Source: a virus
Lineage: Duplodnaviria > Caudoviricetes
Virus record (IMG/VR): IMGVR_UViG_3300035520_000885
Coordinates: 32,001-96,000 of that record
DNA: 64,000 nucleotides
Strand: one strand, 5' to 3'
The position numbers and the translations under genes were made by a program. The notes under the pieces are model-generated. The model saw only the letters and a list, made by a program, of their open reading frames with translations. It made no database searches and was not told the origin of the DNA. Below, in pieces: positions 1-64,000 of the stretch. How positions within the stretch are numbered: the stretch's first letter is position 1; the number at the start of each line of letters is the position of its first letter.

Positions 1-54
1 TATTTGGCACTTAAAGAAAAGTAAGGTGGAATTTACAAGCGTATTCAGAGAAAA

Positions 55-92
55 AAGAAAGTGATACAGATATTTCACTGTATCACTTTCTT
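55..92. terminator. Intrinsic terminator hairpin downstream of ppk1
   Basis: 15-bp inverted repeat AAGAAAGTGATACAG/CTGTATCACTTTCTT with an A-run on the left (U-tail for the minus strand). Confidence 0.75.
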
Positions 93-98
93 CTATGC

Positions 99-2126
99 TT
101 ATTTCTTGTCTCTCTTTGCAAACTTAACTTTCTTCTCAGTCATGTCTGCATTATCGACGAACCACTGATGACAATCAAACTCACCTTTCAATTTCTTATA
201 AGAGCCATCATCATCCATGCGGAAGGAATTTGCTCTATCCTCTTTAAAGACCTTGATGATATTTGCAAGCTTTCGAGTACACTCCTGCGTATTGATATTC
301 AGGAGAATCTCAATTCGTCTATCCAAATTTCTAGTCAGAAGATCTGCCGATGCAATATAATACTCCGGTTTATCATCATTCCTGAAATAATAGATTCTGG
401 AATGTTCCAAGAACCTACCAACAATGGACTTGACATACAGATTCTTCTTAGCCACAAGAGAACAGATTCCTCTACAGATGATATAGACTTCAACGCCTTT
501 ATCTGCAGCCTCATAGAGCTTGTTGATAATCTCTGGGTCATTGATGGAATTCAGCTTCAGGAATACTTCAGCTTTCTTTCCTTTCTTTGCATACCCAATC
601 TCGCGGTCGATATTCTTGATGATCTTCTTACGAAGATTTGTAGGAGCATAGAAAACTTTCTGTAACTTCTCATCCGGAGAAGATACACCAGAGAGAATAT
701 TGAAGATATTGATTAAATCTCCACCGACCTTTTGCCTAGAAGTGAAATACGAAATATCGGTATAGATTTTCGAGGTCTTCTCATTATAATTCCCAGTACC
801 AACATGGGAATACACAATGGAGCCTTTCTTCTCTGCTCTCACAACCAGACAGAGTTTACAATGAGTTTTCAACCACTCCTTTCCAAATACGAAATTCACT
901 CCAGCCCGTTTCAGCTTATCCAGGATTTCAATATTCTGTGCTTCATCATTTCTCGCTTTCAGCTCAATCAGAAGACAGACATTCTTTCCTTTCCTAGCTG
1001 CGATACAAAGAGCATCAATAATTGGAGAATCCTCAGACGATACCCTATAAAGAGTTTGCTTAATCGCAATCACCTTCGGGTCCACTGCTGCATGTTCAAT
1101 GAACTTGACTACCATGTCATAGGAGTCATACGGATGCTGAAGAATGATATCCTTCTCCTGAAGAGTTTGGAAGATATTACTCTTCTCCTCAATCGCATTA
1201 TACGGCACAGGAGTGAAATCAGGATAAGAATATCTCTCACTAAGATATCGTTGCTTACTGAATCTGCTATAATCAAGAACCTCCCCGCCCTCAAAAGAAT
1301 GACGGTTCTCGATATTCAAGACGTTGCAGATGATGTGACGCAGACGTTTCGGGAAATCTTTCTGGAACTCAAGGAAGAGTGGTTCAGATGTTGTTCTCTT
1401 ATCCACTGTGTCTCTCATCCGGTCTAAGAAATACGTTGTCTCGTTACCGTTGAAGAAGACACTTTCATCTTTGATGATTCTGAAATGGCCACAGCAGGAA
1501 ATTTCTTTATTCACAAAGAACTTCCCAATGCAATGCATGACGATATCTTCAATCATCACAAGTTTATTCCCGATTTTATACGCTGCGGTCAGATGTTTAT
1601 CAATCGGTACAAAAGTCAAGTTCTCAACCTGACCTTGTTTTACGATTGCGGCTACCACCGCTTGCCCATTCTTAAAAGTTGGGATTTCATTCGTGGAGCC
1701 TAAGCTGATGGGTGTGAGAACTGGAAAGATGATATTTGCAAATATCTTCTTAACGGTGGCTCTCTCCTTCTTATCCAAATCTCTGATTTTGGATACTTTC
1801 AGATTTGCAGCCTCCATCTCTTTTTTGATATCTTTAAAGATATCCACCTGGGCTTCCAAAGAATTCTTAATTTCATTCAAAATCTTCTTTGCCTCAGGAT
1901 TTTCTTCTGCGATTGCTCGAGGATATCGGATAGAGATAAACTCATCAAGATTGGACGACGTGATTCCTAAGAAATTCAGTCGTTCGTTCAAATAGAGTCC
2001 TTTATCACTTGCGCAATAAAGGACTCTATTGTTGAATGCCAACCAAGATAACTCTCTATCCACATACTTACCCTCGATTTTCACAGGTTCTTTCTTAGGT
2101 ACTTCAGTACGGGATTCGGATTTCAT
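99..2126 (-). CDS. ppk1: Polyphosphate kinase 1
   Basis: PPK1 motifs RELSWLAFNNRVL, SSNLDEF, HPYDS, IKQTLYR, ELKAR, KTHCK (phospho-His), GTGNYN, SIVGRFLEHSRIYYF, SADLLTRNLDRRIE. Confidence 0.96.
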   Translation of the reverse strand: MKSESRTEVPKKEPVKIEGKYVDRELSWLAFNNRVLYCASDKGLYLNERLNFLGITSSNLDEFISIRYPRAIAEENPEAKKILNEIKNSLEAQVDIFKDIKKEMEAANLKVSKIRDLDKKERATVKKIFANIIFPVLTPISLGSTNEIPTFKNGQAVVAAIVKQGQVENLTFVPIDKHLTAAYKIGNKLVMIEDIVMHCIGKFFVNKEISCCGHFRIIKDESVFFNGNETTYFLDRMRDTVDKRTTSEPLFLEFQKDFPKRLRHIICNVLNIENRHSFEGGEVLDYSRFSKQRYLSERYSYPDFTPVPYNAIEEKSNIFQTLQEKDIILQHPYDSYDMVVKFIEHAAVDPKVIAIKQTLYRVSSEDSPIIDALCIAARKGKNVCLLIELKARNDEAQNIEILDKLKRAGVNFVFGKEWLKTHCKLCLVVRAEKKGSIVYSHVGTGNYNEKTSKIYTDISYFTSRQKVGGDLINIFNILSGVSSPDEKLQKVFYAPTNLRKKIIKNIDREIGYAKKGKKAEVFLKLNSINDPEIINKLYEAADKGVEVYIICRGICSLVAKKNLYVKSIVGRFLEHSRIYYFRNDDKPEYYIASADLLTRNLDRRIEILLNINTQECTRKLANIIKVFKEDRANSFRMDDDGSYKKLKGEFDCHQWFVDNADMTEKKVKFAKRDKK

Positions 2127-2131
2127 TATGG

Positions 2132-2842
2132 TCAGTCCTCTCCATTGGATAATTTGTTATTCCTACTTGTATATACTACATCTTTGAAGAGAGGGTTGAT
2201 TGGATCATTTCCGTTGTCATTCACGGAAACCGTGAAATCAATTCCAAGCAACTCACACCAGATGCAGAAATTCTGGATAGACATCTTCGTGGTGCCAATT
2301 AAAGCACTCTTGATATTGGTCAATCCATACTTCTTAGGCATCCGATGCTTCAGACGGTTGATGTCGATTTGCTTAGAGATGATGACTTGCTTGATGATCT
2401 TCTTCAGAGGGTCATCGTCATCATTGATGATTGGGACAAAAACGCTGGTTGCAGCATTCATATCCCGAATAGCCTCGTCGTTGTAGAGAACCTCATCTCC
2501 CCGCGTACGGTCAACGATGCTATTGATACTCAGGTCATACATCTTCTCTACAGTGAATGCCTCCATAGTGAGAGGATTCAGAGAAGGGTGTAACTCAAGA
2601 GTCTCCTCCGAGATAGTATAAGAACCATTCTCGTCACTCTTACTGCTCTTATGAACATATAAAATCGGAACGTCATTGTGGGCAGGAGTCAAATCCTTCG
2701 AGCAGATGTAAATCTGCATATCTTTAGGGTTAATGTAACCCTTATTATCCAAGTAATTTCCTACCTGTCCAATGTATCCTTGGACAGAGTAGGTGCGATC
2801 TTTAAATTGAAGATAGCATGGAAATTGAATTTCCTCATTCAT
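2132..2842 (-). CDS. Hypothetical protein, possible C-terminal HTH-like domain
   Basis: Start moved to the ATG at 2842 behind GAGGAG; the C-terminal segment has HTH-like spacing only. Confidence 0.6.
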   Translation of the reverse strand: MNEEIQFPCYLQFKDRTYSVQGYIGQVGNYLDNKGYINPKDMQIYICSKDLTPAHNDVPILYVHKSSKSDENGSYTISEETLELHPSLNPLTMEAFTVEKMYDLSINSIVDRTRGDEVLYNDEAIRDMNAATSVFVPIINDDDDPLKKIIKQVIISKQIDINRLKHRMPKKYGLTNIKSALIGTTKMSIQNFCIWCELLGIDFTVSVNDNGNDPINPLFKDVVYTSRNNKLSNGED

Positions 2843-2856
2843 CTTTCTATCACTCC

Positions 2857-3417
2857 TCACTTTTCATCGGTAATGATCAGAGTTATATCCACAGGGATAA
2901 CATCAATCATGTCGAGGTCGACAATCTTATCTTCGTCACCCTCTTCCTCGATGCCCATGTCGATGTCTTTTCCATCGGCATCAATGAAACGCTTGATGAC
3001 GGTGGTGAAGCCAAAGATTTCTCTAAACATCGCGCAGAACGCAGACTTTTCTCTCTTGGACGCAAATTCATTGGAACCGATAACAAAAACGATTCCGTCC
3101 TTGGTGAAAAGCTTATCGTACGTATCGTACAGATACGACTGTCCCGCAAGCTGATTCAGATTCAGGATAGCGAGACGCATGACTTCACGAATGGTTTTTC
3201 CATTGGAGTCCTTAACGCAGAGAGCGATTCTCCCTGGTTTAGTTTCGGACTGGATGACGTTCCCCTCCTCAAACTCTTCAGCGATGCTCGGAGAAAGGTT
3301 TTCTTTACCAACGGTAAAGAGCTGTGCGAAGCGACCCTTGGTCACCGCACCACGCTTAATCAGATCTTCGAGAGACCCACTGGTCTCCAGGATTTTAACA
3401 AACTCAGGCTGAAACAT
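2857..3417 (-). CDS. Hypothetical protein
   Basis: 186-aa ORF with AGGAGG SD, in an operon with 2132-2842 and ppk1. Confidence 0.7.
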   Translation of the reverse strand: MFQPEFVKILETSGSLEDLIKRGAVTKGRFAQLFTVGKENLSPSIAEEFEEGNVIQSETKPGRIALCVKDSNGKTIREVMRLAILNLNQLAGQSYLYDTYDKLFTKDGIVFVIGSNEFASKREKSAFCAMFREIFGFTTVIKRFIDADGKDIDMGIEEEGDEDKIVDLDMIDVIPVDITLIITDEK

Positions 3418-3497
3418 AATAATTTACCTCCTATGTATCAAAGCAACTTTAAGAGTTGCAATGTGAATTAACTTGGTGTATAGTATTTTATTCATTC

Positions 3498-4010
3498 CTA
3501 TTCATCGGGAATTTCTCTTGGTTTAGGAAAAAATGTATTTCGGAATTTGGTATGAAATACAGCCAGTAAATTGATAGTGGATAGATGGTCTAATGCACCA
3601 TACTCACATCTTTTAAAATATGAGATTCTGGTTAAATACTCAATTGATTCCATATACTTATCCTTCAATTGGTGCTCAGACATTCTCTTCTTCAATTCAC
3701 CCACTTCGTTATCAATGTCATCACACATTGACATCATACCAGAATCCTCGTCTATGGTTGCGACTATCGTCACATTCTCGTCTTTCACATCTGTGGTGAG
3801 TGGAATATTGGAAAGCGCTTTCCTCATATTTAGAGTAGCAAACACTCCAAACTCCAACTCATCCATTTTTTCCTTCTTGACATAGAAGCATTCACGATTC
3901 CTCTGTCTCAGGAAATCATCCCTGAGCTCTTTGTTAATCGTGAATGCATACAAGTCTTTTCGAGTCTTCAGGTATATGAGATAGACCGTGATCATATCAA
4001 GCTCAATCAC
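3498..4010 (-). CDS. Hypothetical protein (paralog of 42945-43577)
   Basis: Shares N-terminal pattern VY..Y...LY..T..K.L...FL..R...F.V.K...D with 42945-43577. Confidence 0.7.
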   Translation of the reverse strand: MIELDMITVYLIYLKTRKDLYAFTINKELRDDFLRQRNRECFYVKKEKMDELEFGVFATLNMRKALSNIPLTTDVKDENVTIVATIDEDSGMMSMCDDIDNEVGELKKRMSEHQLKDKYMESIEYLTRISYFKRCEYGALDHLSTINLLAVFHTKFRNTFFPKPREIPDE

Positions 4011-4242
4011 CTAATAAGTCACCAAACTTTCCAGACTCAACCATCTCGATATATTTTTCCTTATCGAAGACTTTATCGCCATCGCCTGCACGTAGATGTT
4101 TGACGAGTTTCTTCACTTTCTTGACTGCATGTTCATACTCCTCTTTTGTCAGTCCTTCAATAATCACATAGGACTCGATGACGTTCAGATACGCTTCCAG
4201 ATTGTCTGCCATCGCATCCATGAGTTTACGATTGTACTCCAT
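4003..4242 (-). CDS. Hypothetical protein
   Basis: ATG at 4242 after GAGGAG; stop overlaps the next start. Confidence 0.65.
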   Translation of the reverse strand: MEYNRKLMDAMADNLEAYLNVIESYVIIEGLTKEEYEHAVKKVKKLVKHLRAGDGDKVFDKEKYIEMVESGKFGDLLGD

Positions 4243-4324
4243 ATGAATTACTCTCCTCTGCAAAAAATAAGCTAAATCTTTATTTTTAAAGCTCTAAATT
4301 ATAATATATTACTACGAATAAAAA

Positions 4325-4358
4325 TTGGCTCATGGTAAACTGTCTTACCATGAGCCAA
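4325..4358. terminator. Intrinsic terminator hairpin
   Basis: 14-bp inverted repeat TTGGCTCATGGTAA/TTACCATGAGCCAA just after the stop at 4363. Confidence 0.7.
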
Positions 4359-4362
4359 CTTG

Positions 4363-4959
4363 TTACCGACTCATGCAGACGATTTCGCAAGCATGATCGG
4401 ACAGATAATCACTATTGCATCTCGGGTCCAAATTGATGATTTCGAACTTCCCTTTGTATTCACGGGCTAACTGGGTATAGGAACGATAGAAAGTATCGAA
4501 GTTGTCACGCATAGCGATGTACGCTCTGACTTGAGGATACTTCTTCGCAGCCTCCTGAAGTTTCGTCTCATTGTAGACGTCGACTTCTTCAGGGCAGCGA
4601 GCAGCTAACTTTTGAAGATACACTTTCTTAGACTGCCAGACAGGACGATACATCAGAACGGTTACTCCTTTATCCAGGAACCCACGAATGAGAGCTTCGT
4701 GAGAAGGAATCAGGAATACGAGCTTTCCGTTGTTTCCATTCTTTCCGGCTTCTTTCTTGAGTCCCAGAATCTTCTTCTGATATAACTCAACCCAGTTCTC
4801 TCTGTTTTTATCAGTTGAAAGAATCTCCTGTCTAAAGATACTGCTCTCGCAGTCAATGAACCGATTCATTGTCGGGTTAGGGACGCAGCCATACTGCTGC
4901 ACATCTGCAAGATAAGATTTACCAAGGCAAGGCCACACGGAAACGATTTTTGTGTTCAT
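4363..4959 (-). CDS. P-loop (nucleotide-kinase-like) protein
   Basis: Start MNTKIV at 4959 after GAAAGGA; N-terminal VSVWPCLGKS followed by IDCESS matches the phage FPxxGKS...DxDSS pattern. Confidence 0.55.
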   Translation of the reverse strand: MNTKIVSVWPCLGKSYLADVQQYGCVPNPTMNRFIDCESSIFRQEILSTDKNRENWVELYQKKILGLKKEAGKNGNNGKLVFLIPSHEALIRGFLDKGVTVLMYRPVWQSKKVYLQKLAARCPEEVDVYNETKLQEAAKKYPQVRAYIAMRDNFDTFYRSYTQLAREYKGKFEIINLDPRCNSDYLSDHACEIVCMSR

Positions 4960-5151
4960 AAATAATTCATTCCTTTCATATAGTATCTCAGAGATTATTT
5001 TTATGTGAGAATTCATATACTTTTTTATTACATATAAATCTCCAAAATGGGGGTAAAAATGACTTGTGTAGAAACACAAGTCATTTTACCAAATGAGGAG
5101 GAATACCATATAAAAGGAAAGGAGAAAAGAAAGGAAATGAAAAAAGAACGC

Positions 5152-5799
5152 TTACTTCTTATGGAACACGCCCATAACTTTGCTGGCAATCTTGGACAGA
5201 ACGCCGGACTTACTCTTCTTGGCGCGAGCTAAATACTCTTTCACCTTCCGAGTGGCAGGACCATTGTACTTCTTACGAAGCTTGGCCTTAAGAATACGTT
5301 CCATTTTATAGACGGTTTCCAGTTTACGCCACAGAGGATCCTTGTGCTCACGAGCGCAAGCAGCAACGGCAACCTCATACAGCTGAGCCTTCTTCGCATG
5401 TTTATCGAACTTGATAATCGTGCGCTCAGTCAGCAGACCCTCGGCTTCGAGAATCATGGCATCGGTGGACTCGGCAAACTCTTTAATCTCTTCGTCATCC
5501 ATCTCATCTGCAATCAGCAGAGGAGTGGCAATCGCATTCATCGCGTCATCAACGCGCTGGTCTTCCTCAGGAGGCAGTTCATCGACAACCTCAGGCGCAG
5601 GAGTCACAGGAGGGACAGCGGGAGCAGGCTCATCACCACCGGCGGGAACTTCAGGATTGTCAATGTCACCACACTCTTCAGCGGGGGTGTTGGTATCCTT
5701 AGGAAGATCGGTATCTTCAATCCCATCGTCGGTAGCTTCAAATTTACTATTGACAGTGGAGGGCAGAGGCTCCCCAAGCAGTTTCTCAAACATAGACAT
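5152..5799 (-). CDS. Hypothetical protein, probably virion-associated (acidic Pro-rich N-half, basic helical C-half)
   Basis: ATG at 5799 after AGAAAGGA; late-type promoter upstream at 5856-5867. Confidence 0.65.
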   Translation of the reverse strand: MSMFEKLLGEPLPSTVNSKFEATDDGIEDTDLPKDTNTPAEECGDIDNPEVPAGGDEPAPAVPPVTPAPEVVDELPPEEDQRVDDAMNAIATPLLIADEMDDEEIKEFAESTDAMILEAEGLLTERTIIKFDKHAKKAQLYEVAVAACAREHKDPLWRKLETVYKMERILKAKLRKKYNGPATRKVKEYLARAKKSKSGVLSKIASKVMGVFHKK

Positions 5800-5855
5800 A
5801 GTTGATAAACCATCCTTTCTTAATATGAATTGCATGATTTAAATCTCATATCAAT

Positions 5856-5867
5856 TAACTTAATGTT
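5856..5867 (-). promoter_or_regulatory. Late-type promoter AACA-N6-TA
   Basis: Minus strand AACA-TTAAGT-TA, intergenic. Confidence 0.6.
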
Positions 5868-5942
5868 TTATTAGGAAAAACTAATATCTATATTGATTTT
5901 TACTTTTTGATAAGAAAATTATGAAAGGAGAGAGTCTTTTTT

Positions 5943-8900
5943 ATGGCTGGAGTGAAAATAGACAAAGATTACGCTGTGGAGCACAGCCTATTTTTATCAG
6001 AGTGGAAAGCTCAAATGACAGAAACTCTCTTACGCATGCATCCTGATTGGGATGAAGGACTTATTGAAGAAACTCTCAATGAAGAGATTCGAAATAAAAT
6101 AATGGTTCCGATGGTGGAACTTGATAACAACTTTACAGGAGAGAGAAGACAATCCAATCTTCTGTCCGTATTCGACTGGTCACTAAAGAGAAAGCCAATC
6201 GTAGCGGGAAATGGTACTTTCTACAAGAATCAGCATGAAGCGGTTAATCCTATCGCAGACATGCTTGATGGATTTTTGTCAGAACGTAAAGCGATTAAAA
6301 GACGCATGTTCGACGTTGATGATCCAAATTCAGACCTCTACAAAGATCTGGATCGTGGTTAATTTTGCTGGCCACGTAACCTCTTTAATTGCGGGGACTT
6401 ATCATAATACACAATTACTAAGCTATCATAGCGATATGATAGTGGCGACGGGTAACTCCGAAGGTATAGTAACAAGATTGCGTATGGTATAATCCGCAGC
6501 CAAGACTCTCTACGAGAGTAAGGTTCAACGACTAGGGAAAGGCTATCTATAGATAGAACCGAGTAGGTCCAATCATAGGACGAAATGTAGGTGAGATAAT
6601 ATCAAGAATCCGAAGTGGGGGGCACTTTACAAGTGAAGATATAGTCTACAAGTATTAGGTTTTTTGCAGCAAAACCAAAAAATCCTTGCTAACTCCTATT
6701 ATGGAGCTAGCGGAATGCCACTGTCGGCATTCTATTCTCGATGGTCTGGACCTGCAGTTACAGGTACTGCTCAGAGCATCATTTCTACAACTAAAACCTT
6801 CTTTGAAGGTTTTCTGATGAATAACTACAAGTTCATAGATACAAATGAATGCTTTCATTTTATGAATCTTGTGCTAGAGCAGGACTATGAATTACCTTCG
6901 TGGATAGTTCCTGTGAGTGAGGATGAACTCTATGACCATATCGTCGATTTGTTCATGGATGAAGACCTCAAAGAAAAGAGTCGGAAATTCGTTCGTAAGT
7001 ATGTTAGGAATCTGAATGAGGAAGAGAGAACAAGAATCTTCTATAAGAATCAGATGATGGAATTTACACGGAGGCATCCTCATATCATACGTCTGTATGA
7101 AGACTTGTTTGCGGCAGTTAAAAATTACCCACTTGCGGATAAGGAAGAAGATATTCCTATATCCATGGCTGGTGATTTTACGGGAGAGCCAAAAGAACGA
7201 GTTAAGGCGTACAATGCGTTTGTGAATAAGGAAGGGTTCATCAATCCAAACGATCCTCCTGACTCCATTATCAATATTCTAAAAGAATTGAATGGATACT
7301 ATTCTACCTGTGTCTATATGCCATTCATGGCACTTGACAGAATTTATAGATTGAAGTATTTTTATAGAAAGACCGTTTGTATTGTGGATACTGACTCTAA
7401 TATTCTGGCGCTCGATCCATGGGTAGAGTTCTTTGAGGATGAAGTTCTACAAGGAAAGACGTATGGGAGAACCGATGAAGAAAACCACTTCATCATGGTC
7501 AATAGTCTTGCGTATTTCATCACCTCTGCAGTGTCTGATACATTGGATCAATATGGTAGACACTCCAATATACCTGACGAGTTTAGACCCCGTTTTAATA
7601 TGAAGAATGAGTTTGAAGTAAAGCTCATTAAAAACTTTTCTAATTGCGGGAAACTCTTGATAGACTATATATACCAAACTATAGTAGCAATATTATGGTG
7701 GCAATGGGTAATTCCAAAGGTATGGTAAAAAGTATATAGGTAAAGACAATCCGCAGCCAAGACTCAAAAATTGATTTAAATTCCTACAATATGAAAAATG
7801 AATACAGGAGGAATTTAAATGAAATTCAAAATTATACTTACTGAAAATGGCGAAAAAACTCACTATAAGATTAGTGACACAGGTATCGTTATTGATACAA
7901 ATACGGATACTATTGTGGAGCCATATGTATCACAAACCCGAAAATATAAAGGGGAAACTCTAAAAACGAAATCCCGATATTATGTCATAATTGAATATCC
8001 CGATGGAGAGAAGCATAGAAAGCAGCTAGCGAGATGGATGATGTTATCATTTCACTTTAGGAAAAAATCGGCCAAATACCAAGTTAATCATAAAGATGGT
8101 GACCCATCCAATAATAATTTATATAATCTTGAGTGGGTAACCAGACAAGAAAATATGAAACATGCTGCAGATAGCGATCTTCTTCCATATGGAGAGAATC
8201 ATCATAACTCAAAATACTCTGATGATTTGATTCACTCTATTTGTAAAGATATATCTGCAAAGAAGAGTAGGAAGTCAATAATAAAGAAGTACGGGGTGAA
8301 TGGGCAGCTTATTGATGACATTAGATCTGGGAGATCTCATAAGAAAATCAGTAAGCAGTATATAGATAAAGGGTTTGTGTATAAAAGTTTTGATAAGACA
8401 GAGTCTATCAAGACTGCTAAAAAAATTTGTAAGCTAATTGAGAAAGGCCTTACTAATAATGAAATTGTGCTACGTTTGGGATTGGAAAACGTGTGTCTTC
8501 CAAATGATATACGAAAGCATAGAGTGTATAAGTATATTAGTAAGGACTATAATTTTTGAGTAAGGTTCAACGACTAGGGAAAGGCTGTCTAGAAATAGAT
8601 AGAACTGAGTAGACCCAATTATAGGGTGAAATGTAGGTGAGATAATATCAATAATCCGAAATGGAAAGTATTGCATTTTTTGCAATAAAGATATAGTCTG
8701 TCCTCTATGGAGACATAGAGGTTTTAAAATACGTTTATTTCGACAAACTGGTTATTGGTAAGAAAAAGAAGCGTTACATTTCTCGTATTAAGCTTCGTGA
8801 AGGTAACCGAATGAAACCGTATAAGCCAGACGTAAAGGGCTTCGATTTTATGAAAGCTACTACTTCTCAGGCGGCAAAAGATTACTTCGATGTAATCGTA

Positions 8901-9470
8901 AAGAATAGAATTCTTGAGACCGACCTCCCTGATGTTGCTGGAATTGTCCATGATGTCAGAGAATTTGAGGGAATTCTATACGATAGTATCGACAAAGGTG
9001 AGACCAAGTATCTTCCTTTGGGAAATGCAAAAGAATTGGAAGCATATAAAAATCCGTATTCACAGCAAGGCGTTCGCGGTGCTATGGCATGGAATCTTAT
9101 TTATCCCGATAGAGCTATCCAATTTCCCTCTAAGGTAAGTATGCTGAAGCTGAATATCTTCACTCCTGAAGATGCACTCCCTCTACGTGATGAATATCCC
9201 GAGGTATATGAAACTATCATGACAGGAATCTTCGGTTCTTATATCAAAGAGGTTGCTGAAAAAGGAGTTCAGATTATCTCGATTCCCAGTGGGTATGATA
9301 TTCCGATGTGGTGTCGTCCGTTCATTGACAGACAGACCGTTGTGAATAATATCCTGGGCCAGTTCAAAGGTGTTCTGGATACTTTTGGAATCCAATCTCC
9401 TGAGATTGGCAAGAGTATGAAAACTGTCAATCGCAAGACTAAGAAGTTTACAAATGTGGTGCGGTTCTAA
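5943..9470 (+). CDS. Family B DNA polymerase, polymerase-domain subunit (phiKZ/AR9 split type); exons 5943-6359, 6667-7612, 8734-9470, 699 aa spliced
   Basis: Splicing restores DLDRG|QQNQKILANSYYG (motif B KxxxNSxYG), keeps VDTDS (motif C) and gives KNEF-YFDKLVIGKKKKRY; exon lengths sum to 2100 nt. Confidence 0.93.
6360..6666 (+). mobile_element. Group I intron 1 (ORF-less, 307 nt) in DNA polymerase
   Basis: P1 CGTGGT/GCCACG with U.G at the 5' splice site; P10 TTTTGCTG/CAGCAAAA; core elements AATCCGCAGC, GTTCAACGACTA, AAGATATAGTCT; terminal G at 6666. Confidence 0.92.
7613..8733 (+). mobile_element. Group I intron 2 (1121 nt) with HNH endonuclease in L6
   Basis: P1 AATGAGT/GCTCATT; P10 TTGAAGTAAA/TTTATTTCGA; same core motifs as intron 1; terminal G at 8733; restores a TTT codon in frame. 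Confidence 0.92.
7819..8559 (+). CDS. Intron-encoded HNH homing endonuclease
   Basis: VNHKDGDPSNNNLYNLEWVTRQENMKHA (HNH_3 type) and two C-terminal repeats of the form DIR...K.IS..Y. Confidence 0.9.
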   Translation: MKFKIILTENGEKTHYKISDTGIVIDTNTDTIVEPYVSQTRKYKGETLKTKSRYYVIIEYPDGEKHRKQLARWMMLSFHFRKKSAKYQVNHKDGDPSNNNLYNLEWVTRQENMKHAADSDLLPYGENHHNSKYSDDLIHSICKDISAKKSRKSIIKKYGVNGQLIDDIRSGRSHKKISKQYIDKGFVYKSFDKTESIKTAKKICKLIEKGLTNNEIVLRLGLENVCLPNDIRKHRVYKYISKDYNF

Positions 9471-9517
9471 GCCGCACCACCACTCTTAAATAAACTTATG
9501 GAAGGAGCACGTAAATA

Positions 9518-9730
9518 ATGGACGAGAATATTCCTATGCAGCTTCATCTTATAAGAGAAAATGATGAGGTTGACGTTTTATTATTGCCCTATAAGGATGG
9601 ACGTGGGTGGTCTTATGTGAATTTGACCAATCCCCATATTTGTAGCTGTGTATTTCCTGACAAGATTTCGGCGCTGAATGACTTGAATAATCATGAAATT
9701 CACGGTTATAGCACGAAGAATCTAATCTAA
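9518..9730 (+). CDS. Hypothetical protein
   Basis: 70 aa, GAAGGAG SD. Confidence 0.55.
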   Translation: MDENIPMQLHLIRENDEVDVLLLPYKDGRGWSYVNLTNPHICSCVFPDKISALNDLNNHEIHGYSTKNLI

Positions 9731-9745
9731 TGGGAGGAAAACTCT

Positions 9746-10201
9746 ATGGAGGTACGACCCGTTAAAATTGTGACATCGTTTTATCCGGCTATGATTATGC
9801 AAAGCGGACGATACATCGACCTTTGTACATACACCGATATGATGGATGAATGTAACCAATGTCTCGCAACAACAAAAGAAGTTCCTCTTCTATTAGACAT
9901 TGGAGATGGAAAGGCTGATGAACTTTTAAAAGCAAATGATATGAGTGAAATCAAAAAATTTGCTATCGGAAGAGTCACTAAGATTGATTTAGGATTTATA
10001 GAAGCCATTCTCTCAGTAGACCCAGAGAATTTCAAAGGGAATACAAGAGAATATATCAGAATAGCTTCTAGGGCACTGAAGTTAATCTCCAGCAACAAGT
10101 ATTTTGCAAATATCAAGTTTCCTGGAGAATATGACTGGGATTGTATGATTGAGAATGTCGATCCTAAGTTTTTCTATCTGACGGACATTAAAATGTGGTG
10201 A
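9746..10201 (+). CDS. Hypothetical protein
   Basis: 151 aa, GGGAGG SD. Confidence 0.65.
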   Translation: MEVRPVKIVTSFYPAMIMQSGRYIDLCTYTDMMDECNQCLATTKEVPLLLDIGDGKADELLKANDMSEIKKFAIGRVTKIDLGFIEAILSVDPENFKGNTREYIRIASRALKLISSNKYFANIKFPGEYDWDCMIENVDPKFFYLTDIKMW

Positions 10202-10218
10202 AGAAAGGATGATTCAAC

Positions 10219-10971
10219 ATGGATGATTTTGAGTTGGACTACGGCTACCAGCCGAATGATATTGACTCCGATATTTTTTTGTCTGAAGCTCCTGCTTCCT
10301 TGATGAAAGAGAATATCAAGGCACAGTTCCAGGATCCCCTGGAACATAGAAAAAAAGACCATATGACGACATTCCTTAGGATGTATCAGTACTCTAAGGA
10401 AAATGTCGATGCGTATGAAGATGAAGACTTGGATAGTCTGCATGAATTACGGGATGATTTCTATGTATTCATGCAGAGGATGTTTATGGACTATCTGCAA
10501 CTGGGCTTCGTTAATTTCGATGACATGGGTGAAGACGAGCAAGATTCTCTGATGCACTATACGTATCGTTTCTTTTTGATTAATATTAAGAGAAACTTCG
10601 TCCAGTTTGTGCTTGGCTACATCAATAAGCATCGTGAGCTATTCGAGAATGAGGATAACAAGCGGAAAGACGTTACAACGATGTCTTTCAAGAAAGAAAT
10701 TACAGACCCAACAGACGTTTACGTCCTCTCGAATCTGTACAGAATCATTGACGATATTCTCGGAAATGATGATTTGGATATTGATGAGTTCTTTGAGCTG
10801 TGTGATGAAGACAACTCTTTAGAGACCCGTCTCGTACAAGAAGCCTTTAACAACGATACCATTACTGGTAACTTCCTGCCTCATTATATTGAGATGCTGG
10901 ATGAGGACTTCAAATCTGAAATTGAATCTAAGGTTAGAAATAAGATTTTGAAGAAATATAGAAAGAAATAA
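10219..10971 (+). CDS. Hypothetical acidic protein
   Basis: 250 aa, GAAAGGA SD. Confidence 0.75.
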   Translation: MDDFELDYGYQPNDIDSDIFLSEAPASLMKENIKAQFQDPLEHRKKDHMTTFLRMYQYSKENVDAYEDEDLDSLHELRDDFYVFMQRMFMDYLQLGFVNFDDMGEDEQDSLMHYTYRFFLINIKRNFVQFVLGYINKHRELFENEDNKRKDVTTMSFKKEITDPTDVYVLSNLYRIIDDILGNDDLDIDEFFELCDEDNSLETRLVQEAFNNDTITGNFLPHYIEMLDEDFKSEIESKVRNKILKKYRKK

Positions 10972-11016
10972 AGTCGAAGACACTCTGTTTAATTATTTCT
11001 TAAGGAGGAATATTTT

Positions 11017-11805
11017 ATGTTCGGAAACAATTATGGCAATAGTAGCTATGGGAGCAATAGCTCTACTTTTGGGAGCTTTGATCGCATTAACGTGAATACT
11101 CGTATTAAATCTTTTTACAATGACAAGGCGTGCTTGGCCTTGAGCTTTTGGAATGACAATCTTTCTATCAAGATTAACCCGATTCTGACCATCGGTTTTG
11201 ATGGGAAGCGCCAGTACGACTATAATCGTCGTGGAAATACCACCATTACTGCTGAGAAATGTGTGGCTCTCCGTCAGAAGATTGACGAGCTTATCATGCC
11301 TCATCTGAGTGAGATCGCTCGTGGTGAATATGACGGAACTGTCGCAATTTCTACCATTGCTGGTGGTCCAAGTTCTTGCGCAGTTGGTGTTGGTGTGAAG
11401 AAGGATGAGAATGGCATTTCCAACATCTCTGTCACCATTTACGGCGGAGTAGATTCTAATGGTCGGGCATTGAAGGATGCTACCTATACGTATATCTTCA
11501 GTAAGACTGAGATCATTGAGGATTACGATCCTGACACTGGCGCTGGTACCAAGACCAACGTCGAGGCTGAGTTCCAGTTCTTCTATGATAAGTTGAAGAC
11601 TATCGCTGACATGTTTGGTACTGCTGCTCATTCTGATAAGAGCGATAGTGCTGGCTCTGCCAAGTTCGGCGGAAGAAATTTCGGCACTGATAATGGCGGT
11701 TTCCAGAACTCTTTTGGTTCTACCACTCAGCCTCAGCAGACTCAGGGTACTCCGTCCACCTATTCTGCTCCTGTGAGCGATTTCAATTCTGGCCTTCCTT
11801 TCTAA
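11017..11805 (+). CDS. Putative single-stranded DNA-binding protein
   Basis: Beta-rich core, then a G/S/Q/N low-complexity linker ending in SDFNSGLPF (SSB-like xLPF tail); strong SD; in the replication cluster. Confidence 0.5.
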   Translation: MFGNNYGNSSYGSNSSTFGSFDRINVNTRIKSFYNDKACLALSFWNDNLSIKINPILTIGFDGKRQYDYNRRGNTTITAEKCVALRQKIDELIMPHLSEIARGEYDGTVAISTIAGGPSSCAVGVGVKKDENGISNISVTIYGGVDSNGRALKDATYTYIFSKTEIIEDYDPDTGAGTKTNVEAEFQFFYDKLKTIADMFGTAAHSDKSDSAGSAKFGGRNFGTDNGGFQNSFGSTTQPQQTQGTPSTYSAPVSDFNSGLPF

Positions 11806-11881
11806 GGAATGAGTCGGTTAAAAGACTCTATGGTTAGTTTTAGCCATAGAGTCTTTTATTTTATGAAAGGAGGCATTCTGA

Positions 11882-12592
11882 ATGGATAATGTAGGAACGA
11901 TATTTTACAATGCAGATTATGTCGTGATAGAATACATGGATTTGATTAAGAGCCCATATCTGGTTCTTCTTGGAGTCTTGAAAGAGAATCCAAGGATTCG
12001 AGAGATTCTGAAGATTGAAGATATCCAGTACTATGATGATGCTGCATTGTGTGAATGGTATATCCAGAGAAAGCATAAAAACTTTCTAATGGATTTATAT
12101 CGTTTTCCGGAGAATCTGGATAAGGACGCAACAAGATTGGATGAGTTACTCAATGACCAAATTTGTTTGACCCCTAAATTCTATGAATACGCCACTCCAT
12201 TGAGAATGGTAGATAGTCTAATATCTATACATACACAGAATATTGCAAAAGGTATTATCATCTATCATCCTCATGATAACGATTTTGCTAAGAAAGACCT
12301 GAAGCAATTGACTGGAATTGATTTTACTTTCATGAGTGATTTCAAGGAAGTCATGAAGAAAGCAGGTCATAACAGCACCTATTTCTTATCAGATATTGAC
12401 CATCTGATGGAAATGAAGGAATATGGAGTTCTGAAGTTTTCTTCAGTAACTCTTCCCATTGAATACCGATACAACAAGAAAAACATGGAAGATATGAAGT
12501 ATGACTTAGTAGAATTGGCACATGAGTGCCCATTCAAATTTTCATACTATCTTGCATGCTCGTATGCAAATACAGGAGGTAGTAAAAAATGA
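11882..12592 (+). CDS. Hypothetical protein
   Basis: 236 aa, GAAAGGAGG SD, stop overlaps the chaperonin start. Confidence 0.75.
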   Translation: MDNVGTIFYNADYVVIEYMDLIKSPYLVLLGVLKENPRIREILKIEDIQYYDDAALCEWYIQRKHKNFLMDLYRFPENLDKDATRLDELLNDQICLTPKFYEYATPLRMVDSLISIHTQNIAKGIIIYHPHDNDFAKKDLKQLTGIDFTFMSDFKEVMKKAGHNSTYFLSDIDHLMEMKEYGVLKFSSVTLPIEYRYNKKNMEDMKYDLVELAHECPFKFSYYLACSYANTGGSKK

Positions 12593-14514
12593 AGTTTCAA
12601 GATGAAAAAGACGGTCTGACTTTCATTGAAAGCCAATTGGCGACCCCGCCGTGTATCAATGTCATTGATAAAGAGACTTTCGATGAGAGAGTTCATACTG
12701 TGTTTAATATTCTCTGGGAGAAACTCTCCAAGTCTTTCGGACCTGGTGGAGCTGGTACATTCATCTCCATCTATCCGAATTATTACAATACGAAAGATGG
12801 TTTTACCATCATGAAGAATATTGCCTGGGATAAAAAGCTTGACCAGGTAATTTCTGATATGGTAATGACTGTGTGTAGTCGTCTGAATTTCACTGTCGGT
12901 GACGGTACGACCACTGCGACCATTGCCACTAAGAGCACTTATGATGCTTATATGGAGCATGCTGAATTCTTTAAGAAGAATCACATTCTTCCTAGAGAAG
13001 TCCTCAAGGGGTTTGAGAATATCAAAGAAAAGCTTCTGAAGAAGATTGAGGAGCATGCTATCAATATTCGTAGCGATGACCCGAAGGTATTGCGCCAGAA
13101 TATTGAAAAAGTCGTTTATATTTCCAGTAATGGCAATACTGAACTGACTGAGATGATTGGGAAGCTTTATGAGGAGCTGATGTTCCCTGCAATTTCTTCT
13201 GTCATTGCTCAGGATGGTGTCATGAAGGCCAACATCGTAGACGGCTATAAGATTGACATCAATCTGACCGATAAGCTCTACATCAATAACGACAGTAACA
13301 CCATGCGTCTGAATGGCGCTGATGTGATTCTCTTTGACCATCGGGTTGGCCGTGATACCTATGAGAAGCTGTTGAAGCCTCTGTCTGAAGCATCTCGTAT
13401 TCGTGGTCGGCATCTCATCTGCGTCGCACCTTTCTATGATGAGACTGCATTGCAGGGTGTCATTCGTACAGATTTGCTTGCTGAGTATAATAAGAATAAA
13501 GATGTGAATCTGGTTCTTATGGTATGTGCTCGTCCGAGTGGATATGCTCGTACTCAGCTGGATGACTTTGCCATGCTTCTCAACACTACCATGGTTTCTA
13601 CTGCTATGGAAGCAGAGTTGATGGAGATGGTTGAGACTGGTTCTGATGGAATTTACAGTGCTTTCGATCTTGATGCTAGACATATTCCTGGTGTCACGGT
13701 TGCATATCATGCAAATGGTGATGTGAACTCCGAGAGCCTTGGTCTTGCTACATGGAAGCCCGAGATGATTCCTATGGAGTTCAAGCAGTGTGGAGAGAAG
13801 GGTCTTCGGGTTGGATATTGTGATAGTCTCGAGATGGGACTGAAGATGTCCACTTTTGCTGGTTTTTATTATAACGACGATATGTACAAGAAGTACATGG
13901 ATGTCGCAAAAGAGGAACTGGCTGAGATTCAGAAGAAGTGCGAGAACGTTGGGTCTTATTCCTTTGACCTGCTCCAGAAGCAGCAAAGAGTTTATTCTCT
14001 TGGTCTGAAGACTGGTGTCATCGAAGTTGGTTCTACCAGTGAGATTTCTCAGAACTATCTGAAGGATACTGTCGATGATGCCATCAAGGCTGCCGCATCG
14101 GCATACAATAACGGAGTTGTTCTTGGTTGTAATGTGACGATGCTTCAGTGTATTCAGGAATTGAGTGATTCTGAAGATTTCAACACTCCTCTTGCTTCTG
14201 AGCTTCTGAAGATTCTCTACACTGGATTCTCTGCAACCTACAAAACTGTGCTGAGCAATGTCTTTGAAGATATGCCAGTGAGCCAGTTCGGCAAGGAGTA
14301 TGGTGTTGAGATTCACTCCTCTGGTGCTGAAACTGAGAATATTCACGATAATATCGTTCAAGCGTCTGTGAATCTCAGTGAGGTATTCGACCTTGACAGT
14401 TTCAAATTTAGTGATGGAATCATCAATAGTGCAGAGACTGACAAGGAGATTCTCAAAGCCACCATTGATTTACTCAGCCTTCTGATTACAGGCAATCAGT
14501 TAGTTCTGTGCTAA
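12589..14514 (+). CDS. groEL: Phage chaperonin (GroEL/Cpn60-like)
   Basis: SFGPGG, NTKDGFTI, VGDGTTTAT, VDDAIKAAASA, GVVLG motifs; no GroES in the window. Confidence 0.9.
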   Translation: MKFQDEKDGLTFIESQLATPPCINVIDKETFDERVHTVFNILWEKLSKSFGPGGAGTFISIYPNYYNTKDGFTIMKNIAWDKKLDQVISDMVMTVCSRLNFTVGDGTTTATIATKSTYDAYMEHAEFFKKNHILPREVLKGFENIKEKLLKKIEEHAINIRSDDPKVLRQNIEKVVYISSNGNTELTEMIGKLYEELMFPAISSVIAQDGVMKANIVDGYKIDINLTDKLYINNDSNTMRLNGADVILFDHRVGRDTYEKLLKPLSEASRIRGRHLICVAPFYDETALQGVIRTDLLAEYNKNKDVNLVLMVCARPSGYARTQLDDFAMLLNTTMVSTAMEAELMEMVETGSDGIYSAFDLDARHIPGVTVAYHANGDVNSESLGLATWKPEMIPMEFKQCGEKGLRVGYCDSLEMGLKMSTFAGFYYNDDMYKKYMDVAKEELAEIQKKCENVGSYSFDLLQKQQRVYSLGLKTGVIEVGSTSEISQNYLKDTVDDAIKAAASAYNNGVVLGCNVTMLQCIQELSDSEDFNTPLASELLKILYTGFSATYKTVLSNVFEDMPVSQFGKEYGVEIHSSGAETENIHDNIVQASVNLSEVFDLDSFKFSDGIINSAETDKEILKATIDLLSLLITGNQLVLC

Positions 14515-14529
14515 TAAGGAGGTGGCATT

Positions 14530-15429
14530 ATGGATCCCCTAAGTGTATCAAACCAAACTTTGGCTGATTTCTTAAGTCAGCCATTCGGGAAACCGCATGA
14601 TTTGAAGTATCTTGAGTATGATGGAAGATACCAGAAATACAAAAAAGAGAACCGAATTAAAATTGAATCCGCTATCGACATAAAGGATAATTACTTTATC
14701 CATGTGACGGTTCCCTCTGAATCTCAGAAGGGAGCTAGTTACTACGATGTCGTGATTCAATTCATGCCTCCTGATGATGCTGCCAAAAGAGCTCTAAACG
14801 TGGAAAATTACTATGTGCAATTTTTCTCAAATAGCCCTGGCTTTTATTACAAGTATGCTGCTTTGTATAAGCTAGAGGGTTATTTGATTGAAGCTCTCTA
14901 TGATAAGTATCCTCAGGGAGCATTAGACACTTTACCGGAGAAAGCAAATAAAAGCTTTGAGCTTTATTTTGATTCTTCCATTTACTATGCATCTCGTTAT
15001 CTTCTGGATCATAAGATGTTTACTTTAGGTAAATTCAATCTTCGTCTTTTTAAGAAGAAGAGTCCAGAGCGTTTTTTCTCTGATATCCAGGATATTGAAA
15101 CCGTGGGTATTATGAGACAGACAGCAGATTTGCATAAAGCGGTAGAGAAGGAAATTGAGAAAGATACGAAGATGTCTGTCCAACAAGAGGGCAAATTGTC
15201 TAAGAACTCCGTTCTCAAAGACCAAATCTTGCATAGGAAATCCGGTAAAACTTATACTGATAAAGATCCTTCCAATGTCTCTGTAAAGCGAATTACGTCT
15301 TCTAAGAGCACTGTGAAATCGAAAGACATAAAAGGACTTAAACGCGTCTCGGCTACTACGAATACATCTAAGACTAAGTCTTCAGTTGTAAGAAAGAAGT
15401 CATCCAAATCCACTACGAAAAAACCATAA
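14530..15429 (+). CDS. Hypothetical protein with basic S/K/T-rich tail
   Basis: 299 aa, AGGAGG SD; lies between the chaperonin and the gp226-like gene, as I recall in AR9. Confidence 0.75.
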   Translation: MDPLSVSNQTLADFLSQPFGKPHDLKYLEYDGRYQKYKKENRIKIESAIDIKDNYFIHVTVPSESQKGASYYDVVIQFMPPDDAAKRALNVENYYVQFFSNSPGFYYKYAALYKLEGYLIEALYDKYPQGALDTLPEKANKSFELYFDSSIYYASRYLLDHKMFTLGKFNLRLFKKKSPERFFSDIQDIETVGIMRQTADLHKAVEKEIEKDTKMSVQQEGKLSKNSVLKDQILHRKSGKTYTDKDPSNVSVKRITSSKSTVKSKDIKGLKRVSATTNTSKTKSSVVRKKSSKSTTKKP

Positions 15430-15475
15430 TGTGAGTAGAAATATATTCATTTTATGCTCGGAAGAGCCAAAGTTT

Positions 15476-15485
15476 ATATATTATA
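15476..15485 (+). promoter_or_regulatory. Early-type promoter motif TATATATTAT
   Basis: Related TATATRTHAT motif recurs upstream of nvRNAP genes and other operons; resembles the phiKZ early consensus TATATTAC. Confidence 0.45.
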
Positions 15486-15527
15486 CTCACAAGGTCTCAT
15501 GAATGAGAACAAAGGAGGGTACTGTGT

Positions 15528-17093
15528 ATGGCAGCTAAAAACGGAATACCTGGCTGGAAACTAATCACCGAGTGGAAACCTAAGAAAGAGGATATTCTCG
15601 CCACCAATGACGGGAAAATCTTCCTGATGCTTTTTGAAAAAGCAATTCCTACTGAGGGCGGAAAAGTTAGAATCTATGACCAATTCTATATCAAGAAGGG
15701 GTCATATGAGAAACAACTGGAAGTGATCTGTAAGTATATCAACTATTTTCTCAGATACTATGACACTGACAGGGAACTTGTCTTGGCTTACTTGAAGATC
15801 AAGTTTGCTATGGACAAGGAAAAGAGGTTCAATGCAGACAATTATAACCAGTTAATTGATCTGATATATGAAGTTCTTTTTTCTGACAGTATCATTGAAA
15901 AGATCTGTAAGATGGTCGATGACAATTATACTGATGATATCGAGTCATCAGATAATAGGAAGAGTGGTGGAAAAGAAAAGAAGCATCTGGAGAGCCTTGA
16001 ATTTACCAATGCACAAATCAAGGTTCTTCTTAGGATTTCGTTCGGAATGAAGTGCATCAGTCCGATTCTATTCCATTTCGCTGCCATCAATGTCATTAAG
16101 ATTGACAAGGATAGCGACATGATTTACAACTTCTATCAGAAGCTGTTCAAAGTCTTGTCTCCTCCTGATATCAATATCTACAATAAGCTCTTTGTGTATG
16201 TGAAGGCGAAGGTGCTGGAGAGTAAATCTCACAATGCACCTATCTTCGAACAGAGAGACATTATGGGTAGTGATGAATACTCAGTCATTAGTCAATTTCT
16301 TCGGAAGGTACTCATTAGTGAGAACATAGTCAAATACAGATTTGGGGAGAACATCGTAGGCTTCAATAAAACTGTGATCAAATATCAACTCATGTTTTTC
16401 TTGAAGGAGCAGTATAACAAAAACCTCATTGAGGTTACGGCTGCAAAGAATGTCGATGGGCTCTCTGGCATGGATAAACTTGAAATGAACCTTCAGAAGA
16501 TTGATGAGGGTTCTGTACTTCTTGCAGAGATTGGTATCAAAACCACTCTTGAGAGAATCTATCGAGATAATGACTTTGATATTACCGATGACGAAGTCGA
16601 GTATTACAAGAAGAACCTTGTTCTGTCCCCTCTCCAGGTAAATCTTATCTGGAATTACTGGGCCAGTGAATTTGGTTCATTTAGAGACACTTCGCAAATT
16701 GGACGTATGGATTACATCAAGTTACTCTTGATTCTGAAGTACCGTCTGATGATGTCTTTTGGTGTTTCTAACAAGGATGGGTTTAACGATGCTATCGTTC
16801 TTCCCTATCTGATTACTGGAAATATCCAGGATAAAATCAGTACAAGACTTATTAGAAATAGTAAGTTTACTGGTAAAGTTGAAGAGTCTGCACTCTACAA
16901 GAAGCTCAATGAGAAGAAGTATAGTGCATTGTCTCAGATTCGACCGGACTACATCATGTCTCTTTTGTCTACGTTCAATAACACAGTATTCACATATTGT
17001 GTCTATGAGAACCAAGACCTCTTTGGTCAAGTCATTGAATACAATGAGGACAAGGTGTCTGACGAGATGTTGTTCCTGATCGACCAAATCTAA
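15528..17093 (+). CDS. Non-virion RNAP promoter-specificity (sigma-like) subunit, AR9 gp226-like
   Basis: Segments FYIKKGSY, LEFTNAQIKVLLRISFGMKCISPIL, NIYNKLF, LSGMDKLEMNLQKIDEG match my recollection of AR9 gp226; two genes from the chaperonin, as gp226/gp228 in AR9. Confidence 0.72.
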   Translation: MAAKNGIPGWKLITEWKPKKEDILATNDGKIFLMLFEKAIPTEGGKVRIYDQFYIKKGSYEKQLEVICKYINYFLRYYDTDRELVLAYLKIKFAMDKEKRFNADNYNQLIDLIYEVLFSDSIIEKICKMVDDNYTDDIESSDNRKSGGKEKKHLESLEFTNAQIKVLLRISFGMKCISPILFHFAAINVIKIDKDSDMIYNFYQKLFKVLSPPDINIYNKLFVYVKAKVLESKSHNAPIFEQRDIMGSDEYSVISQFLRKVLISENIVKYRFGENIVGFNKTVIKYQLMFFLKEQYNKNLIEVTAAKNVDGLSGMDKLEMNLQKIDEGSVLLAEIGIKTTLERIYRDNDFDITDDEVEYYKKNLVLSPLQVNLIWNYWASEFGSFRDTSQIGRMDYIKLLLILKYRLMMSFGVSNKDGFNDAIVLPYLITGNIQDKISTRLIRNSKFTGKVEESALYKKLNEKKYSALSQIRPDYIMSLLSTFNNTVFTYCVYENQDLFGQVIEYNEDKVSDEMLFLIDQI

Positions 17094-17169
17094 ACTTTTA
17101 GGTTGGTGAGTGCTTTTCTAGGCACTCACCAACCTTTTTCTAATCTCAATATGAAAGGAAGCCAACACC

Positions 17170-17526
17170 ATGAGAAACGATTTAGAAATGTTTTCCGCAA
17201 ATCAAGTATACCTGCTGAAAGATGGTACCTTTATCCTGGTCAGTGATGTTGACCCCGTTACGAAGTTCGCAAACAATGACAAGTCACGCAAGGTACACTA
17301 TAAGATTGGTCAGAAGTATGACAAGAAGAAAGTGTTCAGCATGACCTATGGAGTAGAGATTGAAGATGCTTCTACAAATTCTCAAATGATGTTCGATTGT
17401 GCCCAGAGTGGAAATATGTCCATCCATGACCTGAAGAAGGTGGTTGGATGTTATCTGGGCACACTGAATGGTGCCAGTGCAAAACGCTTCGGCACTACAA
17501 ATAGTGAATACGTAAATGATTTATAA
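17170..17526 (+). CDS. Hypothetical protein
   Basis: 118 aa, GAAAGGAAG SD. Confidence 0.65.
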   Translation: MRNDLEMFSANQVYLLKDGTFILVSDVDPVTKFANNDKSRKVHYKIGQKYDKKKVFSMTYGVEIEDASTNSQMMFDCAQSGNMSIHDLKKVVGCYLGTLNGASAKRFGTTNSEYVNDL

Positions 17527-17592
17527 ATTATACATATAGCGCATATATGTAAGTAACAACACATGCACTTAATTTGAAAGGAGTTCTCAAGA

Positions 17593-18264
17593 ATGTCAGC
17601 TACAATTATCTTAGCAATCGCGGTACTCATCGTTGGATGTATCGGGTGTGCCGCCTATATCTGGTACAAGACTTACCAGTACAGGATGCACCCGACGGAC
17701 GGAACGAATCTGTTCGGAGTTCATGTTCCTATGAATGATTTCTTCTCTATCATCAATACGCTTGCCATGTATGTGTATTGTGATAAGCAAGTAGATTTAA
17801 AGAATTTCTTCGACGCAAGCCTGTTGCAAAATGCAGAGTTGAAGGATTTCAAATTCGTGGAGACTATGATTAATAGCTACCCGCTCATTAAATGCGACTA
17901 CTACCAGAACGGTATCTTTGTGTTGGATGAAGTTGGAACGGCTGAAAAACTCGCTAAGTTCCAAGCTGAGACAGGGACGGATAACTACATACTTCCGCTC
18001 TTTGATATCAGCATCATCCAGAGAAATGCCGATATCTTCAATATCAGCACGAAGTATCAGCAGGCCAAGGTCATTGATAATATCTTGGAGAATAAGGTCA
18101 AGAAAAGATATTTCGAGAACCCTGAAAAATTAAAGAGATTCATCACAGAAAAGATGGAGGACGAGATTCTGGTTGAAAAGAAGGAAACCACGAAAGCCAT
18201 TACCAAATTGGTGACAAAGTTCATTCCTTCTGTCGAGACAAAAGAATCCGTTTCTGCCGAATAA
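17593..18264 (+). CDS. Membrane-anchored hypothetical protein
   Basis: N-terminal hydrophobic helix IILAIAVLIVGCIGCAAYIW. Confidence 0.7.
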   Translation: MSATIILAIAVLIVGCIGCAAYIWYKTYQYRMHPTDGTNLFGVHVPMNDFFSIINTLAMYVYCDKQVDLKNFFDASLLQNAELKDFKFVETMINSYPLIKCDYYQNGIFVLDEVGTAEKLAKFQAETGTDNYILPLFDISIIQRNADIFNISTKYQQAKVIDNILENKVKKRYFENPEKLKRFITEKMEDEILVEKKETTKAITKLVTKFIPSVETKESVSAE

Positions 18265-18276
18265 AAAACGGCAGAT

Positions 18277-18314
18277 AAAGAGAGACACTAGAAATTCTAG
18301 TGTCTCTCTTTTTT
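18277..18314. terminator. Bidirectional terminator
   Basis: AAAGAGAGACACTAG-AAATT-CTAGTGTCTCTCTTT between convergent genes. Confidence 0.8.
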
Positions 18315-18315
18315 G

Positions 18316-20916
18316 TCATTTTACCATGATTCTGATATAGTTGGCTAGCCTATTATCTGCATCCGTATTATTTTTTGTATCAATAATATCTACTGGGTAC
18401 ATATTAAACATGTTATTGTGACTGATGACGAAGATTTGTTCTCCGTCTATCATATTCATCTGTTTCTCGAGTATCTGTAAGAACTTCTCTCGATTAGATG
18501 TATCCAAAGTAGAATCAATCTCATCTAACAACATGATGTTGTACTTGGAGATGGATTGATATATGAGGGCAAAAGAAAATGCTAAGGATATAAAACTTCT
18601 TTCTCCCTGGGATGCATAACAGACATCTCCAATTTCTGTTCCTTTCGTAGTATAAGGAATCTTGAACTCATCAGCAGTGATATTGAAATTCTCTATATAG
18701 AGTTCATCATCATAGACAATTTCCAGCAACTCATTTGTGATTTCCTGGATACTTTTTAGATATATCTGAATATAGAGAAGAGGAATTCCTTCCTTAGCAG
18801 ATAAAGCATTCTTGACAAGTTCCATCTCATCATATTTTGTATTATATGCTGAGAGGTCTTCATTAAACGATAAGTAAGACTTGATTCTATACTCAGTATC
18901 ATTAAACTCTTTCAACGCTTTTTCATACTCATATTTCAATCGGTCGTACTGCTGGAGGAGGTCTTTCTTTTTTCGAAAAAAATCGGTTAATTCATCATAA
19001 CTATCCTGGAGTTTCTCTACCTCCAGAACAAGTTTTTCTCTAGATTCTAATGCTTCAATAAATTCCTTATGGAATTCAATATCTTCAATGGTATCCTTTC
19101 TATCGGATTCCAGAGTCTCTATCTCTTCGTTGATCTTTGTGAGAGAATCGGCAGTTTTCTCTAATTCATCAGAGATATCTCCAATCTTATTAGAAAGATA
19201 CTCAGAATTTCCAATAGATAGTTTCGTAAGTTTCAACTTCTCTTTCAGTCTATCCAATTCTGCTAAATCCGTTTGCTGCAAATCATATTCTGTGGCAATC
19301 GTTAATAGAGAATAGATAGCTTGCTTATTGTAGATGGGTTTCATATCCACAATATTATCCATGAAAGTCTGAAGAATGAAATCTTTCTGAATATCTGTGG
19401 GAAGCTTCTCTAAAGTAGATTTGCAATCTCTCAGATTCTTCAGAAGCCCCATGATAGTCTGATGAGACATTTTCACATAGGTGACGAATGCTTCATCCTC
19501 AATGACGACATCCGGTTCCTCTGTGACCAAATCAAATAGAGTATTATAGAAATCCTTGATATCACAAGCATCAGTGCATTTTGTTTTAACAGGCCCGATT
19601 TTCTTAAGGATATACTGATACACAACTTCGGCAGCATTCTGAAATTTGCTTTTTTCAGACTTCTGCTTATTACTGGTCACATACTCAGAAATATCCGTAT
19701 TGCTCAGAATATAACTAGCAGCTTTCTTGATGGGTTCTTTTCCAAATTCATACATGGTAAGAACCATCTCAGAGCACTTATCCAGCATGACGATTAAGTC
19801 TTCCAATTCTTCCTTGGATACTTTGTTATCATACTTAGATAAAGAGCACTCTGTATCACGCTTCTGAATCTTTGCACGAAGCTCAGAAATCATATATTCA
19901 AGATTCTTAACGTCAGCAGATTCAGCTATCTTGTCAAGTTCATCTTTAATCTCATTAGAATCACAGATGAGCTTATCGTATACATCAAGAAGTTCTTTTC
20001 TTTTCTCTCTACTATGAGCGATATCAGATTCAATCTGTACTAGATTCTTCTCCAGTTCAGTAGATTCTTCTCTCATTTCTTCCAGAGATTTAGAATCTAG
20101 CTTTCCTTTCTGGACAAGTTTCTCCGCTTTCACACATTCTTTTTTCTTGATATCCAGGTTTTCCTTTACCTCAAGAATAGAATCGTACTTGGAAATCTCA
20201 TACTCAATCACATCAAGTTGACTCTTCATAGAGTCTAGAGCAGACTTCAATGTCTCAATCTGTTTCTGTCTCTCTTTTTGAGATTTCTTAGCCTCATCTA
20301 TGTCTCCAATAGAAAGCTTTGTAATCTTATCTACAGTATGAGAGATGACAGATTTGACTTCTCTCATATCTGCAACGATTTTCTTATAGTATTTCAGATA
20401 GATATCTACTTCATCAAGAATCTTTCCCATGAAGGATTTTCTGTCCGTAGTCTTGAGGTCAATGAAGTTTGTTACATTACTCCCAAGCCTAGTAAGCTTC
20501 AGATAATCCATCTCAATTCCAAGTTCTTCATGGATAATATCCTTGAAGGACTTCACATTTCCATTCACATTCAACTCATTCCCGTTTTTCTCTATATAGG
20601 ATTTTACGGTATGACTGTCCTTAGATGCAGTATAGAAATGCTTGATGACGTATTCGTCTCCATCATCTTCGATACGGATTTCTTTATATCCATCCTCCCC
20701 GCTTACGATAAGAGGATTTTCGCTTCTTACATCCAGATTACCATTTGTAGCAAACGGATGCATACAACTAAGAATACTGGTTTTTCCACTTCCATTTGGC
20801 CCAGTAATCAGTATAATCTTATTTTTACATTTCGTGAGATCAATACTAATCTCATCGCTATGATACGCAGTTTTGATATTTGCGAAGTTTCTTAATAGGA
20901 TATATGTAATTTTCAT
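18316..20916 (-). CDS. sbcC: SbcC/Rad50-like SMC ATPase
   Basis: Walker A GPNGSGKTS, long coiled coil with central CTDAC hook-like motif, signature ASQGE, Walker B LLDEID, H-loop ISH. Confidence 0.88.
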   Translation of the reverse strand: MKITYILLRNFANIKTAYHSDEISIDLTKCKNKIILITGPNGSGKTSILSCMHPFATNGNLDVRSENPLIVSGEDGYKEIRIEDDGDEYVIKHFYTASKDSHTVKSYIEKNGNELNVNGNVKSFKDIIHEELGIEMDYLKLTRLGSNVTNFIDLKTTDRKSFMGKILDEVDIYLKYYKKIVADMREVKSVISHTVDKITKLSIGDIDEAKKSQKERQKQIETLKSALDSMKSQLDVIEYEISKYDSILEVKENLDIKKKECVKAEKLVQKGKLDSKSLEEMREESTELEKNLVQIESDIAHSREKRKELLDVYDKLICDSNEIKDELDKIAESADVKNLEYMISELRAKIQKRDTECSLSKYDNKVSKEELEDLIVMLDKCSEMVLTMYEFGKEPIKKAASYILSNTDISEYVTSNKQKSEKSKFQNAAEVVYQYILKKIGPVKTKCTDACDIKDFYNTLFDLVTEEPDVVIEDEAFVTYVKMSHQTIMGLLKNLRDCKSTLEKLPTDIQKDFILQTFMDNIVDMKPIYNKQAIYSLLTIATEYDLQQTDLAELDRLKEKLKLTKLSIGNSEYLSNKIGDISDELEKTADSLTKINEEIETLESDRKDTIEDIEFHKEFIEALESREKLVLEVEKLQDSYDELTDFFRKKKDLLQQYDRLKYEYEKALKEFNDTEYRIKSYLSFNEDLSAYNTKYDEMELVKNALSAKEGIPLLYIQIYLKSIQEITNELLEIVYDDELYIENFNITADEFKIPYTTKGTEIGDVCYASQGERSFISLAFSFALIYQSISKYNIMLLDEIDSTLDTSNREKFLQILEKQMNMIDGEQIFVISHNNMFNMYPVDIIDTKNNTDADNRLANYIRIMVK

Positions 20917-20992
20917 TCAAATACCTACTTTCTTCTCATATAAGAAACGGTCATCTGAAATATGAAAAAGGTGAGTTTGAATAATTTTCTAC

Positions 20993-21004
20993 AACATAAG
21001 TTTA
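20993..21004 (+). promoter_or_regulatory. Late-type promoter driving a non-coding unit
   Basis: AACA-TAAGTT-TA with no plus-strand ORF downstream. Confidence 0.6.
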
Positions 21005-21290
21005 ATCATTCATCTATGATTTCCCAGGTGGGAGCACTATGTTTATGCTATCAGCATGCCTGTCATGCATAAACTGAGCAGGCTTCTTCGGTGTTGTAGA
21101 GCTTTTTTGCATTTGTTTCCTTCACAGAGATAGATTGCATCTCGTTCACGCGTCTATGGATAACTCCTCCTATATGATATGTTTGGGTGCACGTTACAAT
21201 TTCTGCGGGGCATGCTGATCCGCTAGGGTAGCGGGGCCCTGGCAACCTGCTCAGTTTGACAGGAATCGCATCGAAAGATGCGTGTTAAAT
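21004..21290 (+). ncRNA. Candidate structured non-coding RNA (~285 nt), family not recognised
   Basis: Long perfect helices (21071-21082/21246-21257; 21050-21060/21209-21219), GU-rich inner rod, GAAA tetraloop hairpin, own promoter and terminator. Confidence 0.65.
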
Positions 21291-21291
21291 A

Positions 21292-21327
21292 AAGAAGTGG
21301 ATACAGTTGATTCTGTATCCACTTCTT
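21292..21327. terminator. Bidirectional terminator
   Basis: 15-bp inverted repeat AAGAAGTGGATACAG/CTGTATCCACTTCTT. Confidence 0.75.
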
Positions 21328-21337
21328 AAGACCCATT

Positions 21338-22594
21338 TTACTTGAGTTTGTAAATATCCTTAACGAGATTATTGACGTAATCGACATTAATCATGATAAG
21401 GATTTTATAAGTGTAGTACACATCACAATTGTGGAACTGCAATGTGTAATCATCAAAGTTGATGGTATAGTCCTTCCCATATTCAAGAAGTTTTCCTTGT
21501 TTCCTTACTCTAATTCTAAAGAAGTCCATCAAGGTGATTCCTCTATCTGTATGGAATTTGATTGCAGCTTTGATGCTATTACTCAGTAAGCTATCAATAG
21601 ATACTGAGTCATTTTTTGTCTCCAATCTGCAAGATGGAGAAGCATAAAGTTGCCAGCCCATGGGAAGGTCAATATCATCCTTAGTCAATACGTCTGTGAA
21701 GATAGGAATGATATTGGAATCGTTAGAGTTATCAATTGTGATAACCGTTGGATTCACTAAAGCGTCGGAGAACAGATAATAGAAACCAGTAGAGTAGAAC
21801 TCACATCTCACATTGAAAGAAATACTATACCGCTCAGAAATCTGTCCAACCTGAGACCCTTCATCAGGACTAAAGTTCGTGATGATAGTGTCGATATTCA
21901 CAGGATAGTACCGATAGTATTCATCGGAATTTGTGCTACCTTGAAGCTTATAAGTGATAGGGAAAGCAGAGTTAGAGTTCAGGTATTTCAGAAATTCCCT
22001 GTTGCTTCCATTCTCATCATACATAGGAATCCCTACGATTTTAGAAAGTTGCTCAAGGAGTTTCGGGGAAATGTAACTCTCCAGACATGTCTGAAGGAAG
22101 AATGGAATCTCCTGTCTGACGGCATTCCTGAAATAGTTGGCCCAGTTAATCTGCTGAATCATAGTCTGGAAAATCAATACAACATCGAAATTCATGACAT
22201 GTCGATTCATCTGATACTTGATGGCTACCTTTCTTCCTCTGTCCATAAAAAAATCTTGCAGATTCGTTCCTGCATATTTTGAATACAGGTCTCCCTGTCT
22301 TTCAATCAGCATCGTTCCATTTAAGAACTTAGATGTATCCGTCCAGTCGATTTTAGGACGGATGATAAACATAGGAGGAGCTTTCTTCAGAAACTCCTTT
22401 GGTGTACTCCGCATTTGAGAATGTGAAATCTTAGAATTCACATGGATGGTACGGAATAAATCTTTCGGAAATAGATTCAGTAACCAGTTCTGAATGAATG
22501 CCGTCACATTTCCAAATGTATGAGCCGTAGAGCACTGGCACTGTATATAATGTACAGGGTGACCCTCAAAGAATTCTTTTTTAAAATCCTCCAT
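21338..22594 (-). CDS. Hypothetical protein, probably virion structural
   Basis: ATG at 22594 after GAAAGGAG; late-type promoter at 22620-22631. Confidence 0.75.
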   Translation of the reverse strand: MEDFKKEFFEGHPVHYIQCQCSTAHTFGNVTAFIQNWLLNLFPKDLFRTIHVNSKISHSQMRSTPKEFLKKAPPMFIIRPKIDWTDTSKFLNGTMLIERQGDLYSKYAGTNLQDFFMDRGRKVAIKYQMNRHVMNFDVVLIFQTMIQQINWANYFRNAVRQEIPFFLQTCLESYISPKLLEQLSKIVGIPMYDENGSNREFLKYLNSNSAFPITYKLQGSTNSDEYYRYYPVNIDTIITNFSPDEGSQVGQISERYSISFNVRCEFYSTGFYYLFSDALVNPTVITIDNSNDSNIIPIFTDVLTKDDIDLPMGWQLYASPSCRLETKNDSVSIDSLLSNSIKAAIKFHTDRGITLMDFFRIRVRKQGKLLEYGKDYTINFDDYTLQFHNCDVYYTYKILIMINVDYVNNLVKDIYKLK

Positions 22595-22733
22595 GATTTT
22601 CACTCCTTTCTTTATTGCTTAATACAATGTTTTCTAGGCAATTTCTTGATTCCGTTCTATAAGTGAAGCATATATTATAATACTAAGACATAGAAAGATA
22701 TTCGAATAGATTTTCTAAAAGGAGATGATGACT

Positions 22734-22754
22734 ATGTGGATGCGTGGGCCGTAG
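22734..22754 (+). other. Candidate leader micro-ORF MWMRGP-stop, followed by a terminator (22771-22802)
   Basis: AAAAGGAG SD 9 nt upstream; hairpin ATACATACG/CGTATGTAT plus U-tract; TATATTAT motif near 22670. Confidence 0.4.
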
Positions 22755-22842
22755 GTCTCTCCGCACATAAATACATACGGGGTGTACGTATGTATGTTTT
22801 TTGTTTTGGATATGAACAAATACGGGAGAGTTGCAATTTGCT

Positions 22843-23211
22843 ATGAGGGACATCACTTTAAATGACGTACAGCTTGCCATGAATAACGGTGGCAAGAGCG
22901 CAAAATTTCTTTTGGAAGCCCTGACAACTTTGGACGCATGGGATCTGCCTATTATGGCGGGAGAAAAGAGTAATGAAACGGAAAAAATATGTGAAATATC
23001 GACAATGAATTCCCCACTTGTGGATGCAAGTGAGAACTTAAGGCGGGCTCTCGAAATGTTAGTCGAAGATGGGTTTGGAGATGAAGTCGTTTTCTTTACG
23101 GATGAAGACTTGACATTGAGTGAACCAATTCCATTCAAACAGCCGACAGTTCATACGTATAAGACGTATGATGGAAATCATATAATTTCTATGTCTTATT
23201 TGTCCATTTAG
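22843..23211 (+). CDS. Hypothetical protein
   Basis: ORF with GGGAG SD; start could be 22831 or 22843. Confidence 0.6.
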   Translation: MRDITLNDVQLAMNNGGKSAKFLLEALTTLDAWDLPIMAGEKSNETEKICEISTMNSPLVDASENLRRALEMLVEDGFGDEVVFFTDEDLTLSEPIPFKQPTVHTYKTYDGNHIISMSYLSI

Positions 23212-23274
23212 TGTAAGAGAGGGTAAGAAGAACGAGATACCAGCCAGTTGGTATCTCGTTCTTTTTTGTATTGA

Positions 23275-25689
23275 TTAAATCAACATGTCATCCACGTCGA
23301 TTTGTTTAGACGAAATATTAGAGGTGTGGAATTTCTTCATACCCAGTCTCAGAAGAGTAGTAGCAATCTTACTACAACCGAGACCAATATTCTGACGGTC
23401 AGTCATGTAATTCATTTCTCCAGCACAGATATTGCAAATCTTGTCTGTAGTGCAGTACATGGGAGATCTCAAATTTACATGCTTTCCAACGTATCTATCA
23501 ATTACATCAGGGGTGAGAAGTTTGGGCTTCCCACCTTCCATAATATAACGATAGAAATAGGATCTCTTATTTTTTTCAGTGATTAAGATATCCAGAGTCT
23601 TCTTGCATTGGCAATCCGTCCCATGGTCATCAATCACTTCAGTCTGCATAGCAGCCAATAGCTGCTTTGCAAGATATCCTGATTCTTGAGTTCCGCATTA
23701 CTTGTATTCATAATAGGTCGTTACTCTATTATCGCTTTATTCAAGCTGCTCTATATTACTATAGAGAGTAGACTATATCATCACTATACATCCTGTTACC
23801 AGACATATAATGCCATGCGCTTCGATTTAATGGATTTACTATAGACTAATCTCATCTATACACCAACCCAATCACTTGGCTCTACTCTACTTACTTCCTC
23901 ATATAGGTGTTTCTCCTATACTATGCTTTCGATAGTCGTTGAACGTCGATTAGAAATCATAATCTTTTGAGATATCCTTTCTTCTTCTATGAGTACGGAT
24001 ATCCTTAACCAATTCTCGTTTAACCCCAAACAATGCAGCAATCTCTGGGTCTTTATACTTCTTTAACTCAAGCATCTTACAAATCCCATGAATAGTGGAT
24101 AATGGAATGGTATTAGGAATTGAATTTCCAAGCTTCGGAAATTTGTATCTGGATGTAATGTGCTTCCAGCACTCACCAGAACGAATGTGTTGTATCGTCT
24201 TTTTTCCAATACCAAGTTTTTTGGAAATCTCTCCATTATTCATTTTCTTCATAATGCATTCGCAGATTTCAATAGCTTCCTTCTCACTAATTTTAGCAAG
24301 ATGCGCATTCTCTCCACGAATACCATCACAAAGACCTTCTCTCCAGGCGTGCTCTGTATTTTCTTTTCCTGTCACCCACTCAAGATTGAAAGCCGCGTTA
24401 TGATGTTTATTCCCATCTTTATGATTAGGAACTAAATCATCGAAGCGCTTTCCATCTTTTTTATGTCGTTTCGGAATCTCACAGAAGTACATAGCAACTA
24501 ACCTATGAATACTGAATTCTTTCTTCTCACCATTTATCTTCACATACCCTCTATAGTATATGAGATTTTGGCCAGAGAAATCATTTATTGTTTTCTTCTT
24601 GGTATTTTTAAGACGACCATGATTCGATATCTGATACTGAGTTCTACTTCCATCATCATTTAGGATCCATTTCCAAACCTCTTTGTACTGACTAAGCATT
24701 GTATTATAGATAGCGTCAGGTTGCTTTGAATTGAAGATAATTTCAAGGTTAAAAGATGTTTTAGGCATTTTGCAATACACTCCCTAATATAAGATTTAGT
24801 ATAATGTACTGCAAACATTATTTTAATAATTTCTAATCTTTCGCTGCTGATTGTCGACACTTGTCGATGTTCCAGCAATTCACATGGTTTAAAGGCTGCC
24901 ACAACTCAAAACAGCCTTCGGGTAAGCGCCTGATACCACAGCAGTACCGAAACTTGGGATGTCTTCTTTACGAATACCATCCATAAAGGAAGACCTCACG
25001 ATTTCGTACTCACCGCGGTTATTCATGGTAGCACCCTTAAATAAATTCATATTCTTGTAGTTACCGAAGTTACCACGAGCTTCTGAATTATATAGATCCA
25101 TACCAGGATCGCCCTTAAGAATCTCTTTTGCATCTGCAACAAGCTTCTTCTCAATCTTTTCAGAAGTAACAATGTCACCTGCATTGAGTTCTTTATCATA
25201 CTTCTTAAATAGCTCTTCCTTTTCTTTCTGTACAGATGGAGGAGTTTTAATTGTATTCATGGTGAAAGAAGTGGTTATGACAGAATTGAGCTGCATTCCC
25301 AGATTATCACGGTAGTCGATATATCTGAAGAACTGGTCAATCGTCATTTTATCTTCAATCAGTGCTTGTGTAAGTTTTCCTTCCAACTTACCATTTACAC
25401 TCTTCGTAATGGGTTCATTGACATAGCCCAAGACTTTCTGCAAGCCAACTCTTTCTACAATGTACTTATTATAGATGAATCTTCCTACAGTAGTTTCAGT
25501 CTCTTTATCAACGAAGTATTCTTTTGGAGTTAATACCATAGTATCAGTGGTGTTGAATCTACTTTTCTTAGTAGATTTCATATCTGCACCAATCTGAGTA
25601 GTATCTCCAAAGAGTCCAACTAAAGTGGAGAAAGATAAGTCTTCCGGTTTCAGAGAAAGCAAGTACTTCTTTTCAGAATCACTAATCAT
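23275..25689 (-). CDS. RNA polymerase beta' C-terminal subunit (probably virion RNAP); exons 25689-24911 and 23695-23275, 399 aa
   Basis: Splicing gives the bridge helix AYPKAV-GTQESGYLAKQL; Zn-site DC...LRSPMYC...CNICAG; in a late-promoter operon. Confidence 0.88.
23696..24910 (-). mobile_element. Group I intron 3 (1215 nt) with HNH endonuclease
   Basis: P1 AAGGCTGT/GCAGCCTT with U.G; P10 TTGAGTT/AACTCAA; AATCAGCAGC, GTTCAACGACTA and GATATAGTCT core; terminal G at 23696; restores a GTC codon. Confidence 0.9.
23950..24768 (-). CDS. Intron-encoded NUMOD4-HNH homing endonuclease
   Basis: EVWKWI...YQISNHGRLKN (NUMOD4), IHRLVA, PNHKDGNKHHNAAFNLEWVTGKENTEHA; ATG at 24768 after GGGAG. Confidence 0.9.
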   Translation of the reverse strand: MPKTSFNLEIIFNSKQPDAIYNTMLSQYKEVWKWILNDDGSRTQYQISNHGRLKNTKKKTINDFSGQNLIYYRGYVKINGEKKEFSIHRLVAMYFCEIPKRHKKDGKRFDDLVPNHKDGNKHHNAAFNLEWVTGKENTEHAWREGLCDGIRGENAHLAKISEKEAIEICECIMKKMNNGEISKKLGIGKKTIQHIRSGECWKHITSRYKFPKLGNSIPNTIPLSTIHGICKMLELKKYKDPEIAALFGVKRELVKDIRTHRRRKDISKDYDF

Positions 25690-25691
25690 AA

Positions 25692-26420
25692 TTACGCCTC
25701 CTCATCCAATGTCTTCTTCAACATCAGACCTCTCGTAACGAGGTCTGAATTTAACCCCATACCAAGTAGATAAGTATCTACTGTATTAAGAGTCGTTTTG
25801 TTAGAAGGATCGGATTCCATATCATCGAGAGAAACGAATCCCTTATTAGAAATCGCAGTATACATCTGCTGCTTCATAACAGGGTCATCGGCACGGGGAC
25901 CATTCAACTCCTTCAGCACATTCTCCATACCAAGAGAAATCAGCATAGAATTCTCCAGGTCAGATTCACGGCCATTCTTATCTGCACCAGTAACCTGACC
26001 AGTAAGAGAAGCTCGACTATTAATAGAAGTAGAAAGTCCATTCTTCTTCGCTAGAGTCTGTTGCGTTCTCTTCACATGACAATAACCAACAGGAATCGGT
26101 TCCTTAGATACCACAACGTGGTCTTTGTCCATTGTATAGTGCGGGAATGCGACTTTCTCCATGAGAGGAATTTTTAGTACCTTGGCTGCTCTCTCGATAT
26201 CTTCAATTTTCAAATCAATCTCATAATCACAGATATTGAGAGGAAGATATGAGGTTTCGCTCTTAAATAACTGAGAGAAGAATCTGTCAAATTGACTATC
26301 TGTCATGCTATCGAACATGGCTTTGTAATGCTCTGTATTCCTATGGGTAGGATCGAGAGCATCGAAAGTCTTATAGACAAGATCCTCCATTTTTTGCCGT
26401 TTTTGCGGTGTAATCGCCAT
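25692..26420 (-). CDS. RNA polymerase beta extreme C-terminal fragment (probably virion RNAP small subunit)
   Basis: SLTGQVTG...GRESDLE...LKELNGPRADD...MY..I..KG parallels RpoB C-terminus SLxTQQP...GQRFGEME...LQExLTxKSDD; late promoter at 26453-26464. Confidence 0.75.
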   Translation of the reverse strand: MAITPQKRQKMEDLVYKTFDALDPTHRNTEHYKAMFDSMTDSQFDRFFSQLFKSETSYLPLNICDYEIDLKIEDIERAAKVLKIPLMEKVAFPHYTMDKDHVVVSKEPIPVGYCHVKRTQQTLAKKNGLSTSINSRASLTGQVTGADKNGRESDLENSMLISLGMENVLKELNGPRADDPVMKQQMYTAISNKGFVSLDDMESDPSNKTTLNTVDTYLLGMGLNSDLVTRGLMLKKTLDEEA

Positions 26421-26630
26421 AAACAGTGTTCCTCCTTTCTCAGTATAGAACTTAATATTTTGTTTCCTATAGGGATTTCTATGAAATCCGTAAATTGGCT
26501 CAAAAATGGTGATATAATATACGGATAGAAATGAGAGAAATAAAACTACAATACTCTCGTTTCTATGTTCCTGGAAATTCTGGGTTAGCAGGTATCCTTA
26601 AAACAAAAACTGCATATGAAAGGAGTTCAC

Positions 26631-27104
26631 ATGAAAGCCACTTTTACCGAGCTGAAGAACATGGCCGTGAATGGATGCGAGAATGAGTTCTTGAATACAG
26701 ACGGCATCGTCGGAGGCGTCAAGCAGGGCGTCGCCGCCGGCACCGGCATCATTGCTGGATGTGCTGTCTGGAAAGAGACTAAGTTCTCGGATGCCGGCTT
26801 GATCGCAGCCACCGGTGTTGGCGTGGGCACCTATCGTGCCACCTCCATCGGTATCGACCTGGTAGGCAACCTCGCCAAGAACCTGGCTCTTAAAGCCAAG
26901 CTCAATGGGGTTACGCCGAGCGCCGCCTTTGAAGCGGTAAAATCGAAGATTCCCCATAAAGAATCTTCCGAAACGGTTGCCGCTGAGCCCGTGGCCACTG
27001 AGCCGGCCTCGACCTTTGATCCCAATGTGGCTGAAGATGCCACGTTCATCATTAGCGACGACCCGGTACCTGAAACTGACGCCGATGACGGCGACAACAT
27101 CTGA
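26631..27104 (+). CDS. Gly/Ala-rich membrane-hairpin protein with acidic tail
   Basis: GAAAGGAG SD; GxxxG-rich hydrophobic segments; GC-rich codons. Confidence 0.7.
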   Translation: MKATFTELKNMAVNGCENEFLNTDGIVGGVKQGVAAGTGIIAGCAVWKETKFSDAGLIAATGVGVGTYRATSIGIDLVGNLAKNLALKAKLNGVTPSAAFEAVKSKIPHKESSETVAAEPVATEPASTFDPNVAEDATFIISDDPVPETDADDGDNI

Positions 27105-27119
27105 GAGGAGGAGAAAGCC

Positions 27120-27263
27120 ATGTTAATCAGAATGGGAAGCTATCAGAAGAGCGGGGGCTTGAATAAGCTCCTGGGCAGGTCTTCCAAAAAAATTAAGAAA
27201 GCCGCCAATAAGCGGCGTAAGGCTGGTGGATTTGTATTCACCGGCCTGAAGGGAGGTAAGTGA
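27120..27263 (+). CDS. 47-aa cationic peptide (not in the ORF track)
   Basis: GAGGAGGAG SD; MLIRMGSYQKSGGLNKLLGRSSKKIKKAANKRRKAGGFVFTGLKGGK; fills the gap between neighbouring genes. Confidence 0.65.
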   Translation: MLIRMGSYQKSGGLNKLLGRSSKKIKKAANKRRKAGGFVFTGLKGGK

Positions 27264-27264
27264 T

Positions 27265-27522
27265 ATGGGAGTCAAGAAAGGCCTCGTAGGGATCGGCAAT
27301 ATTATCAACGGCACTGCCGTGTTGGCGGCGTCCGGAGCGACCGGCATCGTAACCGCCGCGTACGTCATCGACAATCCGGTGCTCGATGACTTTAACTCCA
27401 ATACCGGATTGGCCATCGGTGCTGGCGCTGTTGCTGGCGCCGGCACCAGTACTATGATTCTCGGAGTTGAGAATCTGGTGTTGAAAGGCATGAAAAAGAT
27501 TAAGGAGGTGGCGGAAGGATGA
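27265..27522 (+). CDS. Gly/Ala-rich small membrane protein
   Basis: GGGAGG SD; two glycine-zipper helices; resembles 26631-27104. Confidence 0.7.
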   Translation: MGVKKGLVGIGNIINGTAVLAASGATGIVTAAYVIDNPVLDDFNSNTGLAIGAGAVAGAGTSTMILGVENLVLKGMKKIKEVAEG

Positions 27523-27845
27523 ACGCCCAAGCCAGTTTCGAAAACGGGATTGCGACCGGTTCCGCTCTTGCGGTTGGCGTTGGTGGAGCCCTAATGTTGG
27601 CCCCTGCAACTGCCTGTCTGGCCGCCGCAGGCATCACGCTAATCGGCGTGAAGACTTTCTGCCGGATGTCCAACGTTACGGCAGAAGTCAGACACCTTCA
27701 GAAGAAGGTGAAGACCAAGAAGATATTAAAAACCGTCGAAGAGCTCACCGGCGAGGCTGAGGCTCAGATGACGGCTGAGAATATGGCCGCGACTGCTGCG
27801 GCTACAATGGGATCCGTGTTACCGAATATTCCGGATCCCGAATGA
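27519..27845 (+). CDS. Gly/Ala-rich membrane protein with basic coiled segment
   Basis: AGGAGG SD, ATGA overlap; hydrophobic N-half. Confidence 0.7.
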   Translation: MNAQASFENGIATGSALAVGVGGALMLAPATACLAAAGITLIGVKTFCRMSNVTAEVRHLQKKVKTKKILKTVEELTGEAEAQMTAENMAATAAATMGSVLPNIPDPE

Positions 27846-28052
27846 CGCCCGTACGGGCTGGGATGCAGTAAGCCTGCATGTGAAGGCCGAGCTGCTCATT
27901 AACTCACTCTTAATGAGACACCATCAGACGGCTGAGGCACAAACTAATAACTTGGTTGGCCGACCGAGGACTTAGCTGAGCTGGGTATACTCTACATCCC
28001 AGATTTCACATACCCCTCACTTATCTCTGTATAAGTGAGGGGTTCTTTTTTT
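27846..28052 (+). ncRNA. Candidate structured 3' RNA element ending in an intrinsic terminator (28013-28052)
   Basis: Closing stem CTGGGATG/CATCCCAG, inner stems CTCATTAA/TTAATGAG, GCTGAG/CTTAGC, CTTGGTT/GACCGAG; terminator ACCCCTCACTTAT/ATAAGTGAGGGGT plus U-run. Confidence 0.45.
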
Positions 28053-28096
28053 GTATTCTGACAATGTATTAAACTATTGAAAAGGAAGTGAATGCT

Positions 28097-28594
28097 ATGA
28101 GCGTGCCTATTAAACTTTTGCTTTTGAATAAAGGGGAGACTCTTGGTTACGGCTTAAGAGCTATCCGTGAGTATGCTGATAGAATGATTGATGTGTCTGA
28201 TTGGGAACTCGGTATTTCTGACTCTACCATGTCTTCTGCCAAGCAGTATGTCATCAAAGACAATGTCATGTACATGTGCATGAAGTCTTTTTTTGATCTG
28301 GATAATAACGAGAGAATTTTCGTTTGTGTGGAGAATACTGAGCCATATGATGTTCTCCCTGAAGAGGAGACCGTCACGACTGCAGTACCCAATCCGGATA
28401 ATAATCCTGTAGTTGCCGTGGATACCTCTGAGAAGACTTTAAGTGCAACTCTGACTGAGCTTGAAGAGAGCGACGAGCCCACGATTCTTGTTATGCCGGA
28501 CGAATCCATTGATGAAGAGGTCACGGTTAAGACCTCCACCACGTTCGCTGGTTCTAATGCCGAGAAGGCACAGAATCGTAATCAGAGTATCTAA
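28097..28594 (+). CDS. Hypothetical protein
   Basis: AAAGGAAG SD; GACA-N6-TA variant promoter at 28060-28071. Confidence 0.7.
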   Translation: MSVPIKLLLLNKGETLGYGLRAIREYADRMIDVSDWELGISDSTMSSAKQYVIKDNVMYMCMKSFFDLDNNERIFVCVENTEPYDVLPEEETVTTAVPNPDNNPVVAVDTSEKTLSATLTELEESDEPTILVMPDESIDEEVTVKTSTTFAGSNAEKAQNRNQSI

Positions 28595-28651
28595 TTTTTT
28601 CTTTGGAACACAGAAAATAGAGAGTAGGATTTTTATCCTACTCTCTATTTT

Positions 28652-29887
28652 TTAGCAGTATTTCTGAATACACATGACAAAATACAAGAAGATTCCCTTG
28701 GTATAATCAATCCGGGTTGCCAATCTTCCATATTTTCCGTATATGCCTGTATCTGTACCCCACTTATCCAATTTCTTCTTGATATTGGAAATATTGGTGT
28801 TTTTGCTATTGGATTTCTTGAATAACGCCAGAGCAAAAGCAATGAATGCTTTACTATTGATTTCCTCAAAAGTGTGCTTCTCATCATACAAATAGATGAA
28901 AAGAATGGATTCCACGAAAGACTTCATATCATCACTATTCTTCTCTACGGTAATCTGAGTAATAGCATTTCTCAATTCAATCTTGGATACTCCCGATGCA
29001 TTGGAAGCAAAGTCACAGATTTTCAAATCTACTCCATTGATGAGTATATTCAAGACAATCTTATTTGTGACTGACTCCACTCTATTGGTATCATTCTCTG
29101 TATCTACTACGATTGCATCGTCGTAAGCATCTACAGAAGTATTGACACGGAGATTCAACTTCTTGTTTTCCATATAGGCATTTTTGATTTTTTTCATTAG
29201 AGAGTTCTGGTCATTCCGAATTCTCTGAATGAAAGCAATCACGTTCGAGTCTGCACCATTGATGATGTTCTTCTCATGGAATCTCCAAGAGTTTTGAATA
29301 GACGTCGTAAGGGTATTGAAAATCGTACCGGCTTTCTTGATGATAAATCTCTGGGAGAGATTATCAATCGTGTATTTCATGACCGCAGGGTCTGGTTGGA
29401 AACCAGAATAATACTTATCCCAAATGGAAGGATAGTAAGCCATAGCAGTAATAGCCAGAGCAGAATTCAAACCCTTATTATCTTTCTTAATGGTATAGAA
29501 ACGAATGATGAAAAAAAGAAGCGTATATACTGGGTTATTCTTAATGAAAAGCCAATTGGCTTTCTCATTGACTTTCTTAAGAACTCCAGAGATTATCTCA
29601 ATGGTATCCTTTTCAGTCATTCCAAATAATCCAAATAACTTACCTTTGTCATCATAGGTGAACGGAATCATATATAGAGGACCAATTGCTGCTAGTTTAC
29701 TACTATTTCGATTGAAGTAATCTTCAACGATTCTCATAAACTTACGATTTCCCTCCGGTGTCTTCAAAACTTCCTCGATCTTTGGATATAAAGCATCCCG
29801 CAATTCATATGTATTAGCGGGAGCAGCTTCGAAAAAAATATCAAAAGGATCGTTGTCTATATTTGCATTTTCGTAAAAAATATACAT
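28652..29887 (-). CDS. Hypothetical protein, probably late/virion
   Basis: 411 aa; AGGAGG SD; AACA-N6-TA at 29917-29928. Confidence 0.75.
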   Translation of the reverse strand: MYIFYENANIDNDPFDIFFEAAPANTYELRDALYPKIEEVLKTPEGNRKFMRIVEDYFNRNSSKLAAIGPLYMIPFTYDDKGKLFGLFGMTEKDTIEIISGVLKKVNEKANWLFIKNNPVYTLLFFIIRFYTIKKDNKGLNSALAITAMAYYPSIWDKYYSGFQPDPAVMKYTIDNLSQRFIIKKAGTIFNTLTTSIQNSWRFHEKNIINGADSNVIAFIQRIRNDQNSLMKKIKNAYMENKKLNLRVNTSVDAYDDAIVVDTENDTNRVESVTNKIVLNILINGVDLKICDFASNASGVSKIELRNAITQITVEKNSDDMKSFVESILFIYLYDEKHTFEEINSKAFIAFALALFKKSNSKNTNISNIKKKLDKWGTDTGIYGKYGRLATRIDYTKGIFLYFVMCIQKYC

Positions 29888-30061
29888 CCGAATCCCTCCT
29901 ATTCCTTAATTATGCTTAATACACTGTTTTTAAGGGTGCTAAAAAATGAATTTTGAGTTGTATGATATATTTGTGTAATCATAATAATGCTGGATTAGGC
30001 ATTGGTGGTTACGTGTGTTGTCTACCCAAAATGTGCATGTGGAAAGGAGATTGATGAATGA

Positions 30062-30895
30062 ATGTGCACCATAATTCAGCAAACTGAGGGGCGGCAAAAG
30101 TATTGCAGAGGTCAGGTCTGGTTCATGAGAGAACCGGTAGATATGACCAATGCGAAGATGGTAAGCGGTGATGGAACAACTGCTTATAATCGTCCAGTTC
30201 TCATTCTCAGCGTGAATGAGGACAATAGGGATTGCCGTACCGTAACGGTAGTTCCTCTGAGCACTTCCCTGTCGCATGTCGATGGTGGCGATGTCCTGTT
30301 CATGACGAATGGGAAAACTATCAAAGCCATGTCCTGGCAGATTACTGCTAAGGACAAGAAGTTCCTTACGGAGTACATGTATTCGGTGGATGCCGAAGTT
30401 ATGGATTCCGTGGAGGCCAAGGTCGCTGCTCATCTAGGATTTGGTCGGAACTATGACTCCGAACTCGTGCAGAAAATAAACGCTTTGCACGAAAAGGTTG
30501 ATTATCTTCTCAGTGAGGATAAATCGACTGGTGAGAAATATCACTCAAAGAGTATCGTAGACAATCCGAATGTCTCGGTGTCTGTGGATACCAGTACTCC
30601 TGAGCCTTATAAGGAAGCCCACGAGGAGGACAGGATCACCAAGTCCGAAGCTCTTGAAAAGATTACCAGAAGGAGGATGACGAAAGAGGAAGGAAAAGCA
30701 TTCGTAGATGACTATACTTCCATGTCTATGGCTGATATGAAAGCCAAGTATGGGAGTAGTGAGGGAGCTATCCGTCAGAAGTATCGCTACTGGTCGGAAA
30801 AGCTCGACCTCAAACCCCAACACAGTGCCCCCCCCCCCCTTCAGAGGGAACGTCCAGCTCTAGTAGGAGCAAGGATTCCATTACCGCTTTCATAG
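30062..30895 (+). CDS. MazF/PemK-like domain protein with C-terminal HTH-like region
   Basis: RGQVWF...NRPVLILS...VTVVPLST...WQITAKDK..L (PemK fold); MADMKAKYGSSEGAIRQK is HTH-like. Confidence 0.75.
   Translation: MCTIIQQTEGRQKYCRGQVWFMREPVDMTNAKMVSGDGTTAYNRPVLILSVNEDNRDCRTVTVVPLSTSLSHVDGGDVLFMTNGKTIKAMSWQITAKDKKFLTEYMYSVDAEVMDSVEAKVAAHLGFGRNYDSELVQKINALHEKVDYLLSEDKSTGEKYHSKSIVDNPNVSVSVDTSTPEPYKEAHEEDRITKSEALEKITRRRMTKEEGKAFVDDYTSMSMADMKAKYGSSEGAIRQKYRYWSEKLDLKPQHSAPPPLQRERPALVGARIPLPLS
30828..30839 (+). repeat. C12 homopolymer at a frameshift point
   Basis: 12 consecutive C in an AT-rich genome; C13 or C10 fuses the gene to the frame ending at 31110. Confidence 0.85.
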
Positions 30896-31110
30896 ATAGC
30901 GTGTGTATTTTCGGGGAGAAAGAAGTTTCTTTCTTCGCAGATGTATATAGAGAATACTATAAATTCTGCACGAAGGAAAATATGGTTCCTCGGTCCCGCC
31001 AAGCATTGGAACATCGTCTATCTAAAAAATCCAATGTGTCGACAAATCGAATTTGTAGGTCAGGAGGTCACCCTGAACTGAAAATTACAGGATTGGGCAT
31101 GAAGCCTTAA
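30841..31110 (+). other. Out-of-frame winged-helix module (D5/P4-primase C-terminal type), likely the true C-terminus of the 30062 gene
   Basis: DSITAFIDSVC...DVYREYYKFC...PRSRQALEHRL...ITGLGMK; frame is open from the C tract; no SD for the GTG at 30901. Confidence 0.6.
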
Positions 31111-31158
31111 TCAAAAAATACAAATAAGAAGAGACGGAGAGAAATCTCCGTCTCTTCT

Positions 31159-32664
31159 TCATAATCGCCATATCTGAATGGCTTTACATTTTTTCTTCAA
31201 GTGGCTGACTCTAGTCTTATATTGTCTTTCACAAGTAGAGAAAGCGATATCCACTAAATCAAAGAAGTAGGTATCTTTGTCTTTTGCATACTCTCTCAGT
31301 CTTCCGGGTAGCTGATTGCATACGATTGGAGAACTGAAAGGCTCCAAATTTATGATACAACGAAGACCTGGTATATCTACTCCAGTACCACAGGATCTTA
31401 TGGTACTACAGATAATATCCGCACTCTTCGCCTCTTCGTTTACCTCTTTGGTATTAGAAGAATTGATAGTAACGATTTTTTTACCTTGTCCTCTGCAATG
31501 CTCAGATATGAGACTCTGAATAAATTCAGTATCTGCAATCTTTGGCACTGTGACAAGAATCTTTCCCTCTAGCTCAGAAGCCTTATCAAAGACAATGAAG
31601 AAATTCTCTATCTGAGTTTGGTCACGGTCATCGTGTAATGCATACCTTGAAAAATTCAAGACAGAGAAACCATAAGAATTCATTGTGGAAGCAATCTGGG
31701 TGTCAGTCGGATTGCTTCTATACAGCACTGGAACATAGATAATATGCTTTCTTTTTTCTTCTGTCTCCGTAGGTTCATTCCCATATTTAACAACAGATGA
31801 GAAGCACTTCTTGAAAAGTTTCGCTTCTTTACTGTCGCTTCTTTCAAAGTTTGCAGTCAGATAGAATGTCTTTTTCGTATTGGCAAACATGTCTACCCGT
31901 AAGACATTCTTAAATGACAGATGGGCCTCATCGAAAACTTTCACCCCAACATGGAGTTTTTCAAAGAACTTCTTAACTGCTGGCCACCCATGTGTTCTCG
32001 CATAGCTAGTGAGAGTCTGATGATTGACAAAGTAAATATGACCAGCGACCTGCTTTCCTTTCATGATACGCTCGACTACGTCAGTGCCAGATATATTGAC
32101 AATACTCTTAGCTGGGACGTTAGTCATCTTCAGCAACGTATTGATCCACTGCTCTTTAATCTTATCTTGATGTGTGATGATGATAGCTTTCATTCTAAGA
32201 TTCAGTATCGCGCTGATTGTAGAATATGTCTTCCCATCACCAGTATCAAGAATAAGAGCTTGTTGGTGAGCACTATCTAGAAATTTAAATTTCCCAGTAT
32301 TGGATAAGAAAGAAATGCTGTCAACTTGAAGCTGATTCCTAGGCGGAGATAACATCTCCCACTTTGGAAGTCGAGAGCTCTTTATCTCACTCTCATATTT
32401 TATAAAAGCCCTAGAGTTCATCTGTGTCTCTAAGAGCTTCACGTTATAACCCCTTGGCACATAAAGTCTATCATCACAAATATAGTATCCCATAGGGTCA
32501 TATCTGTATTCTGCGTCTATCCAGATGGAAAGAGCTTTTTCGAGATTTTTACACTCTCCAAGCTCATATGGATAAACTTCATAATGTGTATTCATTATGC
32601 TAACTTCTTTTTCCTCTTTCGGCGGCTCGTAATATAACGAGCTGAAAAATGGCGTATTCGGCAT
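31159..32664 (-). CDS. SF2 DNA/RNA helicase (UvsW/ResIII-like)
   Basis: LDTGDGKT, VFDEAH, LTAN, GTGVDIPGL, QLPGRLR. Confidence 0.88.
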   Translation of the reverse strand: MPNTPFFSSLYYEPPKEEKEVSIMNTHYEVYPYELGECKNLEKALSIWIDAEYRYDPMGYYICDDRLYVPRGYNVKLLETQMNSRAFIKYESEIKSSRLPKWEMLSPPRNQLQVDSISFLSNTGKFKFLDSAHQQALILDTGDGKTYSTISAILNLRMKAIIITHQDKIKEQWINTLLKMTNVPAKSIVNISGTDVVERIMKGKQVAGHIYFVNHQTLTSYARTHGWPAVKKFFEKLHVGVKVFDEAHLSFKNVLRVDMFANTKKTFYLTANFERSDSKEAKLFKKCFSSVVKYGNEPTETEEKRKHIIYVPVLYRSNPTDTQIASTMNSYGFSVLNFSRYALHDDRDQTQIENFFIVFDKASELEGKILVTVPKIADTEFIQSLISEHCRGQGKKIVTINSSNTKEVNEEAKSADIICSTIRSCGTGVDIPGLRCIINLEPFSSPIVCNQLPGRLREYAKDKDTYFFDLVDIAFSTCERQYKTRVSHLKKKCKAIQIWRL

Positions 32665-32764
32665 GATTACATTCCTCCTTTCACCACTAAAAAAATGTTT
32701 TTTAATGGATAAAGCTTTATTTGGTTAGGAAGGAGACTGGATATAGAATCCAGTCTCCCATTAG

Positions 32765-33436
32765 TTAGTCTTCAGACGCAACGAAATCTACTAACTTTTC
32801 TAGCATAGAATCTGCTGAATTACTTTGGAATACTTTCAGTTTCTCCATAAATTCGGGACTTCCGATTTTAGGATAGTCTGTAAATTCATCTGGCTTGTGA
32901 GTAAGAGTGCTATACGGATATATCCGGTTAGACCATGGATGTTCCTTTATGTACCCAAGGTGCTCAATATCTCGATATGTATTGTCGATTGCCCTATCTA
33001 CAAGCGTCACGAGTTTCTTTTTTCTAAAGAATTTAATATAGAGAGAAATCCCATAATCTTCAAAGAGATGACGTTTCTTAGATACATGGAGCTTCATGAA
33101 GTCAACTAAGTACCCCATAATGTAATTCATAAGGAATTCATAAATGGAAATAAACATAGCCAGACATTCATCCCTATCTAAATCTTTGAGCTGGTCTATC
33201 TCATCTATCATGGTATCGTCACGTGCAGAGTGAAGACCAATAGCATGGAACTTCTTGTACATCTCATCGTGAATAGTATCATAAAGGTCTTTTCCAATAT
33301 ACTCGGCAAGCCCATCTACTTCTACGCCAAGATCCACAATTGCATTATTCAAAACCCAATTGATTAGAATACGTCTGACAACAGCCAGAGATACGATGAC
33401 TACTACTGCTATTGCCGCGTAACCTTTAGCATCCAT
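32765..33436 (-). CDS. Membrane-anchored hypothetical protein (paralog of 33426-34097)
   Basis: N-terminal TM helix; shared KDLD, EDY..S and RAI.N...DIE motifs. Confidence 0.7.
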   Translation of the reverse strand: MDAKGYAAIAVVVIVSLAVVRRILINWVLNNAIVDLGVEVDGLAEYIGKDLYDTIHDEMYKKFHAIGLHSARDDTMIDEIDQLKDLDRDECLAMFISIYEFLMNYIMGYLVDFMKLHVSKKRHLFEDYGISLYIKFFRKKKLVTLVDRAIDNTYRDIEHLGYIKEHPWSNRIYPYSTLTHKPDEFTDYPKIGSPEFMEKLKVFQSNSADSMLEKLVDFVASED

Positions 33437-34097
33437 CTTTTTCAAGTTCCTTCTTTCGTATTTCTTTTGCAAAGTCCAGAATCTCAACAAGTCGTTTTCT
33501 ATCAATGATTTGAATCTGATTCTTCACGGTATCCATCGTCCATCCTTGAAGCATATAGGGATTGAACGTCAGATATTCTTTGCTCTCATTATAATTACCG
33601 TTATTCCGACAAATTTCAATATCAGAGAAATTATTCGTGATAGCTCTAACAAGAATCCTATTACGTCTCACACGATTTCTCCACACGAATGCGCTAGAAA
33701 ATGCATAATCCTCAATGTGCATGATTCGTCTTTCAGAATTTGCAGATGAAAGCATCATTGGTAGTTGAGAAGTCAGATAGAATAGTACGAATTGATAGGT
33801 GGAGAGATAGATAGCATCCCATTCTCTTCTATAGAGAGTTTTGTAATCCAAGTCCTTCGGGTCTTTCCATTCGGAATTATCAATACATGCCTCTCGCTCC
33901 CCATAGTTACTCTTCATGATGAAATCCAAATCGGTTAAAATATAGCCAGATGCTTCATCCAACATTGCAGAGCAGAACTCGATATTGTCATGGCAGATTT
34001 TATTCGTCTCGATGAATCTACCAACAATGGCGGAAATGATATAAAGACCAACCACTGTTGCGATGACCAATATCAATTGACCAAGAGTTAAATTCAT
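33426..34097 (-). CDS. Membrane-anchored hypothetical protein
   Basis: ATG at 34097 after GGAAAGGAAG; N-terminal TM helix. Confidence 0.7.
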   Translation of the reverse strand: MNLTLGQLILVIATVVGLYIISAIVGRFIETNKICHDNIEFCSAMLDEASGYILTDLDFIMKSNYGEREACIDNSEWKDPKDLDYKTLYRREWDAIYLSTYQFVLFYLTSQLPMMLSSANSERRIMHIEDYAFSSAFVWRNRVRRNRILVRAITNNFSDIEICRNNGNYNESKEYLTFNPYMLQGWTMDTVKNQIQIIDRKRLVEILDFAKEIRKKELEKDGC

Positions 34098-34161
34098 AAA
34101 ATCGCTTCCTTTCCAATATAAATAAAGGGTCGTATACATCTCCGTATACGACCCTTTATTC

Positions 34162-36240
34162 TTACCAGTTTTTATTCTTCTTTTTCTTCTCGACGCTCTT
34201 ATGCATCTCAATGAGACGAGAAGTTGGAGTCGTCTTTCTGAAGAAAGAGTCGATATAAGATTGTCCATGTTTCTTCGTAACCAAGTCATCAGACATAAGC
34301 TGTTTCTTGATATTCTGAGAAGCAAGACCAATCAGAGGAGATGCGTTAAACTCCAGAGCTTTCAGAATCGTATAAATCTGATAGTCGGGGACTTCATCTT
34401 CCGTAAAATCGGGACGACTGAAGTCCTCGTCAGGGTCATTGCGAAGCATACGATTGATAATCAGCTCACCAGAGAGTGCCATAGCTCCAATTCCAGACTC
34501 CAGAAGAAGCTCAGTGAAAGTCTGAGCCATCCAGTGATAAGTAACCTTCTCATCACTATCCTTCTTGGAAGTATTGAGAAGGTCCATCAGACGATACAGA
34601 GGACGAGTCAACTCATTATTCATGATGACCAGTTCAAACAGCGCAGTATCTTCATCCATGTCCTTGAAACGGATATATCCACGACCCTTTTTCATCAGGT
34701 CGATACATTCATCAGTCATAAACATCTCACGCTCGTCCATAGTATGGATCTCAACGAGCTCCTTTGTGACCATATTGTAGACATAGAATTTACCACTGAT
34801 GTAAGTATTGAACGAAGAATCGTCATCCAGCTCATCAGACTTCTGGATAGTATTCGGGTCAATCCAAACAGCCCAGTTATCGAGGTCTGTCACCTCGTTG
34901 TTATTGAGAATCGGATTGATTTCGCCAGCAGTCATAGAGAAGAACCGATAGAAATCAGGATTGAACTCAATTTTTTCAGAAATGGTAGTCAGAAGATGCT
35001 TTGTAGAAAGAACCATCTGGTTTACAACCTTAGTGGTTTCTTCAGTTTCGAATCCAGAGACACCATCTGCGATATCCAAGTTCAAAAGAGAAGTAGTACC
35101 AAAGCATTTATGACAAACTTCATCTCCGCATGCACAAGTGATAGGAGAACGAAGATAAATCTTCTTTCCTACCAGCTTTCCTTTATCCCTCTTAGCATTG
35201 ATGAGAGAGAGGTCGTCGTTCAGATTGAGCTTATAGTAACGACCATTGTACTTCTTGAGCATTTTCTCAGACTTGATTTCAATCTCAAGAAGATGCTTAG
35301 TATTGCAATCAGATACAGTCTTAGAAAGCCGAAGAGTTCTTGCCAGTAACAGGCAGATTTTTCCGAAATATCCGGCTTTCCCCATCACTTTTTTATTTGT
35401 GATTAGACTCTTTCTGGCGCCGAGCGCATCAATATACATGGCACTGGGTTTATTCAAACCATTAACCATGGTGCTGCTATTGATAGGAACTGGAATTGTG
35501 ACACCATTCAGGTCAGGTTTCAAGCCCTGGTTGATAGTGAACTCACTAAGCTGCTTGTGCTTAATACCAGTCCCGGAACGCAGAATTACACCGACTGCAT
35601 TGTCCTTGATTCCTTTGAAGATTTCGATTTCTTCATTCATGAGACCATTGAGCTCATGCTCAATCTCGGCCGGTTGCATTTCCAATGGGAAAGTTGTTTG
35701 CATGATTTGTTGCATTCTCGGATTTTCCTGATAAACTTTCAAAAAAGTCTCAGACGATACCGTCAGGCCCATAATCAATGCAAAGTCAATAGAGATTCTT
35801 CTCATATTGTAGAGGACTTCAGATACAGAGCGGTTTCGTACTGTGTTTCTGATACTATACTCTTCAAGGACCAGAATGACCTTGTCGTTGATATAGTCTG
35901 TGAAATTGGGAATATCATTTTCACAATCTACAATAAAAGAAGAATCAAGGATTTTCGTTCCATATAAATTGATGAAGGGATACCATGCAAACACGTTCAC
36001 TACGAAGTGACGCAGTTGTAAAGTATGGGTTTCTTCATCGGTCGCATAGAACTTGAATCGTACAGGATACTCTCTGCAAGCTTTATGCTCGAAGCATCCT
36101 TTAATGAGGGTATAAATTTTCTCCTGAAAATCTACATAGTCTTCTTCGCTCCTCATATAATCATTGATGATATAGAGAGGGCTCACGTACTTGCTCAATT
36201 CTTCAGGAGTACTAAATGCTTTTACAACGTAATCTTTCAT
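34162..36240 (-). CDS. Non-virion RNA polymerase beta' C-terminal subunit
   Basis: GLKPDL, ARKSL...KAGYFGK (bridge helix), DCNT...LRSPITC...VCHKCFG (Zn), QMVLSTKH (trigger loop); ATG at 36240 after GAGGAGGAG; early-type motif upstream. Confidence 0.88.
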   Translation of the reverse strand: MKDYVVKAFSTPEELSKYVSPLYIINDYMRSEEDYVDFQEKIYTLIKGCFEHKACREYPVRFKFYATDEETHTLQLRHFVVNVFAWYPFINLYGTKILDSSFIVDCENDIPNFTDYINDKVILVLEEYSIRNTVRNRSVSEVLYNMRRISIDFALIMGLTVSSETFLKVYQENPRMQQIMQTTFPLEMQPAEIEHELNGLMNEEIEIFKGIKDNAVGVILRSGTGIKHKQLSEFTINQGLKPDLNGVTIPVPINSSTMVNGLNKPSAMYIDALGARKSLITNKKVMGKAGYFGKICLLLARTLRLSKTVSDCNTKHLLEIEIKSEKMLKKYNGRYYKLNLNDDLSLINAKRDKGKLVGKKIYLRSPITCACGDEVCHKCFGTTSLLNLDIADGVSGFETEETTKVVNQMVLSTKHLLTTISEKIEFNPDFYRFFSMTAGEINPILNNNEVTDLDNWAVWIDPNTIQKSDELDDDSSFNTYISGKFYVYNMVTKELVEIHTMDEREMFMTDECIDLMKKGRGYIRFKDMDEDTALFELVIMNNELTRPLYRLMDLLNTSKKDSDEKVTYHWMAQTFTELLLESGIGAMALSGELIINRMLRNDPDEDFSRPDFTEDEVPDYQIYTILKALEFNASPLIGLASQNIKKQLMSDDLVTKKHGQSYIDSFFRKTTPTSRLIEMHKSVEKKKKNKNW

Positions 36241-36410
36241 AACTAGCTCCTCCTCATTGCCCAAACATAGGGTTTGCTTAATTTAGATGTCCACAGGATT
36301 ATTAATTTTGACTTCTGAGGTTATAATATATAGCTTACCCAAATTTTTAGGCCATCTTTTAAAATGGACAGACAATCTTTTAAAGTATACCTCAGAAAGG
36401 CGGTGAGAGA

Positions 36411-37094
36411 ATGAACAGCGAAACCACAACGTGGTTAAACAGCATTGGTGCCGGGACATTCATTTGTATCTGCATCACATTATTCTTATTTGTGTCATTC
36501 CTCTATAAGAAGTATAAGAGCTACAAAGATGCACTCAAAGAGAAAATCGCAACTGAGATTAATGACGAGAATAAGATGACAGATCTTATCAAATCGGTAA
36601 ATGAATTAGTCCCAAAGATAGAAGGATTGGCAACAACAGTTCAAAGAATTTCAGATGATTTTGAATCATACGTTGATCGGAGTGAGAAAAGATTTGAAGA
36701 AATTGAGCAGAAAGACGGCTTAATGAAGGATCTATTGGATATCATCACGCATTCAAGTGAAACAGATATCCGTTCTGACATTATTGATGCATACCAAAAG
36801 TGGATGCCACTTGGATACATCGACGTGTATACAATGTCAGTACTAGAAGACAAGTATGATATTTACGATAAACACTTGCACGCAAATCATTTTGCACATG
36901 ATATGATGATTGGTCTTAGGACATTACAAACGAAACCAGTCATTACAACAGACGGGGGAGGCGACCCAATTCCCTATTTCATCTTACATCCAGAGGATCA
37001 TCCCGCAGTCAGACAGGAAAACTACCAGAACGAATTGGAAAATGGTAAACCTTATCGACTGGGTGCATCTCATGAAAAGATCACAAGCGAGTAA
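36411..37094 (+). CDS. Holin-like membrane protein
   Basis: One N-terminal TM helix, coiled coil, then RSDIIDAY...GYI...LEDKYDIY...N pattern of a phage family often annotated as holin. Confidence 0.5.
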   Translation: MNSETTTWLNSIGAGTFICICITLFLFVSFLYKKYKSYKDALKEKIATEINDENKMTDLIKSVNELVPKIEGLATTVQRISDDFESYVDRSEKRFEEIEQKDGLMKDLLDIITHSSETDIRSDIIDAYQKWMPLGYIDVYTMSVLEDKYDIYDKHLHANHFAHDMMIGLRTLQTKPVITTDGGGDPIPYFILHPEDHPAVRQENYQNELENGKPYRLGASHEKITSE

Positions 37095-37195
37095 GAAAAA
37101 AGAGTTGATAGACGGCTAACCATAGGCGTCTATCAACTTTTAACCCAAAAAACAATAATATAAATCCAAATCCAATGAAAGGAAGTGGTATTCTT

Positions 37196-40100
37196 ATGGA
37201 TAGACCCGTGACGAAATATCCTACTCGGGTATTGAATATCAACACAAATAATACCTTTAACGAGGATTTGATGAATAGCACTATCAAGGCTGCCGTAGAG
37301 ACGTCTTTCAAGTACTTGAGAAATCTCCAGCGGTCTTATGTGAATATTCTTCGATTTAATCTGACGAATGATGATATCTACTCGGATATCAATCACAAAG
37401 TCTGCGTTAGCTTGGATAAGGACTTCATTGATGCAGTAAAGAGAAAAGAGTATAAGAATAGTGAATATTACGGGAACTATGTAACTCTTGACGAGATTGC
37501 AAAGAACCGTGACATATTCACCTGGATTCCTATTGTCTTTATCAACGATGAGTTCAATCCTTTTATCAAGATAAAGTGCTCGTTAGATGGAACTACTGAG
37601 ATTCAGCTCAGTAATCTCACATATAGCGCTGGATTCACAAAGAGAGAACACAGAATTTCTGTTACTTTCTTGAAGGATTGTGACTATACGAGTTTCACGA
37701 CTCATAAGTATGCTATCAACGCATACCACAATCTGATTCCTACTTCTAGTACTAAATCTACATTAGAACCTGGAATTGCTTTTGCTGCTCTGGTTTCTGA
37801 TGATGGGAATCGTGCTACAAACTTCTCTAATGTTACAATCAATGAGGATTTATCTATTTCTCTTGATCTTGAGAATGAGGATGTTTCTTCTTTGGTTCAG
37901 AATAGTAGAGAAGTTACTGTGCATGTATTTAGGATGAATCACTTCTATCCGATTGCTCATGTTAGTAATCCTAAGATGAGACTCGATGGAAAGTATTCAT
38001 CTCTTATTACTGTGATTTCTCCAGATGATAAAGACTCCAACGAGGTACTGAATATGCCGGTTCCTCCGCAGAATCTTTTCATCCTGAAATACGATACTAC
38101 CACCAAGGAGTATACGTATATCAATGATGCAGAAATCATTCATCACTATCCGAATATTTACGAGGTAAAGGCTGAAGAGGATGAAAATTCCCAGTACTTT
38201 GCCTGGTATTTTTACTACACCCCATCCCTAAATTTGAAATACAAGAACGCCTTTGACTATGTACACAAGTATTACATGTATAAAGCCGATACGAGTTATC
38301 TGAGTGAAGCAATCTGTAAGTTGCTTTACGAGGGTCTGGATAATGATGCTCTAGAAGAGTACTTCTTTGATACCTTTGATTACGATGAAGCCGATTTCAT
38401 CTATAATCATGGTGACTTTTTTGCTAGTGAGGAATATCCTTATACCCTGGATTACAAACTGGCAAAATTGAAAGCATTCATTCAGAACGACCCGTCCATC
38501 TTGACCGAATACTCTAAGCAGGTTGGGCCTGACTATGACTCTTACTTCTTAGACGTTCGGAATATTGACCTAGAGAATCGGAGACGTTCTGATACTGCTG
38601 GAGAAGCCGAAGTCGATTCCGACATCGTTCACTTCAGTGAAGACCACTATGTCCTCATGTTTAAGAATGACAGAATGGAGCCTCTGGACTTCAGAGTATT
38701 CATTGATGGCATTCTTTGTACTCATACATATGTGGTTGAGACCGAGGATATGGGATATATCTATATCCCTGTGGCATCTGTGAAAGAAGATTCCTATATC
38801 GAAGTAGAGAGATTCTATCAGTACACACAGTTCACTCCTATCACGTTTGACTCTGTCGGACTGGATGAGAAAGAAATCGTATATACTGAGGACGAGAATA
38901 TCACTCCTACTTTATTTGACCTCTTTGTGACAGACAAGAGTTTCAATCGGATTGACAGAACTAAATTTAAAATCTACTGCTTAGTAGATGAAGAGTATAT
39001 TGATGTCAGTGACTATCTGGATGAAGATATTGACTATGTGGAGAGTCCTGAAGATGGAAAGGTCTATGTCAATATTGACTATCTTGCATATGTCAACATC
39101 AGCGATTCCAGAGTTCCTCTTCGGTATCTGAAACTGAGTAAGGTAAAAGTCATTCTGAATGATTCTTCTCTGATTGGAGAGAAACTCTATTTTGTCGTGA
39201 ATAAGAATCCTTATTTACGTCATGAGCAGATGGCCACTACTGGTCTTCCGAAGGTGAAACTTTTCAATGGAAAGAATCCCTGGAAAGAGAGTTCCTCTTA
39301 TATCCGCACATTTGTGAATGGACGTTTGGTTCATATCACTATGGACATCTATGAGGAAGACCCAACTCATACGTATTGCATCCCCCGGTGTTATATCCAA
39401 GAGAATGATATTCTCACAATTGATGTATCTCCGTATTCTTATGAACTTGCATATTACACGGAAGAGATTCCTGAATCTTACATGATTGATTTGAGTGGAA
39501 TCCTCACCAAGCCTGCTGATTTGGCATATTACGATATCTATCTAAATGGTAGACGTATGACTGACCGAAACATCCAGATGATTGGTGAGAATAAGATTTA
39601 CTTCTATCATGTGGATTCCAGAAAGAATCTTGCTATCTATCGGAAAGATTGGGACTATGACTTCTTTGGTCTGATGTCTCCTGTAGAGACTCCTATTGAT
39701 AAACTCTTAAATTCCAATATCTCTGATGAGGATAAGAGAGTTATCATGGACTCTATCGTTTATGCAAATCATGAGACAAAAGGTGATAGTACTGATACAG
39801 AATCTGATGTGGATGACTACACTTCTGTCGATGACTATGTGTATGAGTTCTATAGATTCTATCTGGATATCATTCAACCCACTGGAGTCTGCAAACCGAA
39901 TGAGCTGTTTGTCTCTAAGACTGCTGCTGAAACTATCTACACTTCTGTGTATGAAGAGTTCTCTAATAAAGAAGACAGATTGGTGATTCGTCCCAATGTC
40001 AATTATGATGCTCCTGTCATTCTTATGATTGGTAAAGAACATAATGCTTATTATGAGACTCAGGTTAAGAAGATGGCTCAGTATGTGGGAGATACTTCTC

Positions 40101-40225
40101 TTATCAGTGCATTCGGAGATGGTTCTATTGCTGGTGCAGTAGTCGAACTCTTCTCTCGTCTGAAGGTCAAGTTCAAATTTAATGACAATGGTATTCTTAC
40201 AGCATCTAAAGAAACTGATGATTAA
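37196..40225 (+). CDS. Large virion structural protein (tail/baseplate-associated, inferred)
   Basis: ~1000 aa, beta-rich, repeated xFxNG/xYLNGR strand motifs; AACA-N6-TA at 37151-37162. Confidence 0.65.
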   Translation: MDRPVTKYPTRVLNINTNNTFNEDLMNSTIKAAVETSFKYLRNLQRSYVNILRFNLTNDDIYSDINHKVCVSLDKDFIDAVKRKEYKNSEYYGNYVTLDEIAKNRDIFTWIPIVFINDEFNPFIKIKCSLDGTTEIQLSNLTYSAGFTKREHRISVTFLKDCDYTSFTTHKYAINAYHNLIPTSSTKSTLEPGIAFAALVSDDGNRATNFSNVTINEDLSISLDLENEDVSSLVQNSREVTVHVFRMNHFYPIAHVSNPKMRLDGKYSSLITVISPDDKDSNEVLNMPVPPQNLFILKYDTTTKEYTYINDAEIIHHYPNIYEVKAEEDENSQYFAWYFYYTPSLNLKYKNAFDYVHKYYMYKADTSYLSEAICKLLYEGLDNDALEEYFFDTFDYDEADFIYNHGDFFASEEYPYTLDYKLAKLKAFIQNDPSILTEYSKQVGPDYDSYFLDVRNIDLENRRRSDTAGEAEVDSDIVHFSEDHYVLMFKNDRMEPLDFRVFIDGILCTHTYVVETEDMGYIYIPVASVKEDSYIEVERFYQYTQFTPITFDSVGLDEKEIVYTEDENITPTLFDLFVTDKSFNRIDRTKFKIYCLVDEEYIDVSDYLDEDIDYVESPEDGKVYVNIDYLAYVNISDSRVPLRYLKLSKVKVILNDSSLIGEKLYFVVNKNPYLRHEQMATTGLPKVKLFNGKNPWKESSSYIRTFVNGRLVHITMDIYEEDPTHTYCIPRCYIQENDILTIDVSPYSYELAYYTEEIPESYMIDLSGILTKPADLAYYDIYLNGRRMTDRNIQMIGENKIYFYHVDSRKNLAIYRKDWDYDFFGLMSPVETPIDKLLNSNISDEDKRVIMDSIVYANHETKGDSTDTESDVDDYTSVDDYVYEFYRFYLDIIQPTGVCKPNELFVSKTAAETIYTSVYEEFSNKEDRLVIRPNVNYDAPVILMIGKEHNAYYETQVKKMAQYVGDTSLISAFGDGSIAGAVVELFSRLKVKFKFNDNGILTASKETDD

Positions 40226-40274
40226 AGAGTACGAGCGACATTAAATTAATCAATAGAAAGGATGGTGGATATGC

Positions 40275-41156
40275 ATGAGTGAAGAAAAAAGCCTCCGCTA
40301 TGGCATCTCTGCTCTTGATATGAAATATCTGCAGTATGCAGAAAACGATGAGCTGATGGTTGTTGGCGAAACTGGTCGTATTGTCTATAAGCGCTCTGAT
40401 GGTCAGATTGTCACTTATGAGGATACTATCTATAACGACCGTATTCTTGCTATCTCTATTGCAGATGCTTTGAATAAAGCAAATGCATTTTCTCCCACAG
40501 ATGAATCTGCAAGCACCATTGTCTATCAGACAGTGTCTCTTGCTCAGAAGTTATCCATCTTGGATGGCGTAAAGTTTAACCTGGAGATGAATAGTAAGTT
40601 TATCTCTAATGGTAAAGCTGGTGGATTTTTTTATCGCATTGGTGCGAATTCCAATATTTGCGCTATCATACGGTACCTTGAAACTGTCGGTAAAATGTAT
40701 GGAGATTCTCCGAGTGCGAAAATCACGTTTGGCATTTATATGAATGAAAATGAGAATACCGAGCAGGAGTTCGACATCACTTATTCCAGTTTCAATAGTC
40801 TTGTGTATGTGAATGTGAGTCCTCCTGAGGACGCTGAAACTTACACAATCGTGTTGAAGGGAATCGACTTTACTGCCTATAAAGAGGTCTATGATGCTCT
40901 TGATAGTGCAGAAATGAGTCAGATTTCTCAGTTGAACTATGGCAACTCTAGGTTTGAAGTTAATAACTTCGATATTGTCACTTATAATAGTGACATGACG
41001 AAAGTCGCTCTCTGTGATGAAACAGATGGGATGAGACTTGTTAATATTCTGCCTGTGGAGTTTGTCGAGGAGTCTACTACTGGTTCTGGTAGTAGCTTTG
41101 CGATGTCTGTTGACCAGCCTGATATTACTGGTCTGTGGGCAAAAATTACTGAGTAA
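40275..41156 (+). CDS. Putative virion protein
   Basis: C-terminal SVDQP....LWAKI motif typical of fibre-associated proteins, also at the end of 41272-42531; GACA-N6-TA at 40237-40248. Confidence 0.6.
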   Translation: MSEEKSLRYGISALDMKYLQYAENDELMVVGETGRIVYKRSDGQIVTYEDTIYNDRILAISIADALNKANAFSPTDESASTIVYQTVSLAQKLSILDGVKFNLEMNSKFISNGKAGGFFYRIGANSNICAIIRYLETVGKMYGDSPSAKITFGIYMNENENTEQEFDITYSSFNSLVYVNVSPPEDAETYTIVLKGIDFTAYKEVYDALDSAEMSQISQLNYGNSRFEVNNFDIVTYNSDMTKVALCDETDGMRLVNILPVEFVEESTTGSGSSFAMSVDQPDITGLWAKITE

Positions 41157-41271
41157 AGTCTCACTTGGGGAAGCATCAAACGATGCTTCCCCTTTTTATT
41201 ACATTATATTAAATGTGCAATGGGTCTATGGATTCAATGCATAAATTTTTACTGAAAGGTATGATAAGATC

Positions 41272-42531
41272 ATGGCTAATGTTAAAAACGCTATTCTGAA
41301 GAAGAAGATTGGCGATATTATCTATGACTTGATGGTCAAGACTACCACCAAGATGGTGGACTTCGACGACAATACCACGCTGGCTGCTAAGCTGGAGACC
41401 ATGCTGTCGGATATCGCCGACTCCAAGGAGAAGCTGGCTACCCTGCTGGGTGATGACGCTGCCGATTCCATCACTTCTCAGATTTCTACCGCTGTTCAGA
41501 ACGCCGTTGACAGCCTGACCAATGAGGACGATGCTACCTCTCTGGCCGGTAAGATCAAGACTCTGAACGCTGCTGTGACTGCCATCAACGATGCCTCCAC
41601 TGGTATCCTGGCAACCGCAGAGCAGTACACCGATGACAAAATTGGTCTGAGTGGTACTGCGTATACCACTGTGAAGGCGTATGTCGATGCCGTTAAGAGC
41701 GACATCAACTCCGCCACCGCTGGCGCTTTCCACTTCAAGGGCAAGGTTGACTATGTCGACCAGCTGCCCACTGAGGGTAGCACCGAGGGCGACGTGTATC
41801 AGGTCCAGTATGCTGGTACTTCTGACAAGCCCTCCAGCACTGTCCTGAACGCTGAGTATGCGTATGATGGCACCAGCTTTATCGAGCTGGGCTCTGTCAT
41901 CGATCTGAGCAGCTACTACACTGCTGAGCAGACCACTGAGGCTATCAACACCGCTAAGCAGGCTGCGATTGATGCTGCTGCTGCGGATGCTACTAGCAAG
42001 GCGGATGCCGCTCAGGCTGCTGCTGAGGCTACCGCTGCTGCGGATGCTACTAGCAAGGCCAATGCCGCTCAGGCTGCTGCTGAGGCTACCGCTGCTGCGG
42101 ATGCTACCAGCAAGGCCAATGCTGCTCAGGCCGCTGCCGAGAAGACTGCTGCCGATGACGCTACTTCTAAGGCTAACGCCGCTCAGGCTGCTGCCGAGAA
42201 GACCGCTGCTTCTGATGCGACTTCCAAGGCAGATGCTGCGAAAGAGGCTGCTATTTCTGCTGCCGCCACCGATGCCACTACCAAGGCTAACGCTGCCCAG
42301 GCTGCTGCTGAGGCTACCGCTGCTGCGGATGCTACTTCCAAGGCTAACGCCGCTCAGGCTGCCGCTGAGGCTACCGCTGCCGCGGATGCTACTTCCAAGG
42401 CTAACGCTGCCCAGGCTGCTGCGATTGCTGCTGCTTCCGAGGAGTGCGCCACCAAGTGCCGTTTCCTGGTGTCTGCTGAGCAGCCCGAGGATCTGACCGA
42501 GGCTGACGTGTGGGCCGAGCTGGTTGACTAA
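41272..42531 (+). CDS. Fibre/whisker-like virion protein with Ala-rich coiled-coil repeats
   Basis: AEQYTD and KAYVD trimeric coiled-coil motifs, FHFKGKV...LP...GDVY module, 19-aa repeats; strongly biased codon usage. Confidence 0.75.
   Translation: MANVKNAILKKKIGDIIYDLMVKTTTKMVDFDDNTTLAAKLETMLSDIADSKEKLATLLGDDAADSITSQISTAVQNAVDSLTNEDDATSLAGKIKTLNAAVTAINDASTGILATAEQYTDDKIGLSGTAYTTVKAYVDAVKSDINSATAGAFHFKGKVDYVDQLPTEGSTEGDVYQVQYAGTSDKPSSTVLNAEYAYDGTSFIELGSVIDLSSYYTAEQTTEAINTAKQAAIDAAAADATSKADAAQAAAEATAAADATSKANAAQAAAEATAAADATSKANAAQAAAEKTAADDATSKANAAQAAAEKTAASDATSKADAAKEAAISAAATDATTKANAAQAAAEATAAADATSKANAAQAAAEATAAADATSKANAAQAAAIAAASEECATKCRFLVSAEQPEDLTEADVWAELVD
41977..42432 (+). repeat. Eight tandem 57-nt (19-aa) coding repeats, consensus AAADATSKANAAQAAAEAT
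   Basis: Visible directly in DNA and protein, with synonymous variation between copies. Confidence 0.9.
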
Positions 42532-42626
42532 CCAGTATCTAATGGGATGCACTTCGGTGCATCCCATTTTTTACACTGGTAAAACCTTTATATAATTAAC
42601 TATATTATGAAAGGAGATGCTATAAA

Positions 42627-42887
42627 ATGGCTAAGATTATGAGTGACTCGAATCATGTCATTTTGCACTCGGTTGATAAAAAGACTAAGAAAGCGGAGCA
42701 GATGTTCCCGACCAATACCACCGATGATGTGATTATCAACGATGATGGCGATGTTATCACCGAGTTTGTCATAAAGATTACTGACAGTGGTAAGGATTAT
42801 CCTGTTGGTGTGACTCAGCTCGGTGAAGTAACTATCGAGGACGCTTGTCTGAATGTCATCAACGGTACGGCATCTGAGACGACCTGA
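42627..42887 (+). CDS. Hypothetical protein
   Basis: 86 aa, GAAAGGAG SD. Confidence 0.65.
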   Translation: MAKIMSDSNHVILHSVDKKTKKAEQMFPTNTTDDVIINDDGDVITEFVIKITDSGKDYPVGVTQLGEVTIEDACLNVINGTASETT

Positions 42888-42944
42888 GTTTTTCATAATA
42901 ACTACAAAAAAGAAGAGACAGAGAGAAAATCTCTGTCTCTTCTT

Positions 42945-43577
42945 TTATAGCGACCACTTATATTCATGGATGAAGATGGCAAACTCATTCGGCCCTACGA
43001 TAAGTTTACTATTCAAATCCAATGGAACTTTCAACGGGTCTCCAGGTTCAAAGAAATATGCGCCAGTATTCTCATTTGTCCCAGTATCATAAAATAAACT
43101 TTCTATGATATAATAGTCTTCTGCATTCATCGCAGCAGACATAGATGTGTATCCGATTGTACCCAAGGCTTCCTGATATTTTTTCAGAAGACATGGGATT
43201 GTAAATACATAGAGACATCCAAAGACTTCTTGAGATAATAAATCCTCAGCCCATCCATATCGAACATCTGATTTCTCCTGGTGAGTCATCACGACATGCA
43301 CTGGTCGTCCGTTATGGATGCACTTTACTTTCTCTAAGACAAATCTCTCCATATTCTTCAATTCTCCACCAGGGCCATTGTCATCCAATTCCCTCTTAGT
43401 GACAATGAAGATATCTCTTCTGGTTTTCAGGAACTCTTTCAGGAGTTTCTTTTCATCTGTTAGCCCATATAAGATATAGTCGTTACTACCGGTGGAGTAT
43501 TCGACTTTTGGAAAAATTGAGTTATAGACATTTTCTGGCACTATGTCTTTTCTTACGTACAGAAAGTAAACTTTCAC
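42945..43577 (-). CDS. Hypothetical protein (paralog of 3498-4010)
   Basis: GAGGTG SD with GTG start; shared N-terminal motif. Confidence 0.7.
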   Translation of the reverse strand: MKVYFLYVRKDIVPENVYNSIFPKVEYSTGSNDYILYGLTDEKKLLKEFLKTRRDIFIVTKRELDDNGPGGELKNMERFVLEKVKCIHNGRPVHVVMTHQEKSDVRYGWAEDLLSQEVFGCLYVFTIPCLLKKYQEALGTIGYTSMSAAMNAEDYYIIESLFYDTGTNENTGAYFFEPGDPLKVPLDLNSKLIVGPNEFAIFIHEYKWSL

Positions 43578-43627
43578 AATATCACCTCGCTTATCTTTTT
43601 CTTCTCTATATATTACAGCATTAAAGA

Positions 43628-44593
43628 TTACATCTCTTTTAGAAACCTGGCCATTGCTTCGGCCACGGTTTCTTTTTTAGGCGCAGCCTGAACGAGTAAC
43701 TCATCGTGTTGGAAACCAGATGCACCTTTATGGCCTCCTCCACCATACTTGGTGGCAATCTGACTCACGTCCACCTTATCAGAATACAAACTGTAAGACC
43801 ACTTGAGTCCATTGTAAGAGAACATCATCAGAATGTCATAAGACTTCTTCAGGCTATCAAACCATGAGCTATTGACATTGTTGATAGCTGCGATATTCAT
43901 GGCAAACGTAGGATGGTCTTCGAAGACACATTCGAATCCTTTACTCCCACAGTAATCTTTTGCCAATCTATCACGGAATCTTTTTACAATCTTCCCCTCT
44001 TCAATGAGATCATTTACAGAATCGGGATTGCTCCACAGAGTATTCCATTCAGTATCACAAGGATTATAGTCGCTCAGGCCAAATCCAAGATTGAAAAGTT
44101 TTGTACGCTCACCATACTCAAACTTCCATACATCCTGGTCAGAAATTAGTTTCACATACTCAGGAGCATTCTTCACCATATCAGGATTGAATTCCTTGAT
44201 AACTTTTCCATCTTCATCTGTCATACAGAAAAGATAGATATAGCAAAGCATGCAACCAGCGATCCCCTCTTCATTTCTAATTCCAACAACTTCAAAGGGT
44301 AAATCTTTCAGTTTCTGGATAGCACTTACATGATGGTCAATCCAGATGATATCGGTCGTGATTTCATGGAGTTGTTCCATTTCCTCAGGAGAAAGAGAAT
44401 AATCTACAATGTAGACTTTTTCTCCTTTAGAGATGATATTGAATGGAAATTTCATCCCATAGTTAATCATATAGAAATCGTCAGGGTTGGCATTCAGTTT
44501 ACCATTTCCAGAGATAGGGTATCCGTTCTCTTTTAAGAGAACCATAAATGCAGAGCACTTACCATCAGCATCCACATGATGAAAACATTTCAC
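43628..44593 (-). CDS. DHH/DHHA1 family phosphoesterase
   Basis: HHVDADG, IVDYS, WIDHH, C-terminal GGGGHKGASGF. Confidence 0.9.
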   Translation of the reverse strand: MKCFHHVDADGKCSAFMVLLKENGYPISGNGKLNANPDDFYMINYGMKFPFNIISKGEKVYIVDYSLSPEEMEQLHEITTDIIWIDHHVSAIQKLKDLPFEVVGIRNEEGIAGCMLCYIYLFCMTDEDGKVIKEFNPDMVKNAPEYVKLISDQDVWKFEYGERTKLFNLGFGLSDYNPCDTEWNTLWSNPDSVNDLIEEGKIVKRFRDRLAKDYCGSKGFECVFEDHPTFAMNIAAINNVNSSWFDSLKKSYDILMMFSYNGLKWSYSLYSDKVDVSQIATKYGGGGHKGASGFQHDELLVQAAPKKETVAEAMARFLKEM

Positions 44594-45438
44594 GGCAACT
44601 TCACTCCATTCACTTTCAGATTCTGAGCGCGAGCTTTCTCCATAAACACATGGAGTCTATTGTATGCAATCTGAAGATTTTCCTGGATATTGTCCGCAGG
44701 ACTCTGACCAGCAAATGTCTTCCAATCCAGGAAGAGCTGCCCAAGTTCCATACTGATATGAACCAAGTCTTCAGCACAGAACTGAGAACGAGCCTGACGC
44801 TCAACGTCACTCTCTTTCGTATTCTTCTTATTTTTCTCCATGATGTAAGAATAGAGCTCCTTGATGATATTATGCGTATACTCAGCAATCCGATTCGGCA
44901 TCAGAGCAAGGATACTACTATTATCCTCTACACGAATCAGTTTATCATTGACAGCCATGTAAGATGCAGGAGCAAAGCGATGCTTCGTCTCAGTCCCGAT
45001 ATAATTCACATAAACGACAGCGCGATTCTTTAAAATATGTCTAGGAATGTCATCTACGTACTGGTACACGCCTGCAAACTCAGATGGTACAACATCACCG
45101 CATTCTGTCTTTGCAAACAGATTCACGAATTCAGGACCGATATTCTTCTCTTCCAGAATGGCAGAGTTAGAAATACCATCCGTTATATTCAGAATGGTAT
45201 TGCACATGATAGGAATCACAGCACTGAGGTTACAATCGCCAATATTGACATTGACTCCTCTGTGCTTTTTCCACCCCTCATCAGTCTCCCCTTTAATCGT
45301 AGCAAGATAATCCACAACGGAACATGTATTCAGAACTTCCAGACTGTTCTCCAGCATCTGAATCATACCGAAGTAGTAGAGTTGCTTATTTGCAGATTTG
45401 ATTTCCTTTCGCAAAGTAGCATTTAAATCGAAATCCAT
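44590..45438 (-). CDS. Hypothetical protein
   Basis: 282 aa, GAAGGA SD, GTGA overlap with the DHH gene. Confidence 0.7.
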   Translation of the reverse strand: MDFDLNATLRKEIKSANKQLYYFGMIQMLENSLEVLNTCSVVDYLATIKGETDEGWKKHRGVNVNIGDCNLSAVIPIMCNTILNITDGISNSAILEEKNIGPEFVNLFAKTECGDVVPSEFAGVYQYVDDIPRHILKNRAVVYVNYIGTETKHRFAPASYMAVNDKLIRVEDNSSILALMPNRIAEYTHNIIKELYSYIMEKNKKNTKESDVERQARSQFCAEDLVHISMELGQLFLDWKTFAGQSPADNIQENLQIAYNRLHVFMEKARAQNLKVNGVKLP

Positions 45439-45519
45439 GATAATTCCTTCTTTCTAGTATAGTATGGGTAAGGGCTTAAATTAACGTCCTTCAGATTAGA
45501 AAAAAGAAATACCGGAAGA

Positions 45520-46254
45520 TTACAGCTCTTCCGGTATTTCTCTTGTCGGGTTCAATTTCACCGTAGTTGGTAGTCTCTCAACCGTTGGAGTTTCTTCTAT
45601 GATTGGAAATGTGAGATCGGGTTTCTTCCCATCAGACCCTCCAGAATTCTTCATAGAAAAGTAAAGATTGATAAGTTGCATCGTGAGATTATCCATATTA
45701 ATGGATTTCATCACGTAGTAAAGATACTTTGCTTCTGTGTATGTTATCTGACAGAAATTCTCTGGAGCGTTAATCATGAAAGTGAGTCCTTCATAAGCAC
45801 ACTCTAGATTATCTCTCTCATAGACAATGCTGTGCTGCACCTTGAGAGTCTTAAACTGTGTCACGACTTTCTCCGCTGCACTATTTGATATCTCATTGGC
45901 AATGCACAATTTGTCATTCTTATAGTAGTAGAGGTCTTTCAGGGATGTGAACTTCTGTATCATAGAGGTGAGCGTTTCGATGAATTCATACAGTGTAAAT
46001 TTCGACATGCTGAATTGCATGTTTGCATTCCAGCTATCTCCTCTATCTTTAGAATCTGATATATCCAAAACCACGAAGGATTTTGGCATGATTCTTAAAT
46101 AATCACTCCCCCTAAATTGAAACTCACTGATTGGTTGAATGAAAAGACGAGAGCCAGTCTTATAGGCTGGCTCGTCGTCCTTTATGATTGTAGTAAACTT
46201 CACTCGGAGTCTACCAATTCGTGCTAGTTCAATCGAGCTTTTGTACATTTGCAC
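45520..46254 (-). CDS. Hypothetical protein
   Basis: 244 aa, directly downstream of the RNAP beta-N gene. Confidence 0.7.
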   Translation of the reverse strand: MQMYKSSIELARIGRLRVKFTTIIKDDEPAYKTGSRLFIQPISEFQFRGSDYLRIMPKSFVVLDISDSKDRGDSWNANMQFSMSKFTLYEFIETLTSMIQKFTSLKDLYYYKNDKLCIANEISNSAAEKVVTQFKTLKVQHSIVYERDNLECAYEGLTFMINAPENFCQITYTEAKYLYYVMKSINMDNLTMQLINLYFSMKNSGGSDGKKPDLTFPIIEETPTVERLPTTVKLNPTREIPEEL

Positions 46255-46273
46255 TCGAGCCTTTCATTGAATT

Positions 46274-48861
46274 TCACTTGGAAGACGTATCAGTGGACTC
46301 TGTACTGTTCTCTTCGTTCTCAACGATGACAGTGCATTTATCCTTACTGACCCCATAGACAGTCATGCTGTCTTTGTTAAACTTCTGAAGCTCATCCAGA
46401 AGTCTATAGTAGTCCTCCTTCGTCTCTGTCGTGATTTGGATGTGTTCCACGTCCTCACTGGACAGGATTCTATCCATATCATTCTTGAAGTCATACATAA
46501 AATCATCAGGTTCCTTGGACTCATCGAAGTAGAGTCCTTGGATTTTGCTGAATGGACTTAGGACACCACTTGTGCCAGGCAAGTATAAAAATTATACTTA
46601 GACTATATCATCATCTACTATACTCTGTTACCAAGTATAATAGAGCTCTTCGTTTCGGATTATTGGAATTTCTTCCTCACCTACATTTCACCCTATGATT
46701 GGGTCTACTCGCTTCGTGCAGATATTTCAATCTACCTTATTTTCAATCTGGCTAAGATAAATCTTATTTATGTATTTCTACAAATCCAGATATCTAGCTT
46801 TCCCTAGTCGTTGAACTCATATCTTATCTTACTAAGATACTTTGCTGCGTCGATTACTCAACATCTCAATCTTTTTACTATACCTTTGGAGTTACCCATT
46901 GCCACTATAGTATTGCTACTATAGTTTAGTAATTGAGACTTACAAGTTTCCCGCAATTAGAAGAGGATTTAAACTATAGATTTCTCTATAGCCCGACCAA
47001 GTCGATCGGAGTTTCCGCACACTAGAATGTCTATATGCCCAAGCATGGAAGGATGTAACCCTCTATACCTAATGGAAATGTTGTTACTGTTTTTGCCTCC
47101 TCGGACAATACAATTCATATCTCTATGAAGCCAGACTATATCTTCATTGTATTTCTACAATGCCTCCCGTTTCGGTTTATTACATCCGAAGATGCTCACC
47201 TACATTTCGCTCTATAATTGAGCCTACTCGGTTCTACCTATTTTATAAGTAGCCTTTCCCTAGTCGTTGAACACACATCTCAATGAGATGCTTCGCTGCA
47301 CCGATTGTCTCTACCTCTAATCTTTTTACTATACCTTTGGAGTTACCCATTGCCATCAGATGTGTCACCACTCTGATTTAGTAATTAGAGTCTAGCGAGA
47401 TGTCCCTGCAGTTAGAGAGGTTTTAATTCTTCCAGAGGTGCCAAAAAGCTTACAGAAGTTAAAGAAATTAATGGACCTTTATTAAGCATAATTTCCTAAA
47501 CCCAGGCAAACTCCTGGCGACAGGTTAAAAGAATGGGGGCCTTTTGTTGTATATTTGTAGTGCGAGAAGAAATCAAGATCATTGATAGTGTCATCGAATC
47601 TCAGAATGCCACTGGAATGCATCTTTTGAATTAAGATTTCACCACTAAATTTGAACATGTCTTGATAATCCTGAAGGGTTGCCTTAGAGCCCAATGTGAT
47701 AATACGATTCAATCTCTTACTGAATTCCATCGTAAGCAAGGATGCGACATACTCATTGCATCTGAGCCGTTTATTCTCGAGTGCGAGGTTGTCCTTCATA
47801 CGTAAGTCATTGAAGTTCTGCATAATCCATCTCAAAAGACAATAGATATCATCCTTATTGTAATCATTGAGCATCAATGTCTTGCGGGTGGTTTCATCCA
47901 AGAGTCGATTACAGAAGGTGAGAATGTCATTCCCCTTCTCAACGCTATTATTATTGGAAAGCTTCCTTATCCAGATTTCCTTGTCATACATATCCTGTAC
48001 GGTAAATCTGTTTGTCGATACAAAAAGAAAAGCTCCCACGATAGACTGAATGTATGGATACTTCAGAAAGAGTTCTTTGTTAATCTCGATAAAGCATTTG
48101 GAAGAAATCTGAAAATACAGATTCTTATCATGGTCAGCATTATCGAGATTCTCCACAAAGTGGAGGATGTTGTCTACTCCTAAGAAAGACAGAGCCCAAT
48201 CCATACCATTCGCTGCGAATAACAGGACTACGGGGATTTCCTTTCTAAAGACGAAGACATTGTATACAGGAAGAAGATACTCTGTACCGTTCACATCTTT
48301 CTTCTCTGCGATACCTTTCACGAGGTTCTCAGTCCTAATGGAGTTGCGCTTGACTGCAACCGGCATCAGAGACTTCAGAGTAACGGACGAAGAGCTTGTA
48401 TAAGTAGACTTATCCACAAGCTGATAGATGATGTAGTACTTCTTGCCCTTTATGAAGTAATACCCATCATCATCCTGCAGAGGAATCAGAATCTTCTTTT
48501 TGATGATTTTCTGACGTACCGTCTTCTCCAGAGTCTTCTGGTCAGTTTCCTCGACAGTAATTTGAATATGGACCGTCAGGCATCCATATCGGTCATCATT
48601 GACAAATTTGTAATCAACACGATCTTTCTTCCGTTTCTTCTTATCTCTCTTGAAGATGAAATCGTTGATATCAATCTCAGATTCTTTCTCAGTATACTCG
48701 AATTTGAGAATCTTGATATTCTTCACAATCTCGAGAGACTTGAAGGCGTCCATGACATACTCTACGAGAGGTCTATCTGCTTCTTTATTCATCAAAGGAA
48801 TATTCAATTCCTTATCGAATTCAGAAACGTAGTCCTTGATGTAGTGCCTCAATTCACTCAC
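46274..48861 (-). CDS. Non-virion RNA polymerase beta N-terminal subunit; exons 48861-47528, 47101-47005, 46579-46274, 578 aa
   Basis: YYFIKGKKY..IYQLVD, LENKRLRCNEY; splicing restores KGPHSLGG...RGLHPSMLGHIDILVCGNSD-PGTSGVLSPF (RpoB fork-loop region); 1737 nt in frame. Confidence 0.9.
46580..47004 (-). mobile_element. Group I intron 5 (ORF-less, 425 nt)
   Basis: P1 TCCGAT/GTCGGG; AATTGCGGGAA, GTTCAACGACTAGGGAAAG and GATATAGTCT core; terminal G at 46580. Confidence 0.88.
47102..47527 (-). mobile_element. Group I intron 4 (ORF-less, 426 nt, ~95-nt L1 loop)
   Basis: P1 ATTCTTT/GAAGAAT (IGS at 47426-47432); CCTCT/GGAGG P10; core motifs as introns 1, 2 and 5; terminal G at 47102 restores a TTA codon. 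Confidence 0.85.
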
Positions 48862-48996
48862 ACCCTTTCAAAAGTTTAGCGACGCATATACGCAAAAGTA
48901 TGACATATAAATTTCACCCTAAAAATGGGTAATTTTTCAAAAAAGAAGCGGGATTAGTAAAATTCAATACTAATCCCGCTTTCCTTATGCCATCAA

Positions 48997-49719
48997 TCAG
49001 TCCTCATCCTTGCCACTGGCAATCTTATCGGACTTGAAAAGAAGCTTCAGAGAGATGCTGGGAACGAAGTAGATATTCTCCTCAGCATCGTCAGTCTCTT
49101 CAGCACAAATGTCGAAAAGACCGGCGACGTTCAGCTCATAATGAGCAGTCTCGTTCTCCCGCCGCTTCAGCTTGATATAATTGATGAGCTGCTCGTGGAT
49201 GATGCAGAACATCGGGATGATGAACTCCACGTTGTCGAGCTTGATGTTAATCATCTCGCTCAGAGCTTTCTTACCACGAGCGGCAACCGCCTTGATGGTC
49301 TCTGCCTGGGTCTTCACATTCGCAGCATTCCACTGCGTGCAGAGAACGATGGTGTCGGTCTCCTCCTCATCCAGAGAATCATTGCTTGCCGGAGTCTCCA
49401 GATGATTGATGTAGACCATGAAGTTACCCATCTTCTCATCATCCTCAGAAGAGGTGGTGGTATAACCAACCTCCAGACGATTCGCGATGTTCAGACGGAA
49501 GCTCTCATAATCCTCCTCTTTGGAAGCAACCTCTTCACAAATTGCCTCAAAGATCTTGGCATAGATCGCAATGGTGGTCTCAGGGTCATTCAGGCCCAGG
49601 CTGATTTTGTCATGCAGATTCCGGTTGGCCAACTCACCAACCTCAATCAGCTCAGCCTTATTGTCGGCCACATTCTCAGCAAACCACAGTTTGCTTTTGC
49701 TAATAGCGTTCTTACTCAT
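48997..49719 (-). CDS. Hypothetical acidic protein, likely highly expressed
   Basis: 240 aa, AAAGGAG SD, biased codon usage. Confidence 0.75.
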   Translation of the reverse strand: MSKNAISKSKLWFAENVADNKAELIEVGELANRNLHDKISLGLNDPETTIAIYAKIFEAICEEVASKEEDYESFRLNIANRLEVGYTTTSSEDDEKMGNFMVYINHLETPASNDSLDEEETDTIVLCTQWNAANVKTQAETIKAVAARGKKALSEMINIKLDNVEFIIPMFCIIHEQLINYIKLKRRENETAHYELNVAGLFDICAEETDDAEENIYFVPSISLKLLFKSDKIASGKDED

Positions 49720-49807
49720 CTTAACTAAGTCTCCTTTGTTGAAATATATACAAAACTGGAATGCAAACTATCATATCCGATAGGTGCATTCCAGTTTCAT
49801 ACCAAAA

Positions 49808-50224
49808 TTACTTATCAGACTTCTTCTTCCCAGGATACTTCTTATCCTTGGTCATCTTAGCATTCTTCCGAGGCTCGACCTTCATACCGACCATGTTCCG
49901 GATAGAATTATCCAGATAACGGCCAATATATTGAAGGCCATATTCAGCGGCATCCGGAGAAGTGCTATTGTAGACGATATCGTGGTTGTCACAATTCACG
50001 AAAATCGCAGCGGTGCGCTTCTCAGCTTCAACCAGATACAATGCGGTAGTCAACTCACGAGGCGCGTCATTAATGACTGCGATTGCTTTTGCGATGAATG
50101 AAACACAACCACTTGCCTCCTTTTTCGTATTCACAGTAACCTCAAACGAAGTCAAACCCTTGTAGGTTTCCACCTGAATCAGGTCAACCAACTTCTGCTT
50201 CAGTTCCTCGATGTTAGTACGCAT
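49808..50224 (-). CDS. Hypothetical protein with basic tail
   Basis: ATG at 50224 after AAAGGGG. Confidence 0.65.
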   Translation of the reverse strand: MRTNIEELKQKLVDLIQVETYKGLTSFEVTVNTKKEASGCVSFIAKAIAVINDAPRELTTALYLVEAEKRTAAIFVNCDNHDIVYNSTSPDAAEYGLQYIGRYLDNSIRNMVGMKVEPRKNAKMTKDKKYPGKKKSDK

Positions 50225-50333
50225 GTTTACAATCCCCTTTATGAAAGTATTTTTGGGCGATAATAAATTGTAGCAATGGAGATTTTTTATCAATCAACAT
50301 TCACTAAATTATTACATATATCTGAGAGCTCTA

Positions 50334-52460
50334 TCAGGGCTTGTTTGCAAGAGAATTGAAATACTCTCTTGCTTCAGAAATTGACATAATCTGAATCCCA
50401 AGATTCTTAGCCTTCGAAATCTTCGTAGAGGTTTCACTTAGACTTGGAACAACCAAGATATTCGTAGACTTTGTCACACTATCTACGACTTTTCCACCAG
50501 CAGATTTAATAACACCCTCCAATTCAGAATCTCTTACCTTTGTGAAGCAGACATTAAGATTGGAAGACCCAGATTGTCCCTTCGTCTCGATAATCGTGAG
50601 CTCCTTCTCCAAGAATTCAATCAGCTTCTTATTCTCTCTTAATCCATAGAGAATCTTAGACGCCGTCTTTTCTTTCACAGAGGGAACTTTCATCAACTTA
50701 CCAAGTTCCTTATTCTCGATAATCTCAAGAATAACATCCAGGTTATAAAGAGAACAGACTTTCTCGAATGTCTTGGTGGAGGTTCCGGTAATTCCAAGAG
50801 CTCCCAGCATTATATAATCTTCGACCTCTCTGTGAGCATCAATTTCATGAACCCAGCTATTGACGAGTTTATATCCAAACCCATCAATCTCCATGATTCT
50901 TTTGGCATTCTTCTCAATCCGATAGATATCTTTAATGGTATCCATATAACCCTCAGCATGTAGCTTGTCAATGATACCATACGAGATTCCATCAATTCTC
51001 ATCTTATTGAGATAATTGAGAATCTTACCTTTGATTCTGCATGGGCACTCTGGGTTCTGGCATTCTGCAGTTCCACCATTTTCACTAATGACTAAGCTAG
51101 AACCACATTCAGGACACTCGTCGGGCATCTCTACTTTCTTTCCTCCCATATGCTCACAATCCTCATCAAAAGTAAGATACGGAATGATGTCATAGAGAAC
51201 TTTCACTCTATCTCCAATTCGAAGATTTAGATACTTTGCGCGCCGGAAAGAGCCTAGCGACACATTGTCGATTGTGTTACCTTTTAACTTTACAGGCTCC
51301 ACGTGAGCTACTGGTGCAATACGTCCAAATAACCCCACATTGAACGTCACGCTCTTCAGAGTTGTCATAGCAGATTCCTCTGTGAACTTATATGCGACTT
51401 CATAGTTATTCTTATCATTTTCTCTCCCAAGGATTCTTTGAATCTCGGGGTCGATGATATAAATCACCGCACCATCGCATCTCAATCCATCCACATATGC
51501 ATGAGCAAGAGCGAACTCACGAATTCTTTCACGGTCTTTCAGACGGCATCTGATATACGGATAATCGGTAAAGACTTCTTTTGCAAGGTCTTGTCCTCCA
51601 TCCCCATATCCAACTCTTAATGGTACTACTGTGAGAAGTTTAGACTTACTCACATCGAATTCATCCGAGTTGATAATTGCTGATACAATCGACCGAGTAT
51701 TCTTATAGTCCGTATGATACGTCTCATTATAATACTTGAGAGAATCATTCAGCATCATAATCTCGGTCTTTAATCCATACGGAACATTCTTTCTCTCTGG
51801 GTCTCTCCTCTTCATAATATGAGAGAATACATGTGTGATATCCTCAGCTTCATTTGTCTGAGTAAATCCTCTGGTCAATACTCTATCCAAAGTTCCATCT
51901 GCATTATACTCAAAGATGCCAGAAACCCCATCATATTTAGGGAATACATAGATTTCTTGATTATCTAAGTCAATTCTCTTACCAGACCTCTCAAAAATCT
52001 TTGCTTCCATAGTCGCTTTCCACTCATCCAGATATCTACGACTTTGATTCTTTCTCTCTTCATCTTGGGTGAGATAAAAAATCTTTGTCAGAGTACCCCG
52101 AAGCGCAGGATATTTGTGAAATACTGTCTTTGAGGAATGCTCTGCTAATACAGGGACCGAAACAATATCTGCTCCACCATTGGCGAGCATAATTGCATAG
52201 AGAGTATCATAGTTACTATCAGTCAATCCTGTACTGCAGCCAGAATCATTATAGATGAATTGCGCGATGTTAATAATCATCATAATATTCTGGAGATCTT
52301 CCTCAAAGTACGGAATCAATCCATTAATGGATTGCTTATTAATATAAGCATTCACAGTGGATTTTACTTCTGGAGAATTCATAATCTCAGAAGCTTCCTC
52401 ACAACTGATTTTTCCATCAACCAGTTGCTCATAAAGATTACTAAAGTTCATATCGTTCAT
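50334..52460 (-). CDS. ligA: NAD-dependent DNA ligase
   Basis: PKYDG (adenylated Lys), TRG, CDGAVI, AYKF, GRIAPVA, CPEC...C..P.C Zn finger, HhH repeats, C-terminal BRCT. Confidence 0.95.
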   Translation of the reverse strand: MNDMNFSNLYEQLVDGKISCEEASEIMNSPEVKSTVNAYINKQSINGLIPYFEEDLQNIMMIINIAQFIYNDSGCSTGLTDSNYDTLYAIMLANGGADIVSVPVLAEHSSKTVFHKYPALRGTLTKIFYLTQDEERKNQSRRYLDEWKATMEAKIFERSGKRIDLDNQEIYVFPKYDGVSGIFEYNADGTLDRVLTRGFTQTNEAEDITHVFSHIMKRRDPERKNVPYGLKTEIMMLNDSLKYYNETYHTDYKNTRSIVSAIINSDEFDVSKSKLLTVVPLRVGYGDGGQDLAKEVFTDYPYIRCRLKDRERIREFALAHAYVDGLRCDGAVIYIIDPEIQRILGRENDKNNYEVAYKFTEESAMTTLKSVTFNVGLFGRIAPVAHVEPVKLKGNTIDNVSLGSFRRAKYLNLRIGDRVKVLYDIIPYLTFDEDCEHMGGKKVEMPDECPECGSSLVISENGGTAECQNPECPCRIKGKILNYLNKMRIDGISYGIIDKLHAEGYMDTIKDIYRIEKNAKRIMEIDGFGYKLVNSWVHEIDAHREVEDYIMLGALGITGTSTKTFEKVCSLYNLDVILEIIENKELGKLMKVPSVKEKTASKILYGLRENKKLIEFLEKELTIIETKGQSGSSNLNVCFTKVRDSELEGVIKSAGGKVVDSVTKSTNILVVPSLSETSTKISKAKNLGIQIMSISEAREYFNSLANKP

Positions 52461-52549
52461 AATGATAATCCTACCTCATTTCTAGAATTACTATCTGAAA
52501 ATATTATATATAAATAGGGAAGGGTGGAGAAAGAACTCCACCCTTCCCA

Positions 52550-52945
52550 TTAAGTAAGTATTCCTTCCAATATTAAAACCTCATTCAGAAGTTTTAAGAA
52601 TCTCTTTGGCTCGAATACCTTGATAGTTTTTTCCAGGTTAAAATCAATGACGGAATACATGTAGTTTACTTCCAGTAAAGCAGACCACAATTCAGTTGTC
52701 CCATAAAGGTCAAGCGACAATCTCTTCGGTTTGAATTTGTACTTGTAAACTTCAGCAGTCGTAAACTGCGCTTCTACGAGAGTACTCTCAAAGTATGGGA
52801 GATAGTTTCTCACGACCGACCCATAGGGAACCTTAATGGCTTCATCACCATTCTGAATGACGGCATTCGTATGAAGATTGCGATAACTAATCTCCATATT
52901 ATCAACTGAGTTGATTAAGTCAGTTATTGTAGCGTAGTATGCCAT
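52550..52945 (-). CDS. Baseplate wedge-like protein (T4 gp53/LysM-like)
   Basis: KPKRLSLDLYGTTELWSALLEVN motif. Confidence 0.6.
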   Translation of the reverse strand: MAYYATITDLINSVDNMEISYRNLHTNAVIQNGDEAIKVPYGSVVRNYLPYFESTLVEAQFTTAEVYKYKFKPKRLSLDLYGTTELWSALLEVNYMYSVIDFNLEKTIKVFEPKRFLKLLNEVLILEGILT

Positions 52946-52947
52946 AA

Positions 52948-53343
52948 TTAGCACCCCCGCTTTCCAAGGTAGAGCTCATAATTCTGTACCAGATAATCAA
53001 GGTCGGTTTCTTCCTCAATGTACTCAGGATATGCAGGAAACGTTCCAACCATGGCCTGAATATCTTGGAAAGGAATACCATGAGCTCCACAGAAAGTCTT
53101 CACCCAGTATTCTGTGTACTGACTGAGATAATAGACTCTCTGCTCCAATTTACGAATTCTATCCTCAGGAGACCCTTCCTCAGGAGATTCTAATGACTTT
53201 TTGAATTTAATAAGGCGGACATCTCCGCCTGAATAAAAGTGAGCCATCAGATAGAAATCATCACTTTCTGCCTCTTCTCCAGGAATTGGAGTAAGATATA
53301 ATTCACCGATGGGCTTACTGCCCATATTCATAACATATGCCAT
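52948..53343 (-). CDS. Hypothetical protein
   Basis: 131 aa, GAAGGGAG SD. Confidence 0.65.
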   Translation of the reverse strand: MAYVMNMGSKPIGELYLTPIPGEEAESDDFYLMAHFYSGGDVRLIKFKKSLESPEEGSPEDRIRKLEQRVYYLSQYTEYWVKTFCGAHGIPFQDIQAMVGTFPAYPEYIEEETDLDYLVQNYELYLGKRGC

Positions 53344-53360
53344 TTGGTATTACTCCCTTC

Positions 53361-53726
53361 TTACTTCGTCGTCACATACGGAGTCGCAATGTTTCCATTC
53401 AAGAACTCTACATTAAATCTTGTTCCCTTAGGTACAAGACCGGCAGAGTTTAATTTATCGAGCCAATTACAGTTTGTATCCACTGTGGGAGAAAAAGCTT
53501 TTGCTCGATTTACTGTCTTGGAGTACGTGATTTTACAGGCGTCATCATTGTCGAACATCTTATTTGCAACGATTGTATCCTTGCCCGTACCGGTGATGGC
53601 ACCCATAATCTTTGGAACATAGATGCTAATGTTTTTTCCTGAGTGAACAGGTTTAAAACTCGATGCCGCATATCCATATTCAGATGATTCAACAGTAAAA
53701 ATTTTATTAAATCCTGTTATCGACAT
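53361..53726 (-). CDS. Hypothetical protein, probably virion
   Basis: ATG at 53726 after GAGGTGG; AACA-N6-TA at 53763-53774. Confidence 0.65.
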   Translation of the reverse strand: MSITGFNKIFTVESSEYGYAASSFKPVHSGKNISIYVPKIMGAITGTGKDTIVANKMFDNDDACKITYSKTVNRAKAFSPTVDTNCNWLDKLNSAGLVPKGTRFNVEFLNGNIATPYVTTK

Positions 53727-53832
53727 ATTTACAACACCACCTCTGTGAAATAGTATCGTCATTAATCTAATGTTTTTTGGCATAAAAAACTATACTATTG
53801 GAAAAACCATATGAAAGGAAGGATCTTTAAGT

Positions 53833-55857
53833 ATGGGAATTGACCTCAATATGGAACAAGTCCATGCACTCTATGACATTGAAGCATGGTGGAAACAATC
53901 AAATGAGCAGGTGTATAATCTATCAGGGTCTGCTGGAACTGGTAAAGCACAGCCAGTAGATACCATGATACCGACTCCCAATGGAATGGTTAGATTGGGA
54001 GATTTAAACGCTGGAGACACGGTATTTGGGAGATTAGGAGAAGTCGTTGTAGTAGATGGTGTTTACGATAAAGGCATGCTTGATTCTTATGAGGTAGAGT
54101 TAAGCGATGGAAGAAAAACGAGATGTAATGACGATCATATCTGGATGTGGATTGACGAGAATAAGAATATCCATACAGATACATTGCGTTCCATTATTGA
54201 TTCTGATTACTACCATGAAAACAAGAGAGTTTATATTCCACGTTCTGGTCCAATCCACTGTAGTTCACTGACAATGGACGAAGACTTCTATGAATATGGA
54301 TATAATAACTCGGATACAGAGCTGCCTGAGAAATTCATTCGTGCCAATACACTGCAAAAGTGGGCATTGATACAGGGATTATATGACCGCACTGGACTTG
54401 TACTCGTAGTAAATGGTGTATATACCTACATGATTCAATCCAAGAATAAAGAGTATCTGAGAGGATTACAGACAATTCTCAGGTCTATTGCAGTAGATAC
54501 TTCCATTGCAAGTATTAAGCAACAGCAAGGAAGTACCACTGAGGAGTTGGCTCATGTGCTCCTGTCGTATCCGAATAAATCTAATTACTTGAATTTTTTC
54601 CGTGATACCGATACCTATAATAAAATTGCAGGATTAGCTCTTTCTGACCCAGATAAATTATTCTCTGAAAGAAGTTTGTATATCACAAAGATTACAAAGC
54701 TGGAAGAGCAGGAAGAGATGCGTTGTATTCATGTGGACAGTGAAGAGCATTTGTATCTCACGAACGATTTCATTGTCACTCATAATACAACTCTGATTCG
54801 ATATTTCATAGAGAATATCGGATTAAATCTGGATGAGGTTGCATTTGTTGCATATATGGGAAAGGCCGCTATGCAGATGGCTAGAAATGGCTTACCTGCT
54901 CAGACAATTCATAGTCTCATCTATACCTATGACAAAGTGGTTGACCGTGATGAAAAAGGAAATATCTTATTCGATGAAAAAGGTCGAGTAAAATCATCCT
55001 TTAAATTCGTCCTACGAAAACATCTTCCTAAAAAAGTAAGATTATTCGTTCTGGATGAAGCATCTATGGTCAATAAGGAAATCGCAGAAGATTTACTCTC
55101 CTATGGAATCCCATTGATTGCATTGGGGGATTTGAATCAGCTTCCTCCTGTATTTGGAAAACCTTATTTTTTGGAGAAACCAAATTGCATTCTTACAAAG
55201 GTCATGCGCCAAAATGAGGATAATCCAATTGTCTATTTGGCGCAACGTGTGTTAAATGATGAGGGTCTTCCTTATGGAGTATATGGAAACTCATCTGTCA
55301 TTCGTAAGGATGAACTGACTGACTATGCTCTGAAGAATTCAAACATCGTTATTACGTTTACCAATAAACTCCGTCACGAAATCAATATGATGTTTCGGAG
55401 AGACATTCTTGGTATTCGTAGATTGGATTTCCCATCCATGGGAGAAAAGGTTGTTTGTAGAAGAAATAACTGGAATAGATGCCTGAATCATTCTATCTAC
55501 CTTACGAATGGTATGTCGGGAACGATTGACTATATTGACCGAGAGACGTTCAATGGGAAAACCGTCAAGATTGATTTCAAACCTGACTTCTTGAATAGGT
55601 CATACAAGAATGTGAATCTCGATTATGAGCGTCTATTTGCTAATCCTGGCGAATTAGATGATAGGCCAATGATTGAAACTCTTGGAAAAGACCAGTTTGA
55701 ATTCGCGTATGCAATCACTTGCCATACTTCCCAAGGTTCTCAGTATGAGAAAGTCATCTTTATGGATGAGACAATGGGAAACTCCAGAGAAGACCAGAGA
55801 AAGTTTGAGTACACTGCAATCACAAGAGCACAACAAAGTATCATCATTGTAAGATGA
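53833..55857 (+). CDS. SF1B helicase (Dda/RecD2-like) with intein; 394 aa after splicing
   Basis: GSAGTGK|TT, VLDEASM, LGDLNQLPPV, VMRQ, AYAITCHTSQGSQY, YTAITRA. Confidence 0.92.
   Translation: MGIDLNMEQVHALYDIEAWWKQSNEQVYNLSGSAGTGKAQPVDTMIPTPNGMVRLGDLNAGDTVFGRLGEVVVVDGVYDKGMLDSYEVELSDGRKTRCNDDHIWMWIDENKNIHTDTLRSIIDSDYYHENKRVYIPRSGPIHCSSLTMDEDFYEYGYNNSDTELPEKFIRANTLQKWALIQGLYDRTGLVLVVNGVYTYMIQSKNKEYLRGLQTILRSIAVDTSIASIKQQQGSTTEELAHVLLSYPNKSNYLNFFRDTDTYNKIAGLALSDPDKLFSERSLYITKITKLEEQEEMRCIHVDSEEHLYLTNDFIVTHNTTLIRYFIENIGLNLDEVAFVAYMGKAAMQMARNGLPAQTIHSLIYTYDKVVDRDEKGNILFDEKGRVKSSFKFVLRKHLPKKVRLFVLDEASMVNKEIAEDLLSYGIPLIALGDLNQLPPVFGKPYFLEKPNCILTKVMRQNEDNPIVYLAQRVLNDEGLPYGVYGNSSVIRKDELTDYALKNSNIVITFTNKLRHEINMMFRRDILGIRRLDFPSMGEKVVCRRNNWNRCLNHSIYLTNGMSGTIDYIDRETFNGKTVKIDFKPDFLNRSYKNVNLDYERLFANPGELDDRPMIETLGKDQFEFAYAITCHTSQGSQYEKVIFMDETMGNSREDQRKFEYTAITRAQQSIIIVR
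53947..54786 (+). mobile_element. Class 3 intein (280 aa) with degenerate LAGLIDADG remnant
   Basis: Begins AQP, block B DHIW, block F MRCI, ends VTHN followed by T: the W-C-T signature; only one LAGLIDADG-like motif (LIQGLYDRTG). Confidence 0.88.
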
Positions 55858-55959
55858 GAGAAAATGAGTAGAGGATTCCTTCCTCTACTCATTTTTTTGT
55901 CACTTAAAACCGGAGATGAAAAACAGATACTTAATCATTAAAGAAAGGGGTTGCTCATA

Positions 55960-56967
55960 ATGAACATCATCCAAAGTATCCTTACAAACACCGCTGCTTA
56001 CAAAAAGCGCTATAATATGACTGCCGTAAAAGGTCTTGTTCTGCATAGCGTTGGCTGCCCGCAGCCGAAGGCGTCCGTCTTTGTGAAAAACTGGAATACT
56101 GCTGACCGTACCGTCTGCGTCCATGGTTTCATTGACGCTCTGACTGGCGACGTTTACCAGACGTTACCTTGGGAGACTCGTGCTGCTCATGTTGGTGGGT
56201 CGGCCAACAACACCCATATCGGCGTAGAGATGTGCGAACCCGACTGTATCAAGTATACCTCTGGTGCGAACTTCACTTGTAGTGATACGTCTCGGGCTAA
56301 GACTCAGGTCACTACTGCGTATAACGCTGCCGTTGAGCTGTTTGCATATCTGTGCAAAGAGTATGGCCTTGACCCTACTGGGAAGAATGTCATCATCTCT
56401 CACTCTGAGGCGTATACTCTGGGCTGGGGTTCCAACCATGGTGACCCTGTCCATCTGTGGAAGGGCCTCAGTATGTCTTATACGATGGATGGCTTCCGCA
56501 AGGATGTTAAGGCTGCTCTTGCCAAGATTACGACTGGTACCACTTCCGTACCTGATACGACTAATGATAGTCTCTATCGTGTGCAACTGGGTGCGTATAC
56601 GGTTAAGACCAACGCAGATGCTATGCTGACTAAGGTCAAGGCTGCCGGGTTCACTGATGCTTTCGTCAAGAATATCGGTGGACTCTACAAGATTCAGATT
56701 GGTGCATATAGCGTTAAGACTAACGCTGACAATATGCTCGCCAAGGTGAAGGCTGCCGGTTATACCGACGCTTTTATTACTACTAACACTTCCGCTACCG
56801 TTGCTGCTTCTACTGTAACCGCTAGCGTCAAGGTCGACCTGACTACGATTGCTAAGGAAGTCATTGCCGGTAAGTGGGGTAATGGTCAGGACCGTATCGA
56901 CAAGCTGACTTATGCCGGCTACGACGCTTCTGAGGTCCAGAAGATTGTCAATAGTCTCATGAAGTAA
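55960..56967 (+). CDS. Endolysin: Amidase_2 + 2 x SPOR + CW_7 (Cpl-7)
   Basis: VLHS...CVHGF...AHVG...IGVEMCE...SHSE...NHGDP; YRVQLGAY/YKIQIGAY SPOR repeats; IAKEVIAGKWGNG CW_7; late promoter at 55922-55933. Confidence 0.92.
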   Translation: MNIIQSILTNTAAYKKRYNMTAVKGLVLHSVGCPQPKASVFVKNWNTADRTVCVHGFIDALTGDVYQTLPWETRAAHVGGSANNTHIGVEMCEPDCIKYTSGANFTCSDTSRAKTQVTTAYNAAVELFAYLCKEYGLDPTGKNVIISHSEAYTLGWGSNHGDPVHLWKGLSMSYTMDGFRKDVKAALAKITTGTTSVPDTTNDSLYRVQLGAYTVKTNADAMLTKVKAAGFTDAFVKNIGGLYKIQIGAYSVKTNADNMLAKVKAAGYTDAFITTNTSATVAASTVTASVKVDLTTIAKEVIAGKWGNGQDRIDKLTYAGYDASEVQKIVNSLMK

Positions 56968-57060
56968 ACAAAAAAAGAAGGTAGATTTCGGTCTACCTTC
57001 TTTTTTACTCTTCCGAAAACTGTCTTATAAAATTTCTTATATGAAATGAGGAATACTATA

Positions 57061-64000: not shown

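Follow-up and report, generated by a model that had tools for sequence, protein, structure and literature searches.

A candidate stand-alone gene for a pseudoknotted RNA with an anti-Shine-Dalgarno-like element in an uncultured AR9-like jumbo phage

Introduction

What occupies the space between sbcC and the gene of a 421-aa protein in an uncultured jumbo phage? To our knowledge, what is known of jumbo phages that have their own RNA polymerases concerns almost solely their proteins, and as far as our searches showed, no conserved structured RNA transcribed by a jumbo-phage RNA polymerase has been described. The window analysed here is a stretch of 64,000 nucleotides (positions 32,001 to 96,000 of the 114-kb IMG/VR record IMGVR_UViG_3300035520_000885). 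The region in question is flanked by two minus-strand genes, one of them encoding an SbcC-like ATPase (sbcC ATG at 20916), the other the 421-aa protein, for which an atlas look-up gave weak leads only (tail-terminator and gp15-like). The phage also encodes split RNA polymerase beta-like subunits, as seen in PHROG hits.

The initial annotation had proposed that this region specifies a stand-alone, plus-strand, late-promoter-driven, pseudoknotted RNA belonging to no known family. This proposal is supported by the promoter type, the co-occurrence of promoter and RNA, covariation and the absence of Rfam matches. With promoter and terminator read from the sequence, the unit extends from 21004 to about 21335 on the plus strand (~320 nt), and comparative sequence evidence supports its interpretation as a stand-alone non-coding RNA gene of an AR9-like jumbo phage; that the gene is real, structured and read from the plus strand is, in our judgement, highly probable. 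The region is present once in the 114-kb record, and a blastn search against 50,697 phage records returned no match to it. Its parts are as follows.

20966 to 20977, minus strand: promoter-like motif of late type, AACT-CACCTT-TT, assigned to sbcC, whose ATG follows 49 nt downstream; divergent from the RNA promoter
20993 to 21004, plus strand: AR9-type late promoter AACATAAGTTTA, exact AACA-N6-TA, with predicted TSS at A 21004
21004 to 21049, plus strand: 5' leader with two small hairpins, AATCAT/ATGATT and TCCC/GGGA (RNAfold)
21050 to 21061, plus strand: 5' strand (a) of the pseudoknot helix, ATCAGCATGCCT, pairing with 21208-21219
21062 to 21069, plus strand: conserved linker J, GUCAUGCA, between the pseudoknot strand and the outer helix (alignments and anchor table)
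21070 to 21082, plus strand: 5' strand (b) of the outer helix P2, TAAACTGAGCAGG, pairing with 21246-21258
21083 to 21207, plus strand: hypervariable insert with a predicted GU-rich rod and small hairpins (single-sequence prediction)
21164 to 21170, plus strand: anti-Shine-Dalgarno-like CUCCUCC, the window's version of a conserved (A)CCUCCU(U)
21208 to 21219, plus strand: 3' strand (a') of the pseudoknot helix, GGGCATGCTGAT, preceded by a conserved GCG
21220 to 21234, plus strand: predicted small hairpin CCGC-UAGGGUA-GCGG, with a putative extra pairing to GCCCUG, between the 3' strands of the pseudoknot helix and P2
21246 to 21258, plus strand: 3' strand (b') of P2, CCTGCTCAGTTTG, pairing with 21070-21082
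21267 to 21282, plus strand: hairpin P3, CGCATC-GAAA-GATGCG, its stem found in 9 of 11 clade members
21292 to 21327, both strands: terminator hairpin of 15 bp with a 6-nt loop, AAGAAGTGGATACAG (21292-21306) and CTGTATCCACTTCTT (21313-21327)

Related loci

Related loci were collected with the 421-aa protein as query; the SbcC-like protein, used in the same way, found none. An RNA is present at the same site in about 40 syntenic loci of related jumbo phages from metagenomes; several other relatives have a spacer of 85-105 nt in its place. MAFFT was unable to align the window RNA with distant relatives, and closer ones were chosen by protein identity. The seed alignment has 339 columns with about 250 match positions, its interior being unalignable. 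RNAduplex runs over whole halves fused several helices and were dropped.

Promoter and terminator

An exact AACA-N6-TA promoter had been claimed at 20993-21004, and it can be read directly in the sequence. It agrees with the late promoter consensus of phage AR9, AACA-(6N)-TA/G, in which the last base is the TSS (PMC5312081). Within the window, the AACA-N6-TA/G motif is depleted (21 sites vs 39.7 expected), and across the 114-kb record it stands 1-52 nt, mostly 13-33 nt, upstream of about 14 co-oriented gene starts; by its sequence distribution, it appears to be the promoter type of the phage's non-virion RNA polymerase and to be used in this genome. In AR9, late promoters also drive transcripts other than mRNAs (PMC5312081). 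These share the consensus and the TSS position with the RNA described here, but they run antisense to annotated genes and were reported without any conserved structure (PMC5312081), whereas the present RNA has its own intergenic slot and a conserved fold; at the protein level, this phage resembles AR9-group phages only remotely. The possibility that the RNA mimics the template strand of the promoter ([A/T]A-N6-UGUU) was rejected, as the motif is not conserved.

In RNA-bearing loci, the plus-strand promoter lies at a conserved distance from sbcC, and it is missing exactly where the RNA is missing (L019, L032, L034, L036 and L075). At the other end, the proposed terminator hairpin at 21292-21327 is present, although its T-tract is better on the minus strand and it is primarily the terminator of the 421-aa gene. 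Its sequence suggests a bidirectional terminator, stopping minus-strand transcription of the 421-aa gene with the T-tract TTTATTT and plus-strand transcription of the RNA. The RNA-less relative L075 retains the hairpin with its A/T tract. TATATATAAAA, beside the terminator, was considered as an early promoter and rejected, since it is the minus-strand terminator T-tract and also occurs in L075. In L020 and L081, DNA inserted between the RNA and the 421-aa gene parts the RNA from the shared hairpin; there the RNA retains its own promoter, and P3 is immediately followed by a separate terminator whose T-tract lies on the plus strand. L085 has an inserted gene that separates the RNA from sbcC, and again the RNA retains its own promoter. 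Read at the sequence level, these three insertions support the autonomy of the RNA module.

A conserved pseudoknot at the core

The plus strand of the region folds to -118.3 kcal/mol with z = -5.0 (RNAfold). The core is built in the order a (21050-21061), linker, b (21070-21082), hypervariable insert, a' (21208-21219), b' (21246-21258), followed by a conserved hairpin, so that the a/a' pairing crosses P2. P2 comprises 13 bp including a terminal U.G, and the crossing helix 12 bp including one U.G; in the window, each was reached by 0 of 200 dinucleotide-preserving shuffles. Across the 12 distinct sequences of the window's own clade, P2, the crossing helix and P3 continue to pair despite sequence change. 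The same a-b-a'-b' order is found in the L003-L008 clade, whose flanking protein is 63-65% identical.

For P2, every one of the 12 clade members, taken singly, has a helix in this region that shuffles rarely equal (p <= 0.05). When aligned with MAFFT without regard to structure, the sequences pair in 85.7% of the cells and show changes on both sides at 9 of 13 pairs, a pairing level that none of 500 shuffles reached and that slid controls (29-41%) did not approach. The crossing pairing, which the initial annotation had placed at 21050-21060 and 21209-21219, is likewise present, conserved and covarying in relatives, its length of 12 bp counting the U.G. It is homologous in at least eight relatives with differing sequence, and 94% of 72 cells are paired, with both-sided changes at 7 of 8 positions; these pairs were counted by a purpose-written script from tables whose anchors were picked by best pairing, yet coincide with conserved flanks. 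No shuffle out of 2000 reached this level, and the Fisher test gave p = 7e-4, in alignments of 7-12 distinct sequences and with covariation statistics that ignore kinship. The nearest version, in L084, pairs GGGTATGA with TCATACCT and differs from the window by two compensatory changes. The covariation check on homologs that had been suggested for this RNA is thus positive for both helices, and the core is an evolutionarily maintained pseudoknot, as judged by sequence comparison.

Some details of the earlier fold are confined to the window. P2 itself is conserved with compensatory changes, but its proposed extension by CCTGTC/GACAGG is not retained among relatives, L084 carrying CCTGTC without GACAGG. 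The pairing GTTTATGC/GCATAAAC, suggested to compete with the outer helix, does exist in the window, but has no counterpart in L084 or L071.

The same comparisons bear on whether there is a functional RNA here at all, or a fast-evolving spacer with chance inverted repeats, or else an element that works as DNA, for instance a cruciform or a site of recombination or packaging. The element is dispensable, given the short spacers of RNA-less relatives, and its insert is hypervariable, both of which would suit such an explanation. Pairing has nevertheless survived numerous double substitutions at homologous positions, and a DNA cruciform would leave the tolerance of G.U pairs unexplained. Promoter, terminator and an 8-nt motif are also retained among relatives that share only 50-74% identity in the flanking protein. 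We regard the absence of a functional RNA as very improbable and already disfavoured.

Peripheral structure

Outside the two long helices, conservation is patchy. The 5' leader is longer in the window than in relatives (8-26 nt). Conserved single-stranded linkers comprise GUCAUGCA, GCG and an A-rich stretch after P2; linker J reads GUCAUGCA, GACAUGCA or (U)AGCA in relatives, and modelling suggests that it may pair alternatively with the 3' arm of hairpin P3. The insert measures 50-200 nt in relatives and is not alignable among them, so that the inner rod, lying inside it, is a single-sequence prediction. At the place of the predicted hairpin at 21220-21234, L084, L071 and L072 have a hairpin of unrelated sequence, and L077 and L020 have none. 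The stem of the GAAA hairpin, P3, recurs with covariation (AGCATTC/GAATGCT, GCGTG/CACGC, GCACA/TGTGC, AACAC/GTGTT), but its GNRA loop is not conserved, relatives having UUAU, AAA, AUAU, UUAAUU and others. The loop had been taken as an indicator of the plus strand; because it varies among relatives, it provides no strand evidence.

Strand and coding potential

Could the minus strand be the functional one? The region might belong, as a structured leader or an intergenic element, to an sbcC transcript that arises by read-through or from a separate start, with the conserved AAGGAGGU serving as a ribosome-binding 'stabiliser SD' or as the ribosome-binding site of a tiny upstream ORF; in a variant, the plus-strand RNA would merely be a cis-antisense silencer of the sbcC transcript. 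Both flanking genes lie on the minus strand, the conserved motif reads as a perfect SD in its complement, the minus-strand fold is significant too (z = -5.7), and the window has an AACA-N6-TT on this strand (21286 to 21275). A properly spaced ATG follows the SD in L003 (15 aa), L006 and L008 (25 aa), L020 (64 aa) and L081 (~56 aa).

The balance of the evidence is against this explanation, which we consider improbable. The window's minus-strand AACA motif is not conserved, and a strong terminator precedes the region on that strand. The motif AAC[T/C/A/G]-N6-T[A/T] is found 11-49 nt upstream of the sbcC ATG in nearly every relative, RNA-less ones included; sbcC therefore needs no RNA region as its leader, and the sbcC-leader hypothesis is weakened. 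The start codon after the SD is absent in the window, L070, L072, L076, L079, L084 and L085, an immediate stop follows in L071, and L006 and L008 read the same nucleotides in different frames; altogether, minus-strand ORFs after GGAGG differ in frame, length and presence among relatives. The plus-strand promoter, on the other hand, is present or absent together with the element, and the terminators of L020 and L081 have their T-tracts on the plus strand.

Base pairing points in the same direction, as the initial annotation had argued from G.U pairs. In homologous helices, G.U exceeds A.C by about 20 to 1-2 cells in curated tables, by 9 to 4 when both are allowed symmetrically, and by 19 to 12 in a symmetric, noisy count over automatically picked helices. 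Plus-strand helices are also 3-5 bp longer than minus-strand ones in L071, L020, L081 and L077.

The unit had further been called ORF-free. Strictly, a 60-aa minus-strand ORF and short plus-strand ORFs exist, but none is conserved or preceded by an SD. Conservation of the 60-aa ORF had been named as an argument against an RNA; tblastn found no match to it in relatives. The plus-strand ORFs of the unit lack an SD, and a search for a small protein-coding gene on either strand found no ORF conserved in frame and sequence with a ribosome-binding site.

Comparison with known RNAs

As proposed, the RNA lacks the hallmarks of tmRNA, RNase P, SRP, 6S and group I/II introns, and it belongs to no known family in Rfam searches of the window and 11 homologs. 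None of the 4227 models of Rfam 15, among them those families and HDV-type ribozymes as well as pRNA, GOLLD, ROOL, raiA and RsaE, reached its gathering score in the region; a search with permissive filters gave chance-level matches only (E > 0.4), and the 11 homologous loci yielded no recurrent family. ARAGORN found no tmRNA or tRNA-like gene in 20800-21500. With the group I model, a true intron was recovered in another part of the window, at 47113-47509. Over 10,000 structured-RNA candidates from IMG/VR, with motifs of 29-151 nt, have been catalogued (PMC10690425), and a fragment of this RNA family may be listed among them.

With crossing strands in the order a, b, a', optional hairpin, b', the phage RNA may be likened to HDV-like ribozymes, nested double pseudoknots whose strand order is P1-P2-P3/L3-P1'-P4-P2'. 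It differs from them in lacking P1.1 and in having an insert of 50-200 nt where a P3 of 3 bp with an L3 of 7-8 nt should immediately precede a'. Its helices, at 7-14 and 12-13 bp, are of other sizes as well. The 12 nt before a' (UUACAAUUUCUGCG) contain no complement to GCG that could form an HDV-type P3, and HDV-type Rfam models had no hit in the homologs either. ToxI and phage pseudo-ToxI of type III toxin-antitoxin systems are comparable as phage-encoded pseudoknotted RNAs and possible endoribonuclease decoys, but the present RNA is much larger, has no tandem repeats of 34-36 nt or any other tandem array, and has no toxN-like neighbour, being flanked by the SbcC-like ATPase and the 421-aa protein. 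GOLLD and ROOL are likewise non-coding RNAs of large size and elaborate fold, known from phage or prophage DNA in metagenomes of the gut, the rumen and elsewhere; they measure 550-800 nt vs 250-400 nt for this family, which gives no match to their models, is not tRNA-associated and is defined by its anti-SD element and AR9-type promoter. Membership in the HDV-like, group I, tmRNA, 6S and ToxI groups was rejected on these comparisons.

A possible functional likeness is to the C-rich seed sRNAs of the RsaE/RoxS type in Firmicutes, in which one or more unpaired C-rich motifs, surrounded by A/U-rich sequence, complement the GGAGG/GGGG of ribosome-binding sites; they too are trans-encoded and have their own terminator. 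The phage RNA is about three times longer, has the full anti-SD ACCUCCUU instead of UCCC, carries its motif on a covarying pseudoknot scaffold, is phage-encoded behind a promoter for the phage RNA polymerase, and shows no covariance-model similarity to them. It may work like RsaE/RoxS without being a member, because there was neither an Rfam match nor an outstanding target in the 114-kb record.

The anti-Shine-Dalgarno element and its possible role

The anti-SD-like CTCCTCC noted at 21164-21170 is present and proves to be one version of a conserved (A)CCUCCU(U), which is identical to the anti-Shine-Dalgarno tail at the 3' end of 16S rRNA and not simply C-rich. Nearly every RNA-bearing relative has this element once or twice, at shifting positions in the insert. 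The predicted unpaired probability of the element is 0.81 in the window and 0.6-0.95 in most relatives, compared with means of 0.35-0.5; by this measure, an unpaired C-rich, SD-complementary motif of the RsaE/RoxS type is predicted to be displayed in nearly all of them. Its flanks are variable and have no likeness to helix 45 of 16S rRNA.

Taken as a whole, the best explanation is a stand-alone pseudoknotted RNA gene that displays an anti-SD element for SD pairing, to which we would give an even chance. Most likely, we infer, the RNA acts in trans, by pairing or as a decoy, via the displayed element. The knotted core would be a stable scaffold, probably exonuclease-resistant, and the element its working part, which would pair with GGAGG-type ribosome-binding sites of mRNAs and modulate translation initiation in middle to late infection, in the manner of RsaE/RoxS. 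That the RNA works through SD pairing is a tentative idea. A search for targets of extended complementarity across the 114-kb record gave no clear outlier. SD strength is equal behind early-type and late-type promoter motifs (-10.1 vs -10.3 kcal/mol), and selective targeting of early mRNAs is not supported; a generic anti-SD RNA would therefore also hit the phage's late mRNAs, with no selectivity apparent.

This equality speaks against a generic anti-SD repressor and lends some weight to a real, structured plus-strand RNA that acts without SD pairing, a possibility we hold to be rather doubtful in its turn. Such an RNA could be a protein decoy or scaffold, for instance by mimicking the 16S rRNA 3' tail so as to titrate a host abortive-infection toxin (an endoribonuclease specific for CUCCU), a ribosomal factor or a phage protein; or it could be a ribozyme or RNP component with CCUCC as a binding or active-site element. 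The initial annotation had offered ribozyme, scaffold, virion-packaged RNA and protein decoy as candidate roles. A covarying pseudoknot with conserved single-stranded linkers exceeds what most base-pairing RNAs need, and a motif equal to the 16S tail goes beyond mere C-richness. There are precedents: pseudo-ToxI RNAs encoded by phages neutralise the endoribonuclease ToxN, and the anti-SD is a cleavage site of some MazF toxins. A PemK/MazF-like gene of the phage was considered as the partner and rejected, as it has no homolog in four near-complete relatives that have the RNA at the locus. The variable motif flanks, unlike helix 45, the lack of ToxI-like tandem repeats and of any ribozyme family match, and the absence of the HDV-like P3/L3 arrangement also weigh against action without SD pairing.

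More speculative still is a new class of large pseudoknotted phage RNA, made by the phage RNA polymerase, that would mimic the 16S anti-SD tail to reprogram translation initiation or to shield ribosomes from an anti-SD-targeting host nuclease. At the level of RNA, it would correspond to the ribosomal protein bS21 that phages encode or to T4 RegB, and in the model it may switch between a state with pseudoknot and P3 and one with J:P3 pairing.

Significance

The RNA family is a defined, testable object, with a compact core of three covarying helices, a hypervariable display loop and an invariant 8-nt copy of the ribosome's mRNA-docking sequence. At the level of sequence, it offers an independent comparative confirmation of AACA-N6-TA promoters in a wide group of uncultured, metagenome-derived jumbo phages. 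If the displayed anti-SD element is not functional, the core would still be a new pseudoknot fold for structural and ribozyme screening. If it is functional, the family would represent a new viral means of influencing translation initiation or of countering defences aimed at the ribosome.

Genomic setting of the RNA locus

The RNA lies in a 421-nt gap (20917-21337) flanked by two minus-strand genes, in a parent IMG/VR virus record of 114 kb with an estimated completeness of 47%. The gene complement, with split RNA polymerase beta-like genes, a GroEL-like gene and a NAD ligase, is by its sequence that of a jumbo phage that encodes multisubunit RNA polymerases of its own. An Rfam scan of the window also found a group I intron and a tRNA; a marginal match to the Pseudomonas sRNA P26, being in an unrelated phage, is probably a chance hairpin.

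Features of the locus and its surroundings (window coordinates unless a related locus is named)
18316-20916, minus strand: SbcC/SMC-like ATPase (sbcC); Pfam SMC_N + AAA_23, PHROG 'SbcC-like'
20977->20966, minus strand: late-type motif of sbcC, AACT-N6-TT, with T for A at the fourth position
20993-21004, plus strand: AACA-N6-TA promoter of the RNA
21338-22603, minus strand: 421-aa protein, function not assigned; phrog_21946, weak tail-terminator-like leads only
15476 and 22670, plus strand; 36331 and 4309, minus strand: AT-rich motif ATATATTAT (three more sites elsewhere in the record)
27189-27247, plus strand: marginal match to sRNA P26, 38.9 vs 36 bits
30062-30895, plus strand: 277-aa protein; PemK/MazF-like toxin domain, PF02452, E = 1.2e-9
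47113-47509, minus strand: group I intron, Rfam RF00028, 68.3 bits vs gathering 50
58785-58858, minus strand: tRNA gene, 71.5 bits
L085:3090-3368, minus strand: STIV_B116-like gene, 92 aa, between sbcC and the RNA
L081:2775-3090 and L020:1470-1700: ~220-440 nt of added DNA containing small ORFs, on the side of the RNA that faces the 421-aa gene

Syntenic loci were gathered via the 421-aa protein from 9 IMG/VR records, 50 metagenome contigs and 16 Logan/ENA assemblies, the last reached through the closest protein relatives (68-74% identity). The gap between the two genes measures 250-800 nt in most of them, and the slot is an insertion hotspot, with extra DNA in L085, L081 and L020. By BLAST, the RNA of the window is a singleton.

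Promoters and terminators

The late promoter consensus of phage AR9 is AACA-(6N)-TA/G, with the start site at its last base (PMC5312081). In the window, AACA-N6-TA is rarer than chance (21 sites against 39.7 +/- 5.9 expected), yet across the whole record its intergenic copies stand 1-52 nt (most 13-33) upstream of ~14 co-oriented gene starts, that of the 421-aa gene among them. This combination of depletion and placement argues that the motif acts as this phage's late promoter. ATATATTAT, which resembles the AR9 early promoter AAATATATATTAT, occurs at seven sites in the 114-kb record, six of them intergenic and often with GC(T) just before, and is likely the early promoter; it was not found in the RNA region on either strand. 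A second 'orphan' plus-strand AACA-N6-TA, AACATTATTTTA (24814-24825), lies within a 108-nt gap between two minus-strand genes, a NUMOD4/HNH-like gene (23950-24780) and another (24889-25689), 1.8 kb from the next plus-strand gene, and could drive another non-mRNA or antisense late transcript.

In most syntenic gaps a plus-strand AACA-N6-T(A/G) stands 42-76 nt away from the start of sbcC and a large terminator hairpin adjoins the 421-aa gene. In five clear cases without the RNA (L019, L032, L034, L036, L075) the gap is only 85-105 nt and lacks the plus-strand promoter but keeps the terminator, so that promoter and RNA body are present or absent jointly. A conserved TATATATAAAA by the terminator was discounted as only the T-tract of the 421-aa gene's terminator on the opposite strand, shared by the RNA-less L075.

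A minus-strand AAC[T/C/A/G]-N6-T[A/T] precedes the sbcC ATG by 11-49 nt in nearly all loci, RNA-less ones included. Most relatives have an AAC[T/C]-N6-TA variant and the RNA-less ones the canonical AACA; the variant may represent a weaker or differently timed promoter class. Thus sbcC has a separate promoter, pointing away from the RNA promoter, and can do without the RNA region as a leader. A late-promoter-like AACA-CGCATC-TT directed at sbcC inside the 3' hairpin P3 (21275-21286, minus strand) has no counterpart in relatives and probably arose by chance.

Where extra DNA intervenes, on the sbcC side in L085 or on the opposite side in L020 and L081, the RNA still has a promoter to itself, and in L020 and L081 the 3' hairpin is followed at once by a separate terminator for the RNA that has a plus-strand T-tract. 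In this arrangement the unit acts as an autonomous gene.

A conserved pseudoknotted core

A sequence check found every element listed in the initial annotation in place. The minimum-energy structure of the plus strand (-118.3 kcal/mol, z = -5.0) contains the long-range outer helix; that of the minus strand, at -101.4 kcal/mol, has the lower absolute stability. In the window, the outer helix P2 has 13 bp (21070-21082 with 21246-21258) and the crossing helix 12 bp (21050-21061 with 21208-21219); none of 200 dinucleotide-preserving shuffles equals either.

Conservation was assessed in a clade with alignable ends, comprising 12 distinct sequences (window, L084, L071, L077, L072, L070, L020, L085, L079, L081, L076, L083). 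When the first 110 and last 150 nt were searched without bias for their best ungapped helix, P2 was recovered in all 12, each at p <= 0.05 against dinucleotide shuffles. Its strands vary freely: ACTGAGCAG/CTGCTCAGT in the window, GTTGGACGA/TCGTCCAAC in L084, ACTGAATAG/CTATTCAGT in L072, GTTGAACAG/CTGTTCAAC in L077, TTTAAGCAG/CTGCTTAAA in L079 and TTGGGCAG/CTGCCCAA in L085. On alignment A5, made by MAFFT with no structure information, 85.7% of P2 cells are paired (29-41% in slid registers) and in 9 of 13 pairs both partners change (4.5 +/- 1.3 on average after shuffling), values attained in 0 of 500 shuffles.

The crossing helix keeps a constant geometry. A linker, GUCAUGCA or (U)AGCA, separates the end of its 5' strand from P2 by 4-9 nt, and a conserved GC(G) precedes its 3' strand, which lies in the last third of the enclosed region. 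The pairs include GCATGCC/GGCATGC (window), TCATACC/GGTATGA (L084), AGTATACT/AGTATACT (L071), TGGACTT/GAGTCCA (L072), GGCATATCTAT/GTAGGTATGCT (L077), TGGGTGTATCCT/GGGGTGCACTCA (L020) and GAGCATATT/GATATGCTT (L085). With the 5' partner sought within 22 nt before P2 and the interior shuffled, the combined Fisher p is 7e-4 for 11 sequences. In an anchor table of nine sequences, whose anchors were set at best pairing though they coincide with conserved flanks, 94% of 72 cells are paired (shuffled mean 56%, slid 31-56%; 0 of 2000 shuffles reach this), and both sides change at 7 of 8 positions.

The crossing pairing proposed as a pseudoknot is thus upheld by its recurrence with the same geometry and changes on both sides. 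Other elements held in part: the 13-bp P2 is kept with covariation, but not its CCTGTC/GACAGG extension; the competing GTTTATGC/GCATAAAC pairing is present in the window but not kept in relatives; and of the GAAA hairpin, the P3 stem covaries (9 of 11 members have P3), while its loop is not conserved. The 'inner rod' sits within the unalignable insert between P2 and the crossing helix, and its pairing is a window-only prediction.

The linker J (CAUGCAU) is similar to the 5' arm of P3, so that the 3' arm (AUGCGUG) can pair with J in its place (21062-21072 with 21277-21285). This pairing has 7 bp in the window and L070, both partners are altered in L020 and L079, and it may be an alternative fold, possibly a conformational switch.

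Beyond this clade, L003-L008 (flanking protein 63-65% identical) share the order a-b-a'-(hairpin)-b'-hairpin-terminator, where a/a' and b/b' are the strands of the crossing and outer helices; a/a' pair over 13 bp (GAAGA(A)TGTTCTT with AAGAGCAT(T)CTTC), and several hairpins covary. Remoter groups (L009, L031, L035, L040 and others) share the promoter, the motif and the terminator and contain long-range helices; the knot could not be demonstrated in them.

An anti-Shine-Dalgarno-like element

The anti-SD-like sequence noticed in the window proved general. Although the insert ranges from 50 to 200 nt across relatives, nearly every RNA-bearing locus has in it one or two copies of (A)CCUCCU(U), as UAACCUCCUUA, AAACCUCCUGU, UGACCUCCUUA or AAUCCUCCUUU (UAACUCCUCCU in the window). 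Its position varies from 4 nt after P2 to ~40 nt before a', and its predicted unpaired probability is mostly 0.6-0.95, against an RNA mean of 0.35-0.5. ACCUCCUU is the anti-Shine-Dalgarno end of 16S rRNA, and the phage genes use strong AAGGAGG-type SDs. Persistence amid changing surroundings, together with the floating position, suggests a displayed binding element and not a piece of the core fold.

Strand and coding potential

Four observations agree on the plus strand as the functional one, as initially proposed: the canonical promoter at a fixed position, its presence correlated with the RNA body; plus-strand T-tract terminators in L020 and L081; ~20 G.U against 1-2 A.C cells in curated tables of homologous helices (9 against 4 in a symmetric count), with U.G closing P2 in 5/7 sequences and the pseudoknot helix in 7/9; and helices 3-5 bp longer than on the minus strand in L071, L020, L081 and L077.

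Read on the minus strand, the conserved motif gives a perfect SD, which is followed by a start codon at usable spacing in some relatives only; there is none in the window, L070, L072, L076, L079, L084 or L085. The peptides that would result (13-64 aa) have neither length nor sequence in common; L006 and L008 place the same nucleotides in different frames, and L071 reads ATG-TAA. In the relatives, tblastn gave no significant match to the 60-aa minus-strand ORF of the window (21063-21245), and none of the plus-strand ORFs is preceded by an SD. A structured plus-strand RNA gene very probably exists here.

Comparison with known RNA families

The view that the RNA belongs to no known family stands: Rfam 15 gave none for the window, at gathering score or with permissive filters, and none for 11 homologous loci. 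At the RNA region, ARAGORN found nothing and no tandem repeats were detected. HDV-like ribozymes have the same strand order, but their defining P3/L3 and P1.1 are absent. In group I introns it is a and b, rather than b and a', that enclose the large domain; a group I intron was rejected on this placement, and the model finds the real intron elsewhere in the window, not at the RNA. None of tmRNA, 6S, pRNA, ToxI, GOLLD and ROOL fits. By transcription, the nearest described relatives are the late antisense transcripts of AR9, which shares the promoter type and for which no conserved structure was reported (PMC5312081). As neither Rfam nor the known systems compared provide a match, we class it as a new RNA family, fragments of which may be listed in the published IMG/VR catalogue of >10,000 short candidate structured RNAs.

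Possible functions

In the favoured reading, the pseudoknot core would serve as a stable scaffold, with the anti-SD as the active part that would pair with ribosome-binding sites, much as C-rich seed RNAs of Firmicutes act. That the RNA works by SD pairing is a tentative proposal, with less than even odds. Selectivity for early mRNAs is not visible (SDs at -10.1 kcal/mol for early-type and -10.3 kcal/mol for late-type promoter genes), and no mRNA stands out in a search of the 114-kb record for extended complementarity. A role as protein decoy, scaffold or ribozyme is given about the same odds. The main alternative is a putative decoy that would copy the 16S tail to engage a nuclease or a ribosomal factor; the phage's PemK/MazF-like gene is not a conserved partner, being without a homolog in four near-complete genomes of related jumbo phages. 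Should the anti-SD reading be correct, the RNA would join a known kind, the trans-acting regulatory or decoy RNAs.

Follow-up and report, generated by a model that had tools for sequence, protein, structure and literature searches.

In Campylobacter phages, hypermutable polyG tracts are documented to diversify phage proteins (Sorensen et al. 2021, Cell Rep 35:109214, cited in PMC12823448). As far as that account goes, long G/C homopolymers within phage coding genes change in length, shift the reading frame and give rise to within-population variants; they lie in receptor-binding or structural genes, their variation was shown by sequencing, and they recur across related phages. The C12 tract described here is likewise a long G/C homopolymer in a phage coding gene, but it lies in an intracellular MazF-type gene, would toggle a domain fusion rather than switch a product on or off, occurs once, and has a variation that is presumed. 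The bacterial contingency loci of Neisseria, Haemophilus, Campylobacter and Bordetella (PMC11868660, PMC2831843) are similar in carrying an uninterrupted coding homopolymer that is an outlier and in which one base alters the product. In cells, these classical loci turn surface or restriction-modification genes on or off, whereas C12 would determine which C-terminal domains a phage protein contains. Two C-terminally different proteins are also produced from one gene, through a shift at a homopolymer or slippery run, by dnaX (tau/gamma), Shigella mxiE and the phage tail chaperones G/GT. Those sites are rich in A/T, conserved among relatives and frequently accompanied by stimulatory elements, whereas the present run consists of cytosines, was found in one genome and has no detected stimulator.

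With regard to the encoded domains, the gene that carries the tract (ORF1) resembles the type II MazF toxins (S. aureus 4mzm/4of1; B. subtilis MazF/EndoA 4mdx/1ne8) in fold (TM 0.82–0.85), profile (E 4e-26) and the Arg of the RP motif. It differs from them in the absence of a MazE-type antitoxin gene, in an extra helix in the β1–β2 region, in a C-terminal linker plus HTH, and in that it is no mobile TA cassette but a phage gene conserved in fixed synteny. The segment downstream of the tract resembles the C-terminal winged helix of Pox_D5/P4-alpha primase-helicases, as well as stand-alone Pox_D5 proteins, through a PF03288 match above the cut-off, matches to the C-terminal parts of PHROG and TIGR01613 profiles, and ESM look-alikes. 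Here, however, the winged helix is not joined to a primase or helicase and lies out of frame behind a MazF-HTH gene, and close sequence relatives were not found.

The window, i.e. the whole stretch of 64,000 nucleotides that was analysed (positions 32,001 to 96,000 of IMG/VR record IMGVR_UViG_3300035520_000885), derives from a contig of 114,127 bp, about 47% complete, of an AR9-like jumbo phage from a gut sample. Our leading reading, to which we give an even chance, is that C12 constitutes a hypermutable junction that toggles between unfused and fused isoforms; we infer that the tract varies in length, that the two isoforms are both produced and put to use, and what roles they have.

The C12 tract and its length

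The tract occupies positions 30828–30839 of the plus strand, where the earlier note had located it, and reads (A)PPP(L) in frame 0. It is found 8 codons 3' of where the family-conserved HTH ends, at the point where homologs stop, and this region is disordered in the AF2 model of ORF1. Across the 114,127-bp contig, C12 is the only C/G run of at least 7 (the next longest is one G6), and A/T runs of at least 8 are absent. About 0.001 C12/G12 runs would be expected in the contig and one was observed, namely C12, which is far beyond chance. As written, ORF1 spans 30062–30895 (plus strand; stop codon at 30893–30895) and encodes 277 aa, of which the 18 that follow the prolines form a non-conserved tail. 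In silico, tracts of C10, C11, C12, C13 and C14 yielded proteins of 348, 266, 277, 349 and 267 aa, respectively. The short-tailed product of 277 aa, and the protein of about 349 aa proposed in the earlier note for C13 or C10, are thus both reproduced. Two traits of simple-sequence contingency loci were found: the coding homopolymer is uninterrupted and an outlier for its genome (C12 versus 6), and adding or removing one base changes the product (266 aa for C11, 277 for C12 and 349 for C13). A tract so unique and extreme at the natural C-terminus of the family counts for a hypermutable junction, as does the clean three-state frame arithmetic.

Chimeric assembly at C12 was ruled out: both flanks of the tract are neighbours in related phages, so the contig is not chimeric at this point, and 12 nt is far below assembly k-mers. 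The length of the tract may nevertheless be off by one, since it was read from a single metagenomic contig. An exact-flank scan that allowed tracts of 6–20 nt retrieved 0 second copies of the locus from viral contigs and 0 from metagenome contigs. It is therefore to be considered, though in our estimate unlikely, that the tract was miscalled and is truly C13 (or C10), in which case the product would be a constitutive 349-aa MazF-HTH-winged-helix fusion and the frameshift an artefact of the assembly or of the consensus. All sequencing platforms are prone to errors at runs of 12 C/G, and only one metagenome-assembled contig represents the locus, but the ORFs elsewhere in this contig are long and intact, and systematic homopolymer error is not apparent. 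The -1 frame downstream of the tract looks coding, the frame-0 tail does not, and the S/T/G-rich linker between tract and domain resembles a natural interdomain linker; yet none of the 125 homologs has the fused architecture. A C13 consensus, moreover, would still be hypermutable, with the short form arising at high frequency. If the length was miscalled, the locus would still encode a three-domain phage protein that is unusual but otherwise ordinary.

ORF1 and its relatives

A Shine-Dalgarno sequence, AGGAG, is placed at 30045–30049 (plus strand), 12 nt 5' of the ATG at 30062. The database gene call for ORF1 starts at M22; the conserved RGQVW segment (residues 16–20) lies upstream of this methionine, which indicates that 30062 is the real start. 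The N-terminal domain (30095–30436, plus strand; residues about 12–125) matches the PemK_toxin family PF02452 with 38.8 bits (cut-off 23.1; E 1.2e-9), in support of the earlier assignment as MazF/PemK, and was modelled by AF2 with pLDDT >95. Foldseek superposed the ORF1 model onto S. aureus and B. subtilis MazF (4mzp, 1ne8 and 4mdx) with TM 0.82–0.85, rmsd 2.0–2.5 Å and E 8e-9, and the family profile matched MazF in the PDB with E 3.8e-26. As modelled, the domain is a true MazF fold, i.e. an SH3-like barrel of MazF/CcdB type. ORF1 contains R44–P45, and this RP motif, including its Arg, is conserved in at least 90% of the family; the MazF Thr column is occupied by T in the family consensus and by S67, followed by T68, in ORF1. 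The catalytic Arg and Thr of B. subtilis MazF are R25 and T48. Conservation of the catalytic Arg favours an active RNase over the decoy role that had been suggested as an alternative.

The AF2 model continues with a long helix (residues 133–156), a disordered acidic linker (157–207) and a three-helix HTH of sigma-70 region 4/homeodomain-like type (30683–30802, plus strand; residues 208–247; pLDDT 91–97), which agrees with the earlier HTH call. The motif W-T...F..DY...KYG of this HTH is conserved in the family alignment, the HTH of homolog P0011 matches Sigma70_r4_2/GerE/HTH_71, and the structural look-alikes in the ESM Atlas are HTH proteins. ORF1 is probably an active, sequence-specific endoribonuclease tethered by its HTH. 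A literature search for MazF-like proteins in jumbo phages returned a sole match, which concerned a host TA gene.

The ORF1 family comprises phage proteins of about 240–260 aa that end where the tract lies. PF02452 is matched by 113 of 119 homologs, and Pox_D5 by none of these in Pfam searches, nor by any of 125 homologs collected with phmmer/BLASTP. Five related contigs (L002, L004/L005, L009 and L011) share the same layout of a 411-aa gene, a MazF-HTH gene and a convergent helicase, and the 411-aa gene upstream of the MazF-HTH gene is present also in L004 and L011. In all five, only 36–65 nt separate the end of the MazF-HTH gene from the convergent gene, too little for a winged helix, and none has a C12-like tract, which counts for a hypermutable junction here, as does the lack of Pox_D5 in the homologs. 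Directly 3' of their MazF-HTH stop, relatives have a hairpin equivalent to the terminator described below. The contig L003 carries inserted genes at the same site, which accepts insertions. The earlier note had envisaged that homologs might always be fused without a tract, and the opposite was found. Because Pox_D5 is absent from the 125 homologs, the tract and the winged helix are to be regarded as lineage-specific additions; this absence, together with the five syntenic relatives that end at the tract site, indicates that the short form is ancestral and the fusion a lineage-specific novelty. Neither a second-frame layout nor a slip site was detected in the relatives, so the conservation looked for in programmed recoding was not found; and with the tract absent from all relatives, selection cannot be argued from conservation. 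Searches with blastn and tblastn of the locus, ORF1, P0005 and P0001 (the product of the -1 frame) against 50,697 phage records gave no match, and no related loci were retrieved among viral contigs through ORF1 or its 411-aa neighbour. With ORF1 as query, a word-indexed protein search returned no protein other than that of the window itself; with P0001, it returned none.

The putative winged-helix segment in the -1 frame

The open -1 frame begins at 30763 and ends with the stop codon at 31108–31110, consistent with the earlier observation that it is open from the tract to 31110. From the tract onwards (30829–31110, plus strand), it encodes P0001, with 93 aa plus the stop, which comprises an S/T/G-rich linker followed by a predicted Pox_D5-type winged-helix domain. 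The core match to Pox_D5 (PF03288) spans 30871–31038 (plus strand; residues 15–70 of P0001) and scores 22.9–23.4 bits against a cut-off of 21.4, i.e. above the threshold although marginally so, in agreement with the earlier D5/P4-type call. P0001 also matches the C-terminal ends of 8 PHROG primase/helicase profiles, as well as positions 256–301 of the 304 of TIGR01613 primase_Cterm. The nearest ESM Atlas clusters are stand-alone Pox_D5 proteins of 83–103 aa from phages and bacteria (25 of 30 matches; scores 0.95–0.97). No PDB entry matched P0001 by sequence, and single-sequence AF2 produced helices only (pLDDT 52), in a model too poor for a fold search. The Pox_D5 segment is not at the C-terminus of a primase-helicase but sits behind the MazF-HTH gene. 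A split-off piece of the phage's own primase was considered, and no other Pox_D5 or P0001-like sequence was found in the 114-kb contig (~47% complete).

The codon score of the -1 frame, 0.038, exceeds those of the other five frames and of all off-frame windows, but 99% of the in-frame windows from the long genes of the phage score higher; the frame-0 tail scores -0.43 and is not coding-like. A coding-like -1 frame with a complete Pox_D5 domain, next to a frame-0 tail that is not coding-like, counts for a hypermutable junction. The same scores bear on the possibility, very unlikely in our view, that the segment descends from a captured gene, has lost its ATG and is decaying, with nothing functional made from it and the tract incidental. 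Codon usage is indeed atypical, but the segment is still coding-like, and a stop-free frame of 94 codons at 40% GC has a chance of roughly 0.003 if unconstrained. The canonical start is absent and relatives of the winged helix were not found in any searched collection, yet the Pox_D5 domain is complete and above the Pfam cut-off.

No canonical start codon covers the whole winged-helix domain. The first one, GTG 30901, is inside the domain, 5 nt after the ORF1 stop, and initiation there would remove the first helix. The earlier note had stated that this frame has no Shine-Dalgarno sequence of its own, which proved incorrect: AGGAG is present at 30865–30869, separated by a 10-nt spacer from an in-frame ATT at 30880–30882 (AGGAG-N10-ATT, 30865–30882, plus strand). 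In this phage, the spacing from AGGAG to the start codon peaks at 8–10 nt and interior AGGAG occurs 1.24 times per kb; the chance of the arrangement is roughly 0.01–0.03. Position 3 of the Pfam model maps to residue 15 of P0001, and position 17 of phrog_34460 to residue 33, which sets the N-terminus of a stand-alone protein at about residue 17. The AGGAG-N10-ATT is thus placed where stand-alone Pox_D5 proteins (83–103 aa) would start. ATT is a very poor start codon, with about 1% or less of the efficiency of ATG. The element is probably a weak or fossil ribosome-binding site from a small winged-helix gene that formerly stood alone; the segment was probably once a separate gene.

This location also opens the alternative, which we consider quite unlikely, that two separate genes are still present. 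A winged-helix protein of ~76 aa would be made from AGGAG-N10-ATT or by reinitiation after the ORF1 stop, and C12 would be a junction scar in a dispensable tail with no switching role. The spacing of AGGAG from the in-frame ATT is the one preferred by the phage and has the low chance given above, but it serves a very poor start codon; the ORF1 stop overlaps the start region and GTG 30901 follows it closely, but this codon would cost the domain its first helix. Stand-alone proteins dominate the nearest ESM Atlas clusters, and L003 shows that the site takes inserted genes, whereas a neutral, uninterrupted C12 is not expected to persist where other G/C runs do not exceed 6. In that AGGAG-N10-ATT allows independent, if weak, expression of the winged helix, it counts against a hypermutable junction.

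Gene neighbourhood and the proposed switch

The upstream neighbour is a divergent gene of 411 aa (28652–29887, minus strand; phrog_2921, annotated function unknown), and an AACA-N6-TA motif (29917–29928, minus strand) lies about 30 nt before its ATG. Neither this motif nor a sigma-70-like site was found upstream of ORF1, and the window shows no enrichment of the AR9 early-promoter consensus (40 matches versus 38 expected). The downstream neighbour is a convergent SF2 helicase of 501 aa (31159–32664, minus strand); among named relatives, the helicases of Bacillus phages AR9 and PBS1 match it best, at ~30% identity. With these two genes at its sides, ORF1 has no antitoxin-like gene beside it, which bears out the earlier remark that none is adjacent and that the upstream gene is divergent. 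The adjacent, co-transcribed antitoxin of type II toxin-antitoxin systems was likewise missing from L002, L004, L009 and L011.

A 15-bp hairpin terminator (31126–31159) is common to the ORF1 side and the convergent helicase gene. No terminator was found between the ORF1 stop and the winged-helix stop, the only one being located after the latter. A winged helix that has no canonical start before the domain, and a sole terminator after its stop, count for a hypermutable junction. Within the tract, C CCC CCC formally fits the slippery pattern X XXY YYZ. The RNA fold of 30800–30960 is no better than that of shuffled sequences (z -1.13), and the 30 nt upstream of the tract contain no Shine-Dalgarno sequence; the heptamer is thus present without the stimulatory element that accompanies it in programmed -1 ribosomal frameshifting. 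That neither a stimulatory RNA structure nor an upstream Shine-Dalgarno sequence was found counts against a hypermutable junction.

ORF1 is the local copy of a conserved MazF-linker-HTH gene of a clade of AR9-like jumbo phages. In the mechanism we propose for such a junction, a small Pox_D5-type winged-helix gene, at first independent, would have been inserted between this gene and the common terminator. The C12 run at the junction would then be subject to slipped-strand mispairing during replication, perhaps in addition to slippage of RNA polymerase or the ribosome on the consecutive CCC proline codons. The phage population would hold a mixture, in which C12 and C11 would encode the short protein of ancestral type (277 and 266 aa, respectively), and C13 and C10 the MazF-HTH-winged-helix fusion (349 and 348 aa). 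The fusion would add a second DNA-binding module, of origin-binding type, and so may alter where, or on what, the nuclease acts. More tentatively, and with considerable doubt, the poly-C may be a bet-hedging device in an intracellular host-takeover or anti-defence gene rather than a receptor-binding one: bursts would mix free nuclease with DNA-tethered fusion, and a formerly separate gene that has lost its ATG would be expressed via the tract.

If the tract varies, phage contingency loci would reach beyond host-recognition genes to an intracellular nuclease or regulator, and the locus would provide a snapshot of the birth of a domain fusion, by gene insertion, start-codon loss and, finally, a slippery junction. 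In AR9-like jumbo phages of the gut, the MazF-linker-HTH family has no antitoxin and keeps a fixed place next to the genes for helicase and RNA polymerase; it makes a good candidate for a takeover factor, encoded by the phage, that would cleave mRNA. The phage was also encountered in one public gut metatranscriptome (0.08 of sampled words). None of its RNA contigs crosses 30828–30839; they match 28255–28994, 30547–30687 and 31729–31917 at 99% or more.

The C12 tract and the frame beyond it

The MazF-linker-HTH gene (ORF1) was re-derived from the sequence as a plus-strand frame from ATG 30062 to TAG 30893–30895, with a 277-aa product and a C12 homopolymer at 30828–30839, in agreement with an earlier note. 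Chance does not account for the tract, since only ~0.001 C12 or G12 runs are expected from the composition of the 114,127-bp IMG/VR virus contig to which the window belongs, which contains no other C run of at least 6. Among G runs of at least 6, a single G6 was found, and A or T runs of at least 8 are absent, versus roughly ten expected from composition. Homopolymers in general are avoided by this contig, which makes the tract more conspicuous.

In the -1 frame (+2), no stop codon occurs from 30763 until TAA 31108–31110, the end point previously proposed, and 93 residues are encoded from the tract onward (P0001). Rebuilding the gene in silico yielded proteins of 348 aa (C10), 266 aa (C11), 277 aa (C12), 349 aa (C13) and 267 aa (C14), thus recovering the single ~349-aa protein anticipated for C13 or C10. 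Scored with a codon model trained on the long ORFs of this phage, the -1 frame reached 0.038 per codon, the best of six frames and above every off-frame window of real genes, yet below 99% of in-frame windows. Past the tract, the frame-0 tail scored -0.43, like non-coding sequence. By these scores it is the -1 frame that codes for protein beyond the tract, although by its codon usage it looks foreign or recent. A dead remnant, a reading that would sit with the low rank among in-frame windows and has the coding-like score against it, is very unlikely.

P0001 was matched by Pfam Pox_D5 at 23.4 and 22.9 bits, just above the cut-off of 21.4, with residues 15–70 aligned to model positions 3–59 of 86. 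Further matches, which bear out the D5/P4-primase-type pattern first read from the sequence, fell at the very C-terminal ends of eight PHROG profiles (primase, helicase or polymerase-primase) and at the end of TIGR01613 primase_Cterm. Single-sequence AlphaFold2 modelling of P0001 gave a pLDDT of 52, too low to confirm the winged-helix fold. No PDB sequence match, no paralog within the 114 kb and no close relative in any collection searched were found. Its ESM Atlas neighbours were clusters of stand-alone 83–103-aa Pox_D5 proteins from phages and bacteria (25 of 30 matches, scores 0.95–0.97).

The earlier note had assigned this frame no Shine-Dalgarno sequence (SD) of its own. This did not hold, as an AGGAG at 30865–30869 lies 10 nt before an in-frame ATT at 30880 (P0001 residue 18), the position at which a stand-alone protein would begin according to the alignments to Pfam and phrog_34460. 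The AGGAG-to-start spacing in this phage peaks at 8–10 nt, and the motif is scarce inside genes (1.24 per kb), so that the chance of such a placement is roughly 0.01–0.03. The simplest account of its origin is the insertion, at this site, of a small independent Pox_D5 gene that brought its own ribosome-binding site, with ATT now in the place of the expected ATG. The first canonical start is GTG 30901, 5 nt past the ORF1 stop and inside the domain, and its use would remove the first helix.

The ORF1 family and the insertion

ORF1 matched Pfam PemK_toxin at 38.8 bits (cut-off 23.1) and PHROG 1936 'MazF-like growth inhibitor'. HMMER, run exhaustively over 1.84 billion representative proteins, retrieved 125 homologs at 20–35% identity, mostly of 220–270 aa and aligned over ORF1 residues of about 12–250. 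The AlphaFold2 model, for which 119 of these homologs were used (mean pLDDT 84.6), comprised a barrel domain (residues 12–125, pLDDT >95), a long helix (133–156), a disordered acidic linker (157–207), a three-helix bundle (208–247, pLDDT 91–97) and, beginning near residue 250, a tail of low confidence. Foldseek superposed the barrel on MazF from S. aureus, B. subtilis and B. cereus with TM scores of 0.82–0.85 and rmsd values of 2.0–2.5 Å, and the family profile matched PDB MazF chains with an E-value of 3.8e-26. In the profile/PDB alignment, R44-P45 coincides with MazF 'RPv', whose Arg, at least 90% conserved in the family, we take to be the catalytic Arg of B. subtilis and S. aureus MazF. The catalytic-Thr column holds T in the family consensus and S67 followed by T68 in ORF1. 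The bundle carries a family-conserved motif, W-T...F..DY...KYG; Sigma70_r4 models matched two homologs, and its structural look-alikes in the ESM Atlas, whose scores serve as leads only, were small phage and transposase HTH proteins. On the predicted structure and these alignments, ORF1 genuinely has a MazF fold joined to an HTH and belongs to a conserved phage family, so the MazF/PemK call and the HTH-like region both stood. Of note, the public gene call (P0002, 256 aa) starts at M22 and cuts the first β-strand off the MazF domain; the family-conserved RGQVW at residues 16–20 lies upstream of M22, which places the true start at ATG 30062 (window 30062–30124 affected).

Six homolog genes were located on their own contigs. 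In L004/L005 (P0005) and L011 (P0008), a 411-aa gene (-), the MazF-HTH gene (+) and a convergent helicase-type gene (-) follow in an order identical to that of the window, and L002 (P0003) and L009 (P0009) share the plus/minus convergence. In all of these, 36–65 nt separate the MazF-HTH stop from the convergent gene, with a hairpin terminator within the gap in L002, L004 and L011. L003 (P0004) carries an extra 257-aa ORF without a Pfam match (L003:4642–5415, +) between MazF-HTH and helicase, which shows that this spot accepts insertions; it is an insertion hotspot in the clade. This synteny ruled out a contig chimeric at the tract.

Most homologs stop 0–10 residues past the last HTH helix in the protein alignment, and the window's tract starts 8 codons past it. 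A Pox_D5-type domain was found in 0 of 125 homologs by phmmer and BLASTP with P0001, and in none by Pfam scans of 119 homologs or of the longer members; no G/C run of at least 7 occurs in the located loci. Homologs invariably fused without a tract, the finding that would have spoken against a switch, were thus not encountered. Both the tract and the winged-helix segment of roughly 270 nt are accordingly additions particular to this lineage. By this comparison the short form, the ORF1 protein alone, is ancestral, and tract and segment were inserted between the conserved gene's end and its terminator. That the tract length was miscalled and the true gene is a constitutive fusion, as either C10 or C13 would give, is unlikely when set beside these unfused homologs. 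Exact-flank scans of viral and metagenome contig collections found no second copy of the locus.

Expression routes and documented parallels

The winged helix might be produced by fusion to ORF1 through a +1 or -2 tract change, by weak independent initiation at the ATT, or by reinitiation at the GTG. We give even chances to tract-length fusion as the main route. It is favoured because an uninterrupted C12 is hard to explain as neutral where long homopolymers are otherwise avoided, and because the layout yields a clean three-state switch. The former argument also weighs against a layout of two independent genes in which the tract is a scar, a quite unlikely arrangement to which the AGGAG-ATT pair would lend itself. 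Replication frequently alters the length of G/C runs as long as this one, so any sizeable phage population must contain both forms, provided that the tract is real. A -1 shift of the ribosome on C CCC CCC is formally possible, but programmed recoding was set aside, as no stimulatory structure (z -1.1), upstream SD or conservation of the site was found. The unusual RNA polymerases of the phage might perhaps also slip on the tract during transcription.

The short form would be the family's normal product, a putative MazF-type nuclease with conserved catalytic Arg, flexible tether and HTH, and the long form would gain a predicted origin-binding-type winged helix. ORF1 has no antitoxin gene, in line with the absence of an adjacent one noted earlier; a lytic jumbo phage would not need one.

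The closest documented phenomena are the polyG tracts of Campylobacter phages, which are hypermutable (Sorensen et al. 2021, Cell Rep 35:109214, cited in PMC12823448), and bacterial contingency loci (PMC11868660, PMC2831843). The C12 locus differs in that it concerns an intracellular MazF-type nuclease or regulator and not a receptor-binding protein, has domain fusion as its predicted outcome in place of on/off switching, and bears signs of a recently captured gene. Any novelty would lie in these three respects, on the evidence of a single contig with one consensus tract length (C12).

The source phage

PHROG matches near ORF1 comprised split multisubunit RNA polymerase β subunits (24889–26420 and 34162–36264), an SbcC-like nuclease and the SF2 helicase convergent with ORF1 (31159–32664, -). 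The best named relatives of the helicase are from Bacillus phages AR9 and PBS1 and Staphylococcus jumbo phages (~29–30% identity over 95% of its length), and a CheckV completeness of 47% corresponds to a full genome size of roughly 240 kb. The source is an AR9-like jumbo phage. The order of the β-type subunit (34162–36264, -), hypothetical genes (32765–34331, -) and helicase mirrors AR9 g154–g156; past the helicase, NrnB and an exonuclease come next in AR9, and the convergent MazF-HTH gene in the window phage.

Near-identical pieces of the phage were found in one public run, a gut metatranscriptome: contigs of this 2025 library match 28255–28994, 30547–30687 and 31729–31917 at ≥99%, with the tract outside the matched stretches. 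The same or a near-identical phage is present in that gut sample. Part of ORF1 is in this RNA library, but DNA carry-over is possible and transcription is thus not proven.

AACA-N6-TA, the late promoter motif of the AR9 type, is much scarcer than expected in the window (21 versus 39.7 ± 5.9; at least 21 in all 100 shuffles), with examples at 29917–29928 (-), 32688–32699 (-) and 20993–21004 (+). It lies ~25–30 nt upstream of the ATG of the 411-aa gene and of the helicase, and none was found upstream of ORF1, which may therefore belong to a different temporal class. Finally, the GC fraction is 0.49 in the 26000–28000 block, versus about 0.40 elsewhere, and small hydrophobic ORFs rich in Gly and Ala are found there.
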